Part shown: in pieces, positions 1-64,000 of the stretch
Layout of the letters: each line of letters begins with the position of its first letter
Numbering within the stretch: the first letter of the stretch is position 1
From: TPA_inf: Saccharomyces
Lineage: Eukaryota
DNA length: 64,000 nt
NCBI GenBank assembly: GCA_000146045.2
Contig: BK006939.2
Coordinates: 512,875-576,874 of the forward strand
Direction: 5' to 3'
Made by a program: the position numbers and the translations under genes
Notes under the pieces: model-generated
Told to the model about the DNA's origin: nothing
Seen by the model: the letters and a program-made list of their open reading frames with translations, nothing else
Database searches by the model: none

Positions 1-3000
1 CAACAAATACAGCCGGCCACAGGTCAGCTTCAATGATGAAACACCCAAAAATAAACGTGAAGATGCAGAAGAATTCACATTTAACGATGACACAGAATAT
101 GACAATCATTCCTTTCAGCCAACACCGAAACTTAATAATGGATCTGGGACGTTTGATGATGTGGAATTAGACAATGATAGTGGTGAACCGCACACTAACT
201 ACGATGGTATGAAAAGATTCCGGATGGGTACAAAAAGGAATAAAAAAGGAAACCCAATAATGGGAAGATCTAAGACCTTGAAATGGGCTAGGAAGAACAT
301 TCCAAACCCATTTGAAGACTTTACGAAGGATGATATTGACCCTGGTGCCATAAATCGTGCGCAAGAACTAAGGACTGTGTATTACAATATGCCCTTACCA
401 AAAGATATGATAGATGAAGAAGGCAACCCCATTATGCAGTATCCTCGTAATAAAATCAGAACTACCAAATATACCCCGTTAACATTCTTACCAAAAAACA
501 TTCTATTTCAGTTTCATAATTTCGCCAACGTTTATTTCTTAGTTTTAATAATTTTAGGTGCATTTCAAATTTTTGGTGTCACGAACCCTGGTTTAAGTGC
601 GGTTCCGTTAGTTGTCATTGTTATAATCACTGCGATCAAGGATGCTATTGAAGACTCAAGAAGAACCGTCCTAGATTTAGAGGTGAATAATACCAAGACA
701 CATATTTTAGAAGGTGTTGAGAACGAAAATGTCTCAACCGATAATATTTCATTGTGGAGAAGGTTTAAGAAAGCAAACTCTAGACTCCTTTTCAAGTTTA
801 TACAATATTGTAAAGAACATTTAACTGAAGAGGGCAAAAAGAAGAGAATGCAGAGAAAGCGTCATGAACTAAGAGTACAAAAAACTGTTGGAACGAGTGG
901 ACCCAGATCCTCTCTAGACTCCATTGACAGTTACAGAGTATCTGCAGATTATGGCCGTCCTTCATTGGATTATGATAATTTGGAACAAGGGGCCGGTGAA
1001 GCCAATATAGTTGATAGATCCCTACCACCCAGAACTGATTGTAAATTTGCCAAGAATTATTGGAAAGGTGTCAAGGTTGGTGATATTGTTCGTATCCATA
1101 ACAATGATGAAATCCCTGCTGACATTATCTTACTTTCAACGTCGGATACAGATGGTGCCTGCTACGTAGAAACTAAAAATTTGGATGGTGAAACAAACTT
1201 AAAGGTACGCCAATCCTTGAAGTGTACCAATACTATAAGAACGTCAAAAGATATTGCTAGAACAAAATTCTGGATCGAAAGTGAAGGGCCCCACTCAAAT
1301 TTGTACACTTATCAAGGTAATATGAAATGGAGAAATCTTGCAGATGGCGAGATACGAAATGAGCCAATTACTATTAATAACGTTCTGCTTCGTGGTTGCA
1401 CTCTTAGAAATACTAAGTGGGCAATGGGTGTTGTAATGTTTACCGGTGGTGACACAAAAATCATGTTAAACTCTGGCATTACACCCACCAAGAAGTCCAG
1501 GATTTCAAGAGAACTAAACTTCTCTGTGGTGATAAATTTCGTGCTACTTTTCATCTTATGTTTTGTTTCTGGTATTGCAAATGGTGTATATTACGACAAA
1601 AAAGGCAGATCACGGTTTTCCTATGAATTTGGAACAATTGCTGGGTCAGCGGCGACAAACGGTTTCGTCTCATTTTGGGTTGCTGTTATTCTTTACCAAT
1701 CTTTAGTCCCAATCTCTTTGTACATTTCTGTGGAGATCATCAAAACTGCACAAGCGGCCTTCATTTACGGAGACGTTTTACTCTACAATGCCAAATTGGA
1801 TTATCCTTGTACACCAAAATCCTGGAATATTTCTGACGATTTAGGTCAAGTGGAATATATATTTTCTGATAAAACAGGTACATTAACTCAAAATGTAATG
1901 GAGTTTAAAAAATGTACTATCAATGGTGTTTCATATGGAAGAGCTTACACCGAAGCGTTAGCGGGATTAAGAAAAAGACAAGGTATCGACGTCGAAACCG
2001 AAGGTAGGCGTGAGAAGGCCGAAATTGCCAAGGATAGGGATACAATGATCGATGAACTGAGAGCTTTATCAGGAAATTCACAATTTTATCCCGAAGAAGT
2101 TACCTTTGTATCAAAGGAGTTCGTTCGCGATTTGAAAGGGGCTAGTGGTGAAGTACAACAAAGATGCTGTGAGCACTTTATGTTAGCATTAGCTTTATGT
2201 CACTCCGTCCTTGTAGAAGCAAACCCGGACAATCCAAAAAAACTGGATTTAAAAGCTCAATCTCCAGACGAAGCAGCGTTAGTAGCCACAGCTAGAGATG
2301 TAGGATTCAGTTTTGTTGGAAAAACCAAAAAAGGGTTGATAATTGAAATGCAAGGTATTCAAAAAGAATTTGAGATTCTAAATATTTTGGAGTTTAATTC
2401 ATCGAGAAAAAGAATGTCCTGTATTGTCAAAATTCCGGGTCTGAACCCAGGGGACGAGCCTAGAGCACTTTTAATTTGTAAAGGTGCAGATTCCATTATA
2501 TACTCAAGATTAAGTCGCCAGAGTGGTAGCAATAGTGAAGCTATTTTGGAAAAAACTGCTTTGCATTTAGAGCAGTACGCTACTGAAGGTTTAAGAACGT
2601 TATGCATAGCTCAAAGGGAGTTAAGTTGGTCTGAATACGAAAAATGGAACGAAAAGTACGATATTGCTGCTGCATCATTAGCAAACAGAGAGGATGAATT
2701 AGAAGTTGTTGCAGATTCCATTGAACGCGAATTGATATTATTGGGCGGTACAGCTATCGAAGATCGTTTACAAGATGGTGTTCCGGATTGTATAGAGTTG
2801 CTTGCAGAGGCAGGAATTAAATTATGGGTTCTTACGGGTGATAAAGTTGAAACAGCTATAAACATTGGATTTTCTTGCAACCTTTTGAATAATGAAATGG
2901 AATTGTTAGTTATTAAAACAACTGGTGATGACGTGAAAGAATTCGGATCAGAACCAAGTGAAATTGTGGATGCTTTACTCTCCAAATACTTGAAGGAGTA

Positions 3001-4585
3001 TTTCAACTTAACCGGTTCAGAAGAAGAGATTTTTGAAGCTAAAAAGGATCACGAATTTCCGAAGGGTAATTACGCCATCGTTATCGATGGTGATGCTTTG
3101 AAATTGGCGCTATATGGTGAAGATATAAGAAGAAAGTTTCTTTTACTCTGCAAGAATTGTAGAGCTGTCTTATGCTGTAGAGTATCTCCATCTCAAAAAG
3201 CAGCCGTTGTTAAGTTAGTCAAGGATTCTCTAGATGTCATGACACTAGCCATCGGCGATGGTTCCAACGACGTCGCCATGATTCAATCTGCGGATGTTGG
3301 TATTGGTATTGCCGGTGAAGAAGGTCGACAAGCTGTTATGTGCTCAGACTACGCCATTGGACAATTCAGATATTTGGCTAGATTGGTCCTCGTTCACGGT
3401 AGGTGGTCTTATAAGAGACTGGCAGAAATGATTCCTGAGTTTTTTTACAAAAACATGATTTTTGCTTTGGCATTGTTCTGGTATGGTATCTATAATGATT
3501 TTGATGGGTCTTACCTGTATGAATACACATACATGATGTTCTATAATTTGGCATTTACATCCCTACCAGTCATCTTCTTAGGTATTCTGGACCAGGACGT
3601 GAATGACACAATATCATTAGTGGTCCCTCAGTTATACCGTGTTGGAATTTTAAGGAAAGAATGGAACCAAAGAAAGTTCTTATGGTATATGTTGGACGGA
3701 TTATATCAGTCTATTATCTGTTTTTTTTTCCCTTACTTGGTTTATCACAAAAATATGATAGTTACGAGCAATGGGTTAGGATTGGATCATCGTTATTTTG
3801 TCGGTGTTTATGTGACCACTATTGCTGTAATTTCGTGTAACACATATGTTTTATTACACCAATATAGATGGGATTGGTTTAGTGGATTATTCATTGCACT
3901 GTCTTGCCTCGTAGTTTTTGCATGGACGGGAATATGGTCTTCTGCGATAGCTAGTAGAGAATTTTTCAAAGCTGCAGCGCGTATCTATGGAGCACCTTCA
4001 TTTTGGGCTGTTTTCTTTGTTGCCGTGCTGTTCTGCTTACTGCCCCGTTTCACATATGACAGTTTTCAAAAATTTTTCTACCCAACTGATGTGGAAATAG
4101 TAAGAGAGATGTGGCAACATGGCCATTTCGATCATTATCCTCCTGGTTACGATCCAACAGATCCCAACAGACCCAAGGTCACAAAAGCTGGGCAACACGG
4201 AGAGAAGATTATAGAAGGCATAGCACTTTCCGACAACTTAGGAGGATCGAACTATTCAAGGGATAGTGTTGTCACAGAGGAGATTCCAATGACTTTCATG
4301 CACGGTGAAGATGGAAGTCCTAGCGGATATCAGAAGCAAGAAACCTGGATGACTTCACCCAAGGAAACACAAGATCTTCTTCAATCGCCCCAATTTCAGC
4401 AGGCCCAAACGTTCGGAAGAGGCCCATCAACCAACGTCAGGTCATCCTTGGACCGCACAAGAGAACAGATGATCGCCACTAACCAACTAGATAACCGCTA
4501 CTCTGTGGAAAGAGCGAGAACATCTCTAGATCTACCAGGCGTAACTAACGCAGCCTCCTTAATCGGAACACAACAGAACAATTAA
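1..4585 (+). CDS. DNF1: P4-type ATPase aminophospholipid flippase, 5'-truncated (about 44 codons lie upstream of the window; frame opens at base 2)
   Basis: Open frame from window start with no stop; P-type ATPase motifs DKTGTLT and GDGSNDV; 1474 aa from the first alternative start plus 53 upstream codons; matches YER166W by length and gene order. Confidence 0.93.
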   Translation, partial: NKYSRPQVSFNDETPKNKREDAEEFTFNDDTEYDNHSFQPTPKLNNGSGTFDDVELDNDSGEPHTNYDGMKRFRMGTKRNKKGNPIMGRSKTLKWARKNIPNPFEDFTKDDIDPGAINRAQELRTVYYNMPLPKDMIDEEGNPIMQYPRNKIRTTKYTPLTFLPKNILFQFHNFANVYFLVLIILGAFQIFGVTNPGLSAVPLVVIVIITAIKDAIEDSRRTVLDLEVNNTKTHILEGVENENVSTDNISLWRRFKKANSRLLFKFIQYCKEHLTEEGKKKRMQRKRHELRVQKTVGTSGPRSSLDSIDSYRVSADYGRPSLDYDNLEQGAGEANIVDRSLPPRTDCKFAKNYWKGVKVGDIVRIHNNDEIPADIILLSTSDTDGACYVETKNLDGETNLKVRQSLKCTNTIRTSKDIARTKFWIESEGPHSNLYTYQGNMKWRNLADGEIRNEPITINNVLLRGCTLRNTKWAMGVVMFTGGDTKIMLNSGITPTKKSRISRELNFSVVINFVLLFILCFVSGIANGVYYDKKGRSRFSYEFGTIAGSAATNGFVSFWVAVILYQSLVPISLYISVEIIKTAQAAFIYGDVLLYNAKLDYPCTPKSWNISDDLGQVEYIFSDKTGTLTQNVMEFKKCTINGVSYGRAYTEALAGLRKRQGIDVETEGRREKAEIAKDRDTMIDELRALSGNSQFYPEEVTFVSKEFVRDLKGASGEVQQRCCEHFMLALALCHSVLVEANPDNPKKLDLKAQSPDEAALVATARDVGFSFVGKTKKGLIIEMQGIQKEFEILNILEFNSSRKRMSCIVKIPGLNPGDEPRALLICKGADSIIYSRLSRQSGSNSEAILEKTALHLEQYATEGLRTLCIAQRELSWSEYEKWNEKYDIAAASLANREDELEVVADSIERELILLGGTAIEDRLQDGVPDCIELLAEAGIKLWVLTGDKVETAINIGFSCNLLNNEMELLVIKTTGDDVKEFGSEPSEIVDALLSKYLKEYFNLTGSEEEIFEAKKDHEFPKGNYAIVIDGDALKLALYGEDIRRKFLLLCKNCRAVLCCRVSPSQKAAVVKLVKDSLDVMTLAIGDGSNDVAMIQSADVGIGIAGEEGRQAVMCSDYAIGQFRYLARLVLVHGRWSYKRLAEMIPEFFYKNMIFALALFWYGIYNDFDGSYLYEYTYMMFYNLAFTSLPVIFLGILDQDVNDTISLVVPQLYRVGILRKEWNQRKFLWYMLDGLYQSIICFFFPYLVYHKNMIVTSNGLGLDHRYFVGVYVTTIAVISCNTYVLLHQYRWDWFSGLFIALSCLVVFAWTGIWSSAIASREFFKAAARIYGAPSFWAVFFVAVLFCLLPRFTYDSFQKFFYPTDVEIVREMWQHGHFDHYPPGYDPTDPNRPKVTKAGQHGEKIIEGIALSDNLGGSNYSRDSVVTEEIPMTFMHGEDGSPSGYQKQETWMTSPKETQDLLQSPQFQQAQTFGRGPSTNVRSSLDRTREQMIATNQLDNRYSVERARTSLDLPGVTNAASLIGTQQNN

Positions 4586-4660
4586 TAATGATATCCGAAC
4601 CATAGCTGATGGAACTCCGCTTTTCACTGTATATATAATATTACATAATATTACTGGATA

Positions 4661-4697
4661 AGCCTTAGAAGCCTTAGAAGCCTTAGAAGCCTTGGAA
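4661..4697. repeat. 9-bp tandem repeat (aagccttag) x4 in DNF1 3' flank
   Basis: Direct read: aagccttag aagccttag aagccttag aagccttgg. Confidence 0.9.
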
Positions 4698-5341
4698 TTC
4701 ATGCATACTACAGCGTTAACTCTTTCTTTTAGCAAGTTTTAGTAGCGGACGTGTGGGTTTCTTTGTTCTATAATTAACACTCCCGGTTAACCCGGATCGC
4801 TATTATTCAAGGACGCACAATGGTGGGCTAATTTTTTCTTCCGATGGAAAACTGACGCCAGCACTTTCCAGCGCTGGGAACTCTCCACTAACTGGCAAAA
4901 AAATTGATTAAGGTCATGATCAAAGGAATTTTTGAAATGTTGTAAAGTAGAGTTAAGAATTAATCAAGCCGTGATACGTATGTTTTTGACTAGGTGAGAG
5001 ACTATATTTATCAAAAATAGTTTTTTATACTAACAGAAAGTTTATTATATCATAGAAATCCTAGGCCTATTGTTATTATTTGCGTGAAAAAAGGTTCATG
5101 CCTAGTTATTCAGGATATTAATCAGGCATAGTCATAGTTTTGTAATACACGTCTTTCACTCCTATTTCCGGTTAACATTCGCTAATATCCATCAAATTAT
5201 TGACTTTTTTTTCAGTGGATTTGTTGTTAATAAAGGAAACAATCAGATCAGCCATTTAGGGAAGTCTTTTAAGAAAGCTCAGAAGGAGATCTAAGACAAG
5301 AAGCAAGGCAGTCTTGATTTATCGCTCAAAACCAATAGCAC

Positions 5342-7897
5342 ATGCCGAAGAATAGTCACCACCATCGTTCCAGTTCGGTTAATTCCACAAAGAGTCGTTC
5401 TACGGAATCTACGAATAAATGGAAAATTCCGCACTATTATCGCAGATCCGCTAGCGGCAGCACACAAGCTTCGCCGGACAGGAACTCCTCAACAGGCTCA
5501 TGTAGCACTCCAGTATTACCTACTATGAATGTTATGTCTAGCCCGAAAAAAGTTTTGCTAGAGGATCCCAGAGACAACCATACTAAGGCGAAGAAGAGTA
5601 GTAGAAAGAAATCAGGTGAAATGGTCTTCGTCAATTATACTGTACAGGACACGGCTAACGAAAATGATACTGACTTGCAAACCCAGCCGGTTTCTGTGCC
5701 AGCACCAAAGGCGAAATTAAAGAAGAAATCCTCCAAAAGGAGAATGCTGAAGATATTTGGATCGTCAAAGAACGAACACATAGAGGACATCGTTGAAGAG
5801 CAACCAATGGTGCTTCAAATGGATTCAGAATCTAAACCCCTTTCGGGAACCCCTATCTCAGAAAGCGGAATCGACGCCTCGTCACTAACAACCAAAAGAT
5901 CTTATAACTCGTTCTTAAAACACAATAGGCTAAACGGTAAAACTCCGTTCTCTGGAAACTTGTCCTTTCCATCATTAAACATGATGGGTAACACTACTGA
6001 TCTGCCTATTGACAATAACGATTTTTGTTCCGAGAAAGAAGTCGTTCCGAAATCAACTCATGATCCTTCACTAGCAAAACCGCCATCAAGGTTCACTGAA
6101 AGCGAAACAAATTCTACTCCCAACTTATCAAGTATACCTCTCATGAACACAAAAAATACAAGATTGAAGTACAATAAAGTGGCGCCTCAGAGTTCAGACC
6201 GACAAAAGTCACAGGAAAGTGGGCTATATCATTCTACCGAATCATTCAACTTCAAAGATCAAAACTACAGTAACAATAAATCCTCTTTAAGTCTGAACTC
6301 CGATTTAAGTACACCCCACTTTGCAAAGCATTCACCTGATTCACCAAGAACTTCAAGATCTTTCAACTGCGGAGACTCACAAAGTAAAGTTAAATTACCG
6401 GAAGAAAATGACGCTTCTATTGCATTTAGTAAGATGTTTACTAGAAAACGAGCCAACACTGGCGGGTCCACGTGTTCGCTAGCCTCACCCACTATTGCAC
6501 AAACTATTCAGCAATCAAATATAAAAGTTAATAAATTGCCAACTCAGCGAACCACTTCAGTTGGCTCATTATCATCCATGTCAAATCGTTATTCACCAAT
6601 AAGAGTTGCATCGCCAGGAAGAGCAAGATCCGCAACTCGTGGGTCTTCCCTTTATAGATTATCCAGAGACCTTAATTCTTTACCAAGCGTCACTGATCTA
6701 CCAGAAATGGATAGTACAACCCCAGTTAACGAAATATTCTTGGATGGCCAACCACAGCATAAAAGTGGCAGTGTCAAAGGAGGGCATAGGAAGAAACAAG
6801 AATCTATCTCTGATGCTCAAAGAATTCAACATTCTAATTCGTACATTACAACACCTTCATCTTCTCTGGTGACTCCTCCTTACTACATGACAGGTTACAC
6901 ATTACCAAGTTCTGCATCTGCTTCTTCAACTCCAAATGTGCTTGAAACACACAATATGAACTTTGTTCCAAGTACCAGTACTGTTACAAGTTATCGCCCA
7001 TCTAGCAATTTTTCCTCATTTGACAAAGAATACAGTAACGAAAACGACGCTAGTGGGGAATTCTCTGCTTTCAATACTCCAATGGAGAATATACCGGCAC
7101 TAAAAGGTATACCTAGATCCACGTTAGAAGAAAATGAAGAAGAGGATGTCCTAGTACAAGATATTCCGAATACGGCACACTTCCAAAGAAGGGATATTAT
7201 GGGGATGGATACTCACAGAAAGGATGACAGTTTAGATTTTAACTCTTTGATGCCACACGGTAGTACAACTAGTAGCAGCATCGTAGATTCTGTTATGACG
7301 AACTCAATATCCACTACAACAAGCAACGCGACCGGAAACTACTTTCAAGATCAAGATAAGTATACATTGGTAAATACGGGATTGGGATTGAGTGATGCAA
7401 ACCTCGATCATTTTATTAGATCTCAATGGAAACACGCTTCTCGATCAGAATCCAATAATAATACCGGAAATCGCGTTTCTTACAGTGGCTCAACACCAAA
7501 CAATGTTGATACAACAAAGACTAATTTGCAAGTGTATACCGAGTTCGATTTTGAAAACCCAGAGTCGTTTTTCCATGAGCAATCGAAGCTACTAGGTGAG
7601 ATGGGCCACAGCAATAACAACAGCAACAGCGCCATCAACATGAATGAACCCAAGTCTGCGGATACATACATTGGAAATATATCTCCGGATACTTCAGCAA
7701 CTGTTTCATTAGGCGACCTGATGGGCTCAAACGTTTCAAACAACAGTGAAAGAAATTTTTACGATGGTCATACTTTCGTTCCACAGTATCAGGCGAACTC
7801 ATCTGTGGAAAACTCAAATAATCAAAATGCAGCACCAATTGCAAATAACGACATTGATAATAATTTACAGTCTTTTTATTTTGATAATAGCAACTAA
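5342..7897 (+). CDS. BCK2: Ser/Thr/Asn-rich G1/S regulator, 851 aa
   Basis: ATG at 5342; 851-aa low-complexity S/T-rich protein; position after DNF1 matches YER167W. Confidence 0.9.
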   Translation: MPKNSHHHRSSSVNSTKSRSTESTNKWKIPHYYRRSASGSTQASPDRNSSTGSCSTPVLPTMNVMSSPKKVLLEDPRDNHTKAKKSSRKKSGEMVFVNYTVQDTANENDTDLQTQPVSVPAPKAKLKKKSSKRRMLKIFGSSKNEHIEDIVEEQPMVLQMDSESKPLSGTPISESGIDASSLTTKRSYNSFLKHNRLNGKTPFSGNLSFPSLNMMGNTTDLPIDNNDFCSEKEVVPKSTHDPSLAKPPSRFTESETNSTPNLSSIPLMNTKNTRLKYNKVAPQSSDRQKSQESGLYHSTESFNFKDQNYSNNKSSLSLNSDLSTPHFAKHSPDSPRTSRSFNCGDSQSKVKLPEENDASIAFSKMFTRKRANTGGSTCSLASPTIAQTIQQSNIKVNKLPTQRTTSVGSLSSMSNRYSPIRVASPGRARSATRGSSLYRLSRDLNSLPSVTDLPEMDSTTPVNEIFLDGQPQHKSGSVKGGHRKKQESISDAQRIQHSNSYITTPSSSLVTPPYYMTGYTLPSSASASSTPNVLETHNMNFVPSTSTVTSYRPSSNFSSFDKEYSNENDASGEFSAFNTPMENIPALKGIPRSTLEENEEEDVLVQDIPNTAHFQRRDIMGMDTHRKDDSLDFNSLMPHGSTTSSSIVDSVMTNSISTTTSNATGNYFQDQDKYTLVNTGLGLSDANLDHFIRSQWKHASRSESNNNTGNRVSYSGSTPNNVDTTKTNLQVYTEFDFENPESFFHEQSKLLGEMGHSNNNSNSAINMNEPKSADTYIGNISPDTSATVSLGDLMGSNVSNNSERNFYDGHTFVPQYQANSSVENSNNQNAAPIANNDIDNNLQSFYFDNSN

Positions 7898-8154
7898 AAA
7901 AGGAATGAAAAAAAAAAAAAAAAGTTCAAAAATAGTAACAGATATCTTTCGAAAAAGTTAAAAACTGGTAAAAAATTTTGAATAGAGTATATAAAAACTA
8001 ATAAATATGTTTAGTTATCATACACCATAGAATAACTACTAGAGATATTATTTCATTTTCGTTTTCATTTTTTTTATTTTTTTCTTTTCAATAAGGTAAC
8101 AGAAAGTTATTTATGCATTCTTGTTCTACATGTCTTATGTATACTAATAAGCTA

Positions 8155-9795
8155 CTACAGGTATTTTGGTAGTATGGCTTTTAAATGAGTTATTAATTCT
8201 TGATCAGTCCCTGTAGGATTATCAAACTGCCACCTAATCGCTTCGTTATTAATTTTACCCAGCCATGGACCTGGCTTCATTTGAAGTAGTTTTGCCATTT
8301 GTTTTCCGTCCACTATTGGTTTTAGTTCATGACAATTATTCAAATTATTGTCAAATATGTAAGAATAAAATTCATTGTAATTTTGGAAAAGTAATTCAAT
8401 TTTTTTAGTTTCAAGCTTGGGAATCTTTAAAAATGCATCTGATAGAGATGCAAAATGTGCTGTTTCCCATTCGCCATTAAAGTTCCGTAGAAATATACCG
8501 ATTTCGGATTTTTTTAGCTGGGAACGATCTGCAAACTTAGCAAGTATTTCCTCATATGAACATATTGAATCTACGGTCTTGGCAATAACTGCTGCATCAT
8601 TTTTACTCAGCTTCAATCCTTCCTTCACAATGCTTTCTGTCACCGAAACCAGGTTGTTAATTTTCTTCTTTGGGTTCCCGATTATTTGTAAATTAGCCAT
8701 GGGGGACAGGATCGCACTCAATATAAAATTTTGCTGAAATCCTGGCGAACGACCAATTTTTTCCCTTAAGATAGGAAGCTTCTCTAAAAACATTGGATAT
8801 AATTCAATAAAACTTTTCAAGTGTGAGTTTAGTATGTTATCATTGTATACATGATTAATTTTGTCCATATCTTGACAATTCTCTTCGTTGAATTTTACGA
8901 CGGAGCTATCATTATGCCAAAAAAAGATAACATTTTCAAGATGAGCCCTTTGAATCAGCTGCAAAGCCAATAAAGGGGTTGGTCCTACTAATATTTTCTC
9001 CATCTCCACACCAACTCGCTCTCTAGAAATTTTTGAATTGAATGCAACATTAATCTGAGGATCGCCCATTTCAGCCATCACTTCCGGATCTATGGTAAAG
9101 TTGAATCTAGAAGCAAAACGGATCAACCTCAAAACCCTCAAGGGATCATCCAAAAATGTTTGTTTTGCAGGAAGCGGAGTACGGAGAACGCCATCTTTTA
9201 GATCTTGCAGACCTCTCTTGGTGAAATCTTCCACTTCACCTTTATGAATGTTATAGAAAAGAGCGTTCAATGTAGCATCCCTTCTTAAAGCGTCTTCCTC
9301 GGGTGTGCCAAAGCACACTTTAGGTATCCTGGAAAGTTCAGTATACTTTTCAGATCTTAAATTGACAAAATCCACTTCAACGCCAAAGAGCTTAGTAGTG
9401 GCAGTTTCCAGATGCTTGGATTTCTCGGGATTCTTGTCAATCTTGTGGATATTATGAGGCTTGGCTCCATATTTGGCGTAATGTTGTTGCAAATACTCGT
9501 TCAAACCAGTAGCAAATTGCTCACCTGACATCACATTGATGGCAATATCCAAGTCGTGAGAACCTTGTCCCAGAAGCTTGTCACGCACCCATCCGCCCGT
9601 GATCCGAAGAGTCAATGGCTCAGGCTTATTGTGGTACTTTTGATTGTACAAGTCTGTATAATCGTTCAGCAAGTTACAGATGTTCTGTTCCACTTTGGTT
9701 AAGGTGATTTTGGGTGCATTTAGAACAAAATTAGAATTCGTCATCGTTTTCTGAGCAGCACTATTCATCAGTAGAGATATAGTAGACCGTAGCAT
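8155..9795 (-). CDS. CCA1: tRNA CCA-adding nucleotidyltransferase, 546 aa; three in-frame ATGs at codons 1, 10 and 18
   Basis: Class II nucleotidyltransferase motif GGWVRDKLLGQGSHDLDIAIN; N-terminus MLRSTISLLMNSAAQKTM with M1/M10/M18; the track start at 9801 is a TTG. Confidence 0.92.
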   Translation of the reverse strand: MLRSTISLLMNSAAQKTMTNSNFVLNAPKITLTKVEQNICNLLNDYTDLYNQKYHNKPEPLTLRITGGWVRDKLLGQGSHDLDIAINVMSGEQFATGLNEYLQQHYAKYGAKPHNIHKIDKNPEKSKHLETATTKLFGVEVDFVNLRSEKYTELSRIPKVCFGTPEEDALRRDATLNALFYNIHKGEVEDFTKRGLQDLKDGVLRTPLPAKQTFLDDPLRVLRLIRFASRFNFTIDPEVMAEMGDPQINVAFNSKISRERVGVEMEKILVGPTPLLALQLIQRAHLENVIFFWHNDSSVVKFNEENCQDMDKINHVYNDNILNSHLKSFIELYPMFLEKLPILREKIGRSPGFQQNFILSAILSPMANLQIIGNPKKKINNLVSVTESIVKEGLKLSKNDAAVIAKTVDSICSYEEILAKFADRSQLKKSEIGIFLRNFNGEWETAHFASLSDAFLKIPKLETKKIELLFQNYNEFYSYIFDNNLNNCHELKPIVDGKQMAKLLQMKPGPWLGKINNEAIRWQFDNPTGTDQELITHLKAILPKYL

Positions 9796-10458
9796 ACACA
9801 AAAAAAGCCCTTATAACCCACGGATACGAATTAATCTCGAGGGAAGCGTTGCGATGTATTATGTAGTTTCCTTTAGTACATTGTTAATATGGTAGATTTT
9901 TGCGATTCATTTTTCAACTTTTCAACCCTAACGAATGTTTTTTAGGGCTGAGTAACGACAAGAACACAACCCTAAAAATCAGATGACCTAAGGGTTTGGT
10001 GAATCGAGAAAGTATGCCCTATTTCCCCCGCCCATACACCCCATAAGCCTTAACCGCAGCCCTCCTCTCCCCTAAACGTTTCTTTTTCTTTTTCCATTTT
10101 TTTTTTTTTTTTAGTTTTACTTTCTTTTTATTCGGAAAAATCTTTTCTATATTTTTCAAGGGTAACCTCATCGCCATGCAATTAATCACATAGACTCCTT
10201 AAGTAACAATGGCAAGGCGATAATTTTAAGAGAATTGCAGACGCTGTACATAGATCGTTATCAGCAAAACATATATTCGCATCGAAGGCGTTGCTTGTCC
10301 CTGAAGTAGCTACTTGCGGTTTTCATCAAGCGGCCAATTTAATCATTCTATCAGCATTATTTTAAAATAGGGGGACTTAACCTTTCTATTAGTACCACTT
10401 ATTTTATAGATCTGCTGGAGAAAAATAAACAGATAAAAAAAAGGGAAAAAAAGAATAA

Positions 10459-12885
<2,427 letters not shown>

Positions 12886-13099
12886 CTCACGATTGCCAGT
12901 TGTTTACCGAGATCTCTCATTTTGAAGGCTCTTAAAATGTGCTCGGTCGGCCGGGAATTCGCGAAAACCCACATTCACTAATAAATACCATTACAATAAC
13001 CATCATTATATAGATACACATGTGTAGAAAAGGATAATATACGTATATATATTTGTTTGTAAATCTTTAAATTTTCAGGAACAGGGTTAGCAAGCATCA

Positions 13100-13777
13100 A
13101 TGAAAGCAGACGCGAAACAAATAACACATCTACTCAAACCTCTTCGACTTTTATTATTGGGGGCTCCAGGGTCAGGTAAAGGGACACAGACTTCGAGATT
13201 ACTAAAGCAAATTCCACAATTATCTTCAATTTCGTCAGGCGACATTTTACGTCAGGAAATAAAATCTGAATCTACCCTAGGCCGAGAGGCTACTACCTAC
13301 ATTGCTCAAGGCAAGTTATTACCGGATGATCTCATAACGCGTCTGATAACTTTTCGTCTTTCGGCATTGGGTTGGTTAAAACCATCTGCCATGTGGTTGC
13401 TCGATGGATTTCCTCGAACTACTGCGCAAGCTTCTGCCTTAGACGAGCTGCTGAAACAGCATGACGCCAGCTTGAATCTAGTGGTAGAGCTAGATGTACC
13501 CGAATCCACCATATTAGAAAGGATCGAGAACAGATATGTTCACGTTCCTAGTGGGAGAGTGTATAACTTACAATATAATCCTCCCAAAGTGCCAGGATTA
13601 GACGATATCACCGGAGAACCATTGACCAAGAGGCTTGATGACACAGCGGAAGTGTTTAAAAAAAGGCTAGAAGAGTACAAGAAAACAAATGAGCCTTTAA
13701 AAGATTATTACAAAAAAAGTGGGATTTTTGGTACCGTCTCTGGGGAAACATCAGATATTATCTTCCGAAATTATTGA
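13100..13777 (+). CDS. ADK2: mitochondrial adenylate kinase (GTP:AMP phosphotransferase), 225 aa
   Basis: P-loop GAPGSGKGTQ; 225 aa; gene order. Confidence 0.92.
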   Translation: MKADAKQITHLLKPLRLLLLGAPGSGKGTQTSRLLKQIPQLSSISSGDILRQEIKSESTLGREATTYIAQGKLLPDDLITRLITFRLSALGWLKPSAMWLLDGFPRTTAQASALDELLKQHDASLNLVVELDVPESTILERIENRYVHVPSGRVYNLQYNPPKVPGLDDITGEPLTKRLDDTAEVFKKRLEEYKKTNEPLKDYYKKSGIFGTVSGETSDIIFRNY

Positions 13778-14207
13778 ACCTTATAACCAGCAAATTCGGC
13801 TAATAGGGTGATTTAACGCTACACTAACTGCAAGTATATGTTAACCTTCCCCGAGACTTTGAAAAACCGTGACTCTAGTTGGAAGTCAGCATCTCGTCAA
13901 CCAAATGATTACAGTTCACTTTGAATATTCTGAATAGCCTTTATGATATGAGTTAATCCTATATTAATCATGGCCGACGGCATTTAAGCGATGTATATGA
14001 AATTTATGAAAAATTAAAGTAGCGTACTTTATGCTACATAGCTTTTGAAAAGAAATCTCTGGTCTGTAAATAATAAATAAATATATATATATGTATATCT
14101 TAAAGTTGACAAAGTACTGTTAGCCATTCATAGAAATACTATATTTCATCTTGGGTTGAAGGTGATAATCGGCCCGATTTGACTACACTTTAAGAAGATT
14201 GGAAACA

Positions 14208-16544
14208 ATGAAGTTTTATATAGATGATTTACCAGTGCTTTTTCCATACCCCAAGATATATCCAGAGCAGTATAATTATATGTGCGATATTAAAAAGACT
14301 CTGGATGTAGGTGGAAATAGTATCTTGGAGATGCCTTCAGGAACAGGTAAAACGGTCTCATTACTATCCCTCACAATTGCCTACCAGATGCACTACCCAG
14401 AACATAGAAAGATCATATATTGTTCTCGTACTATGTCTGAAATTGAAAAAGCTTTAGTAGAGTTAGAGAACCTTATGGATTACAGAACTAAAGAACTAGG
14501 CTATCAAGAGGATTTTCGAGGTCTTGGCTTGACATCAAGAAAAAATTTGTGTTTGCATCCCGAAGTGAGTAAGGAACGAAAAGGTACAGTAGTCGATGAA
14601 AAGTGCCGTAGAATGACAAATGGGCAGGCGAAGAGAAAATTAGAAGAGGATCCAGAGGCAAATGTAGAATTGTGTGAATACCATGAGAATTTGTACAATA
14701 TTGAAGTAGAGGATTATCTTCCAAAAGGCGTATTTTCTTTTGAAAAACTTTTGAAATACTGCGAAGAAAAAACACTTTGTCCATATTTTATTGTTCGTCG
14801 TATGATTTCTCTTTGTAACATTATTATTTATTCTTACCATTATCTATTAGATCCTAAAATTGCTGAAAGAGTTTCCAACGAGGTTTCTAAAGATAGCATT
14901 GTCATTTTTGATGAAGCGCACAATATTGATAATGTGTGTATCGAATCGCTGTCATTAGACTTGACAACGGATGCATTGAGAAGAGCCACACGAGGTGCTA
15001 ATGCGTTAGATGAACGTATTTCTGAGGTCAGAAAGGTTGACTCACAGAAATTACAGGATGAATACGAAAAACTAGTTCAAGGTCTCCATTCTGCAGATAT
15101 TCTTACCGACCAGGAAGAGCCATTTGTGGAAACACCTGTATTGCCCCAAGATCTTCTAACAGAAGCAATCCCGGGAAATATACGAAGAGCCGAGCATTTT
15201 GTTTCATTTTTGAAAAGATTGATAGAATATCTGAAGACCAGAATGAAAGTTCTTCACGTTATTTCAGAAACGCCAAAATCATTTCTACAGCATTTAAAAC
15301 AGTTAACTTTCATAGAAAGGAAACCTCTTCGGTTTTGCTCAGAAAGGCTATCATTACTTGTAAGAACTTTAGAAGTTACAGAGGTAGAAGATTTTACTGC
15401 ATTGAAAGACATAGCAACTTTTGCTACTCTTATATCAACATATGAGGAAGGGTTTTTACTAATTATTGAACCGTATGAAATCGAAAATGCTGCAGTTCCG
15501 AATCCGATTATGAGATTTACTTGCTTAGATGCATCGATTGCCATCAAACCAGTCTTTGAGAGATTTTCTTCCGTTATTATCACTTCAGGGACCATATCAC
15601 CATTAGACATGTATCCAAGAATGTTAAACTTTAAAACTGTTTTACAAAAATCATATGCCATGACCTTAGCCAAAAAATCATTTCTACCAATGATTATTAC
15701 CAAGGGTTCTGATCAAGTTGCAATTTCTTCAAGATTTGAAATCAGAAACGATCCTAGTATTGTTCGTAATTACGGTTCTATGCTAGTAGAGTTTGCCAAG
15801 ATCACACCTGATGGAATGGTTGTTTTTTTCCCCTCATATCTATATATGGAAAGTATTGTTTCAATGTGGCAAACAATGGGTATTCTTGACGAAGTTTGGA
15901 AACATAAATTAATTTTAGTTGAGACTCCTGATGCTCAAGAAACTTCTTTAGCCTTAGAAACCTATAGAAAGGCTTGCTCAAATGGGCGTGGGGCAATTTT
16001 GCTTTCTGTTGCTAGAGGAAAGGTATCTGAAGGTATCGATTTTGATCATCAATATGGCAGAACTGTGCTGATGATAGGTATCCCGTTTCAATACACAGAA
16101 TCGCGTATTTTGAAAGCTCGCCTAGAATTCATGAGGGAGAACTATCGCATCAGAGAAAACGACTTCTTATCTTTCGATGCGATGAGACATGCAGCTCAAT
16201 GTCTGGGGAGAGTACTGAGAGGGAAGGACGACTATGGTGTAATGGTACTAGCAGACCGTAGGTTTTCAAGAAAAAGAAGCCAGTTACCAAAATGGATTGC
16301 TCAAGGTTTGTCTGACGCCGATTTGAACCTTTCGACTGACATGGCCATATCCAATACCAAACAATTCTTGAGAACAATGGCACAACCCACAGACCCTAAA
16401 GACCAAGAGGGTGTATCTGTTTGGAGTTATGAAGATTTAATAAAGCACCAGAATAGCAGAAAAGATCAAGGTGGATTTATTGAAAACGAAAACAAAGAAG
16501 GAGAACAGGATGAAGATGAAGATGAAGATATAGAAATGCAGTGA
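14208..16544 (+). CDS. RAD3: TFIIH 5'-3' DNA helicase (XPD homolog), 778 aa
   Basis: N-terminus MKFYIDDLPVLFPYPKIYPEQY; DEAH box DEAHNIDN; ATG at 14208 (the track start 14199 is TTG). Confidence 0.93.
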   Translation: MKFYIDDLPVLFPYPKIYPEQYNYMCDIKKTLDVGGNSILEMPSGTGKTVSLLSLTIAYQMHYPEHRKIIYCSRTMSEIEKALVELENLMDYRTKELGYQEDFRGLGLTSRKNLCLHPEVSKERKGTVVDEKCRRMTNGQAKRKLEEDPEANVELCEYHENLYNIEVEDYLPKGVFSFEKLLKYCEEKTLCPYFIVRRMISLCNIIIYSYHYLLDPKIAERVSNEVSKDSIVIFDEAHNIDNVCIESLSLDLTTDALRRATRGANALDERISEVRKVDSQKLQDEYEKLVQGLHSADILTDQEEPFVETPVLPQDLLTEAIPGNIRRAEHFVSFLKRLIEYLKTRMKVLHVISETPKSFLQHLKQLTFIERKPLRFCSERLSLLVRTLEVTEVEDFTALKDIATFATLISTYEEGFLLIIEPYEIENAAVPNPIMRFTCLDASIAIKPVFERFSSVIITSGTISPLDMYPRMLNFKTVLQKSYAMTLAKKSFLPMIITKGSDQVAISSRFEIRNDPSIVRNYGSMLVEFAKITPDGMVVFFPSYLYMESIVSMWQTMGILDEVWKHKLILVETPDAQETSLALETYRKACSNGRGAILLSVARGKVSEGIDFDHQYGRTVLMIGIPFQYTESRILKARLEFMRENYRIRENDFLSFDAMRHAAQCLGRVLRGKDDYGVMVLADRRFSRKRSQLPKWIAQGLSDADLNLSTDMAISNTKQFLRTMAQPTDPKDQEGVSVWSYEDLIKHQNSRKDQGGFIENENKEGEQDEDEDEDIEMQ

Positions 16545-16655
16545 TGCAATGATACGCTTTTGCTATAAACTGTATATATCACAATTAGATTAAATAGCCG
16601 CAAGAGAATGTTATATATTGAAATCCATTCGATTATCCAGGACTAAACAATGATT

Positions 16656-19600
16656 TTATTTCACATTTATTTCAAAGGACAACTCTTTATCTGCGTCAAG
16701 ATATGAATCACAGACACACCAAATTGTTAAGTTATGTTTACCAGATGTCGGAGTGTCAAATTCCAATTCATATTGCTGAGTCTCTTTATTTAAAGTAACT
16801 TTCTTGATCGCATAAAGCTCTTTTTTAGATACTTCACCTAAAACCAACCACCAACTTTCTAGCTTATCAAACGGATACTTTTCAGATGTTACTTGTAAGT
16901 TCTCAGGTTCAACATCTCTTGTCAATTGAATGGTAATTTTCTGTTTTACACCTGAAATTAACGAATCAGAATTATTCAACGAATAAGTAAGTTCAACGTT
17001 GGGGTAATTGTTAACAAACGCGGCGACCTGCGCAAGCTGTGAATCAGTAAGCGTTAAAATTTCATCCCTCTCTTCATCCTCAAGGGCCATTATATCATAG
17101 ACCGTCTCGACGTTAATTTCTTTACATTTTTCCAAAATTTTGTTGTTGAAGTGTGGAATCTGTCTCAACGGATTATCAACGTCCCATACACCCTGAATCA
17201 ACATCTGCGCCAAATCCATGGCGGTAGTAGCATTCAAATACCCGTTTGCTGAAAGGATATCAACCACTACGTTAATTAGTGGAACAACCTTTTCTAGAAT
17301 GTCTTTTAAATCATTTTGAAAGTCGACAGGTAATTCAAGACGTGAAAAATATGCTTGTAACAATAAGAAAACTTTAAAGCTCACCGAACCAGAAGAGGTG
17401 TGTTCAGGGAATCTCAATGGTAGTCTTTTACTTAATTTGACAAGTAATGCTCTGTCTCCTTTTCTGAGTGGAACACTTTCGAATTCTACTGCTGTTGAAA
17501 GAACATACAGCATGTTTTTGAGCGTTGACGTATTCGATAAAGAAGAAACGAATGACTGAATAGTAAAAAATGATACGCCATAGTGAGAAGCAATTAGCCC
17601 GTTGCTCAAGGTAGAAATGATTTCAGTTGCTTCATCATCTCCTCCATTAACTTCTGCGGTTACTTCAGCTTCTGTATCGTCAATTTCAATGAAGGATGAT
17701 TCAACTAAGTCATTCAAACAAGTTTCAACTAAATTACTCAAAAAAACTGAAATTCCATGTGGAGACGTATCCCTTACGCCATAATAGCTTGGATTCACAT
17801 GGATACGACGATAGAAATACGAATATGTAAACCAGTCAACACAATCTTGTTTGCTTTGTATAATAGAATTTGCTATCTCGTTGTTCAGAGTATCATGAAT
17901 AATATACTGTAGGTAACTCTCAGTAGGCAAAGGCTCAATTAAGAATTTTTTGTAGTAGGCCTTCATGTTGTGACTTGTCAAAATTAAAACCTTGCCTGCC
18001 ATTGAATCGTTACCACTAGCTAGTCCCACCATTTCTAGAAGTTCATTTATGGTATATGGCATATATTTATGCTCTGCACCATCATAAAGGTTGGTTCCTA
18101 AAATAATCACTTCATCAGTTTTACAAGCGAATGCAGAACAATCCTTAGAAATGAGTAAAACCGATACCGCACCATATTCGTATAACCTTTTCACAATTCT
18201 TTCATCATTTGATGCCATCCCCTTATACAAAATACCAACACCGTGTTTTAAAGGTGCTCTTAGATGACCATCTGTTAACTTTTCAATGTATGGTACAATT
18301 TGCTCTTCTTCAACGTTCAACATATCCCATTCAATTGCTTTTGAAAACTTCATAAATGCAGACGCAACTTCCATACAATCCTTTCTAGATGGTAAGAACA
18401 CCGAACTGGAATTACGATTTCCCGCTGCAGCAGCAGATGCTTCAAATGCCATTTGAAGCATCGAAAAATTGAATGATATGTGCTCAACATCTTTAAATGA
18501 CTGAATATTAATTTCAAGAGGCTCAATTCTTTCGCTTGGAGAAAAGTTGTAGATGTTTGACTTCGTCATACCAGCCCATTCACCAAAATCACGAGCATTT
18601 GCCAAACAGTTCGAAAGGCAAACAAATCGAATTTTCTTTTCAAGTTGGGTTGCTATAAATATCATTCTAGAAATTAGCGTTTCATACACAGCACCGTAAA
18701 CACCTTGGCTAATCTCATGAGCGTCATCATATATCATTAATTCTAAACTTTGGATGTTCTTCCTTTGTCTCCAACGACGTGACAAAAGCTCAAATTGCAC
18801 GGGGGTAGCCAAGAGAACATGGCTTTTTGCTAATAATTTTAAATTTAGTGAAGGATCATTTCCTAGCTTATTTATTATCTTACCACCAGCAAGATGAGAG
18901 AACCTTTTATTCCAATCAGATAGCAAAAAATCAATTTTTTCCCCAGACGGATTGATATAAACCGCTCTTCCTTTATTCTGTCTCCAATGATTTAACAGTG
19001 CTAATTCAGCCATAGCTGTTTTACCTGTGCCCTTTCCTGAACCTACAAAGACCGAGTCATTCGAATTGTAGAGAGACTCGAAGACCTGGCTCTGAATCTT
19101 GTTGAAAGTTTTAAATTCAAATACTTCGGAAAAATCATCATTGCCAAGCTCTGATGTTGAAATACTAATATTCTCCAGAAGGGGAGTAGGAGGAGGAAAT
19201 TTTTTCGGAAGTTTAAATCCATTGAAGGAAACTGGAATCTCGAATTCACTGTGCCACCAATTTTCTGATATCAAAGTAAGGAAGAAATTAGGTGGTAAGT
19301 TATTTTGATTGTGCTGCTTTAACTCATAAGTAAAGGATAAGGTAAATTCATGACCAACTATATCTGGAGTGATGAATAGTACGTCATAATAAAGTATTGA
19401 ATCACCATCAGTGTCTTCTAGCATGAGCAAAAAAGGTTCAAGGGAACCGTGTACATTCATATCCCATATCCAGTCGGCTATTATTTCAATGTTGAACCTC
19501 ATAACGCTACGGGTAATTGGCTGAGCGTTGCATGTTACGGACATTTTGGGAAATCTTTTCAATAAATCGTAAACCTGTTTTCCATATTTTTCAGATCTGA

Positions 19601-22600
19601 TTGCACGACCAACTTCGGCAGGTGTTTCTAGCTGTAGATAATCTCCCCACGGTACTGTAGAGGCTTCCAGCCTTTTAATCACTTCGACAGGGCATGTTTT
19701 AAACTGTCTTAAAGGACAGTTTGTTGGCCACATTTTAGTTGTGGCAGATTTGCAAAGATTTAACAACATCCGTGTGGGATGTCCCCATCCTCTCTTCAAG
19801 CATATTTCAAACATAGCACGCAATAACCTACCAGCATTTTGGTGAATAAACACTATATCAGAATTAAGTGCAAAACCTTCGAACTTTAGCTGGGAAAAAT
19901 AAGACTGCAGTAGTACATTCACTTTTGCTAAAGGATCATCAATATCTTCTCTGATAGGAATGGGTGCTTTCTCTAGAAGTTGTTTTAGTTCTCTTTTCTC
20001 TTCATATCTCACCGATACGTACTTAAACTCTTCCGACATTGAGAATATTCTAAAAAGATCAATCTGAGTTGTATGTTCATCTAACTCTCTATTGTAAACA
20101 TCCATGGAAGCATGATTTATGTAAAATGACGACGCTATATTTCCTAGATCGGTCGCCTCAATTACATCATTTTCAGCATCATATAACACCAACTCTTGTT
20201 CTTTTAAAATGCATAGGGCCGAATGGACTAAGCTTTCTCTAAACTTTTTCAATTGCCCATCACTTGAAATATCAGGTACTTTGTAAAGCATAGGGGAAGC
20301 TAACATTCTGACATATAGGTAAGTATACGCCAACCAATTCACAGCATCATTCCTGCACTTAATGTTACCCGCGACAACTTCTGCATTTAAGTTGTCAACT
20401 AATTTTGAAACAAATTGCGATTCTATTGGTAATTGTTGATTTAAAACCGAGAGATAATATTGAACATTCGATTGGTCTGTTATTATAATACCCTCGCCAA
20501 ATGTGTCATATCTCGGTCTGCCTGCTCTACCTAACATTTGAAGTACATCTTGTGGAGAAAGTTGTTCCCAGGACCCCTTTTCAGGTGAATAGACATCTGT
20601 TCCTTTTATAATCACTGTATGAGCAGGTAGATTAACACCCCATGCTAACGTCGCAGTGCATACCAATACTTGCAACAACCCGTCTGCAAATAAATCTTCA
20701 GATAAGGATCTGTCACTTCTGGTCAGCCCTGCGTGATGCGTCCCTATACCGCTTTCAATCAACTTTCGTAGACTTGGATCGAGTACGTTGGCTGCTTCTG
20801 TCTTTAAAATCTGCTTCGATCCTGCATCATTTTTGGTTAATTTATGAGTAATGTTCTCTTCAGCAAATTTATTTTTCAACCATGTTGCTGTTCGTGATGT
20901 TTCTTTTCGAGAATGAACAAACACGATTATTTGATTACCTTCATTGATGGATTCCAATACCTTTTCATAACAAGCATCATTCATAGCCTTCAGCTTTTTC
21001 AAGGAGTTCCGTTCCTTAATGCCACAAAACTGTTGAGATAGAGGACACGGTCTAAATGAGGAGTCAAAATAAAACAATCCTTCCTTCGGAACTCTTAAAA
21101 ACCTACCGACATCCTCATAATTTGGTAAGGTGGCAGAAAGGCCTATTATTCTGGGGTATTCCTGGCCATATTTGGAAGCCCAAAATGTCCTAGCCACGAT
21201 GCTTTCCAATACTGGTCCCCTGTCATCATGTAACAAATGTATTTCATCTATAATCAACAAACGAACAAGTTCTACGATGGCCAAATTATTTGAATTTCTA
21301 GTAGTTATGTCCCATTTCTCTGGCGTAGACACCAAAACCTGCGTCTCGTCAATTTGCTTTCTACTAAGCCTAGAATCACCAGTCAATTCAGCGACTTTTA
21401 TACCTAGAAAAGCCAACCTCCTTTGAAATTCTCGGACTTGTTCCTGTACTAAGGCTTTCAAGGGTGCTATATAAACAATTTTAAATGCAGAAAGGTTTAA
21501 TTTCTTAGTTTTCGGGTTATAATGATGGGATAAGGCTTTCAATACCGTCAATAACGCGATATTCGTCTTACCTGAACCAGTGGGTGCACATATTAGCATG
21601 TTTGAATCACCTTCAAATGCTGCGTGAAAAACCTTTGATTGTATAGGGTTTAAGGACGTTGTTTCCGATGAAGGAAACGCCTCCTGACACCAATCTGGTA
21701 GAGAAGTAATTTCTTTCAACTCATAATCAATAACAGGTTTGCTAGGAGCTGGAATATGTATTTCGTCATATTGTGGTTTCACCCTTTTGAATGATCCTTC
21801 CGGTAGGGATACTTTTGTCACGGTCATTAATTTAGAACTTTCGTCGAATTTAATCTTTTCCAAATCTATGACGGGCGGTATTGCTGGATTACTGAATTTT
21901 GTTCTTTTTGCTTCCGAAGACTGTGGCTGGTCGTCACCGGAATCGAGTTCACGCTTTGAGTGTGTAGTTTCTCTAAATTTATACTGTTCCACAAGATCAT
22001 TCAAACCTTTTGCAACCATTTTCTCTATTAAGTTCGGTATTTCATTCTCTGTGCTCTTCGCCAGTCGTATGCCCCAAAAAATTGTAGATCTATTCTTGAG
22101 AATAAATTCAGCCAGTGATATATTCTCGAATTTAAGCAGATCAACCAACTTCTGCTCCAACGCTACTGGATTATGCTCAAGTGTTTCAATATCATTCAAA
22201 ATTTTTTCTGACAGGTCTTGTATTACAGAGGTATCCTTGTAACCAAGCTCTGACCGAAGTTTTCTCTGCAAAAAAAATTCATCGATTGAGTATATCGGAA
22301 CGCTCTCGATATTACTTGTTTTACTATCGGAGAGTTTAATTATATCGTTTTCAATGTTTGGCAATGCCCTCTTGTTTTTTTTTTTAGAATTGACTTCAAC
22401 GTCATTGTAATCATATTCCTCATCATCATCTTCATTATCATTGATTTCTCCCCCAAGAACATTAGCATTGTTGGACATTTCTGTTACTTCTTCTTCATCT
22501 GATTTTTCATCATCGGCAAGAATTGCTACTGCTTGTTTATTGCTATTGTCAGGATGTGTTTCATAATCGGTAATGTTTTTCATAAGTTTAACTAATTCGT

Positions 22601-23147
22601 TAAACTTCAGGGAGTCTATATTGATGCCTAGCTCATGCTGGATCTTTTCCTTTCGCTCTTCAATATTACCATCCTCATTTTCCTCATTTTCTTTCAATTG
22701 TCTGATGAATATATCAGCAGTTCCAATAATAAGATCATGGGGTATATCATTGCCTAAAACTTCTGTAACCCACTGCAAAATCTGCTCGTAAGTTTCGACA
22801 TTTGAGGGATCCTTTGGATAATAATGTAACCTGAAATCGGAGGAAGAATTCAAAATGGTGTTATGCTGCTGAATTTTTTTCAATGATGCGCTCTTTCCAG
22901 TTTTTTCAACGGCTACATCATTTTCTTTTAGTCCTTTATTAATGTTATTGCACAGGCCCTGTCCCATATCCTTAGCACTAATTCTACCACTCATGGATTT
23001 TGGTTGTGATATTTCCGCATCCCTTTGAGGATTTTGGCTGGTATTCATAAAGCGTTTATCAACTTTCAACACCTTATTGGACATCTCATCATAACGATAA
23101 ATTTCTCTAATTTTTTTGGCCTTATCCTTCGTTTCATGCTCAGTCAT
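16656..23147 (-). CDS. BRR2: U5 snRNP Ski2-like RNA helicase with tandem helicase/Sec63 cassettes, 2163 aa
   Basis: Two helicase cassettes (DEIHLL, GSGKT); ATG at 23147 giving MTEHETKDK; the track has a 13-codon non-ATG extension. Confidence 0.93.
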
Positions 23148-23425
23148 TTTTAATAACGAAGGCTCACGGTAAATCTTCCAAAGCAATTACTTATATTTAC
23201 CTTCACCTTATTTTACTCAAGATTATCTCTATTAGTGTATTATTCCTTTATAGTAGACATAGCTTTAGTAGCATAAATTTTTAATATTCTCGTAAAGAGC
23301 GACAATATTCAATATTAGATCGTCAAAGAAGCAAACACGCATTGATATCTGAGAGATCATCACAATGCGTTAATAGTACTTGATTCAACACCACTAATTA
23401 TCAAGTTTGTTCCTGTCTGAATGAT

Positions 23426-25405
23426 ATGGATAGTACGAATTTGAACAAACGGCCCTTATTACAATATAGTCTCAGTTCATTGGGCTCGCAAATAACAAAA
23501 TGGAGCTCATCTAGACCGACTTCGCCAGTTCGTAAGGCGAGAAGCACTGAAAATGACTTTCTTTCCAAGCAAGATACGTCTAGTATCCTCCCAAGTATCA
23601 ACGACGACGGCGGTGAACAGTGGTACGAAAAGTTCAAGCCCAATTGTTTGGAGCAAGTGGCCATACATAAAAGAAAACTTAAAGATGTACAAGAAGCTTT
23701 AGATGCCATGTTTTTACCTAACGCCAAGCATAGGATCCTACTACTGTCTGGCCCCAGTGGATGCTCTAAAAGTACGGTCATAAAAGAACTCTCAAAAATC
23801 TTAGTTCCTAAATACAGACAAAACAGCAACGGAACGTCCTTTCGAAGCACCCCGAACGAGCATAAAGTGACCGAGTTTAGAGGTGATTGTATAGTCAACG
23901 ATCTTCCTCAGATGGAAAGCTTTAGTGAGTTCTTAAAAGGCGCACGGTATCTTGTGATGTCCAACCTGTCATTAATACTTATCGAGGACCTTCCCAACGT
24001 CTTCCATATAGATACCAGACGTCGATTTCAACAACTTATATTACAGTGGCTATATAGTTCGGAGCCTCTATTACCTCCCCTTGTTATATGTATAACTGAA
24101 TGTGAAATTCCAGAGAACGATAATAATTATCGCAAATTTGGTATTGATTATACATTTAGTGCAGAAACCATAATGAACAAAGAAATATTGATGCATCCAA
24201 GGTTGAAAAGAATTAAGTTTAATCCAATTAACAGCACTTTATTAAAAAAGCACTTGAAATTTATTTGTGTACAGAATATGAAAATGTTGAAGGAGAAAAA
24301 TAAATGGAATAAAAGACAGGAAGTCATAGATTATATTGCGCAAGAGACTGGTGATATTAGGTCGGCCATTACGACCCTTCAATTTTGGGCGACATCAAGT
24401 GGAAGTTTGCCGATTTCAACCCGAGAATCCACCATATCATACTTTCATGCCATTGGGAAGGTGATACATGGTTCCCATAGCACGAATAACGATAACGAAA
24501 TGATTAATAACCTCTTCGAAAATTCGAACAATTTGTTATCGAAAGAGGATTTCAAATTAGGAATATTAGAGAACTATAACACATTTAATAAAGGCGAATT
24601 CAGCATTTCTGATGCATCATCAATTGTGGATTGCCTGAGCGAGTGTGATAATATGAATGGTCTACCAGAATCCAATGAGTATGGTTTACGAGAAGTGCGC
24701 AAAACCTTTCGTAACATCAGTAAACAAGGCCATAATCATGGAACGGTTTATTTTCCAAGAGAATGGAAAGTAAGAAAATTACAAAATTCATTTAAAGTTC
24801 AAGCTGAAGATTGGTTAAATGTTAGTCTTTATAAGTACAACGCGGTACATTCTTTCAGGAATATAACTCTAGAATTTGGCTACTACGCACCTCTAATTAG
24901 AAAGTGTCAGAGTTATAAAAAAAAATACATTCTCTATTATTTGAAGAATCTTCCGAGTGGCTCCTCGGGGCCCAAACAAACCATGGACAAATTTAGTGAT
25001 ATAATGAAAGTTGAGAACGGAATCGACGTTGTGGATCGGATAGGCGGGCCTATCGAAGCACTATCTGTGGAGGATGGACTAGCACCATTGATGGATAATG
25101 ATAGCAATAATTGTGACCATTTAGAGGATCAAAAAAAGGAAAGGGACAGAAGGCTTCGCATGTTGATTGACCAATATGAAAGAAATGTGATGATGGCTAA
25201 CGACGATCTTGAAGACGAAGAAACTTCTTTTAATGATGACCCTATTGTCGATAGCGATAGCGATAACAGCAATAATATTGGCAATGAAACATTTGGTAGA
25301 AGCGACGAAGACGAGTCTCTATGTGAAATTCTGTCCCAGAGACAGCCGCGTAAAGCGCCAGTTATCAGTGAGTCCCTTTCAGATTCAGATCTGGAAATAC
25401 TCTAA
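23426..25405 (+). CDS. RAD24: RFC-like checkpoint clamp-loader subunit, 659 aa
   Basis: Walker A LLLSGPSGCSKST; 659 aa; gene order. Confidence 0.92.
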   Translation: MDSTNLNKRPLLQYSLSSLGSQITKWSSSRPTSPVRKARSTENDFLSKQDTSSILPSINDDGGEQWYEKFKPNCLEQVAIHKRKLKDVQEALDAMFLPNAKHRILLLSGPSGCSKSTVIKELSKILVPKYRQNSNGTSFRSTPNEHKVTEFRGDCIVNDLPQMESFSEFLKGARYLVMSNLSLILIEDLPNVFHIDTRRRFQQLILQWLYSSEPLLPPLVICITECEIPENDNNYRKFGIDYTFSAETIMNKEILMHPRLKRIKFNPINSTLLKKHLKFICVQNMKMLKEKNKWNKRQEVIDYIAQETGDIRSAITTLQFWATSSGSLPISTRESTISYFHAIGKVIHGSHSTNNDNEMINNLFENSNNLLSKEDFKLGILENYNTFNKGEFSISDASSIVDCLSECDNMNGLPESNEYGLREVRKTFRNISKQGHNHGTVYFPREWKVRKLQNSFKVQAEDWLNVSLYKYNAVHSFRNITLEFGYYAPLIRKCQSYKKKYILYYLKNLPSGSSGPKQTMDKFSDIMKVENGIDVVDRIGGPIEALSVEDGLAPLMDNDSNNCDHLEDQKKERDRRLRMLIDQYERNVMMANDDLEDEETSFNDDPIVDSDSDNSNNIGNETFGRSDEDESLCEILSQRQPRKAPVISESLSDSDLEIL

Positions 25406-25559
25406 CTTTTTACTCTTTAAATTTGACGAGAAAACCCCAGGAAATATTCCACACAAATCTATGCACATTACATTCTAGAATAAATTAATAAATAAAAATA
25501 TATACATATATATTAATATGTATATATGTATGAATATAGTTTTCATTACAAAATAAGGC

Positions 25560-26294
25560 TTACTGTAGAGCATGTTGGAAATATTCAGGATCTTCTTCTA
25601 TAGATTCCTTGATAATATCCAAACCTCCCTGGAACTCCCCATTGATATATAACTGAGGAAAAGTAGGCCAATCAGAAAACTTCTTCAAGCTTTGTCTAAC
25701 GTTTTCGTCTCTTAATATATCAAAAAATCCGAACCTTATTTGGTGTTCTCTGAGGATACCAACTAACTGTCTAGAAAATCCGCATTTAGGTTCTGATGGG
25801 CTTCCTTTCATGAATAGCATCACAGGTGCAGCTTGTACTAGCTTCACCAGCCTAGCATTTATTTCTTCTTCAGTTTCGTCCTCTTCATCATCGGAAGACC
25901 CGCTGCTTTCCTCATCAGACGTAGATTTAGGACCCTTGGCATTGTTCGCTAGTGAGGCAGAAGCATTCGAAAGAATTTCTAAGCTTTTCACAAACTCCTT
26001 AGGATCTGCGGCTGATATTTCTTTTACAATAGTACCATTTTGAATGAAGACGAAGTATGGTACGGCTGCAATCTCAAAAAGGTCTGATATTTCTGGATGT
26101 TCGTCTGCATCTATTGATAAAAACCGGACATCCTCTTGCCTAACTTTTTCACTAACAGCTTCTAGCACCTGGCTCATAGTTTTGCAAGGATCAGCCCATT
26201 GAGCTTTAAAATATAAGACAATGAGTTTATTAGCAGCGTTTGTAGTGGTTAGTTGCGTAAATTGGTCCTGGCTTTTTATTTCAACCACAGTCAT
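25560..26294 (-). CDS. GRX4: monothiol glutaredoxin (Trx-like plus CGFS Grx domain), 244 aa
   Basis: CGFS active site (PKCGFSRQL); acidic linker; 244 aa. Confidence 0.92.
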
Positions 26295-26589
26295 ATTTAT
26301 TGGAGGAAGAGCACAGAAATTTAGTTATATGTAAGTGGAAAAATGAAATATGCTCAGTACCCAAAGACAACAATGTTACCGGGAAAACGAATCAACGTTC
26401 CTGGCAGTAACAGATTAAAAAATGGTTCAACTGGTACAGTATTAATATGCTATTTAAGCTAAATATCAACCAGTCTTCAGATATGGTAACTTTTTCTAGG
26501 ACATCTGTGAATACGTCGCGAGGCTTCACCAATTAAAACGCGCGCTCTTACTAAAATTTCACGAATATAATGCTTATTGGCTGAAATTT

Positions 26590-27498
<909 letters not shown>

Positions 27499-28815
27499 TT
27501 ATTTTGTTATCTTGTTAGGAGATAATTCTCATAACAACTAATAAAGACTGCTACAACGAAAACATACTAAATTAGTTACATTCCTTTTCCTTTAAAAATG
27601 AAAATAAGGAAGATAAACTTTCGGAAAACCAGAAAAAAAAAGGATATTACTGTGAGTCATGAACATCAACACATAAGGTGTGATTCATTTATAGTAAACA
27701 ACGGCAGAATTGCACCTAATTTTTCTGATTAGATAGGTTGATGGAACACCCTTTTTATTGGTCATTTAACAATGCATGAGACTACATAAAACATTTATCT
27801 GTTTTAGTCAAAACAAACGTGGTTGTAGAAATATTCTGCAAGAAAATTCGCGGATGATATTTGAGAATAAAATACTCATAATGATATTGAGGCAGGGTAT
27901 ATTTTTTAATATTAGCGTGAGCACCAAGATCAGTTTCTAAACATTAGCAAATTATTCTAGGTGGTATAAGACAGGCTAAAAATCTATAATTGAAATGTCA
28001 GCATCTTAAAATAAAACAGGAATTAATTTCTAAATACGCAATTGATCCAAGTGTTATGTCAATATGACTTACTGAGAACATACTCTGGCGGGCTTTACTT
28101 CCCGATCTCACATGTTGCCTTCAAGAAGCACAAAAAATTTGCAGCCCAAACACTGTCAGACACGGGAATCGATCTAACATCGTAAAATTTCAGCTGCTTC
28201 GATAAATTGGTACCCAAATATTGGAGAGACCTTTCACCACACCGACTTGAAATAGTAAACTCAAGCGCAATGATGAAAATTGGGTTGCAATGTATATTTG
28301 ATATCACAAATACCAAAATTAGCCGCTTTTTTGGTACGCACTTATAATCGAAGAAATTGATTCTTTTTTAGATTTTTAACAAATGAGGTTATATGAGAAT
28401 GAAGCAGGTCATAACAAGCGGAACCAAAGCTTACTCAAACAAGTTATCATTTCCAACTAAATCCTACTTGAACTGCACCTCTTAAAAGAAAGATAGAAAT
28501 TCTATACAAGCGCTCTCACTCAATAAGAATTGTAAAATGAACATGACAGTGATGTGTCACACCTCGATCGGCAACGTGAATTGGTTACCGTCTATTTAGT
28601 AATCAGTACAGAGATATTGAAGATGCCGCTATTTTTTTTTTTTTATATTTCCGCCGTATTTTATTCCTGTGTAGTCGGGTAATGGATGCTATTTGTATGC
28701 GATTTTAGAGTCTTAAAATGCTCAAGAGTGATGTATAATGTAAGTTCATCATTTGAAGAATTCGAACAAAGTTGTGACAATATAAGGAGTTCCGCAGACT
28801 AAGAAGTACTACACG

Positions 28816-31800
28816 ATGGATTTTCAGTGCAGAACGTGTAGCCAGGCTTATGATGCTGAGCAGATGATGAAGCATCTCTCAAGTACGAGGCATAAAACTG
28901 TATTCGACACTTCAAATGATGAAGATATTTGCTGTGAGGAATGTCAAGATAAAAATATACACCAACTTCAAATCATCAGGTTTGGGGGTGAAGACATGGT
29001 TTTACTTTGTAATTCGTGTTTTCGGAAAGAATATTCAGAAACGGAGCGTCCATCAACTAGCTACTCATTACAAAACGGCTCTATATTGAAATTTTGGGAA
29101 AAGTACGTGAAAGTCAGGGAATGTTGTTGTGATGAGTGTGGGGAAGAGTCTAACTTGAATGCAAATAGAAATGGAGAAGTATTATGTGACAAGTGCTTGC
29201 CCAAATCGAATAGAGCTAAAGACTTTGTTTCTGAAAAAAGTGGAAGATTCCTATACATCTACTTGGGACTGAATGAAACACAGAATAGCACTAGAAAGCC
29301 TAGAAAAAAGGGCGGCAGAAGAGTTGGTAGAGGAAAGAAGGGCAGGAAGGGTGCTAAGATTAAGAAGGAGAAAAAGGAAACTTTCGAGGCCAAAATAAGT
29401 AGAATCGCTTATGAAGTCAAGAAAGAAAATAGTACCATTCAAAGCTCTAGTAGTTCCAATCTAAGAAACTTCAAAGGTTTCAAAGCGGTGGAAAGCGATC
29501 CAGTAGTTGCAGCAAAAGTAAGCAAATCAGAGACTAGTAGAAGTAATCCTGGCCCATCAAATCGAAACAAAGGGAAAGGAAATAAGGCAAACCACAAAAA
29601 GAATAGTGGAAATGGGATAGGAAAAGAGAAAGAGAGGAAAACAAACATTAGAAATAATGTCCGTAACAGCCAACCTATACCAGAGGACAGAAAAAATACC
29701 AATAGCCACGTTACAACAAACTCTGGAGGGAAAGGCAAGAACGAATCAGTGGATAAGCACCAATTACCGCAACCAAAAGCTTTGAATGGAAACGGGTCGG
29801 GCAGTACTAATACTACTGGTTTGAAAAAAGGGAAAAAAGACCATGCTGGCCAGAAGACTAAGGGCAATGATAAAACGGGTAATAAGAATCCGCGAGAGGC
29901 CAAACTAAATTCAGCTGGCAGAAAGAATGCACTTGGCAAAAAATCAAATAACCAGCCAAATAAGGGAACTAGCAGGTGGACAATTGGATCTGATACTGAA
30001 TCTTCTAGAGAACCTAGTATTAGCCCAAACGAGAACACAACTTCAATTACTAAATCGCGAAACCGCAATAAGAAGGCTAGCAAGCCGACGCTGAATGAAA
30101 AATCAAAAACAACAACGATGCCAAAAAAGTTGGAGACAAAAAATCAAGAGAAAAATAATGGAAAAACTAAGGACGGGAAACTTATTTACGAAGAAGGTGA
30201 ACCACTCACAAGGTATAATACCTTTAAGTCAACCTTATCATACCCCGATTTGAACACATACCTAAATGATTACTCATTTGCCCTTTTTTTGGAACAGAAA
30301 TTAGAGAACGAATTTGTTCAAAACTTCAACATACTATGGCCTCGCAATGAAAAAGATACAGCTTTTATAATCAACGTTGAGAAGAATAATAATTCAGAAC
30401 TTGAGAAATTACTACCTGCAAATTTGCTTGCACTCGGTAGACCGGCATTTAATGAAAGGCAACCATTTTTCTTTTGTACTCAGGATGAACAAAAAGTTTG
30501 GTATATTTTTATCAAAGAACTTTCTATTCAAAGGGGTAAATACGTGTTGTTAGTGGAGCTTTTTTCGTGGAATAATTTGAGTTTGCCAACGAAAAATGGT
30601 TCATCTCAATTTAAGCTATTGCCAACTTCTGCGCAGACAAGTAGAATTCTATTTGCCATGACGCGTATTACAAACCCAAAATTTATTGACCTATTACTAG
30701 GCCAAAAGCCTATTAAAGAGATTTATTTTGATAACAGGCTAAAATTTTCCAGTGACAAGTTGAACCGATCTCAGAAGACTGCAGTGGAACATGTTCTAAA
30801 CAACAGTATCACAATTCTACAAGGCCCACCTGGTACAGGTAAAACATCAACAATAGAGGAGATAATCATCCAAGTAATTGAAAGATTTCACGCATTCCCA
30901 ATATTGTGTGTTGCCGCGTCAAATATTGCTATTGATAACATTGCCGAGAAGATTATGGAGAATAGACCGCAGATAAAGATCTTAAGAATTTTGTCAAAGA
31001 AGAAAGAACAACAGTATAGTGATGACCACCCATTGGGCGAAATTTGTCTCCACAATATTGTATACAAAAATCTTTCCCCAGACATGCAAGTCGTGGCAAA
31101 CAAAACCCGCAGGGGCGAAATGATCTCCAAATCAGAGGACACGAAGTTTTATAAAGAGAAAAACCGTGTCACCAACAAGGTCGTATCTCAATCGCAAATA
31201 ATTTTCACGACAAACATTGCTGCAGGTGGTCGTGAATTGAAGGTTATAAAAGAATGTCCCGTGGTAATAATGGATGAGGCTACACAATCATCAGAGGCTT
31301 CAACACTAGTCCCACTTTCGTTACCAGGTATAAGAAATTTTGTCTTCGTTGGGGACGAAAAGCAATTGTCAAGTTTCAGCAACATCCCTCAACTGGAAAC
31401 CTCACTATTCGAAAGAGTCCTATCTAATGGCACGTACAAAAACCCACTAATGCTGGATACGCAGTACAGAATGCACCCAAAAATTAGCGAATTCCCCATT
31501 AAGAAAATATACAATGGTGAATTGAAGGACGGTGTCACGGACGAACAAAAGGCATGGCCTGGCGTGCAGCATCCGTTGTTTTTTTATCAGTGCGATTTGG
31601 GGCCCGAGAGCAGAGTGAGAAGCACGCAAAGAGACATAGTCGGGTTTACGTACGAAAACAAACACGAATGTGTAGAAATCGTGAAGATTATCCAAATACT
31701 AATGTTGGACAAGAAGGTTCCGCTGGAAGAAATTGGTGTCATAACGCCCTATTCTGCACAGCGTGATCTGCTGTCTGACATCTTGACCAAAAACGTAGTT

Positions 31801-32181
31801 ATCAACCCCAAACAGATTTCTATGCAACAAGAATACGATGAAATTGAGCTATTTAACGCGGCTGGTTCTCAAGGAACCGCCGGCAGTCTACAAAACAATG
31901 TGATTAACATCATCAACGGCCTACACGTCGCGACCGTAGACTCCTTTCAAGGCCACGAAAAATCTTTCATCATATTTTCATGTGTCAGAAATAACACCGA
32001 AAACAAAATCGGCTTTTTACGTGACAAAAGAAGGTTAAACGTGGCATTGACAAGAGCCAAGCACGGACTAATTGTGGTGGGCAACAAGAATGTCTTAAGA
32101 AAAGGAGACCCCCTATGGAAAGACTACATTACCTACCTCGAGGAACAAGAGGTCATATTCACTGATCTCACAGCTTACTAG
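28816..32181 (+). CDS. ECM32: Upf1-like SF1 DNA helicase I with N-terminal Cys-rich zinc-knuckle region and a long basic K/N/G-rich low-complexity segment, 1121 aa
   Basis: GPPGTGKT Walker A, DEATQ, Upf1-like C-terminal motifs; 1121 aa; gene order. Confidence 0.9.
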   Translation: MDFQCRTCSQAYDAEQMMKHLSSTRHKTVFDTSNDEDICCEECQDKNIHQLQIIRFGGEDMVLLCNSCFRKEYSETERPSTSYSLQNGSILKFWEKYVKVRECCCDECGEESNLNANRNGEVLCDKCLPKSNRAKDFVSEKSGRFLYIYLGLNETQNSTRKPRKKGGRRVGRGKKGRKGAKIKKEKKETFEAKISRIAYEVKKENSTIQSSSSSNLRNFKGFKAVESDPVVAAKVSKSETSRSNPGPSNRNKGKGNKANHKKNSGNGIGKEKERKTNIRNNVRNSQPIPEDRKNTNSHVTTNSGGKGKNESVDKHQLPQPKALNGNGSGSTNTTGLKKGKKDHAGQKTKGNDKTGNKNPREAKLNSAGRKNALGKKSNNQPNKGTSRWTIGSDTESSREPSISPNENTTSITKSRNRNKKASKPTLNEKSKTTTMPKKLETKNQEKNNGKTKDGKLIYEEGEPLTRYNTFKSTLSYPDLNTYLNDYSFALFLEQKLENEFVQNFNILWPRNEKDTAFIINVEKNNNSELEKLLPANLLALGRPAFNERQPFFFCTQDEQKVWYIFIKELSIQRGKYVLLVELFSWNNLSLPTKNGSSQFKLLPTSAQTSRILFAMTRITNPKFIDLLLGQKPIKEIYFDNRLKFSSDKLNRSQKTAVEHVLNNSITILQGPPGTGKTSTIEEIIIQVIERFHAFPILCVAASNIAIDNIAEKIMENRPQIKILRILSKKKEQQYSDDHPLGEICLHNIVYKNLSPDMQVVANKTRRGEMISKSEDTKFYKEKNRVTNKVVSQSQIIFTTNIAAGGRELKVIKECPVVIMDEATQSSEASTLVPLSLPGIRNFVFVGDEKQLSSFSNIPQLETSLFERVLSNGTYKNPLMLDTQYRMHPKISEFPIKKIYNGELKDGVTDEQKAWPGVQHPLFFYQCDLGPESRVRSTQRDIVGFTYENKHECVEIVKIIQILMLDKKVPLEEIGVITPYSAQRDLLSDILTKNVVINPKQISMQQEYDEIELFNAAGSQGTAGSLQNNVINIINGLHVATVDSFQGHEKSFIIFSCVRNNTENKIGFLRDKRRLNVALTRAKHGLIVVGNKNVLRKGDPLWKDYITYLEEQEVIFTDLTAY

Positions 32182-32312
32182 CCGGCTAGGCGGCGGCAAG
32201 AAAATCCACTGTTTATGTATTGATTGCGCAATGCAGAGATAGATAGATATAGATAGATAATGGACGTAGTTATAGAACAGAAAATCGGTAGATCGAAAAC
32301 ACAGGGGAAAAA

Positions 32313-32328
32313 GGGGGGGGGGGGGGGG
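32313..32328 (+). repeat. G16 homopolymer in ECM32-BMH1 intergenic region
   Basis: Direct read: 16 consecutive G, followed by a purine-rich tract. Confidence 0.9.
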
Positions 32329-32340
32329 AGACAGCGCAGC

Positions 32341-32346
32341 CACGTG
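32341..32346. promoter_or_regulatory. E-box CACGTG (Cbf1/Pho4-type site) upstream of BMH1
   Basis: Exact palindrome cacgtg about 390 bp upstream of the BMH1 ATG. Confidence 0.4.
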
Positions 32347-32736
32347 ACGGGCTTCCTCTTTGGAAAGTGGAGCGAAGTTTTGCGGAAGCTACTTTATTCC
32401 GGCCTGGAGTCAAAAGAGGAAGCTCGGTGGCAAATAGCTTCCTCTTTGTGGCCGGGGCGCGGGGGGACGAGGCAAAAAGCAAAGAAAAGCAAAAAAAATA
32501 AAAAAAAAAACAAAAAAACAGGGGTATGAGAAAAAGACACGCTTTTCCACGCGCAGCAAAAAGGAAAAAGGAAAAGGAAACTCTTTATTATTGGACCTTA
32601 AACCTGAAAACGAGACGAACCGTAACATAAAACCGTGTAGTTTCTGCAAAAATAACTTAGTTTTTCCTACTTTTCAAAATTGAGAGCGCAAGCAAGTGAG
32701 AAGAAAAAGCAAGTTAAAGATAAACTAAAGATAAAA

Positions 32737-33540
32737 ATGTCAACCAGTCGTGAAGATTCTGTGTACCTAGCCAAGTTGGCTGAACAGGCCGAACGTTATG
32801 AAGAAATGGTCGAAAACATGAAGACTGTTGCCTCCTCTGGCCAAGAGTTGTCGGTCGAAGAGCGTAATTTGTTGTCTGTTGCTTATAAGAACGTTATTGG
32901 TGCTCGTCGTGCCTCTTGGAGAATTGTTTCTTCTATTGAGCAAAAGGAGGAGTCCAAGGAGAAGTCCGAACACCAGGTCGAGTTGATTTGTTCGTACCGT
33001 TCGAAGATTGAGACCGAACTAACTAAGATCTCCGACGATATTTTGTCCGTGCTAGACTCCCACTTAATTCCATCAGCCACCACTGGCGAGTCCAAGGTTT
33101 TCTACTATAAGATGAAGGGTGACTACCACCGTTATTTGGCTGAATTTTCTAGTGGCGATGCTAGAGAAAAGGCCACAAACGCCTCTTTAGAAGCATACAA
33201 GACCGCTTCTGAAATTGCCACCACAGAGTTACCCCCAACTCACCCAATCCGTCTAGGTTTGGCTCTTAACTTCTCTGTCTTCTATTATGAAATTCAAAAC
33301 TCTCCAGACAAAGCCTGCCATTTGGCCAAGCAAGCTTTTGACGACGCTATTGCTGAGTTGGACACTCTGTCTGAAGAATCATACAAAGATAGCACACTTA
33401 TCATGCAACTGCTAAGGGACAATTTAACCTTATGGACTTCAGACATGTCCGAGTCCGGTCAAGCTGAAGACCAACAACAACAACAACAACATCAGCAACA
33501 GCAGCCACCTGCTGCCGCCGAAGGTGAAGCACCAAAGTAA
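32737..33540 (+). CDS. BMH1: 14-3-3 protein with C-terminal polyQ tail, 267 aa
   Basis: Canonical 14-3-3 sequence starting [25 protein letters not shown]; the track start 32680 is an upstream non-ATG extension. Confidence 0.93.
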
Positions 33541-33942
33541 GTATTCTGATAAATCTAAAGAGAAATTACTAAAAAAAAGAAAAAAAAAAGAACGGGGGTG
33601 TAATAATTTGTAGTTCATTATTGCAATTATATATCTATATCTATATATGTATATAACATTAACATGTGCATGTACACACGTAATCGCGCGTGTACATGTC
33701 TATATGTGTTACTTGAACTATACTGTTTTGACGTGTATGTTTATTTATCTCTCTTCTGATTCCTCCACCCCTTCCTTACTCAACCGGGTAAATGTCGCAT
33801 CATGACTCCCGACAATAATCCCCTCTGGTATAGCGAGAAGCAACTTTAGCTTCTTAACGGCAAGAACTTTTTTATGTTTGTCGCACCTGTATCTTCACAA
33901 AAGTTGGATACAGCAATAAGAAAGGAAACCACATTTGTGCCA

Positions 33943-35205
33943 ATGCTTGCTGCTTCATTCAAACGCCAACCATCACAATTGGTCCGCGGGTTAGGAGCTG
34001 TTCTTCGCACTCCCACCAGGATAGGTCATGTTCGTACCATGGCAACTTTAAAAACAACTGATAAGAAGGCCCCTGAGGACATCGAGGGCTCGGACACAGT
34101 GCAAATTGAGTTGCCTGAATCTTCCTTCGAGTCGTATATGCTAGAGCCTCCAGACTTGTCTTATGAGACTTCGAAAGCCACCTTGTTACAGATGTATAAA
34201 GATATGGTCATCATCAGAAGAATGGAGATGGCTTGTGACGCCTTGTACAAGGCCAAGAAAATCAGAGGTTTTTGCCATCTATCTGTTGGTCAGGAGGCCA
34301 TTGCTGTCGGTATCGAGAATGCCATCACAAAATTGGATTCCATCATCACATCTTACAGATGTCACGGTTTCACTTTTATGAGAGGTGCCTCAGTGAAAGC
34401 CGTTCTGGCTGAATTGATGGGTAGAAGAGCCGGTGTCTCTTATGGTAAGGGTGGTTCCATGCACCTTTACGCTCCAGGCTTCTATGGTGGTAATGGTATC
34501 GTGGGTGCCCAGGTTCCTTTAGGTGCAGGTTTAGCTTTTGCTCACCAATACAAGAACGAGGACGCCTGCTCTTTCACTTTGTATGGTGATGGTGCCTCTA
34601 ATCAAGGTCAAGTTTTTGAATCTTTCAACATGGCCAAATTATGGAATTTGCCCGTCGTGTTTTGCTGTGAGAACAACAAGTACGGTATGGGTACCGCCGC
34701 TTCAAGATCCTCCGCGATGACTGAATATTTCAAGCGTGGTCAATATATTCCAGGTTTAAAAGTTAACGGTATGGATATTCTAGCTGTCTACCAAGCATCC
34801 AAGTTTGCTAAGGACTGGTGTCTATCCGGCAAAGGTCCTCTCGTTCTAGAATATGAAACCTATAGGTACGGTGGCCATTCTATGTCTGATCCCGGTACTA
34901 CCTACAGAACTAGAGACGAGATTCAGCATATGAGATCCAAGAACGATCCAATTGCTGGTCTTAAGATGCATTTGATTGATCTAGGTATTGCCACTGAAGC
35001 TGAAGTCAAAGCTTACGACAAGTCCGCTAGAAAATACGTTGACGAACAAGTTGAATTAGCTGATGCTGCTCCTCCTCCAGAAGCCAAATTATCCATCTTG
35101 TTTGAAGACGTCTACGTGAAAGGTACAGAAACTCCAACCCTAAGAGGTAGGATCCCTGAAGATACTTGGGACTTCAAAAAGCAAGGTTTTGCCTCTAGGG
35201 ATTAA
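33943..35205 (+). CDS. PDA1: pyruvate dehydrogenase E1 alpha subunit, mitochondrial, 420 aa
   Basis: TPP-binding motif GDGASNQG; N-terminal presequence MLAASFKRQ; ATG at 33943. Confidence 0.92.
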   Translation: MLAASFKRQPSQLVRGLGAVLRTPTRIGHVRTMATLKTTDKKAPEDIEGSDTVQIELPESSFESYMLEPPDLSYETSKATLLQMYKDMVIIRRMEMACDALYKAKKIRGFCHLSVGQEAIAVGIENAITKLDSIITSYRCHGFTFMRGASVKAVLAELMGRRAGVSYGKGGSMHLYAPGFYGGNGIVGAQVPLGAGLAFAHQYKNEDACSFTLYGDGASNQGQVFESFNMAKLWNLPVVFCCENNKYGMGTAASRSSAMTEYFKRGQYIPGLKVNGMDILAVYQASKFAKDWCLSGKGPLVLEYETYRYGGHSMSDPGTTYRTRDEIQHMRSKNDPIAGLKMHLIDLGIATEAEVKAYDKSARKYVDEQVELADAAPPPEAKLSILFEDVYVKGTETPTLRGRIPEDTWDFKKQGFASRD

Positions 35206-35546
35206 TTAAATCGTAAGGAAAAATAAAATAATAGTGCTGTGATCGCATGATATTCTTCCCTGGAAGCGCCATTTTATAGCAAGAAATGTAAGTCAAGTAT
35301 ATTTTAACTGTATATCAACAATATAGCTCTTTTTTATGCCTTGTTGTTTTTCTTCGGGTTTTCCCCACACATTGTGTGGAGAGATAGTTATTAACAGACC
35401 GGAAAATAGCCGCCCAAGGATAAACTTTTATATAAAGGGAAGGGTAGTTGACCCAAAAAATTTGGATTCTACTTTTCCAGATTTACTTTCACCCTTTTAT
35501 ATTTGCTGTAGTCTGTTATGCCAATCAGGAAAGCATTTGAACAAAT

Positions 35547-36643
35547 ATGTCTGTTACAGGAACTGAGATCGATAGTGATACAGCAAAAAATATTCTTAGT
35601 GTAGATGAATTACAGAACTATGGTATTAATGCCTCAGATCTTCAAAAATTGAAGTCTGGTGGGATATACACAGTCAATGTATGTTATAATAACATTTTTA
35701 AAACCTCTGCTGTAGAGGTTCTTTCCCCCTTTCTTTTACTAACTAATAATTTGGAAAGGAACTTTTATAGACCGTTTTGTCAACAACAAGAAGACATCTA
35801 TGTAAAATTAAAGGGTTAAGTGAGGTGAAAGTGGAAAAAATTAAAGAAGCTGCTGGAAAAATCATACAGGTGGGATTTATCCCCGCTACTGTACAATTAG
35901 ATATAAGACAGCGTGTGTACTCCTTATCAACTGGATCTAAGCAACTAGATTCAATCCTAGGTGGTGGAATAATGACAATGAGTATCACTGAAGTATTTGG
36001 TGAATTTAGGTGTGGTAAGACACAGATGTCTCATACTTTGTGTGTTACCACGCAGCTTCCGAGGGAAATGGGTGGTGGTGAAGGGAAAGTAGCATATATT
36101 GATACAGAAGGCACTTTCAGGCCCGAGAGGATTAAGCAAATTGCAGAAGGTTATGAATTGGATCCCGAGTCATGTTTGGCAAACGTTTCATATGCTAGAG
36201 CCTTGAATAGTGAACATCAAATGGAACTTGTTGAACAATTGGGTGAAGAACTTAGTTCTGGAGATTATCGCCTTATCGTGGTAGATTCTATAATGGCAAA
36301 CTTCAGAGTAGACTACTGCGGTAGAGGTGAACTAAGCGAAAGACAGCAAAAGCTAAATCAACATCTTTTCAAATTGAATAGATTGGCAGAGGAATTTAAT
36401 GTTGCAGTATTTCTGACAAACCAAGTTCAATCAGACCCAGGTGCTTCTGCATTATTTGCCTCGGCAGATGGTAGGAAACCAATTGGAGGGCACGTTCTGG
36501 CACATGCGTCAGCAACAAGGATTTTGTTGAGAAAAGGGCGTGGTGACGAAAGAGTTGCCAAGTTACAAGATTCCCCAGATATGCCTGAAAAAGAATGTGT
36601 CTACGTAATTGGTGAAAAAGGTATTACCGATTCAAGTGACTAG
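35547..36643 (+). CDS. DMC1: meiotic RecA-family recombinase, two exons (35547-35678 and 35771-36643), 334 aa
   Basis: Exon 1 ends ...GGIYTVN then GTATGT; TACTAAC branch point; TAG acceptor at 35770; exon 2 begins [10 protein letters not shown]; Walker [10 protein letters not shown]. Confidence 0.9.
35679..35770 (+). other. DMC1: spliceosomal intron of DMC1 (92 nt; GTATGT ... TACTAAC ... TAG)
   Basis: 5' splice site gtatgt at 35679, tactaac about 35 nt upstream of the 3' tag, and the frame is restored across the junction. Confidence 0.88.
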
Positions 36644-36849
36644 TTTTTGTATACTTTTTTAATGAAGATGACATTGCTCCTTTATTAAACTTTTCTTTTA
36701 CTTTGTGTTACTAATATTATTAATATCTTGTTATGATTCTTTGTTTTAGCAGCTCCAAAAGAAAGGAATATTATAATATAATTGTTGTAATTCGGAAAAA
36801 AAATATTAAATTACTATGGTGCATATGCGTATATAAAATTGAGCATTAC

Positions 36850-37653
36850 CTAACGCCATATATTACTATCTAAAGTCCTCACAGATGATGTGTTTTCAAA
36901 ATCAAATGATTGGAGCTCCTCATCATCATCCCCGGTAAACTGCTCGGTTTCAGATCCATTATCCAGATACCTCAACGGGCTAGTGTACGCAATTGAAGGG
37001 TACCTATAAAATAAAGTACGTTCCTCTTTCAACTGAAAAAACCCCCGATAATCCCTTGACAAGAAATAATACATAATATAATCTCGCTTTCTGACAAGAC
37101 TTTTCAGTTCTTGGTACTCTAATTCCCGTTCGAAAACCGGATATGTGCCAGCAATTTCGTCAGTTATTATAGCGTTTATAATAGCCTCGTAGTCATCGGG
37201 CTCAATTCTATTTTCGTAGTTGAACAGACGGTAAAAAGGGCTACAGTCATAATTATGCTCGCATTCCTCGAGAATAATATCTGAATCAGATTGTAAATGT
37301 ATGATATTTCTTGGCGTTACAACAATAGAATCCTCAGGCCCTGATATTTTCTCTATAGATGGGGAATCCGGTATATAGTCAAGGTTGATATCTGTTAATT
37401 CATTTGAATTTAGGTTAGCGCGAGCTTCAATTTCGTTAGGCTTCTTGAAATTTGCCTTAACTGGGATTTGCTTTGCCAATTTTTTGTCATCTAGCTTTTT
37501 TCTATGATTGAAATTTAGGTCACGAAGCCTTATATGTTCAAGATCCTTGGATTTTGTAGCAGCTTTTTCCTTTATCAAGAAACTGCTTGACTTCTTTTGC
37601 GAAAAAGGGTGGGTTTGATTTTCATCTTGATGCAACCTCTCATCGACATCCAT
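36850..37653 (-). CDS. ISC10: sporulation-specific protein, 267 aa
   Basis: 267-aa minus-strand ORF directly after DMC1, matching YER180C by position and length. Confidence 0.8.
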   Translation of the reverse strand: MDVDERLHQDENQTHPFSQKKSSSFLIKEKAATKSKDLEHIRLRDLNFNHRKKLDDKKLAKQIPVKANFKKPNEIEARANLNSNELTDINLDYIPDSPSIEKISGPEDSIVVTPRNIIHLQSDSDIILEECEHNYDCSPFYRLFNYENRIEPDDYEAIINAIITDEIAGTYPVFERELEYQELKSLVRKRDYIMYYFLSRDYRGFFQLKEERTLFYRYPSIAYTSPLRYLDNGSETEQFTGDDDEELQSFDFENTSSVRTLDSNIWR

Positions 37654-37990
37654 TTTGTCACTGTGTCTGAGAATCTATACTTCAGGGCCTGCTACAAGAA
37701 GTAGAAACTAAAATACAATGTTACAAATGCGAGAAGGGTTTTTTTTATGATCATGAGTGACCGCAATAAAATCTTTCGAAGCTTTTTCGAATATTTTAAC
37801 ATTTTTTCTCTATAGCTTCTTTGTGGCATCGCCCATGGGATCAAACCATACTGGTTTCTTTGTAAAACAGGCGCAAAATATAGAAACTCAGAAAAAGAGA
37901 AAACGAGTAGTGGAAAAATTTATCAGCCATTTATGCGACGCATCCGTTTGACTGATCTACCTATTTAAAACAGAAACCTACGTTGAAAAG

Positions 37991-38248
37991 TTATTTTTCC
38001 AACACATTACTGGATCTCATCAAATTGCCAATGTAATCTTCTAGATAATCATTTTCTTGCTTTAGTTGCTCACACACCTCTTGCTGCTCTAAGGTTTTAT
38101 TCCACAACAAGTCTAATGTATCCTTCAGAAGTTTGGTTTGGCGCATCATCCTCTCATTTTTTGTTCCAGCTTCTCTTTCGCCAAGATTAACTTCAGAGGA
38201 TGGCTGCTTGCCCGTCGGCGAGCCAGTACTAATGTTCTCCGCTGACAT
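37991..38248 (-). CDS. SLO1: small coiled-coil protein (SCOCO-like), 85 aa
   Basis: 85-aa ORF with coiled-coil heptads; position matches YER180C-A. Confidence 0.7.
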   Translation of the reverse strand: MSAENISTGSPTGKQPSSEVNLGEREAGTKNERMMRQTKLLKDTLDLLWNKTLEQQEVCEQLKQENDYLEDYIGNLMRSSNVLEK

Positions 38249-38410
38249 TGTCCTATTTGTTTGTTTGCTATTATAATTTATCTAGTCAACAACTTCGCAG
38301 ATCTACAAACTGGTCCTTAAGATGTTTTATTGAAGACATCATTTTTTATTTTTTTAAGCAGAACGTGCTGTGCTCTCCCTTTTGGGCCTTTTTACGATTT
38401 TCAAAAAAAT

Positions 38411-38484
38411 TGGTCTCTAGCGGGATCGAACCGCTGATCCCCGCGTTATTAGCACGGTGCCTTAACCAACTGGGCCAAGAGACC
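38411..38484 (-). tRNA. tI(AAU): tRNA-Ile (anticodon AAT/IAU), 74 nt, no intron
   Basis: Reverse complement reads GGTCTCTTGGCCCAGTTGGTTAAGGCACCGTGCTAATAACGCGGGGATCAGCGGTTCGATCCCGCTAGAGACCA; acceptor stem GGTCTCT/AGAGACC; A box and B box (GGTTCGATCC) present. Confidence 0.93.
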
Positions 38485-38561
38485 TGTAATCTGTGTTAAA
38501 CCTGCATAAATTATGAAATCATAGCAACGTTTCAAATACTTCAGATGCCCCCATCCCTTCG

Positions 38562-38899
38562 TGTAGATGATGAAATGAAACTCTAGAATATCATCCATTT
38601 AGTAGCATTCTTGCTGCTGGTATAGTATCATATGAGATCTAGGAAGATGAAATGAAGCTTGAGAAAGAGTTAGCAAGTTTAATGGAAGCTGAAATGCAAG
38701 AATTGATAATGTAATGGGAAAATGAAGCATATAAAACGATAGGAAAAATAATCGTAATATTATTGTATGCAAATACCGATTAAATTTGAGGATCCCTATA
38801 CCCTTGAGGAGAAGTTCTAGTATGTTCTGTATACATAGTATTGAAGCCTCTATCAACAATGGAATCCCGATAATTATCACAAAATTCACACAAACCTCA
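38562..38899 (+). mobile_element. solo LTR of Ty1/Ty2/Ty4 (delta/tau) type, about 338 bp, roughly 78 bp upstream of the tRNA-Ile 5' end
   Basis: Aligns with the delta consensus: TGT.GA..AGAAAT start, GGAAGCTGAAA.GCAAG, GAGGAGAA.TTCTAGTAT, AATGGAATCCC, ending ...CCTCA. Confidence 0.75.
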
Positions 38900-39089
38900 G
38901 ATAAACGTAACAGTATTAGCATACATAATTATACCCAGGCTTCTCCCACAGTGCGCATGATTCGCTACGAAATCATCAATTTCACATAATATTGAGATTG
39001 CATTTGTTTTTGTTTCTTGCGTTGTCACTTTTAATTCTGCTGTATTATCAACTCCTGCACTTAGCTTCTGCAAGATAAAATGACGACTT

Positions 39090-39375
39090 GAGCATCATTC
39101 TCAGATTCAGTTGAAAGTTGCTGACGATTTTCAGGGGTCCCATTTCTAGTAAAACGACATTAGACATATACTAGAAGTTCTCCTCAAAAGATACAGGAAT
39201 CAATAAAAGAGAATCGGCAATTCTAAATAGCATATTATTATTACTTCTTTTGCTTTGTAAGTTGTAATTTACAATCCTATTACATTATCGTTTCTTGATT
39301 TCAACTTCCATTAGATTTGATTATGACTGCCATCATTTTGGGTCACCGTACGTGAACATTGGTTTGCAACAGGAA
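39090..39375 (-). mobile_element. second, degenerate delta-like LTR fragment in inverted orientation
   Basis: Plus strand carries tatactagaagttctcctc and atcctattacattatc ... cttccattagatttga, which are reverse complements of delta-internal motifs. Confidence 0.55.
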
Positions 39376-39650
39376 TAAAAGTCTTGAGATGTTGTACTCT
39401 GAGCAAATAAACAAAAGGAATTCTTTCTAATATTTCACAAAACTGATTTCCAAAAATGTCTCTAAGTACTCCATTAGCGACACATTTTACATTTCATTTA
39501 TTTAACATAATACCTTATTTAAAGATTGATTAATTTTCGATGAGGCATACCCCTTGGCAGAAAAGGAACAAACTCACAAAGTGCACAAAGAGTTTATAAA
39601 GAAACTAAGAAAAGTAAGGAAGAGAAAGAGACCGTACCAGCAAGGCCAAG

Positions 39651-40385
39651 ATGTTTAAAAGAATCGCAATAGCCCAGATAAGAACGTATACAAATGGCGT
39701 TGTTTTCAAGACAGCCTCTAAACCCAAAAGAAGATGGATTCCATGGACAATTTTTGGGGGAAGTTTTCTTGGAGGGTGGTACTTGACACAGCATATGACG
39801 TTCACGGACTTACTAGCTTATTGGAGATATGATGCCCTACCCAAGAACGCAGATGAAGTCGTCAAATATCACGCTGATCTGAATAGACGTTTAAATGGCC
39901 TACCCATAGTAAAACAGTTGGAGAATGCTGGTTTTGTACAAGTGATTGCTAATGAAGAGGAGAACTTGTTAGTGTCAAGGGCATTAAATACACCAGGTGG
40001 CGTCGCTATACCACCAAGAGTTTACTACAACCCCAGTAGGCGTGAAACTGTCGGGCTATACCATTTAGGAATGAAACTTACTGGTTATCCTTTCTTAATT
40101 CACGGAGGCATTTTAGCAACAGTTATTGAAGATTTAATGAAGGAGGCCATTAGACTCGAAAAAGGAACAAAAAATATAAACCAAGAAACCAAGAATTTGA
40201 GTATCTCGTACAAGTTCCCCACGTTAGCTAATCAATTTGTTGTAGTAAGAACCACCGATCTTCAGCAATACGGTAACAAAACTAAATTAAAGGCTGAACT
40301 TATGGACCAAAGTGGCAACAGGACATTGGTCAAAGCTAATGCCACGTTTTCTAGCGAACAAGGGAATCCAAAAGAAGAAAAATAG
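39651..40385 (+). CDS. FMP10: mitochondrial protein of unknown function, 244 aa
   Basis: 244-aa ORF with N-terminal presequence-like region and one TM segment; position matches YER182W. Confidence 0.8.
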   Translation: MFKRIAIAQIRTYTNGVVFKTASKPKRRWIPWTIFGGSFLGGWYLTQHMTFTDLLAYWRYDALPKNADEVVKYHADLNRRLNGLPIVKQLENAGFVQVIANEEENLLVSRALNTPGGVAIPPRVYYNPSRRETVGLYHLGMKLTGYPFLIHGGILATVIEDLMKEAIRLEKGTKNINQETKNLSISYKFPTLANQFVVVRTTDLQQYGNKTKLKAELMDQSGNRTLVKANATFSSEQGNPKEEK

Positions 40386-40398
40386 ATTTGCCGTCTAC

Positions 40399-40422
40399 TT
40401 ATTTATTTATTTATTTATTTAT
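40399..40422. repeat. (ATTT)n microsatellite, about 6 units, in FMP10 3' flank
   Basis: Direct read: ttatttatttatttatttatttat. Confidence 0.85.
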
Positions 40423-40459
40423 ACAATAGCTGTACCATGTAAATAATACATATATGAAA

Positions 40460-41095
40460 TTATTGAAACCAATGTATGGATCCATCTCCGCATACTATAC
40501 AATCCATGGAATAATCATGTTTTTCTAAAGGAATTGGAGAGGCCACCTGTTCCATAAGACATAGTCCAACTAGGAGGGGCTTTTGGCCTTCATGCAGTAT
40601 CTTATACCGTTGGAAAAAATCGTCATAATACCCAGCACCGTGACCCATCCTTGCACCAGTTTTAATATCAAACGCCACTCCAGGCACCAATACGACATCT
40701 AGAATATCTGATTCCTCAATATGCGGTTCAGGCTCTTTTAGTTGATATGGACCTTGAGGCTTCAAATCACGAACCATTTTCAAACTACTCATTCGATGGA
40801 ATATTAAATGTGGATGATGATCTTCCCGTAATTTGAAGTGTTTCGATTCAGAAGTATGAGTACATCTTGGCAGAAAGACCTCCTGGCCATCTTGAAATAA
40901 ATTCTTAATGATTTCTCCAGTCGTTACTTCTCCTTTATCCATGCTCATATAACACGCTACACGCCTAGAATTGGCGGAAGCGATCAATGAGCGTACTGCT
41001 TGAGAAATAGTATGCGACTCTGCAGCGATAATATCGTAGTCAAGAGCATTTATTACCCTTTTGATTTGACGTCTCAGTAATTGCTTAGTGGCCAT
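40460..41095 (-). CDS. FAU1: 5-formyltetrahydrofolate cyclo-ligase, 211 aa
   Basis: 211-aa ORF with the 5-FTHF cyclo-ligase fold signature (GxGxGYYD region: MGHGAGYYD). Confidence 0.85.
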   Translation of the reverse strand: MATKQLLRRQIKRVINALDYDIIAAESHTISQAVRSLIASANSRRVACYMSMDKGEVTTGEIIKNLFQDGQEVFLPRCTHTSESKHFKLREDHHPHLIFHRMSSLKMVRDLKPQGPYQLKEPEPHIEESDILDVVLVPGVAFDIKTGARMGHGAGYYDDFFQRYKILHEGQKPLLVGLCLMEQVASPIPLEKHDYSMDCIVCGDGSIHWFQ

Positions 41096-43421
41096 TAATT
41101 TTTTGTAGCTATATAAAGATAGCGTAGCTGACAGTAATTTTTATTTTTGCCATTTCAATGATTAAATATTATTCGGAAGAAATCTGAGAAAATTATATAT
41201 ATCCTTCAAGAGAATGAAGCTGCTAACTGATTAATAAAAACAGCTTTAATCACAAATCTCTCACGACATGAAATAAAACACCCTTGCAAACAGATGTGGA
41301 AGACTGATTGCCACAAAGCTTCGGGCTCGCAAGCAGAATGGTTTTCAGGAAGTGACTTACTAAGCTCGAATATTGTCCTAGATAGCAAACAGGCCTTTGA
41401 TGGAATCAGTTTGTCTCCTGAAGGTTTTTTTGAAATAAAATGATAAATGAGAATAGCAGACCAGTTCTACGGGTAGGATTGAGATATAAAACGAGAAAGG
41501 CACTCTCTCACTGAAAAGTAATGAAAAATTATCAGAACTCCAATCTGCTGTCTTTACATCCTCGAGAATATCGCTAAGCTATCGATACTACGAATGATCC
41601 AGATACGACAGTCTTCGCTGGCGATCTTTTTGGACTAAATTTGCTCACTGATACACTAAAAAGCCTACGCAACTACACAAAGGTAAGAAACCACAATCGC
41701 TACCCATTAATCCTTATTGGCATTGTAGCCCCATATAATAGAAGTGAAAGAGTAACATTGCGCCATTTTTCGCTACTAAATAACCTCAAGAAATGTGTCC
41801 AGCTTATGGTTCCCATAGAGCGAGAATATATGACTTAAAGCATATCCCTGAGTGGGTTGCACTGGTACACACTCTGTGATGGTGGAGCACATTAATTAAA
41901 ACTCAAAAAAATTATCACGATATGGACAAAAATCTAAATGGGCAAGTATCTCTCACAAAAAGACCTCACGTATTTTATGAAATTACAAATTGACGTATTT
42001 CAACCTTGTTTACTCTAAAGTTCCCCCATATAGCATAGGGGTGCTTTGGGTTTATTTAATCGTCAAATATAGTCCGATTTGTCTCATTATTCTTGTGTCG
42101 GAAAAAAATTTATTGAAGCGACTACTACCTAGATATTCTGCAATTTTTCCTATAATATAATATGCCTCACCCCAATCAGTCCCTCTTTATGACAAGAAAT
42201 AAGACTACAGTGTTACATCAGATACTCCACATTCCCCCTATCGAAACCCAACAAGAGCGCTATCTCTTATACAACATTTCACAAAAAACATGTGATATGC
42301 TTTCAATTGATCCTATCAATATCAAAATTATCATTCTCACTGCATTATCCTTCATTTTCGTTAGTGCGCATCCTCCATTTTGGGACGTGTCTACCAAATA
42401 AAGAATGATGCGAGATACAAAGTAGGTGATAACATCAGAACCCGGTGTTAGAATGCAAGGTATAATCAGCAAAAAAAAAAAAAATGTGTAAAAAAAAAAG
42501 GTCGGTTACCAGCTTTACTAAATGTTTTCTATTGAATAAAATCATAGAATTCCATAAGTGACTGTGACATTTTCCACCCAGTTGATACAGTTCAATGAAT
42601 TCTCACTGCAGCTATATTTTGGATGCTTCTCCACTTTGTAATATACATTGTGATGTTTCTTTGATGAAAGATATAAAATATTAAAAAAAGTTGATTCTTA
42701 CATCTCATCTTTGTCATAAAAATCCTCTGGAATGGCACCTTAGAATTTCTAGGCACAGGAAACTATTCGATTTTTCTAATATATGAATCTAAGTCAAATT
42801 CAATATCTATGTTATTTCAGAAAGTGGAGTAGGTGTGCTTTTAAGAGAACGGATTTATGACGGAAAACTAGGTTAAATAGACGAAGAAAAGCTGAAGTAA
42901 TTATCGTTTTGCTGAAACTTTCAGGATAATCCCTATCATAATATATTCCTATCAAGCGATGAGCAACGGAAAGCTGTGAATTGTGAATGTAACAACAAGA
43001 CTATGTGAAGCAATTTTTAAGAGTTATTTCATTTAGCAATCTTTTGAGACCCGAAATACTCAAAGAACGATAAAATCGTGGGACGAATAATTAGACTAGC
43101 AACAATAAAAGGAGTAAATACAACTAGATTTGTGAGTGTGTGTAATTGCGTGTAGCTTGAAAGACTTACCACAGTGGTATCAACACCATACTCGAATCGT
43201 TCTAGATCTTGCATAAAAAAAGGACATTTACTTTTACTTACTAGTTATGAGCCACCTTTGATTTCATGGTACAGCCCATAACCTTCCTGAAAGCGGTGCA
43301 TAACGTAAGGGACTAGATTAGAATCACAAAACCTTTTATTGCATTCTACAGTATTCGTCTAAATCAAGGGATTTTATTTCCTAATTGAAAGTGATCAATT
43401 GTTTAGGTGCATACTTGGTTT

Positions 43422-45806
43422 TTACTCTCCGAGGTTTTCTTTAGTAATACCAAATTCAGTGTCCTCCCAAAATAGATTGAGAAGGTCTGGTAGAGATTCT
43501 GCAGTCACAAAATTTTCGAGGCTACAAAAGTCCATGCCAACTGAAACACTGGTGCTGCTGGGTGACAACTTCTCATAACAAGCACCTTCTTGATTTTTTC
43601 CCTGTACGCCAATAACTCTATTATTCACCAAATCACCCATTTCCCTATCAAGAATGCTGAGAATTTCTTTACGGAAGCTTGATTCTTTGTGTTCGCCTAT
43701 AATATTCCTGTACCAGATACATTCAATGTCCAACGCAGCTTGACCAGCATCTGAGCAAGCCTGGCCATATTTTTTCAATTCACAAAACAGCGATTCCTTA
43801 GCCATTTTCTGTGAACGTGTGTACATCTGACAGCAGATGCGTGTTAGGATGAAAGAAACCGCTGTTCCATTTTCCAACTTTTTAGAGAAGGCGTTGTTGC
43901 CCTTGAAATTAACATTGCCAGAGCTCACAAATAAGTCATTATATGAGGCTATCATGCGGCACATCAAGGATAAATAACATATCGAGTTCCTTCTAGGGGT
44001 CTCGATAAAATTCAAGGTAATATTCATCAAGATGGCATATATGAACCACGAACAACGGAAAATATAGAACGTATCTTCGTGCTTGAGAACATCCGTCAAA
44101 ATATCTACAGATGCTTCAAAGGTTTGAAGCCTGATGTCCTTTACGCAGGAATCAAGTTCAATTCTCTCTCTTTCTTGTAGAAGATTTTGTATCCTTAAAA
44201 TTAAACTCTCCATTCCCTGAAAACAACAAACCTTTGCAAATCCGAAATGGGTGTATAGTTCAAATACATTACTATTTTCAGAATATTGTTTGAGGAAAGG
44301 GATTAGTTTGTCTTGTATGCACTGAAAAATTTTACATATTTTTGAAAACTCTACCATAAGCTGTCGTGCGGTTCCATTTAGGTCTTTAGCGTTAGGAGTT
44401 GCAAATAATCTGTAGTCTGTAAAGTGTCGATTATAAAGCAAACCAGAGAATACCGCTGTAATAATTTTCGTTAATAGAATATAGCCGAAAGAGATACAAA
44501 TATCAAACTTACTTGGGTCGAGCTCCACCAAGTTTATTAAAGTAAAACAGTCCATCGAATCATCTACCCCTAATCCAACCACATCCTTGGGAAAGAGACA
44601 CGAAGTCATTTCATGTGGTATCAATGGCTGCTTACCGGTGACCAATGAATACCATCTATCCCACCAGTAGCAGTCCCACCATAACTTACGATATTCTTCG
44701 GCAGTGTCCTCATCCTGACCAATATAATATTCCCAACGATTCAAACCAGCATCCAAACTTCGCCTGGACATCGTGGAAATAATTCTTCCCAGCACAAAAG
44801 GATCGTCTATCCAATATCTGTGTTTCATCAACGAGACTAAGCCCTTTAAAATAGTCAAGTCGTACATTGTCGAAAATAGGGATCTTTCAAAATATTCAAG
44901 ACAGAGACAAAAAATCAACTCATCTTGCTCAAGAAAATATTTCAAAGGAAGTAATTTTTTGGAACTTTTACGATCCAACGCCTTGTGGTGCTGTTCCATC
45001 AATTGTACTCCGTACATAAACCAGTCTGTTGGTTTATTGAATTTGATTGTTTGGTTAATGTTTGTATTTCCTTTGATTTCATTCGATATATTTGACATAA
45101 TGTGTTGAATAAGTACGTCGTTCCCACATGAAAGTCCGTTTAGCTTTGAATAATACTCTAAAGGAGATATCGAAGTTACTTTAGGACCAGCATGGCTAGC
45201 AGAGCTAGCGTCAAGAAACTTCAAAAATAAATAGATAGTTTCTCTCGTCTCCCTATCATTCGAACATGAAATCAATTTTTTAGTTATCCAGCTAATACCC
45301 GTAGAGGCAAAATATAGCAACGGTGAATAGACCCCAAAGTACATACTGACATTTTGTGCAGTATTGCTTTCAAAAGCGTTGGAGAACCTATTCAAAGATT
45401 TTGACTGTTTCCCGATAATTTCTGTTTCTATCGATTTCAGGCCACCATACGAGCTAATTTCCTTACTGTCCAGATTGAGGTAAAGCTGAGGTTGTATTTT
45501 TTCAAGCTCAGTGCAAATGTTTGCTAGGCCTTTCTGTAAAGAGGCCGGTGCGCTTGGAGGTAACTGTGCCTTCAATTTTGCTATGCTGCACTTAGCATTA
45601 TCCAAATCATTACTGAGACTACCAGTATAATTGAAAAAAGCCTCAATCGGTTCACGAAATTGATTTCTATACGTACATTTTGATTGAGACCCAATACACC
45701 CAAAACATGGCTTCTTACTGTTGCACTTAATCTTTTTCCTATGGCATCTATCACAGGCCTTGGTTACCCTAGATTTTTGTTTGGCTAATCCTCTTTTTGC
45801 TGCCAT
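43422..45806 (-). CDS. TOG1: Zn2Cys6 binuclear-cluster transcription factor, 794 aa
   Basis: N-terminal CDRCHRKKIKCNSKKPCFGCIGSQSKC; fungal transcription-factor middle domain; 794 aa, matching YER184C. Confidence 0.85.
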   Translation of the reverse strand: MAAKRGLAKQKSRVTKACDRCHRKKIKCNSKKPCFGCIGSQSKCTYRNQFREPIEAFFNYTGSLSNDLDNAKCSIAKLKAQLPPSAPASLQKGLANICTELEKIQPQLYLNLDSKEISSYGGLKSIETEIIGKQSKSLNRFSNAFESNTAQNVSMYFGVYSPLLYFASTGISWITKKLISCSNDRETRETIYLFLKFLDASSASHAGPKVTSISPLEYYSKLNGLSCGNDVLIQHIMSNISNEIKGNTNINQTIKFNKPTDWFMYGVQLMEQHHKALDRKSSKKLLPLKYFLEQDELIFCLCLEYFERSLFSTMYDLTILKGLVSLMKHRYWIDDPFVLGRIISTMSRRSLDAGLNRWEYYIGQDEDTAEEYRKLWWDCYWWDRWYSLVTGKQPLIPHEMTSCLFPKDVVGLGVDDSMDCFTLINLVELDPSKFDICISFGYILLTKIITAVFSGLLYNRHFTDYRLFATPNAKDLNGTARQLMVEFSKICKIFQCIQDKLIPFLKQYSENSNVFELYTHFGFAKVCCFQGMESLILRIQNLLQERERIELDSCVKDIRLQTFEASVDILTDVLKHEDTFYIFRCSWFIYAILMNITLNFIETPRRNSICYLSLMCRMIASYNDLFVSSGNVNFKGNNAFSKKLENGTAVSFILTRICCQMYTRSQKMAKESLFCELKKYGQACSDAGQAALDIECIWYRNIIGEHKESSFRKEILSILDREMGDLVNNRVIGVQGKNQEGACYEKLSPSSTSVSVGMDFCSLENFVTAESLPDLLNLFWEDTEFGITKENLGE

Positions 45807-46579
45807 CTCAATAAAATATAAAAAGCTAAAAAGCTTAAAATTTAAACAACAATAATGTCGTTAACCTAATGCGCTTATTCGATGAGATTTGGATTTGCTT
45901 CTAGCTTATAGAAAGGAAGAAAGTTTTTACTGTTCAAAGCACACATCAAAAAAATTATTACCCAGCCTTTCAAACAAACAAAGTACTCCAAAATAGTTAT
46001 TTTTGAATACTAGCAAACCAACCAATCACTTTTTTTGTTGGATTATCAAATAAGCCTAATCAGGTCTTTCATGCAGCGTTGAATCCAGGTTACTTCACCG
46101 CACCTTAAGTTAAGATCAGGACAGTATCGGCTGTTCCTGAGAAACCAGCCATATTCAAGTTTCGGTATCCTAACCGTTGATATTGTCCTTATTTGTCGAC
46201 CTTCAAATATTGTGGCTGCCATGTATATGAGCGCCTCGATCTATTATGACTAAGCCATGCGATTGTCGTGTAATGGTATCGCGCATACTGAAGGTTTCAG
46301 CCCTGTTTTGATGTGCCGCGGCAAAGTGGTTTTTCTCCATACAGGATGAAGTGTTTCTTTCCCCATGCCGCGGCAAGCTCATCCTAAATAAATCTCAACT
46401 TTTCAACTAAATGTACTTCAATTGAACAAATGCCAAGACCTCAAATGAATCAGTATAAAAGCACCTACCGAATCAATTGTGGGATGTATAGTCTCTTGCC
46501 TCAAAATGTCCAGGATAGTAGGTTAATAGTGTCCAATTACATAGCTACTTAATCTTTTATTGTCCATCAACGTTCCAAA

Positions 46580-47491
46580 ATGTCCACAACTGATTCGGGG
46601 TTCGTACTTTACCACTATACGCCAAGTAAAGCGGCTGCAATCGTATTTGTCGTACTCTTCATTATAATGACAGTCATTTTTGCCGTTCAAACTTTATATG
46701 CTGCGAGAAAATCTTCTAAGGCATTGAAAAATAATCCATTTGAGTCATCTGATGATAAGGTCGATAGTCTTGAGGATGCTGAATACAAGCAACTAAAAAT
46801 CACACCCACAGTTTTTGCGTTTATACCTTTCTTCACTGGCTGCATCATGGAAGCTGTCGGGTATATCGGGAGGGCTCTATCCAGTTCCAATCCTGAAAGA
46901 ACGACCCCATATATTATCCAATCTGTTCTTTTATTAGTCGCTCCAGCACTAATAGCTGCGACGATTTATATGATTTTTGGAAGGTTATTACATGTTATGA
47001 GGTGCCAATCTTTAATTTTGATTTCTGCACGCTTTGGTACGACTTTCTTTGTTGTGGGAGATGTGTTTAGTTTCTTTTTACAAGCTGCAGGTGGCGGACT
47101 AATGTCTAAGGCAGGATCAACGAAGACTGGTTCAGGACTCATAACTGCGGGTCTTTTTGTACAGGTAATTTTTTTTGGATTTTTCATTATCAATGAGATA
47201 AGATTCACAGTAAATGTTAAAAGGAGATGCTTATTTTACGAAGATATTTCCAGAAAGTGGATCTTTGTGAATGCTACCCTATTATTAAGCAGTATGTTGA
47301 TCCTACTACGTTCAATTGTCCGAATAGTTGAATTTATTCAGGGATTCAATGGCTATATAATCTCTCATGAGTATTTCATATATGTCTTCGATGCTGTACC
47401 TATGTTATTGGTAATAATAGCATTTAGTGTGGGATCCTTTTTCGGCAACGTATTCGATGTTATAAAGGAGTGTCAAACGTTAAGTAATTAG
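46580..47491 (+). CDS. PUG1: RTA1-family 7-TM protein (protoporphyrin uptake), 303 aa
   Basis: Seven hydrophobic segments; RTA1-like family; 303 aa, matching YER185W. Confidence 0.85.
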   Translation: MSTTDSGFVLYHYTPSKAAAIVFVVLFIIMTVIFAVQTLYAARKSSKALKNNPFESSDDKVDSLEDAEYKQLKITPTVFAFIPFFTGCIMEAVGYIGRALSSSNPERTTPYIIQSVLLLVAPALIAATIYMIFGRLLHVMRCQSLILISARFGTTFFVVGDVFSFFLQAAGGGLMSKAGSTKTGSGLITAGLFVQVIFFGFFIINEIRFTVNVKRRCLFYEDISRKWIFVNATLLLSSMLILLRSIVRIVEFIQGFNGYIISHEYFIYVFDAVPMLLVIIAFSVGSFFGNVFDVIKECQTLSN

Positions 47492-48830
47492 ATAATATAT
47501 ATCAAATTTTGATTTCTATGTAGTGCAGCCAATCAATTTTAACTTCATTTAGAATAAAAATCTTTCCTCTTCTGCTTTGAAGCCATTAAAACGAAAGATC
47601 TAGGCGGTACTATTTCTCCATTCTCAGCCGTACAATCATGCACCGAAAAGGAAGGCAATGTATTGAATTTTTCGCCGAGAACAAAATATTTGTAAACACT
47701 CGTTAGATTCCGCATTGTTAAGTGGCATCACAAACACAATCAAGATTAAGAGAAAAGTAGCTCGTTGAGAAAGATTCTTGTACATATCGGGATACTTCTG
47801 AAGTCTAATAAAACATTCAAATAAAGACAGACTGGATAAAAGATTCCTGAACGTCAAAACTTATATCTTCTTGTCCCTTGGAATGTCTCTCTGCTCTTAT
47901 ATTGTTGCTGTTGAGTGGTCTCATGACAATAAAGTATGTCACTGAATTGAAGACTACTGAACCATGGCAGCTAATACAATCACGCCCATCCAGAAAAGTG
48001 TCGTGTGGCGAAAATTTTTGTTCACGTTGAACAGAGGGTACTGATTTCAAAGTGCTCTTAAGTCGTAATGACGGCCCTAATAATGATTTCCAGACCCTTT
48101 GGAAGGAGTTTCTTCTTTAAGTACTGCCCTCCCTGATCTATATTTGTAGGAAATTTTTAAAGTACCTAGCCTTTTTCTCAGTCACGGCTGTAGAGTGTAC
48201 ACAGAGCCTTTGAAGTTTGGTGCTTTACGAAATTAAAGCAGTCACCTATGTCATTTAGCTACAAAAAACTCGTCTAGAAGAACAGCACATCGGCCTCCTA
48301 TATCGGTACTCATCACAGAATCAATGTATAGTATGTGTCAAGGAGAATGTATTAACGCCAAATTAAAGGCACACTAACATGTAATGAAGCTGGTGTTATA
48401 TATTTTTTTTCAATTGACGTGAAACTCAGTGTCTTAGAATTATTTTTTAGTTCAAAGAGTACGGCTATTGAAGTGAGCCACAATGTCATTTAGCTTTATA
48501 AACACAAGAGTAAAAGTGCGCTTGTCTTCGCCTCAATGAATTAATGGAGCAGAAAATTTCTTAACGGTCAGCAATACTTGAAAATAATTTTAGCAGTTCA
48601 AACTTTCGTTGTTATCTTGATACTGAACTCTCCTTAGTATTCATATAAATGATTCTATTTAATAGTCCCCTCCGCAGGGTAATTTTAAGGCCTTCTTTTA
48701 TTTCCAAAGGAATTAGTATATAGCATATAATATAATTTATCACCAAATCAACAGAAAATATCATAATAGCATTAACCCGCAAGAATTTCTTTAAATGAAC
48801 ACAGTTTTCTGCAGTGTTAAATAGAAATTT

Positions 48831-49751
48831 CTAATTATCCTGCATCCAAGACATGAAATCGGTATATTCAAGGAAATTTATTAGCACTGAAATGCATATA
48901 TTCATTTTTGTTAGCCACGGAACTGAACTCTCATTATAATGTGGCGGTCCGGTTTCCCCTAAAAATAATTGAGGGCATATATGCATATCTTTTCGAGACT
49001 CAGGTTGAAAAAGAGCCTCCTTAGTTCTGCACATACATCCAATAGTAGGGCAGGAGTCCCAATCAAATTTAGGTATGTCCTCTATGCTATCACCCACCTC
49101 TGGTAAACAGCCAATTGCGGCCTTTATGATGAACAGTGAGGAATTCAAATTAAATTTACTCTCTGAGGTGAAAACCCATTTCATAATAACCTTTTTATCC
49201 TCTACAACATATACTGATCTAATTTCAGAGCATCTAACCAGTGTCAATATCCTAAAATCTTCCTTTTTTCCGAAGTTGAGCTCTAGTATGTGGGATATTC
49301 TCTCCTTATTGCGATAATAGCTTGTTTTCTTCACCTTAACAGTGCAAAAAAGAACTTTAAACAGAGTGAAACCGTCGCACTCTCCTTTTACCTCATAATC
49401 CGACTCTTCAGGGAAGTCCCCATTTTTCAATATCTCGTATTGATAAAAAAGAAAACCCACATAATCTCGCCTAACAAAAAAAGGCTTCTTAGTGCGGAAG
49501 GCAAATAACGGCAAGCCCTCTCCATCCGCCGTAAATGACTTGAAGGGATGCTTCCTACTTGCAAACAGATTTATAGATCGTTGTGATTTGAATATTAGAT
49601 CGTCTTTGAAAACACGAAGCTTGACCATTCCAGTTTTCGTTACAGTATCAAATTTAAACTTATCCGGAACATCCTTCCTGTCTTCGTTAGCGTAGATTTC
49701 TTCTTCTATAGCCTTTACTCGAGGCTCGTAACCATCAGGATGCCACAGCAT
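48831..49751 (-). CDS. uncharacterized subtelomeric protein, 306 aa (YER186C)
   Basis: 306-aa intact ORF; position and length match YER186C. Confidence 0.75.
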   Translation of the reverse strand: MLWHPDGYEPRVKAIEEEIYANEDRKDVPDKFKFDTVTKTGMVKLRVFKDDLIFKSQRSINLFASRKHPFKSFTADGEGLPLFAFRTKKPFFVRRDYVGFLFYQYEILKNGDFPEESDYEVKGECDGFTLFKVLFCTVKVKKTSYYRNKERISHILELNFGKKEDFRILTLVRCSEIRSVYVVEDKKVIMKWVFTSESKFNLNSSLFIIKAAIGCLPEVGDSIEDIPKFDWDSCPTIGCMCRTKEALFQPESRKDMHICPQLFLGETGPPHYNESSVPWLTKMNICISVLINFLEYTDFMSWMQDN

Positions 49752-52728
49752 GATACTGTTTACAGAACTCGATCATATACTAGAACCTTTGACTTCGGTA
49801 ATCAGCCCGCATCCTATGCTTTCATTTCCTTGGCGTATGTTACTGACTAGTTTCCTGGCTTAAAATAGGAGAATTCATCCTCTTAGTTATTTTCTTGGTG
49901 GACCACGTGCCTTGCTTAAAGCAGGGCGCTGCCGTTGTTGCAACAGCATTTTCAGACTTTCCTTTAGGTAAAAAAGGTCAACCAATAATTTTATTTTATT
50001 TCTGATGATGGTTGCGCGTTCCAAGAAAATCAAAACCTTGGGCCTCATCCTCTTCTAAGACGTATAATGCAATCAAGAAACCCTTCCCAAAACCTAATAA
50101 AGGCTTGTTATTAGTTTCAAATTCAGGCAGAACTCGACTTGGATCTTTTAAACTTTTAAAGTCGTAGAAAATAGGTGCATAATTAGCTAAAACAGAAGAG
50201 ACTCACCATTTGAATTATATAACTTTATTAATTCGAGTAAAACATCCATCAGGTATAGCGTGTTGCGGAAAGACTTTTTTTACTCTTATTGTAACAAATA
50301 TGTGTTACAATTTACCTGTAACCTTGTTCTGTATAAAATTTTCTCTCGTTGTCATATGCCAATCTTTATATAATTAATAGAAATTTAGGAGGAACACAAG
50401 AAGAGGGGTAGATCCCGACAAGCCTTAACATACAGACGTAAAATTACTCGCAAATTTGCGAACCACTTGGTCAGGTGCGGTACGTAAAACGAAGATTTGT
50501 ACAATAAAAATATTGTTGGTTTAGCTAGATTATATTCTCCGATGATTTTTTAACTTCGATTTCCATCAAATTTTATATTAGACAGTAATGGAGTTTCAAT
50601 TTCGAAGTCACTTCACTTGAAGCTGAATTATACTAAAAAAATTTTCTTTTACTTGATTTATTGCTCTGCAGTGTCTGATAGTGTAATGGCGGATAATGCA
50701 AAGAAGAGTAAAGGGAAGATATTTTATTTCTTTGATTATACAAAATTTTTAACTTGTATGTGATCCCTGTCTTTAATATCGTTTCATTATACAAACTAAC
50801 TACAGAAATAGCTAAATGAGTGATTACTGTGCCATCATTTTGACTTCAAAGATCATCTATATCTTGATATAACATCTACCTGTCGAAAGTAAGATCATCC
50901 CTTTGCGGGCATGTAAGGTGTAAGATATAAGAACAAACAATTGCTAGAAAATAGCTTTGAATGAATGTTAAAAGGGACTGAACTTAGAAGTGTGCGATTT
51001 TCTGTTTTCAAAATTTGCCCAAAGCGCTTCTTTTCTTTTTAAGAATTGTATAGATGTAATTATTTAACGGATGTCTGACATTATTGAACCTTCCTAACTC
51101 CACAAAAATAACCAACGGGACCTCTACCTTACTAAACCACTTCCCGCCCCATTAACTAACCAGCATAACCTAGACAATACAAGGAAATGTACTTCGAAAT
51201 TTTAAGGTAAACGCAATTCTTGTCACAATATAAAGCTCTCACTGTGCTCATACACTGCTTCGATAATAAAAACCAAATGGTTTCTACTAAAACATAGCAA
51301 GCCTCACAAGATATAGAGATCACACACCATTGAAAAAGAAAGTTCAGCAAGTTTGCTGGAGGTTGCAAAGAGACTAACGAAGGGCTTTCATAACGACATT
51401 TTACAGTTATTGATAAAAGAATGCTTTTACGACAGCAGAACCTATTGGTTTGAAGAAGATAGAGGTCTAGTAGTATATTGTTGCTTTAATGATTCAAACT
51501 CTTAACAATGTGGGCAAATATGCGTATGATTTCGTTCTGGGAAAGGATAGTAAGAAGCCTTTTTGATTACAAAACCGTGAAAGACGGTTTAGCAGCTTTT
51601 ACAGGAAACCTGCTTTACCTTAGCCAGTGTTTTCTCATCTTCAAAAAAAAGTATTGTACGCAACTCTTCCATCTAGCAGAGCTCCCGCTCTTTTTCAAAC
51701 AAGTTTCATTATATTTATTCTTAATAATTTTGGTATCATCGAGGTGAGGTCTTCGTTGTTTCAACACCAGCTATTTTTCAGCGGCTTACAATTACGTAGT
51801 TCTATTAACGAATACACTGGGAGGTGAGTATAATCATGGACTGTAACACTATACGACTCCAACACGTTATATGTATCAGTTATATATATATATTATATTA
51901 TTTTGGGAAGAGTAGCATTGCTTTTGAAAGTACACGGGGTTTACTTTGGCTCATAGAATGGGTCTGGATATGAAATTCTGAAATATTCAGATTTTGGAGT
52001 ACTGAAAATATTTAGCAAGAATTTCAAATATTAGTTAGTAAACCAAACCAAGGCATCTGAACTTGAACCTCCATAACTCGCTTTCTAACATAATGAGCTT
52101 GTATGACATAATATTATAGAACTCGAGGTTAACCTTTAAATATAAATATAGTAATCTTCATGATAATAATTTCAGGGTAGTGCGCGTATTTGTCGAAAAA
52201 ACGCAAAATGACAGAAATTCTATGTTTACTGACTTTAGATTTTGTTTTAGATCAATTGGCGGAAAAAGGACGCAGTCTGTAACTTTGATTGGCATCTTGA
52301 TTTGATTTGTTGGGTGGTTCTCTTACAATCAATGGTTTATTTCATGGAAAGCTTGATGACATGTGATAGCACACCATGCTAATTAGTGAAAAGAGTCCTT
52401 GTTGACTTACCACATGTGCAGCCGCCTTTTACCGTGGTGCGAAGCATATTGAGCGGCCTGGAGACCAAGAATGTCAGGGCCTTTAAACAATAGAAGAAGT
52501 GTATAGGAAAAAACTAAGGTGTTTTGAGATATTTTTTATAAAAGTAGTATTTCTTAAAAATCAGCGGGGAGCCATTCTTTGAAGGCGCGCTTGCAAATTT
52601 TAGGTATTGGGCTTGATTATTTTGGCAAGTGTCATGCATTGTAACAAATCTATATAAAGTGACAATTCTGGAACACTGTATCGTAATCCCAAATAATGTA
52701 TGTAGAATAGAAAAAAATATATGAAAAA

Positions 52729-53781
52729 ATGAATAGATCATACACAGACGACATGAATAGCAGCCCTCCAAATTACTTGACAACAAGGACGTTTAGAATC
52801 GTTAGATTGTTTGCAATAATTTTTGCACTGCTTTTGGTAGCGTACTCATTATTTTTAAGCACACTTAGAACTGGAGCTATACCTGACCGCGCCAACACTG
52901 CTGCTCTAGTACGGCGAGCTAGGTGATCATTTGCGACTGGATTAGGACTAGGAGGATTTTTAATTGCTGCAGCCGCTTATGCTACTCCTTACTGGGTCGC
53001 AGCAACCTGTATCGCATCCACTAGCGGAATATGTTCACCTATAGCTGGTGCTGTTTTAGCAACTTCAGCAGTTATAGTTGCAGCAGTTTTAGTGGGAAAG
53101 AGTTCTGGCTCAGCAACAAAGCGAGGGTTAAGTGAGACTATTAATGTACTGAATCATACTATAACACTCACTGATCATGTGCTCAATGGGCAAACATTGT
53201 CTAATGGTACTGGTAGTAATTTTGTTACAATAGAGTTTAGTGGGTATGCAGTACATGACACTATTAAACGTGACGGTGCTGCTGAGATCAACTTTGTGGG
53301 GTATACTACGGAGCATGGAACCCACATCAGCACGAGTAGCGTACATAATGTGAGCATGCTCATCGATCAAATCGTGGCAGCGGTACCAGGGGTACCTGAT
53401 ATAAGTGGCAACGCTTCGGCCCTATCGTTACAGAGACGCAGTCAAGAGTTCGCCACCTCATGGATATCAATGACATATAGTCAGAGTTATGGTGACCTGG
53501 CACAGAACTGGCAGAATGACGAAGGTGGAGCAGGAAATTTTGATTCTTATGCTGAAGAGAAGTTACAGAATTTCTTTTCAGGTAATAGGGATTGGAAATA
53601 CTGCTTTGCTGCTGAGGACACGAAAAACGGTGAGCCACTTGATTACGATGACATACCTGGTGACGGTGCAGGCACGGGTTCGGCATTCAAGTCTGAGATA
53701 TATTTTAACACTTACGGTGGTATAGATAATTATTGTAATGACGAGCATATCGGTGCTCAGAACACTGGAGATGGTCGATAA
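52729..53781 (+). pseudogene. KHS1 killer-toxin-like locus: a 351-codon frame opened by ATG at 52729 and interrupted by a single in-frame TGA (52924-52926); the annotated remnant YER187W is 53356-53781
   Basis: Frame 1 runs uninterrupted from ATG 52729 to TAA 53781 except for one TGA; the translated segment after the TGA is hydrophobic ([45 protein letters not shown]); the C-terminal 141 aa equals YER187W. Confidence 0.6.
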
Positions 53782-53825
53782 AGCTTTACGCCTGTCGCTG
53801 AATTGACTGACCCGAAATTAAGAAC

Positions 53826-54076
53826 TGTTGACGTAGTGAATTACGATCTAGTTTATATGTCATAATGTAGTAAGTTTATTGGACCCTTCTATATGTTATG
53901 TAAATGTAATAATTACATAGTTACTGCTTTTGTACATAGAAACTATAGTTTCTTAAGTACTACCGGATTAGAGGTTTGCTACTATATGTTTTCCTTGTCT
54001 CAAGCATTACTGAAACAACTCTGAAACAATACTAAAACATTACTCATATCATGCTTTTGGGTTACCACATTCAACA
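53826..54076 (-). mobile_element. Ty5-type solo LTR, 251 bp, inverted orientation (TGTTG...CAACA termini)
   Basis: Plus strand begins tgttgacgtagtgaattacgatctag and ends ccacattcaaca, the reverse complement of a TGTTGAATGTGGTAACCCAAAAGCATG...CACTACGTCAACA element; 251 bp; flanks agaac/ataac. Confidence 0.65.
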
Positions 54077-55165
54077 ATAACTCGAATACATTTATAAAAA
54101 AAACAAAACTAAGGTACAAAACACACACCACACCACATACGCGCTGATTGGTTTTATGGAAGCTAATAGTTCAGACATAGCTCAGAAAAATAATAATAAG
54201 TATTATCAAATATAACTCATCTGGTTACATGCTAAGTTCTTGTCAAGTGATATAGCGTTATCTTTATTATTGAATTAAATTCTATAATTAGAATTCGACT
54301 ACACCAACTAATGACTCTAAAAAATATGTGATTGCCCTTCAAGATTGCATTATTTCTCAATGCATTACATACATAGAGTATACTAGATACAGATAGATGA
54401 TTGTAAGTGTTGGAACAAGATTCAATTATCATCCTATTTATTGCGATAGACGCACTACTTGAGAGTGATATACTTACTTATGCTACTGCATTCAAAGAGT
54501 ACCACTAAACAATCTCAACAGAATCAATCAGACTTTTTTTTGCCACAAAAACTTTTAACGATGTCCTTTGGCAGTACTGTATTTTGAGATTAAAGGCGTT
54601 CAGTCAATAAAAAATCTAAATTCTTGTTCATTTTCAGTTCTGGTATTTTTTTCATATTAATGATGGGGTGGCTCTGGAGGCTCATTTTTCCCACTGAAGA
54701 TCGCTGGTAATTTCGTTCGTATGTTTTAAAGAGAACTATATCCTGTCGCCAATTATGTGCAGTTGATGAGAAAACTAAGATAGAAATAAGTAGGGATGGA
54801 ACCAGGATCCACAAGAAGCGCGTTTAGCCGATCCGGCTTATCAGGTACGAGAAGCAGTATTATTAAGTAAGAAAGCGCGCAGGAAAGCGGCCTTTTGAAA
54901 GCACGTCTGCAGACATCTCACGACACATTCCCAAATAGGGCCCTGCTAAAAAAAAAGCAGCAGAGCGTACGTTGCCTGGGAAGCATGGTTTAGCGTGTTG
55001 CTATATTATGGTAAGGGGGGTGGTCAGTATACGTTGTGCTGACTGCCAGAGAATATCCTTATTCACAATTATTTGTTGAGTTTGATACTTATTTACAGAG
55101 ACTATATATAATGACACTTTTGGAATACAGTATCGCTACTCAATATCATAAAAAAAGTAACAATA

Positions 55166-55885
55166 ATGATGCCTACCTACCTAGGAAAGTTAACGTGGTC
55201 ATACTTTTTTACCACTTTAGGACTAGCTTGTGCTTACAACGTAACAGAACAAATGGAATTTGATCAGTTCAAATCAGATTACCTTGCCTGTCTCGCACCA
55301 GAACACAGAAACATTGTAGTCGATTTGGCTAGTAATGGATTCATAACAATTTCACCGATGGCGAATGCAACAATTGACTTTGAGGATGTAACTAGTGATT
55401 ATTTTAACTGCACTGACGTCAATACTAACGTACAGGTTACGATCGCGTCATTTTACAATGAATACGGTTTTGGGCCCGATGATAACGGCTATTATCACGC
55501 TATGGAAGAACCCTCAGAATTTGAACGGCATGACATGGATGTTAGGCTCTACAGACCATACTATCCAGGTGAGTTTGTCATGGGAAGACGTTCAGATGCA
55601 CTTGGAGTGACTGGTTTTGACCAAAAGGACTGCGCAGGTGAGGGTTTTTACGACGAACAAACTGCAGCAACGTCATGTCAAAATATAGGCTCCACTCAGT
55701 ACGCCAAGTCGGTCAGGTCTTATAACTATGGATGCTGCGGCGGGGCGGTCTGGATCAGGATTTGGCCGCATCACAATTGTTCAAAAGGTCATGATCACCA
55801 TTTCAAGATAAGGCCAGGCCAGATGCTATGCTGGAATGTCAACCCATATTCTTGGATGCAACCAGAATCCGGATGGAATCCGTAA
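55166..55885 (+). CDS. secreted-type Cys/Trp/Tyr-rich subtelomeric protein with N-terminal signal peptide, 239 aa (YER188W)
   Basis: ATG ORF of 239 aa; hydrophobic N-terminus MMPTYLGKLTWSYFFTTLGLACA; several N-x-S/T sites; about 10 Cys. Confidence 0.7.
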   Translation: MMPTYLGKLTWSYFFTTLGLACAYNVTEQMEFDQFKSDYLACLAPEHRNIVVDLASNGFITISPMANATIDFEDVTSDYFNCTDVNTNVQVTIASFYNEYGFGPDDNGYYHAMEEPSEFERHDMDVRLYRPYYPGEFVMGRRSDALGVTGFDQKDCAGEGFYDEQTAATSCQNIGSTQYAKSVRSYNYGCCGGAVWIRIWPHHNCSKGHDHHFKIRPGQMLCWNVNPYSWMQPESGWNP

Positions 55886-55916
55886 CGAATAGGATTCTGG
55901 ACATACGTTAGGTTCT

Positions 55917-56149
55917 TGTCGAATGTGATAACCCAAAAGCATGGTACAAGTGATGCTTCTTTTTTGTGTCGGTAATACACAAGGAGAACATATAGTGATA
56001 AACCTCTAACCCACTATTACTTAAGAAACCCTAGTTTCTATGCACAAAAGTAGAACCCTATATATCTTATATTTGTATTACATATATAAATGTCCAGTAA
56101 ACTTACCACATTATGACATATAAGCTAGATCGTAATTCACTACGTCAAA
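55917..56149 (+). mobile_element. Ty5-type solo LTR (about 233 bp, slightly deleted), direct orientation; inverted partner of 53826-54076
   Basis: tgtcgaatgtgataacccaaaagcatg ... cattatgacatataagctagatcgtaattcactacgtcaaaa; its reverse complement aligns along the full length with the 53826-54076 copy. Confidence 0.65.
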
Positions 56150-56762
56150 ATTACATTATGGGAGTGAAAGTATAATGGAGCACCCGTGTGAGTATGTGCT
56201 TGTTGACGTTAACGAGGATGAACAAACGACAAATAGATTCGACGTATTGAAGTACTTCTTGGCCACTTTTCATCTTCTGACGCGGTGAGCTTTTAAGAGC
56301 CCTTCTTTTTCGACTGGCCACGTGAGAAGACATACAGTTCAGCTTACATAGCTTTGGCCCATACAATACCTATGTGCCCCAAACCGCAGAGACGATTAGC
56401 ACACCTTTTTACCTGCACCACAGTCATTTCTCGATAATGGTGAAAACACAGTGATACCACCGCACAGCAAAGGTGCTGCCAATGGACTTGAAATATTTTA
56501 TGGAGTGCGAATAAAAAAATGCTCATGGACTCGAATATGAGATGCAAAGCCACCCTGTGCAAAATGGTTATCCTTGTGGGAGAGTGTTACGACAGTGATG
56601 TGGCATATTATTCTAATGTATGGTCTGTGTAAGTACGAAATATTCTGAAATGGCATCCGTTCAAGCAATGGTAATATTAAGGAACTTATACGTTAATGAC
56701 GTCATGGTGGTATTGATACGTAATTGAGTGTGTTTATGTATTATCGTTGAAGGATAGAATAT

Positions 56763-56773
56763 TTTTATGTTTA
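56763..56773 (+). promoter_or_regulatory. ARS consensus sequence (ACS) TTTTATGTTTA, an 11/11 match to WTTTAYRTTTW
   Basis: Direct read at 56763-56773. Confidence 0.6.
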
Positions 56774-56981
56774 GGTGATTTTAGTGGTGATTTTTTTGTA
56801 ATATTGACATAAGTGTATATAAATTGAGTGGATAGTAGATGGTGAAAAAGTGGTATAACGTATGTATTAAGGGCAGTTATACAATATTTGGGGCCGCCGA
56901 ATGAGATATAGATATTAAAATGTGGATAATCGTGGGCTTTATGGGTAAATGGCACAGGGTATAAACCGCTGAGGCAAGTGC

Positions 56982-56994
56982 CGTGCATAATGAT
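56982..56994 (-). promoter_or_regulatory. Abf1 site ATCATTATGCACG (RTCRYN5ACG)
   Basis: Plus strand reads cgtgcataatgat; its reverse complement matches the Abf1 consensus. Confidence 0.5.
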
Positions 56995-57199
56995 GTGAGT
57001 GCATTTGTACTGATTTAGTGAGAGATGGGCCATGGAGTGGAATGTGAGAGTAGGGTAAGTTTGAGAGTGGTATACTGTAGTAGCATCCGTGTGCGTATGC
57101 CATATCAGTATACAAGTGAGGGTGAGTATGGCATGTGGTGGTGGGATTGGAGTGGTAGGGTAAGCACGTGTGTATTATTTACGATCATTTGTTAACGTT

Positions 57200-57470
57200 T
57201 CAATATGGTGGTAGAACAACAGTATAGTGAGTAGGACATGGTGGATGGTAGGGTAATGGTAGGGTAAGTGGTGGTGGAGTTGGATATGGGTAATTGGAGG
57301 GTAACGGTTATGGTGGACGGTGGGTTGGTGGTAGGAAGTAGAGGGATGGATGGTGGTTGGGGTGGTATGGTTGAATGGGACAGGGTAACGAGTGGACAGT
57401 AGGGTAATGGAGGGTAAGTTTGGAGACAGGTTGGCGAGGGTTAGATTAGGATAGCATATCTATGTCACCT
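57200..57470 (+). repeat. X-element subtelomeric repeats / internal G-rich tract with TAGGG(T/A)A-like units
   Basis: Repeated gtagggtaa, gagggtaa, ggttagattagg and GGTG-rich runs on the strand running 5'->3' toward the chromosome end. Confidence 0.6.
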
Positions 57471-58280
57471 TATTGCATGCTGGATGGTGTTAGACAAGGC
57501 CGTAGGGACATATAGCATCTAGGAAGTAACCTTGTACGAAAATAGGCAATATTTCCTGTTTGACGCAGATTTTAGCCCAAAGATCTAGCGTTAAGGAATT
57601 TTTTTATAGTGGGACATTGCAAACCAAGGAAGTAACTTGATACGTCGTTGGTGAATGGGTCTGTTTTCTTATTCGGCGGGGTAATACATTTTGAGGGAAG
57701 GTTGTCTGTCTGACGCGCCATATGTAGGTACGCCAAAAAGGGCTCCTTTACTTCGAAGCGCGAGGTCGTATACCTAATAAGGAAATGTAATTTATAACTT
57801 TTTATTATATTGGTCTTTTCGAGAGCGGAAGAAGTTGTAGGCTAAGCGCAGGCTAAGCGTAGGTCCATGTTTAAAGTATCCAAGAGAATATCCACGAAGC
57901 GGCTGAGCAACGAACAGAATCCTGGTTCTCCTCGACTAAGCAGATAGTTAAGATACTGTGCACCATGGAAATTGAAAACGAACGTACGTACCGACTACTT
58001 TATTTTTGCAGGCCGGAAATCAAGCGATGAATGAGACATCCTTCTGTTTTCTATGTTGTGCTTGAAGGGGACAGACAGTCGCTTATCTTAGTGAGATTTT
58101 GTTTGCTTTTGCTGCACCTGCATAGCGCAGATTCTGCATCTTCTCAATAGCTTAATTATTACATTCTTAGATGATGATAAGACGGAAACTGGAGAATCTT
58201 TTGTTTATATTGATGGATTTCTTGTCAAAAAGCATAACAATCAACATACTATTGTTAATTTCGAAACTTACAAAAATAAA

Positions 58281-58649
58281 ATGAAAGTTTCCGATAGGCG
58301 TAAGTTTGAAAAAGCAAACTTTGACGAGTTTGAGTCGGCTCTAAATAACAAAAACGACTTGGTACATTGTCCCTCAATAACTTTATTTGAATCGATCCCC
58401 ACGGAAGTGCGGTCATTCTACGAAGACGAAAAGTCTGGCCTAATCAAAGTGGTAAAATTCAGAACTGGTGCAATGGATAGGAAAAGGTCTTTTGAAAAAA
58501 TTGTCATTTCCGTCATGGTCGGGAAAAATGTACAAAAGTTCCTGACGTTTGTTGAAGACGAACCAGATTTCCAGGGCGGACCAATCCCTTCAAACAAACC
58601 ACGTGATGGTCTACACGTTGTTTCAAGTGCATACTTTGAAATTCAATAG
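58281..58649 (+). CDS. Y' element ORF1 fragment, 122 aa (YER189W); overlaps the YRF1-2 start in another frame
   Basis: ATG ORF of 122 aa immediately upstream of, and overlapping, the helicase ORF. Confidence 0.55.
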
Positions 58650-61600
58650 AAAGGATTACGATACCCTTTCTCTTTTTTACCTCAACAGAGGATACTATAA
58701 TGAGTTGAGTTTCCGTGTCCTGGAACGTTGTCACGAAAAAGCGAGTGCTAGGCCGAACGACAGCTCTACGATGCGTACTTTCACTGACTTTGTTTCCGGC
58801 GCACCTATTGTAAGGAGTCTTCAGAAAAGTACCATAAGGAAATATGGGTACAATTTGGCACCCTACATGTTTTTGTTACTACACGTAGATGAGCTATCGA
58901 TTTTTTCTGCATACCAAGCAAGTTTACCTGGCGAAAAGAAAGTCGACACAGAGCGGCTGAAGCGTGATCTATGCCCACGTAAACCCACTGAGATAAAGTA
59001 CTTTTCACAGATATGTAACGATATGATGAACAAAAAGGACCGATTGGGTGATATTTTGCATATTATCTTGCGAGCATGTGCGCTCAATTTCGGGGCGGGT
59101 CCCCGTGGTGGCGCTGGTGACGAAGAGGATCGATCCATTACGAATGAAGAACCCATTATTCCCTCTGTGGACGAGCATGGCTTGAAAGTATGTAAGTTGC
59201 GCAGTCCTAACACTCCACGAAGACTCAGAAAAACACTAGATGCCGTGAAAGCTTTATTGGTGTCGTCTTGTGCTTGTACCGCAAGGGATTTAGATATATT
59301 TGATGACAACAACGGCGTTGCGATGTGGAAATGGATCAAAATTCTGTACCACGAAGTAGCGCAGGAAACCGCGCTGAAGGACTCTTATAGAATAACTTTG
59401 GTACCTTCTTCTGATGGTGTATCAGTATGTGGAAAACTGTTTAATCGCGAGTATGTCCGCGGCTTTTACTTTGCATGCAAGGCTCAGTTTGATAACCTTT
59501 GGGAAGAATTGAACGACTGCTTTTATATGCCTACAGTGGTTGATATTGCCAGCCTCATTTTGCGTAATCGAGAAGTTTTGTTCAGAGAGCCAAAGCGAGG
59601 AATTGACGAGTATCTGGAGAACGATTCTTTCCTTCAAATGATACCTGTTAAATATCGTGAAATTGTGCTGCCCAAGTTGAGAAGAGATACTAACAAAATG
59701 ACCGCGGCTCTTAAAAATAAAGTCACTGTTGCAATTGACGAGCTTACGGTGCCACTTATGTGGATGATCCATTTTGCCGTAGGATACCCTTACCGTTATC
59801 CAGAGCTTCAGCTACTCGCTTTTGCCGGTCCTCAGCGCAACGTATACGTCGATGATACAACAAGACGCATCCAACTGTACACTGATTACAACAAGAACGG
59901 TTCATCGGAGCCTCGACTTAAGACGCTTGACGGACTCACTTCAGATTACGTGTTTTATTTTGTCACTGTGCTAAGGCAAATGCAAATATGTGCGCTTGGT
60001 AACAGTTATGACGCTTTTAATCATGATCCTTGGATGGATGTGGTGGGATTTGAGGATCCAGATCAAGTAACAAATCGAGACATTTCGAGGATAGTTTTGT
60101 ATTCCTACATGTTTCTGAATACCGCGAAGGGCTGTCTGGTTGAATACGCAACTTTTCGGCAGTACATGAGGGAACTTCCGAAGAATGCACCTCAGAAGCT
60201 GAATTTTCGGGAGATGCGTCAGGGGTTGATTGCCCTAGGACGGCACTGCGTAGGTAGCAGATTTGAAACAGATTTGTACGAGTCGGCGACGAGTGAACTC
60301 ATGGCCAATCATTCCGTTCAAACAGGGCGAAATATTTACGGTGTGGATTCCTTTTCGTTAACTAGTGTCAGTGGGACGACCGCCACTTTATTGCAGGAAC
60401 GAGCTTCCGAGCGCTGGATTCAATGGTTAGGCCTTGAAAGCGACTACCATTGTTCATTCTCTAGTACTCGGAATGCGGAAGACGTAGTGGCAGGTGAGGC
60501 GGCGAGTTCAGATCATCATCAAAAAATTTCAAGAGTAACGCGAAAAAGGCCCCGAGAGCCCAAGAGTACAAACGATATCCTCGTCGCAGGCCAGAAACTC
60601 TTTGGCAGCTCCTTTGAATTCAGGGACTTGCATCAGTTGCGCTTATGTCATGAAATATACATGGCAGACACACCCTCTGTGGCAGTACAGGCCCCACCGG
60701 GCTATGGTAAGACGGAGTTATTTCATCTCCCCTTGATAGCACTGGCGTCTAAGGGCGACGTGAAATATGTGTCGTTTCTGTTTGTACCGTACACAGTGTT
60801 GCTTGCTAATTGCATGATCAGGTTGAGCCGATGCGGTTGCTTGAATGTGGCCCCTGTAAGAAACTTTATTGAAGAAGGTTGCGATGGCGTTACTGATTTA
60901 TACGTGGGGATCTACGATGATCTTGCTAGCACTAATTTCACAGACAGGATAGCTGCGTGGGAGAATATTGTTGAGTGCACCTTTAGGACCAACAACGTAA
61001 AATTGGGTTACCTCATTGTAGATGAGTTTCACAACTTTGAAACGGAGGTCTACCGGCAGTCGCAATTTGGGGGCATAACTAACCTTGATTTTGACGCTTT
61101 TGAGAAAGCAATCTTTTTGAGCGGCACAGCACCTGAGGCTGTAGCTGATGCTGCGTTGCAGCGTATTGGGCTTACGGGACTGGCCAAGAAGTCGATGGAC
61201 ATCAACGAGCTCAAACGGTCGGAAGATCTCAGCAGAGGTCTATCCAGCTATCCAACACGGATGTTTAATCTAATCAAGGAGAAATCCGAGGTGCCTTTAG
61301 GGCATGTTCATAAAATTTGGAAGAAAGTGGAATCACAGCCCGAAGAAGCACTGAAGCTTCTTTTAGCCCTCTTTGAAATTGAACCAGAGTCGAAGGCCAT
61401 TGTAGTTGCAAGCACAACCAACGAAGTGGAAGAATTGGCCTGCTCTTGGAGAAAGTATTTTAGGGTGGTATGGATACACGGGAAGCTGGGTGCTGCAGAA
61501 AAGGTGTCTCGCACAAAGGAGTTTGTCACTGACGGTAGCATGCGAGTTCTCATCGGAACGAAATTAGTGACTGAAGGAATTGACATTAAGCAATTGATGA

Positions 61601-63651
61601 TGGTGATCATGCTTGATAATAGACTTAATATTATTGAGCTCATTCAAGGCGTAGGGAGACTAAGAGATGGGGGCCTCTGTTATCTATTATCTAGAAAAAA
61701 CAGTTGGGCGGCAAGGAATCGTAAGGGTGAATTACCACCGATTAAGGAAGGCTGTATAACCGAACAGGTACGCGAGTTCTATGGACTTGAATCAAAGAAA
61801 GGAAAAAAGGGCCAGCATGTTGGATGCTGTGGCTCCAGGACAGACCTGTCTGCTGACACAGTGGAACTGATAGAAAGAATGGACAGATTGGCTGAAAAAC
61901 AGGCGACAGCTTCCATGTCGATCGTTGCGTTACCGTCTAGCTTCCAGGAGAGCAATAGCAGTGACAGGTGCAGAAAGTATTGCAGCAGTGATGAGGACAG
62001 CGACACGTGCATTCATGGTAGTGCTAATGCCAGTACCAATGCGACTACCAACTCCAGCACTAATGCTACTACCACTGCCAGCACCAACGTCAGGACTAGT
62101 GCTACTACCACTGCCAGCATCAACGTCAGGACTAGTGCGACTACCACTGAAAGTACCAACTCCAGCACTAATGCTACTACCACTGCCAGCACCAACGTCA
62201 GGACTAGTGCTACTACCACTGCCAGCATCAACGTCAGGACTAGTGCGACTACCACTGAAAGTACCAACTCCAACACTAGTGCTACTACCACCGAAAGTAC
62301 CGACTCCAACACTAGTGCTACTACCACCGAAAGTACCGACTCCAACACTAGTGCTACTACCACTGCTAGCACCAACTCCAGCACTAATGCCACTACCACT
62401 GCTAGCACCAACTCCAGCACTAATGCCACTACCACTGAAAGTACCAACGCTAGTGCCAAGGAGGACGCCAATAAAGATGGCAATGCTGAGGATAATAGAT
62501 TCCATCCAGTCACCGACATTAACAAAGAGTCGTATAAGCGGAAAGGGAGTCAAATGGTTTTGCTAGAGAGAAAGAAACTGAAAGCACAATTTCCCAATAC
62601 TTCCGAGAATATGAATGTCTTACAGTTTCTTGGATTTCGGTCTGACGAAATTAAACATCTTTTCCTCTATGGTATTGACGTATACTTCTGCCCAGAGGGA
62701 GTATTCACACAATACGGATTATGCAAGGGCTGTCAAAAGATGTTCGAGCTCTGTGTCTGTTGGGCTGGCCAGAAAGTATCGTATCGGAGGATGGCTTGGG
62801 AAGCACTAGCTGTGGAGAGAATGCTGCGAAATGACGAGGAATACAAAGAATACTTGGAAGACATCGAGCCATATCATGGGGACCCTGTAGGATATTTGAA
62901 ATATTTTAGCGTAAAAAGGGGAGAGATCTACTCTCAGATACAGAGAAATTATGCTTGGTACCTGGCCATTACTAGAAGAAGAGAAACAATTAGTGTATTG
63001 GATTCGACAAGAGGCAAGCAAGGGAGCCAAGTTTTCCGCATGTCTGGAAGGCAGATCAAAGAGTTGTATTATAAAGTATGGAGCAACTTGCGTGAATCGA
63101 AGACAGAGGTGCTGCAGTACTTTTTGAACTGGGACGAAAAAAAGTGCCGGGAAGAATGGGAGGCAAAAGACGATACGGTCTTTGTGGAAGCGCTCGAGAA
63201 AGTTGGAGTTTTTCAGCGTTTGCGTTCCATGACGAGCGCTGGACTGCAGGGTCCGCAGTACGTCAAGCTGCAGTTTAGCAGGCATCATCGACAGTTGAGG
63301 AGCAGATATGAATTAAGTCTAGGAATGCACTTGCGAGATCAGCTTGCGCTGGGAGTTACCCCATCTAAAGTGCCGCATTGGACGGCATTCCTGTCGATGC
63401 TGATAGGGCTGTTCTGCAATAAAACATTTCGGCAGAAACTGGAATATCTTTTGGAGCAGATTTCGGAGGTGTGGTTGTTACCACATTGGCTTGATTTGGC
63501 AAACGTTGAAGTTCTCGCTGCAGATAACACGAGGGTACCGCTGTACATGCTGATGGTAGCGGTTCACAAAGAGCTGGATAGCGATGATGTTCCAGACGGT
63601 AGATTTGATATATTATTATGTAGAGATTCGAGCAGAGAAGTTGGAGAGTGA
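58606..63651 (+). CDS. YRF1-2: Y'-encoded SF2 DNA helicase (Y'-Help1), 1681 aa
   Basis: Walker [14 protein letters not shown] box, helicase C motifs; internal Ser/Thr/Asn 12-aa tandem repeats; the ATG at 58606 gives 1681 aa. Confidence 0.88.
62026..62460 (+). repeat. 36-nt (12-codon) tandem repeat array, about 12 units, encoding T/S/N-rich repeats inside YRF1-2
   Basis: Recurring units such as accaactccagcactaatgctactaccactgccagc and accaacgtcaggactagtgctactaccactgccagc. Confidence 0.9.
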
Positions 63652-64000
63652 AGGAAATTGTTGTTACGAAAGTCAGTGATTATGTATTGTGTAGTATAGT
63701 ATATTGTAAGAAATTTTTTTTTCTAGGGAATATGCGTTTTGATGTAGTAGTATTTCACTGTTTTGATTTAGTGTTTGTTGCACGGCAGTAGCGAGAGACA
63801 AGTGGGAAAGAGTAGGATAAAAAGACAATCTATAAAAAGTAAACATAAAATAAAGGTAGTAAGTAGCTTTTGGTTGAACATCCGGGTAAGAGACAACAGG
63901 GCTTGGAGGAGACGTACATGAGGGCTATTTAGGGCTATTTAGGGCTATGTAGAAGTGCTGTAGGGCTAAAGAACAGGGTTTCATTTTCATTTTTTTTTTT

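Follow-up and report, generated by a model that had tools for sequence, protein, structure and literature searches.

Gene content of the locus

The window (the whole 64-kb stretch of DNA that was analyzed, with all positions counted from its first base) is the chromosome V right end of an S288C-type Saccharomyces cerevisiae genome and carries the genes YER187W and YER188W, two long terminal repeats (LTRs) of the retrotransposon Ty5 that bracket YER188W, and a subtelomeric X element. YER187W (53356–53781, forward strand) encodes a KHS1-like protein of the DUF5341 family (Pfam E-value 4.5e-37) and stops 45 bp short of the left LTR (53826–54076, minus strand). The unique segment between the LTRs (54082–55916, given on the forward strand) extends to the right LTR (55917–56150, plus strand) and holds YER188W (55166–55885, forward strand), whose product of 239 aa is a chromosomal homolog of the Kbarr-1 killer preprotoxin. 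According to the list of open reading frames, YER188W is the only sizeable ORF between the LTRs, and no recombinase is encoded there.

Close homologs of YER188W were detected in S. cerevisiae only, and the distant family recovered by homology search includes Kbarr-1, a relationship that has already been published. A profile search of PDB sequences with YER188W gave no match, a match to the Pfam family Crystall_3 remained below the cutoff (E-value 0.008), and the structure predicted from an alignment of 10 sequences (mean pLDDT 54, pTM 0.34) was too poor for a fold search.

The core X element starts at 56646 (feature given as 56646–57033, unstranded, with the boundary inferred from the junctions of two strain loci, L023 and L026, that are described below), on the distal side of both LTRs, approximately 0.5 kb away from the right one and 2.6 kb away from the left one. 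It includes a match to the ARS consensus (ACS), TTTTATGTTTA, located by an ACS scan at 56763–56773, and an X-element ORF of the DUF468 family on the minus strand (56734–57033; Pfam E-value 1.8e-57). A scan of positions 52000–58500 against Rfam yielded only sub-threshold chance matches. In the corresponding loci of other strains, the gene order is Zn-cluster factor, RTA1, DUF5341 (YER187W), YER188W, DUF468 X-element ORF and Y' helicase, and the region is reproduced with 100% identity to the window in several assemblies. The X element is a heterochromatin landmark that would explain why Ty5 landed here, silent chromatin being predicted from position; the LTRs adjoin it at this chromosome end, in line with the subtelomeric location that the sequence-only reading had considered typical of Ty5.

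Identity and state of the two Ty5 LTRs

The inverted repeat that had been read from the letters at 53826–54076 (251 bp) and 55917–56149 (233 bp) was recovered both by a repeat finder and by gapped alignment, with a blastn E-value of 6e-51 between the arms, which are reverse complements of each other. The repeat finder resolves three ungapped inverted blocks (53817–53922/56054–56159, 53924–53998/55979–56053 and 54023–54081/55912–55970) of 78–84% identity. Gapped global alignment of the left arm with the reverse complement of the right arm comprises 196 matches, 35 mismatches and 22 gap columns, and its score of 138 compares with 4.2 ± 5.7 (maximum 20.5) in 300 shuffles. The resulting identity of 84.8% over aligned bases reaches the lower edge of the 85–90% that had been estimated earlier, and drops to 77.5% when gaps are counted. 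The longest block of perfect identity between the arms is 24 bp. Homology between the arms stops at the LTR termini, outside of which the alignment decays to random on both sides, and no further copy of either arm is present in the 64-kb window.

Both arms are Ty5 LTRs, as had been proposed: they align to the 5' LTR of Ty5-1 (94.8% identity for the left and 84.0% for the right arm) and are identical to published entries. Specifically, in the alignment of all Ty5 LTRs of strain S288C by Carr, Bensasson and Bergman (2012; PMC3511429), the reverse complement of 53826–54076 is identical to chrV_s144-_TY5 (sacCer2 chrV:566695–566945), and 55917–56148 is identical to chrV_s145+_TY5 (sacCer2 chrV:568786–569017), the sacCer2 strings in the supplementary alignments agreeing with the window base for base. 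File S2 of that study scores s144 and s145 both as Solo, Inactive and Polymorphic, with presence of s144 in 10 of the 18 strains scored for it and of s145 in six of eight, and gives the SGD name YERWomega2 for s145 and n.a. for s144; according to the authors, the only two Ty5 inserts that are polymorphic are solo LTRs lying next to each other on opposite strands of chromosome V. SGD-style names such as YERComega1 returned no literature matches. Thus, the LTRs described here and those of Carr et al. are the same sequences at the same positions, without any difference, and the pair is ordinary and already known, its identity, solo status, opposite strands and polymorphism all having been published. 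Beyond that catalog, the present analysis adds the sequence of an empty site, the order in which the two insertions occurred and a test against inversion.

The two arms represent different states of preservation. The left LTR, which retains intact TGTTG...CAACA termini, aligns without gaps to the 5' LTR of YCLWTy5-1 (251 bp in both) and is 92–95% identical to LTRs of chromosomes III, VII and XI, versus 85% to the right LTR. In its U3 part, it contains two perfect heptamers of the pheromone-response element, TGAAACA, starting at 54011 and 54022 (54011–54028, forward strand), followed by a third, mutated element, TAAAACA; the RepBase TY5-LTR consensus has three TGTTTCA at the equivalent place, so that two of the three are retained. 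A pattern search of 53000–57200 found only these two TGAAACA and none in the right LTR, which lacks approximately 16–18 bp within the region bearing these elements. The right LTR (TGTCG...CAAAA) departs from the canonical form by one substitution at each terminus, starting with TGTCG and ending with ...CGTCAAAA, such that the TGTTG...CAACA termini that had been ascribed to both arms hold for the left arm only. Its 3' edge is uncertain by 1–2 bp, being placed at 56148 by Carr et al., at 56149 in the sequence-only reading and at 56150 in an indel-free alignment to the canonical ...CGTCAACA. The earlier statement that both lengths fit Ty5 holds fully for the 251 bp of the left arm, the same as in Ty5-1, and in decayed form for the right arm, at 232–234 bp. 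As a separate observation, the right LTR of strain locus L021, a short Logan contig, looks chimeric, with a 5' half that is s145-like and a 3' half that is canonical and ends in CAACA.

Comparison with complete elements places the pair in the context of the Ty5 family. YCLWTy5-1, at the left end of chromosome III, is the only Ty5 of S288C scored as full-length and itself carries internal deletions (PMC3511429). With this element and with the active Ty5 of S. paradoxus (RepBase TY5 consensus), the left arm shares its length of 251 bp and its termini; in contrast to them, the locus shows no internal gag-pol match (over the first 1.3 kb compared), and the right arm represents an LTR lineage of far greater divergence (84%). 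The first 1300 nt of the RepBase entry TY5-I, which starts with the PBS, had no match in the window better than an E-value of 0.24, and their local alignment to 56150–56730 scored 19 against a shuffle mean of 20.8. This lack of a match to the first 1.3 kb of Ty5 internal sequence argues that both arms are probably solo LTRs. A truncated element at the right LTR was considered and rejected: the flank ...ATTATGGGAG... vaguely resembles the Ty5 PBS GGTTATGAGCCC, but shuffled sequences align to TY5-I at least as well. With the strand labels set by the full-length element, the left LTR is on the minus and the right LTR on the plus strand, and their U3 ends face the YER188W segment; LTR-driven transcription would then run outward from this segment at both LTRs.

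Insertion history and alternative origins of the inverted arrangement

The history of the locus was examined in 31 strain loci, retrieved via variants of YER188W and via YER187W. Two of these, L009 (assembly GCA_029990535.1) and L020 (a Logan contig), come from a haplotype that is 6–8% diverged from the window and lack the left LTR; at its position, both read ...GAAATTA ATAAC TCGAAT..., with a single ATAAC, and thus display the unoccupied site directly. In the window, the left LTR is flanked by AGAAC on the outer side (53821–53825, unstranded) and ATAAC on the inner side (54077–54081, unstranded), exactly as first reported. The junction of AGAAC with the LTR is present in all 20 loci whose contig spans the outer junction and matches the search pattern, and that of the LTR with ATAAC in all 23 loci whose contig spans the inner one; loci L022 to L031 share the same left flank and left LTR. 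The inner copy matches the single ATAAC of the empty-site alleles, from which the outer copy is one substitution away. Because the empty-site alleles carry ATAAC, the outer AGAAC is a mutated copy of the ancestral ATAAC target, and the 4/5 target-site duplication suspected at the left LTR is genuine.

At the right LTR, the left junction reads GGTTCT|TGTCGAATGTG in all loci whose contigs extend to it, including the divergent L020 and L021. No target-site duplication is apparent (GTTCT upstream has at most 2/5 matches to AATTA, ATTAC or TTACA downstream) and no unoccupied site was found among the strain loci; the SGRP alignments in File S7 of Carr et al. consist almost entirely of N at this site. 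The missing duplication is compatible with age or with loss by recombination and leaves the sequence identity of the LTR unaffected; its sequence identity and the sharp boundaries of homology suggest that the right LTR, too, is a simple insertion. In L020, the left flank, the full middle segment and the right LTR are colinear with the window, the right junction is identical, and only the left LTR is absent. Since this divergent locus shares the junction of the right LTR with the window, that LTR must have been in place before the two haplotypes separated, and the left LTR is younger.

We are therefore highly confident that the locus contains two independent Ty5 insertions, now solo, beside the X element, and that neither an inversion nor flipping of the YER188W segment is involved. 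Under this scenario, Ty5 would have inserted twice into silent chromatin of the subtelomere, next to the X element, and each copy would later have been cut down to a solo LTR. The older insertion would be represented by the right LTR, with its strong divergence, its decayed termini and target duplication, and its occurrence in both deep haplotypes. The younger would be the left LTR, which would have entered the S288C-type haplotype and generated the 5-bp ATAAC duplication, one copy of which now reads AGAAC. Opposite orientation would be a 50% outcome for two independent insertions. The targeting by integrase and Sir4 and the formation of solo LTRs by LTR–LTR recombination are taken here from established Ty5 biology, the former, together with the pheromone-induced transcription of Ty5, having been reviewed (PMC7175516).

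The sequence-only reading had left two options for the inverted pair, independent insertions or the product of an inversion, and had further proposed that recombination between the arms could make the YER188W segment an invertible cassette. The first option stands; the second now appears highly improbable. An inversion by LTR–LTR recombination would have exchanged the flanking 5-mers, and the outer left flank AGAAC (53821–53825) is indeed the exact reverse complement of the inner right flank GTTCT (55912–55916), with the right LTR lacking a target duplication of its own. However, the reciprocal pair that such an exchange predicts is not found, ATAAC having only 3/5 matches to GTAAT, the reverse complement of ATTAC, and AGAAC derives from the ATAAC target by a single base change, so that we read the AGAAC/GTTCT complementarity as a coincidence that involves a derived base. 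Moreover, in L009 and L020, which never show the left LTR, the left flank and the middle segment are contiguous and colinear around a single ATAAC, and the right LTR junction of L020 is unchanged. Colinearity of an allele devoid of the left LTR with the window means that the arrangement did not arise from LTR–LTR inversion. Recombination between inverted Ty sequences inverts yeast DNA, and inverted repeats of approximately 250 bp do bracket a single ORF here; nevertheless, there is very little chance that the pair serves as a recombination-driven cassette that switches the orientation or expression of YER188W in populations. All 26 informative samples of the strain set, a small one that includes several S288C-derived laboratory strains, were observed to have the orientation of the window (0/26 flipped relative to either flank), which runs counter to the orientation polymorphism expected of such a cassette. 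No perfect match between the arms exceeds 24 bp, their overall identity is 85%, and diverged repeats in yeast reportedly recombine at rates orders of magnitude below those of identical repeats. Furthermore, the segment encodes no recombinase, and as the LTR promoters face away from it, a flip would provide the ORF with no different LTR promoter. The 2-micron FLP/FRT system and the bacterial Hin and Gin switches thus share with this locus only the geometry, that is, inverted repeats around a short coding segment, and differ from it in that this locus lacks a recombinase, has diverged repeats and is observed in a single orientation.

Two other origins of the pair can be weighed against the same observations. 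Reverse-transcribed sequences can be captured along with Ty cDNA, and the ancestry of YER188W is viral (a killer toxin), so the LTRs could be envisaged as the rearranged ends of one Ty5 that had either taken up the YER188W segment or been interrupted by it. We give this scheme hardly any credence: the LTRs are inverted rather than direct, they show 15% divergence although the two LTRs of a single element are identical at the outset, and YER188W is present in L009 and L020 without the left LTR. In addition, the YER188W-like gene of S. kudriavzevii resides at another subtelomere, with neither a Ty5 LTR nor DNA-level similarity at that locus. The initial view that the arms do not represent both ends of a single element is thereby confirmed. 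Least plausible, with a probability that we consider negligible, is an inverted segmental duplication of subtelomeric DNA that has nothing to do with transposon ends, a possibility that the sequence-only reading had raised in the form of a larger duplicated block. Duplicated blocks are abundant in subtelomeres, and the DNA distal to the right LTR, as exemplified by L012, exists in paralogous or mosaic versions in other strains. Yet arm homology ends exactly at the LTR termini, the left arm is far closer to the LTRs of chromosomes III, VII and XI (92–95%) than to its partner (85%), and it has both an empty site and a 5-bp duplication. The distal flank of L012 had also been tried as a breakpoint at the edge of the right LTR and was discarded, as it is actually a mosaic of identical and diverged patches.

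Chromosome-end exchange at the left LTR and its implications

Having placed two independent insertions at this chromosome end, we consider the only recombination activity that is visible at the locus, namely, exchange of the chromosome end via the left LTR. In strain loci L023 and L026, the left flank and the left LTR, which is complete, run straight into a paralogous core X element (junction ...TTCAACA|TGAAATG...) that is 95% and 90% identical, respectively, to that of the window; these loci lack YER188W together with the right LTR and the bulk of the right flank. The LTR of L026 equals s144 at canonical positions 84–251 and differs from it at positions 21, 73, 76 and 83 only. Because all four variant states are carried by chrXI_s283 and chrVII_st81, the LTR of L026 is a clean hybrid of two LTR types, as a crossover within it would leave. 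The left LTR would thus have undergone ectopic exchange with a Ty5 LTR of another chromosome end, whereby the distal DNA, including YER188W, would have been replaced by a foreign X element. In two further loci, L009 and L015, the distal part was lost at breakpoints within YER188W. Distal-loss events of these kinds account for the polymorphism of both LTRs (PMC3511429) and for the patchy distribution of YER188W, which was detected in only 78 strains of another survey (PMC12157680). The use of the left LTR as the exact junction in L023 and L026 is shared with the ectopic recombination between Ty elements or their LTRs (delta–delta and Ty–Ty) at yeast chromosome ends. In contrast to the translocations, deletions and inversions produced by delta–delta and Ty–Ty events, this locus shows replacement of the chromosome end and loss of YER188W, and no inversion.

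With respect to a possible function, a YER188w::lacZ fusion has been reported to show very weak induction by pheromone (- to +/-) (Erdman et al., 1998), and the TGAAACA elements of the left LTR are located 1.1 kb upstream of the YER188W start codon. It can be speculated, as a rather doubtful proposition taken as a whole, that the left LTR is a recurrent crossover point at which natural isolates exchange the entire right end of chromosome V and lose YER188W, L026 representing one such event, and that its Ste12-type elements may explain the faint induction of YER188w::lacZ. If true, a virus-derived, toxin-like gene would be linked to mating through an LTR enhancer.

The importance of the locus beyond housekeeping is small. 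An inverted LTR pair around a gene does not warrant interpretation as a switch without orientation polymorphism. The pair is a textbook case of Ty5 marking silent subtelomeric chromatin, with solo LTRs of different age side by side.

Chromosome-end replacement through the left LTR

In two natural-isolate assemblies (L023:5471-6373 and L026:5471-6232), a paralogous core X element directly adjoins the left Ty5 LTR (s144; window 53826-54076), and the entire YER188W segment is absent from both. Moreover, the left LTR of L026 is a clean hybrid, in which s144 sequence is joined to that of an s283/st81-type LTR, the class represented by other Ty5 LTRs of S288C. These features indicate that the chromosome end was replaced via the LTR.

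Repeats and possible exchange distal to YER188W

At the position of the right LTR (s145; window 55917-56149), one divergent short contig (L021:1493-1732) carries an LTR whose 5' half is s145-like and whose 3' half resembles canonical Ty5 LTRs, with an intact CAACA end that is followed by unrelated sequence (TTTTTCCTAACCGCCGCGCAGG). This LTR could be another hybrid or a gene conversion product. When the interval from the right LTR to core X (window 56150-56645) is compared with L012:10980-11440, the L012 allele proves to be a mosaic, in which window-identical stretches are broken by strongly diverged or deleted patches. This pattern is suggestive of recurrent gene conversion involving paralogous chromosome ends.

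Further along the window, X-type TG-rich repeats lie at ~57030-57420, and the last 200 bp (63801-64000) are of Y' type (GGGCTATTTAGGGCTATTTAGGGCTATG..., followed by a run of T); the window does not finish in TG1-3 telomeric repeats.

The LTR-free haplotype and Sir1-domain ORFs

In strain AQG_2a (L009:8661-8981 and L009:10001-11154), which has the haplotype that lacks the left LTR, a Ty1/Ty2 delta LTR is inserted ~70 bp into the middle segment, the unique DNA that lies between the two Ty5 LTRs in the window. Delta-like sequences, recognized by 73-80% identity to this insertion, are also present in the window at 38568-38878 and 39161-39321. Homology to the window stops at middle-segment position 1536, and beyond this point the YER188W frame of L009 is joined to sequence encoding a Sir1 ORC-binding domain (P0004; Pfam PF11603, E 7e-17). 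L012, L026, L027 and L030 have Sir1-domain ORFs too, on the distal side of the X element.

Killer preprotoxin homologues

The adjacent ORFs YER187W (window 53356-53781) and YER188W (55166-55885) are each chromosomal homologues of dsRNA-virus killer preprotoxins. These homologies are already in the literature, YER187W being reported as K66-like (PMC5618225 and PMC6213463, cited jointly for both ORFs). Kbarr-1, from the Torulaspora delbrueckii Mbarr-1 virus, is 45% identical to the C-terminal half of YER188W. YER188W is part of a small family, with members in Lachancea and S. kudriavzevii, whose ~230-aa proteins have a signal peptide, a PHHxC motif at the C terminus and, around residue 140, a conserved dibasic site (RR/KR).
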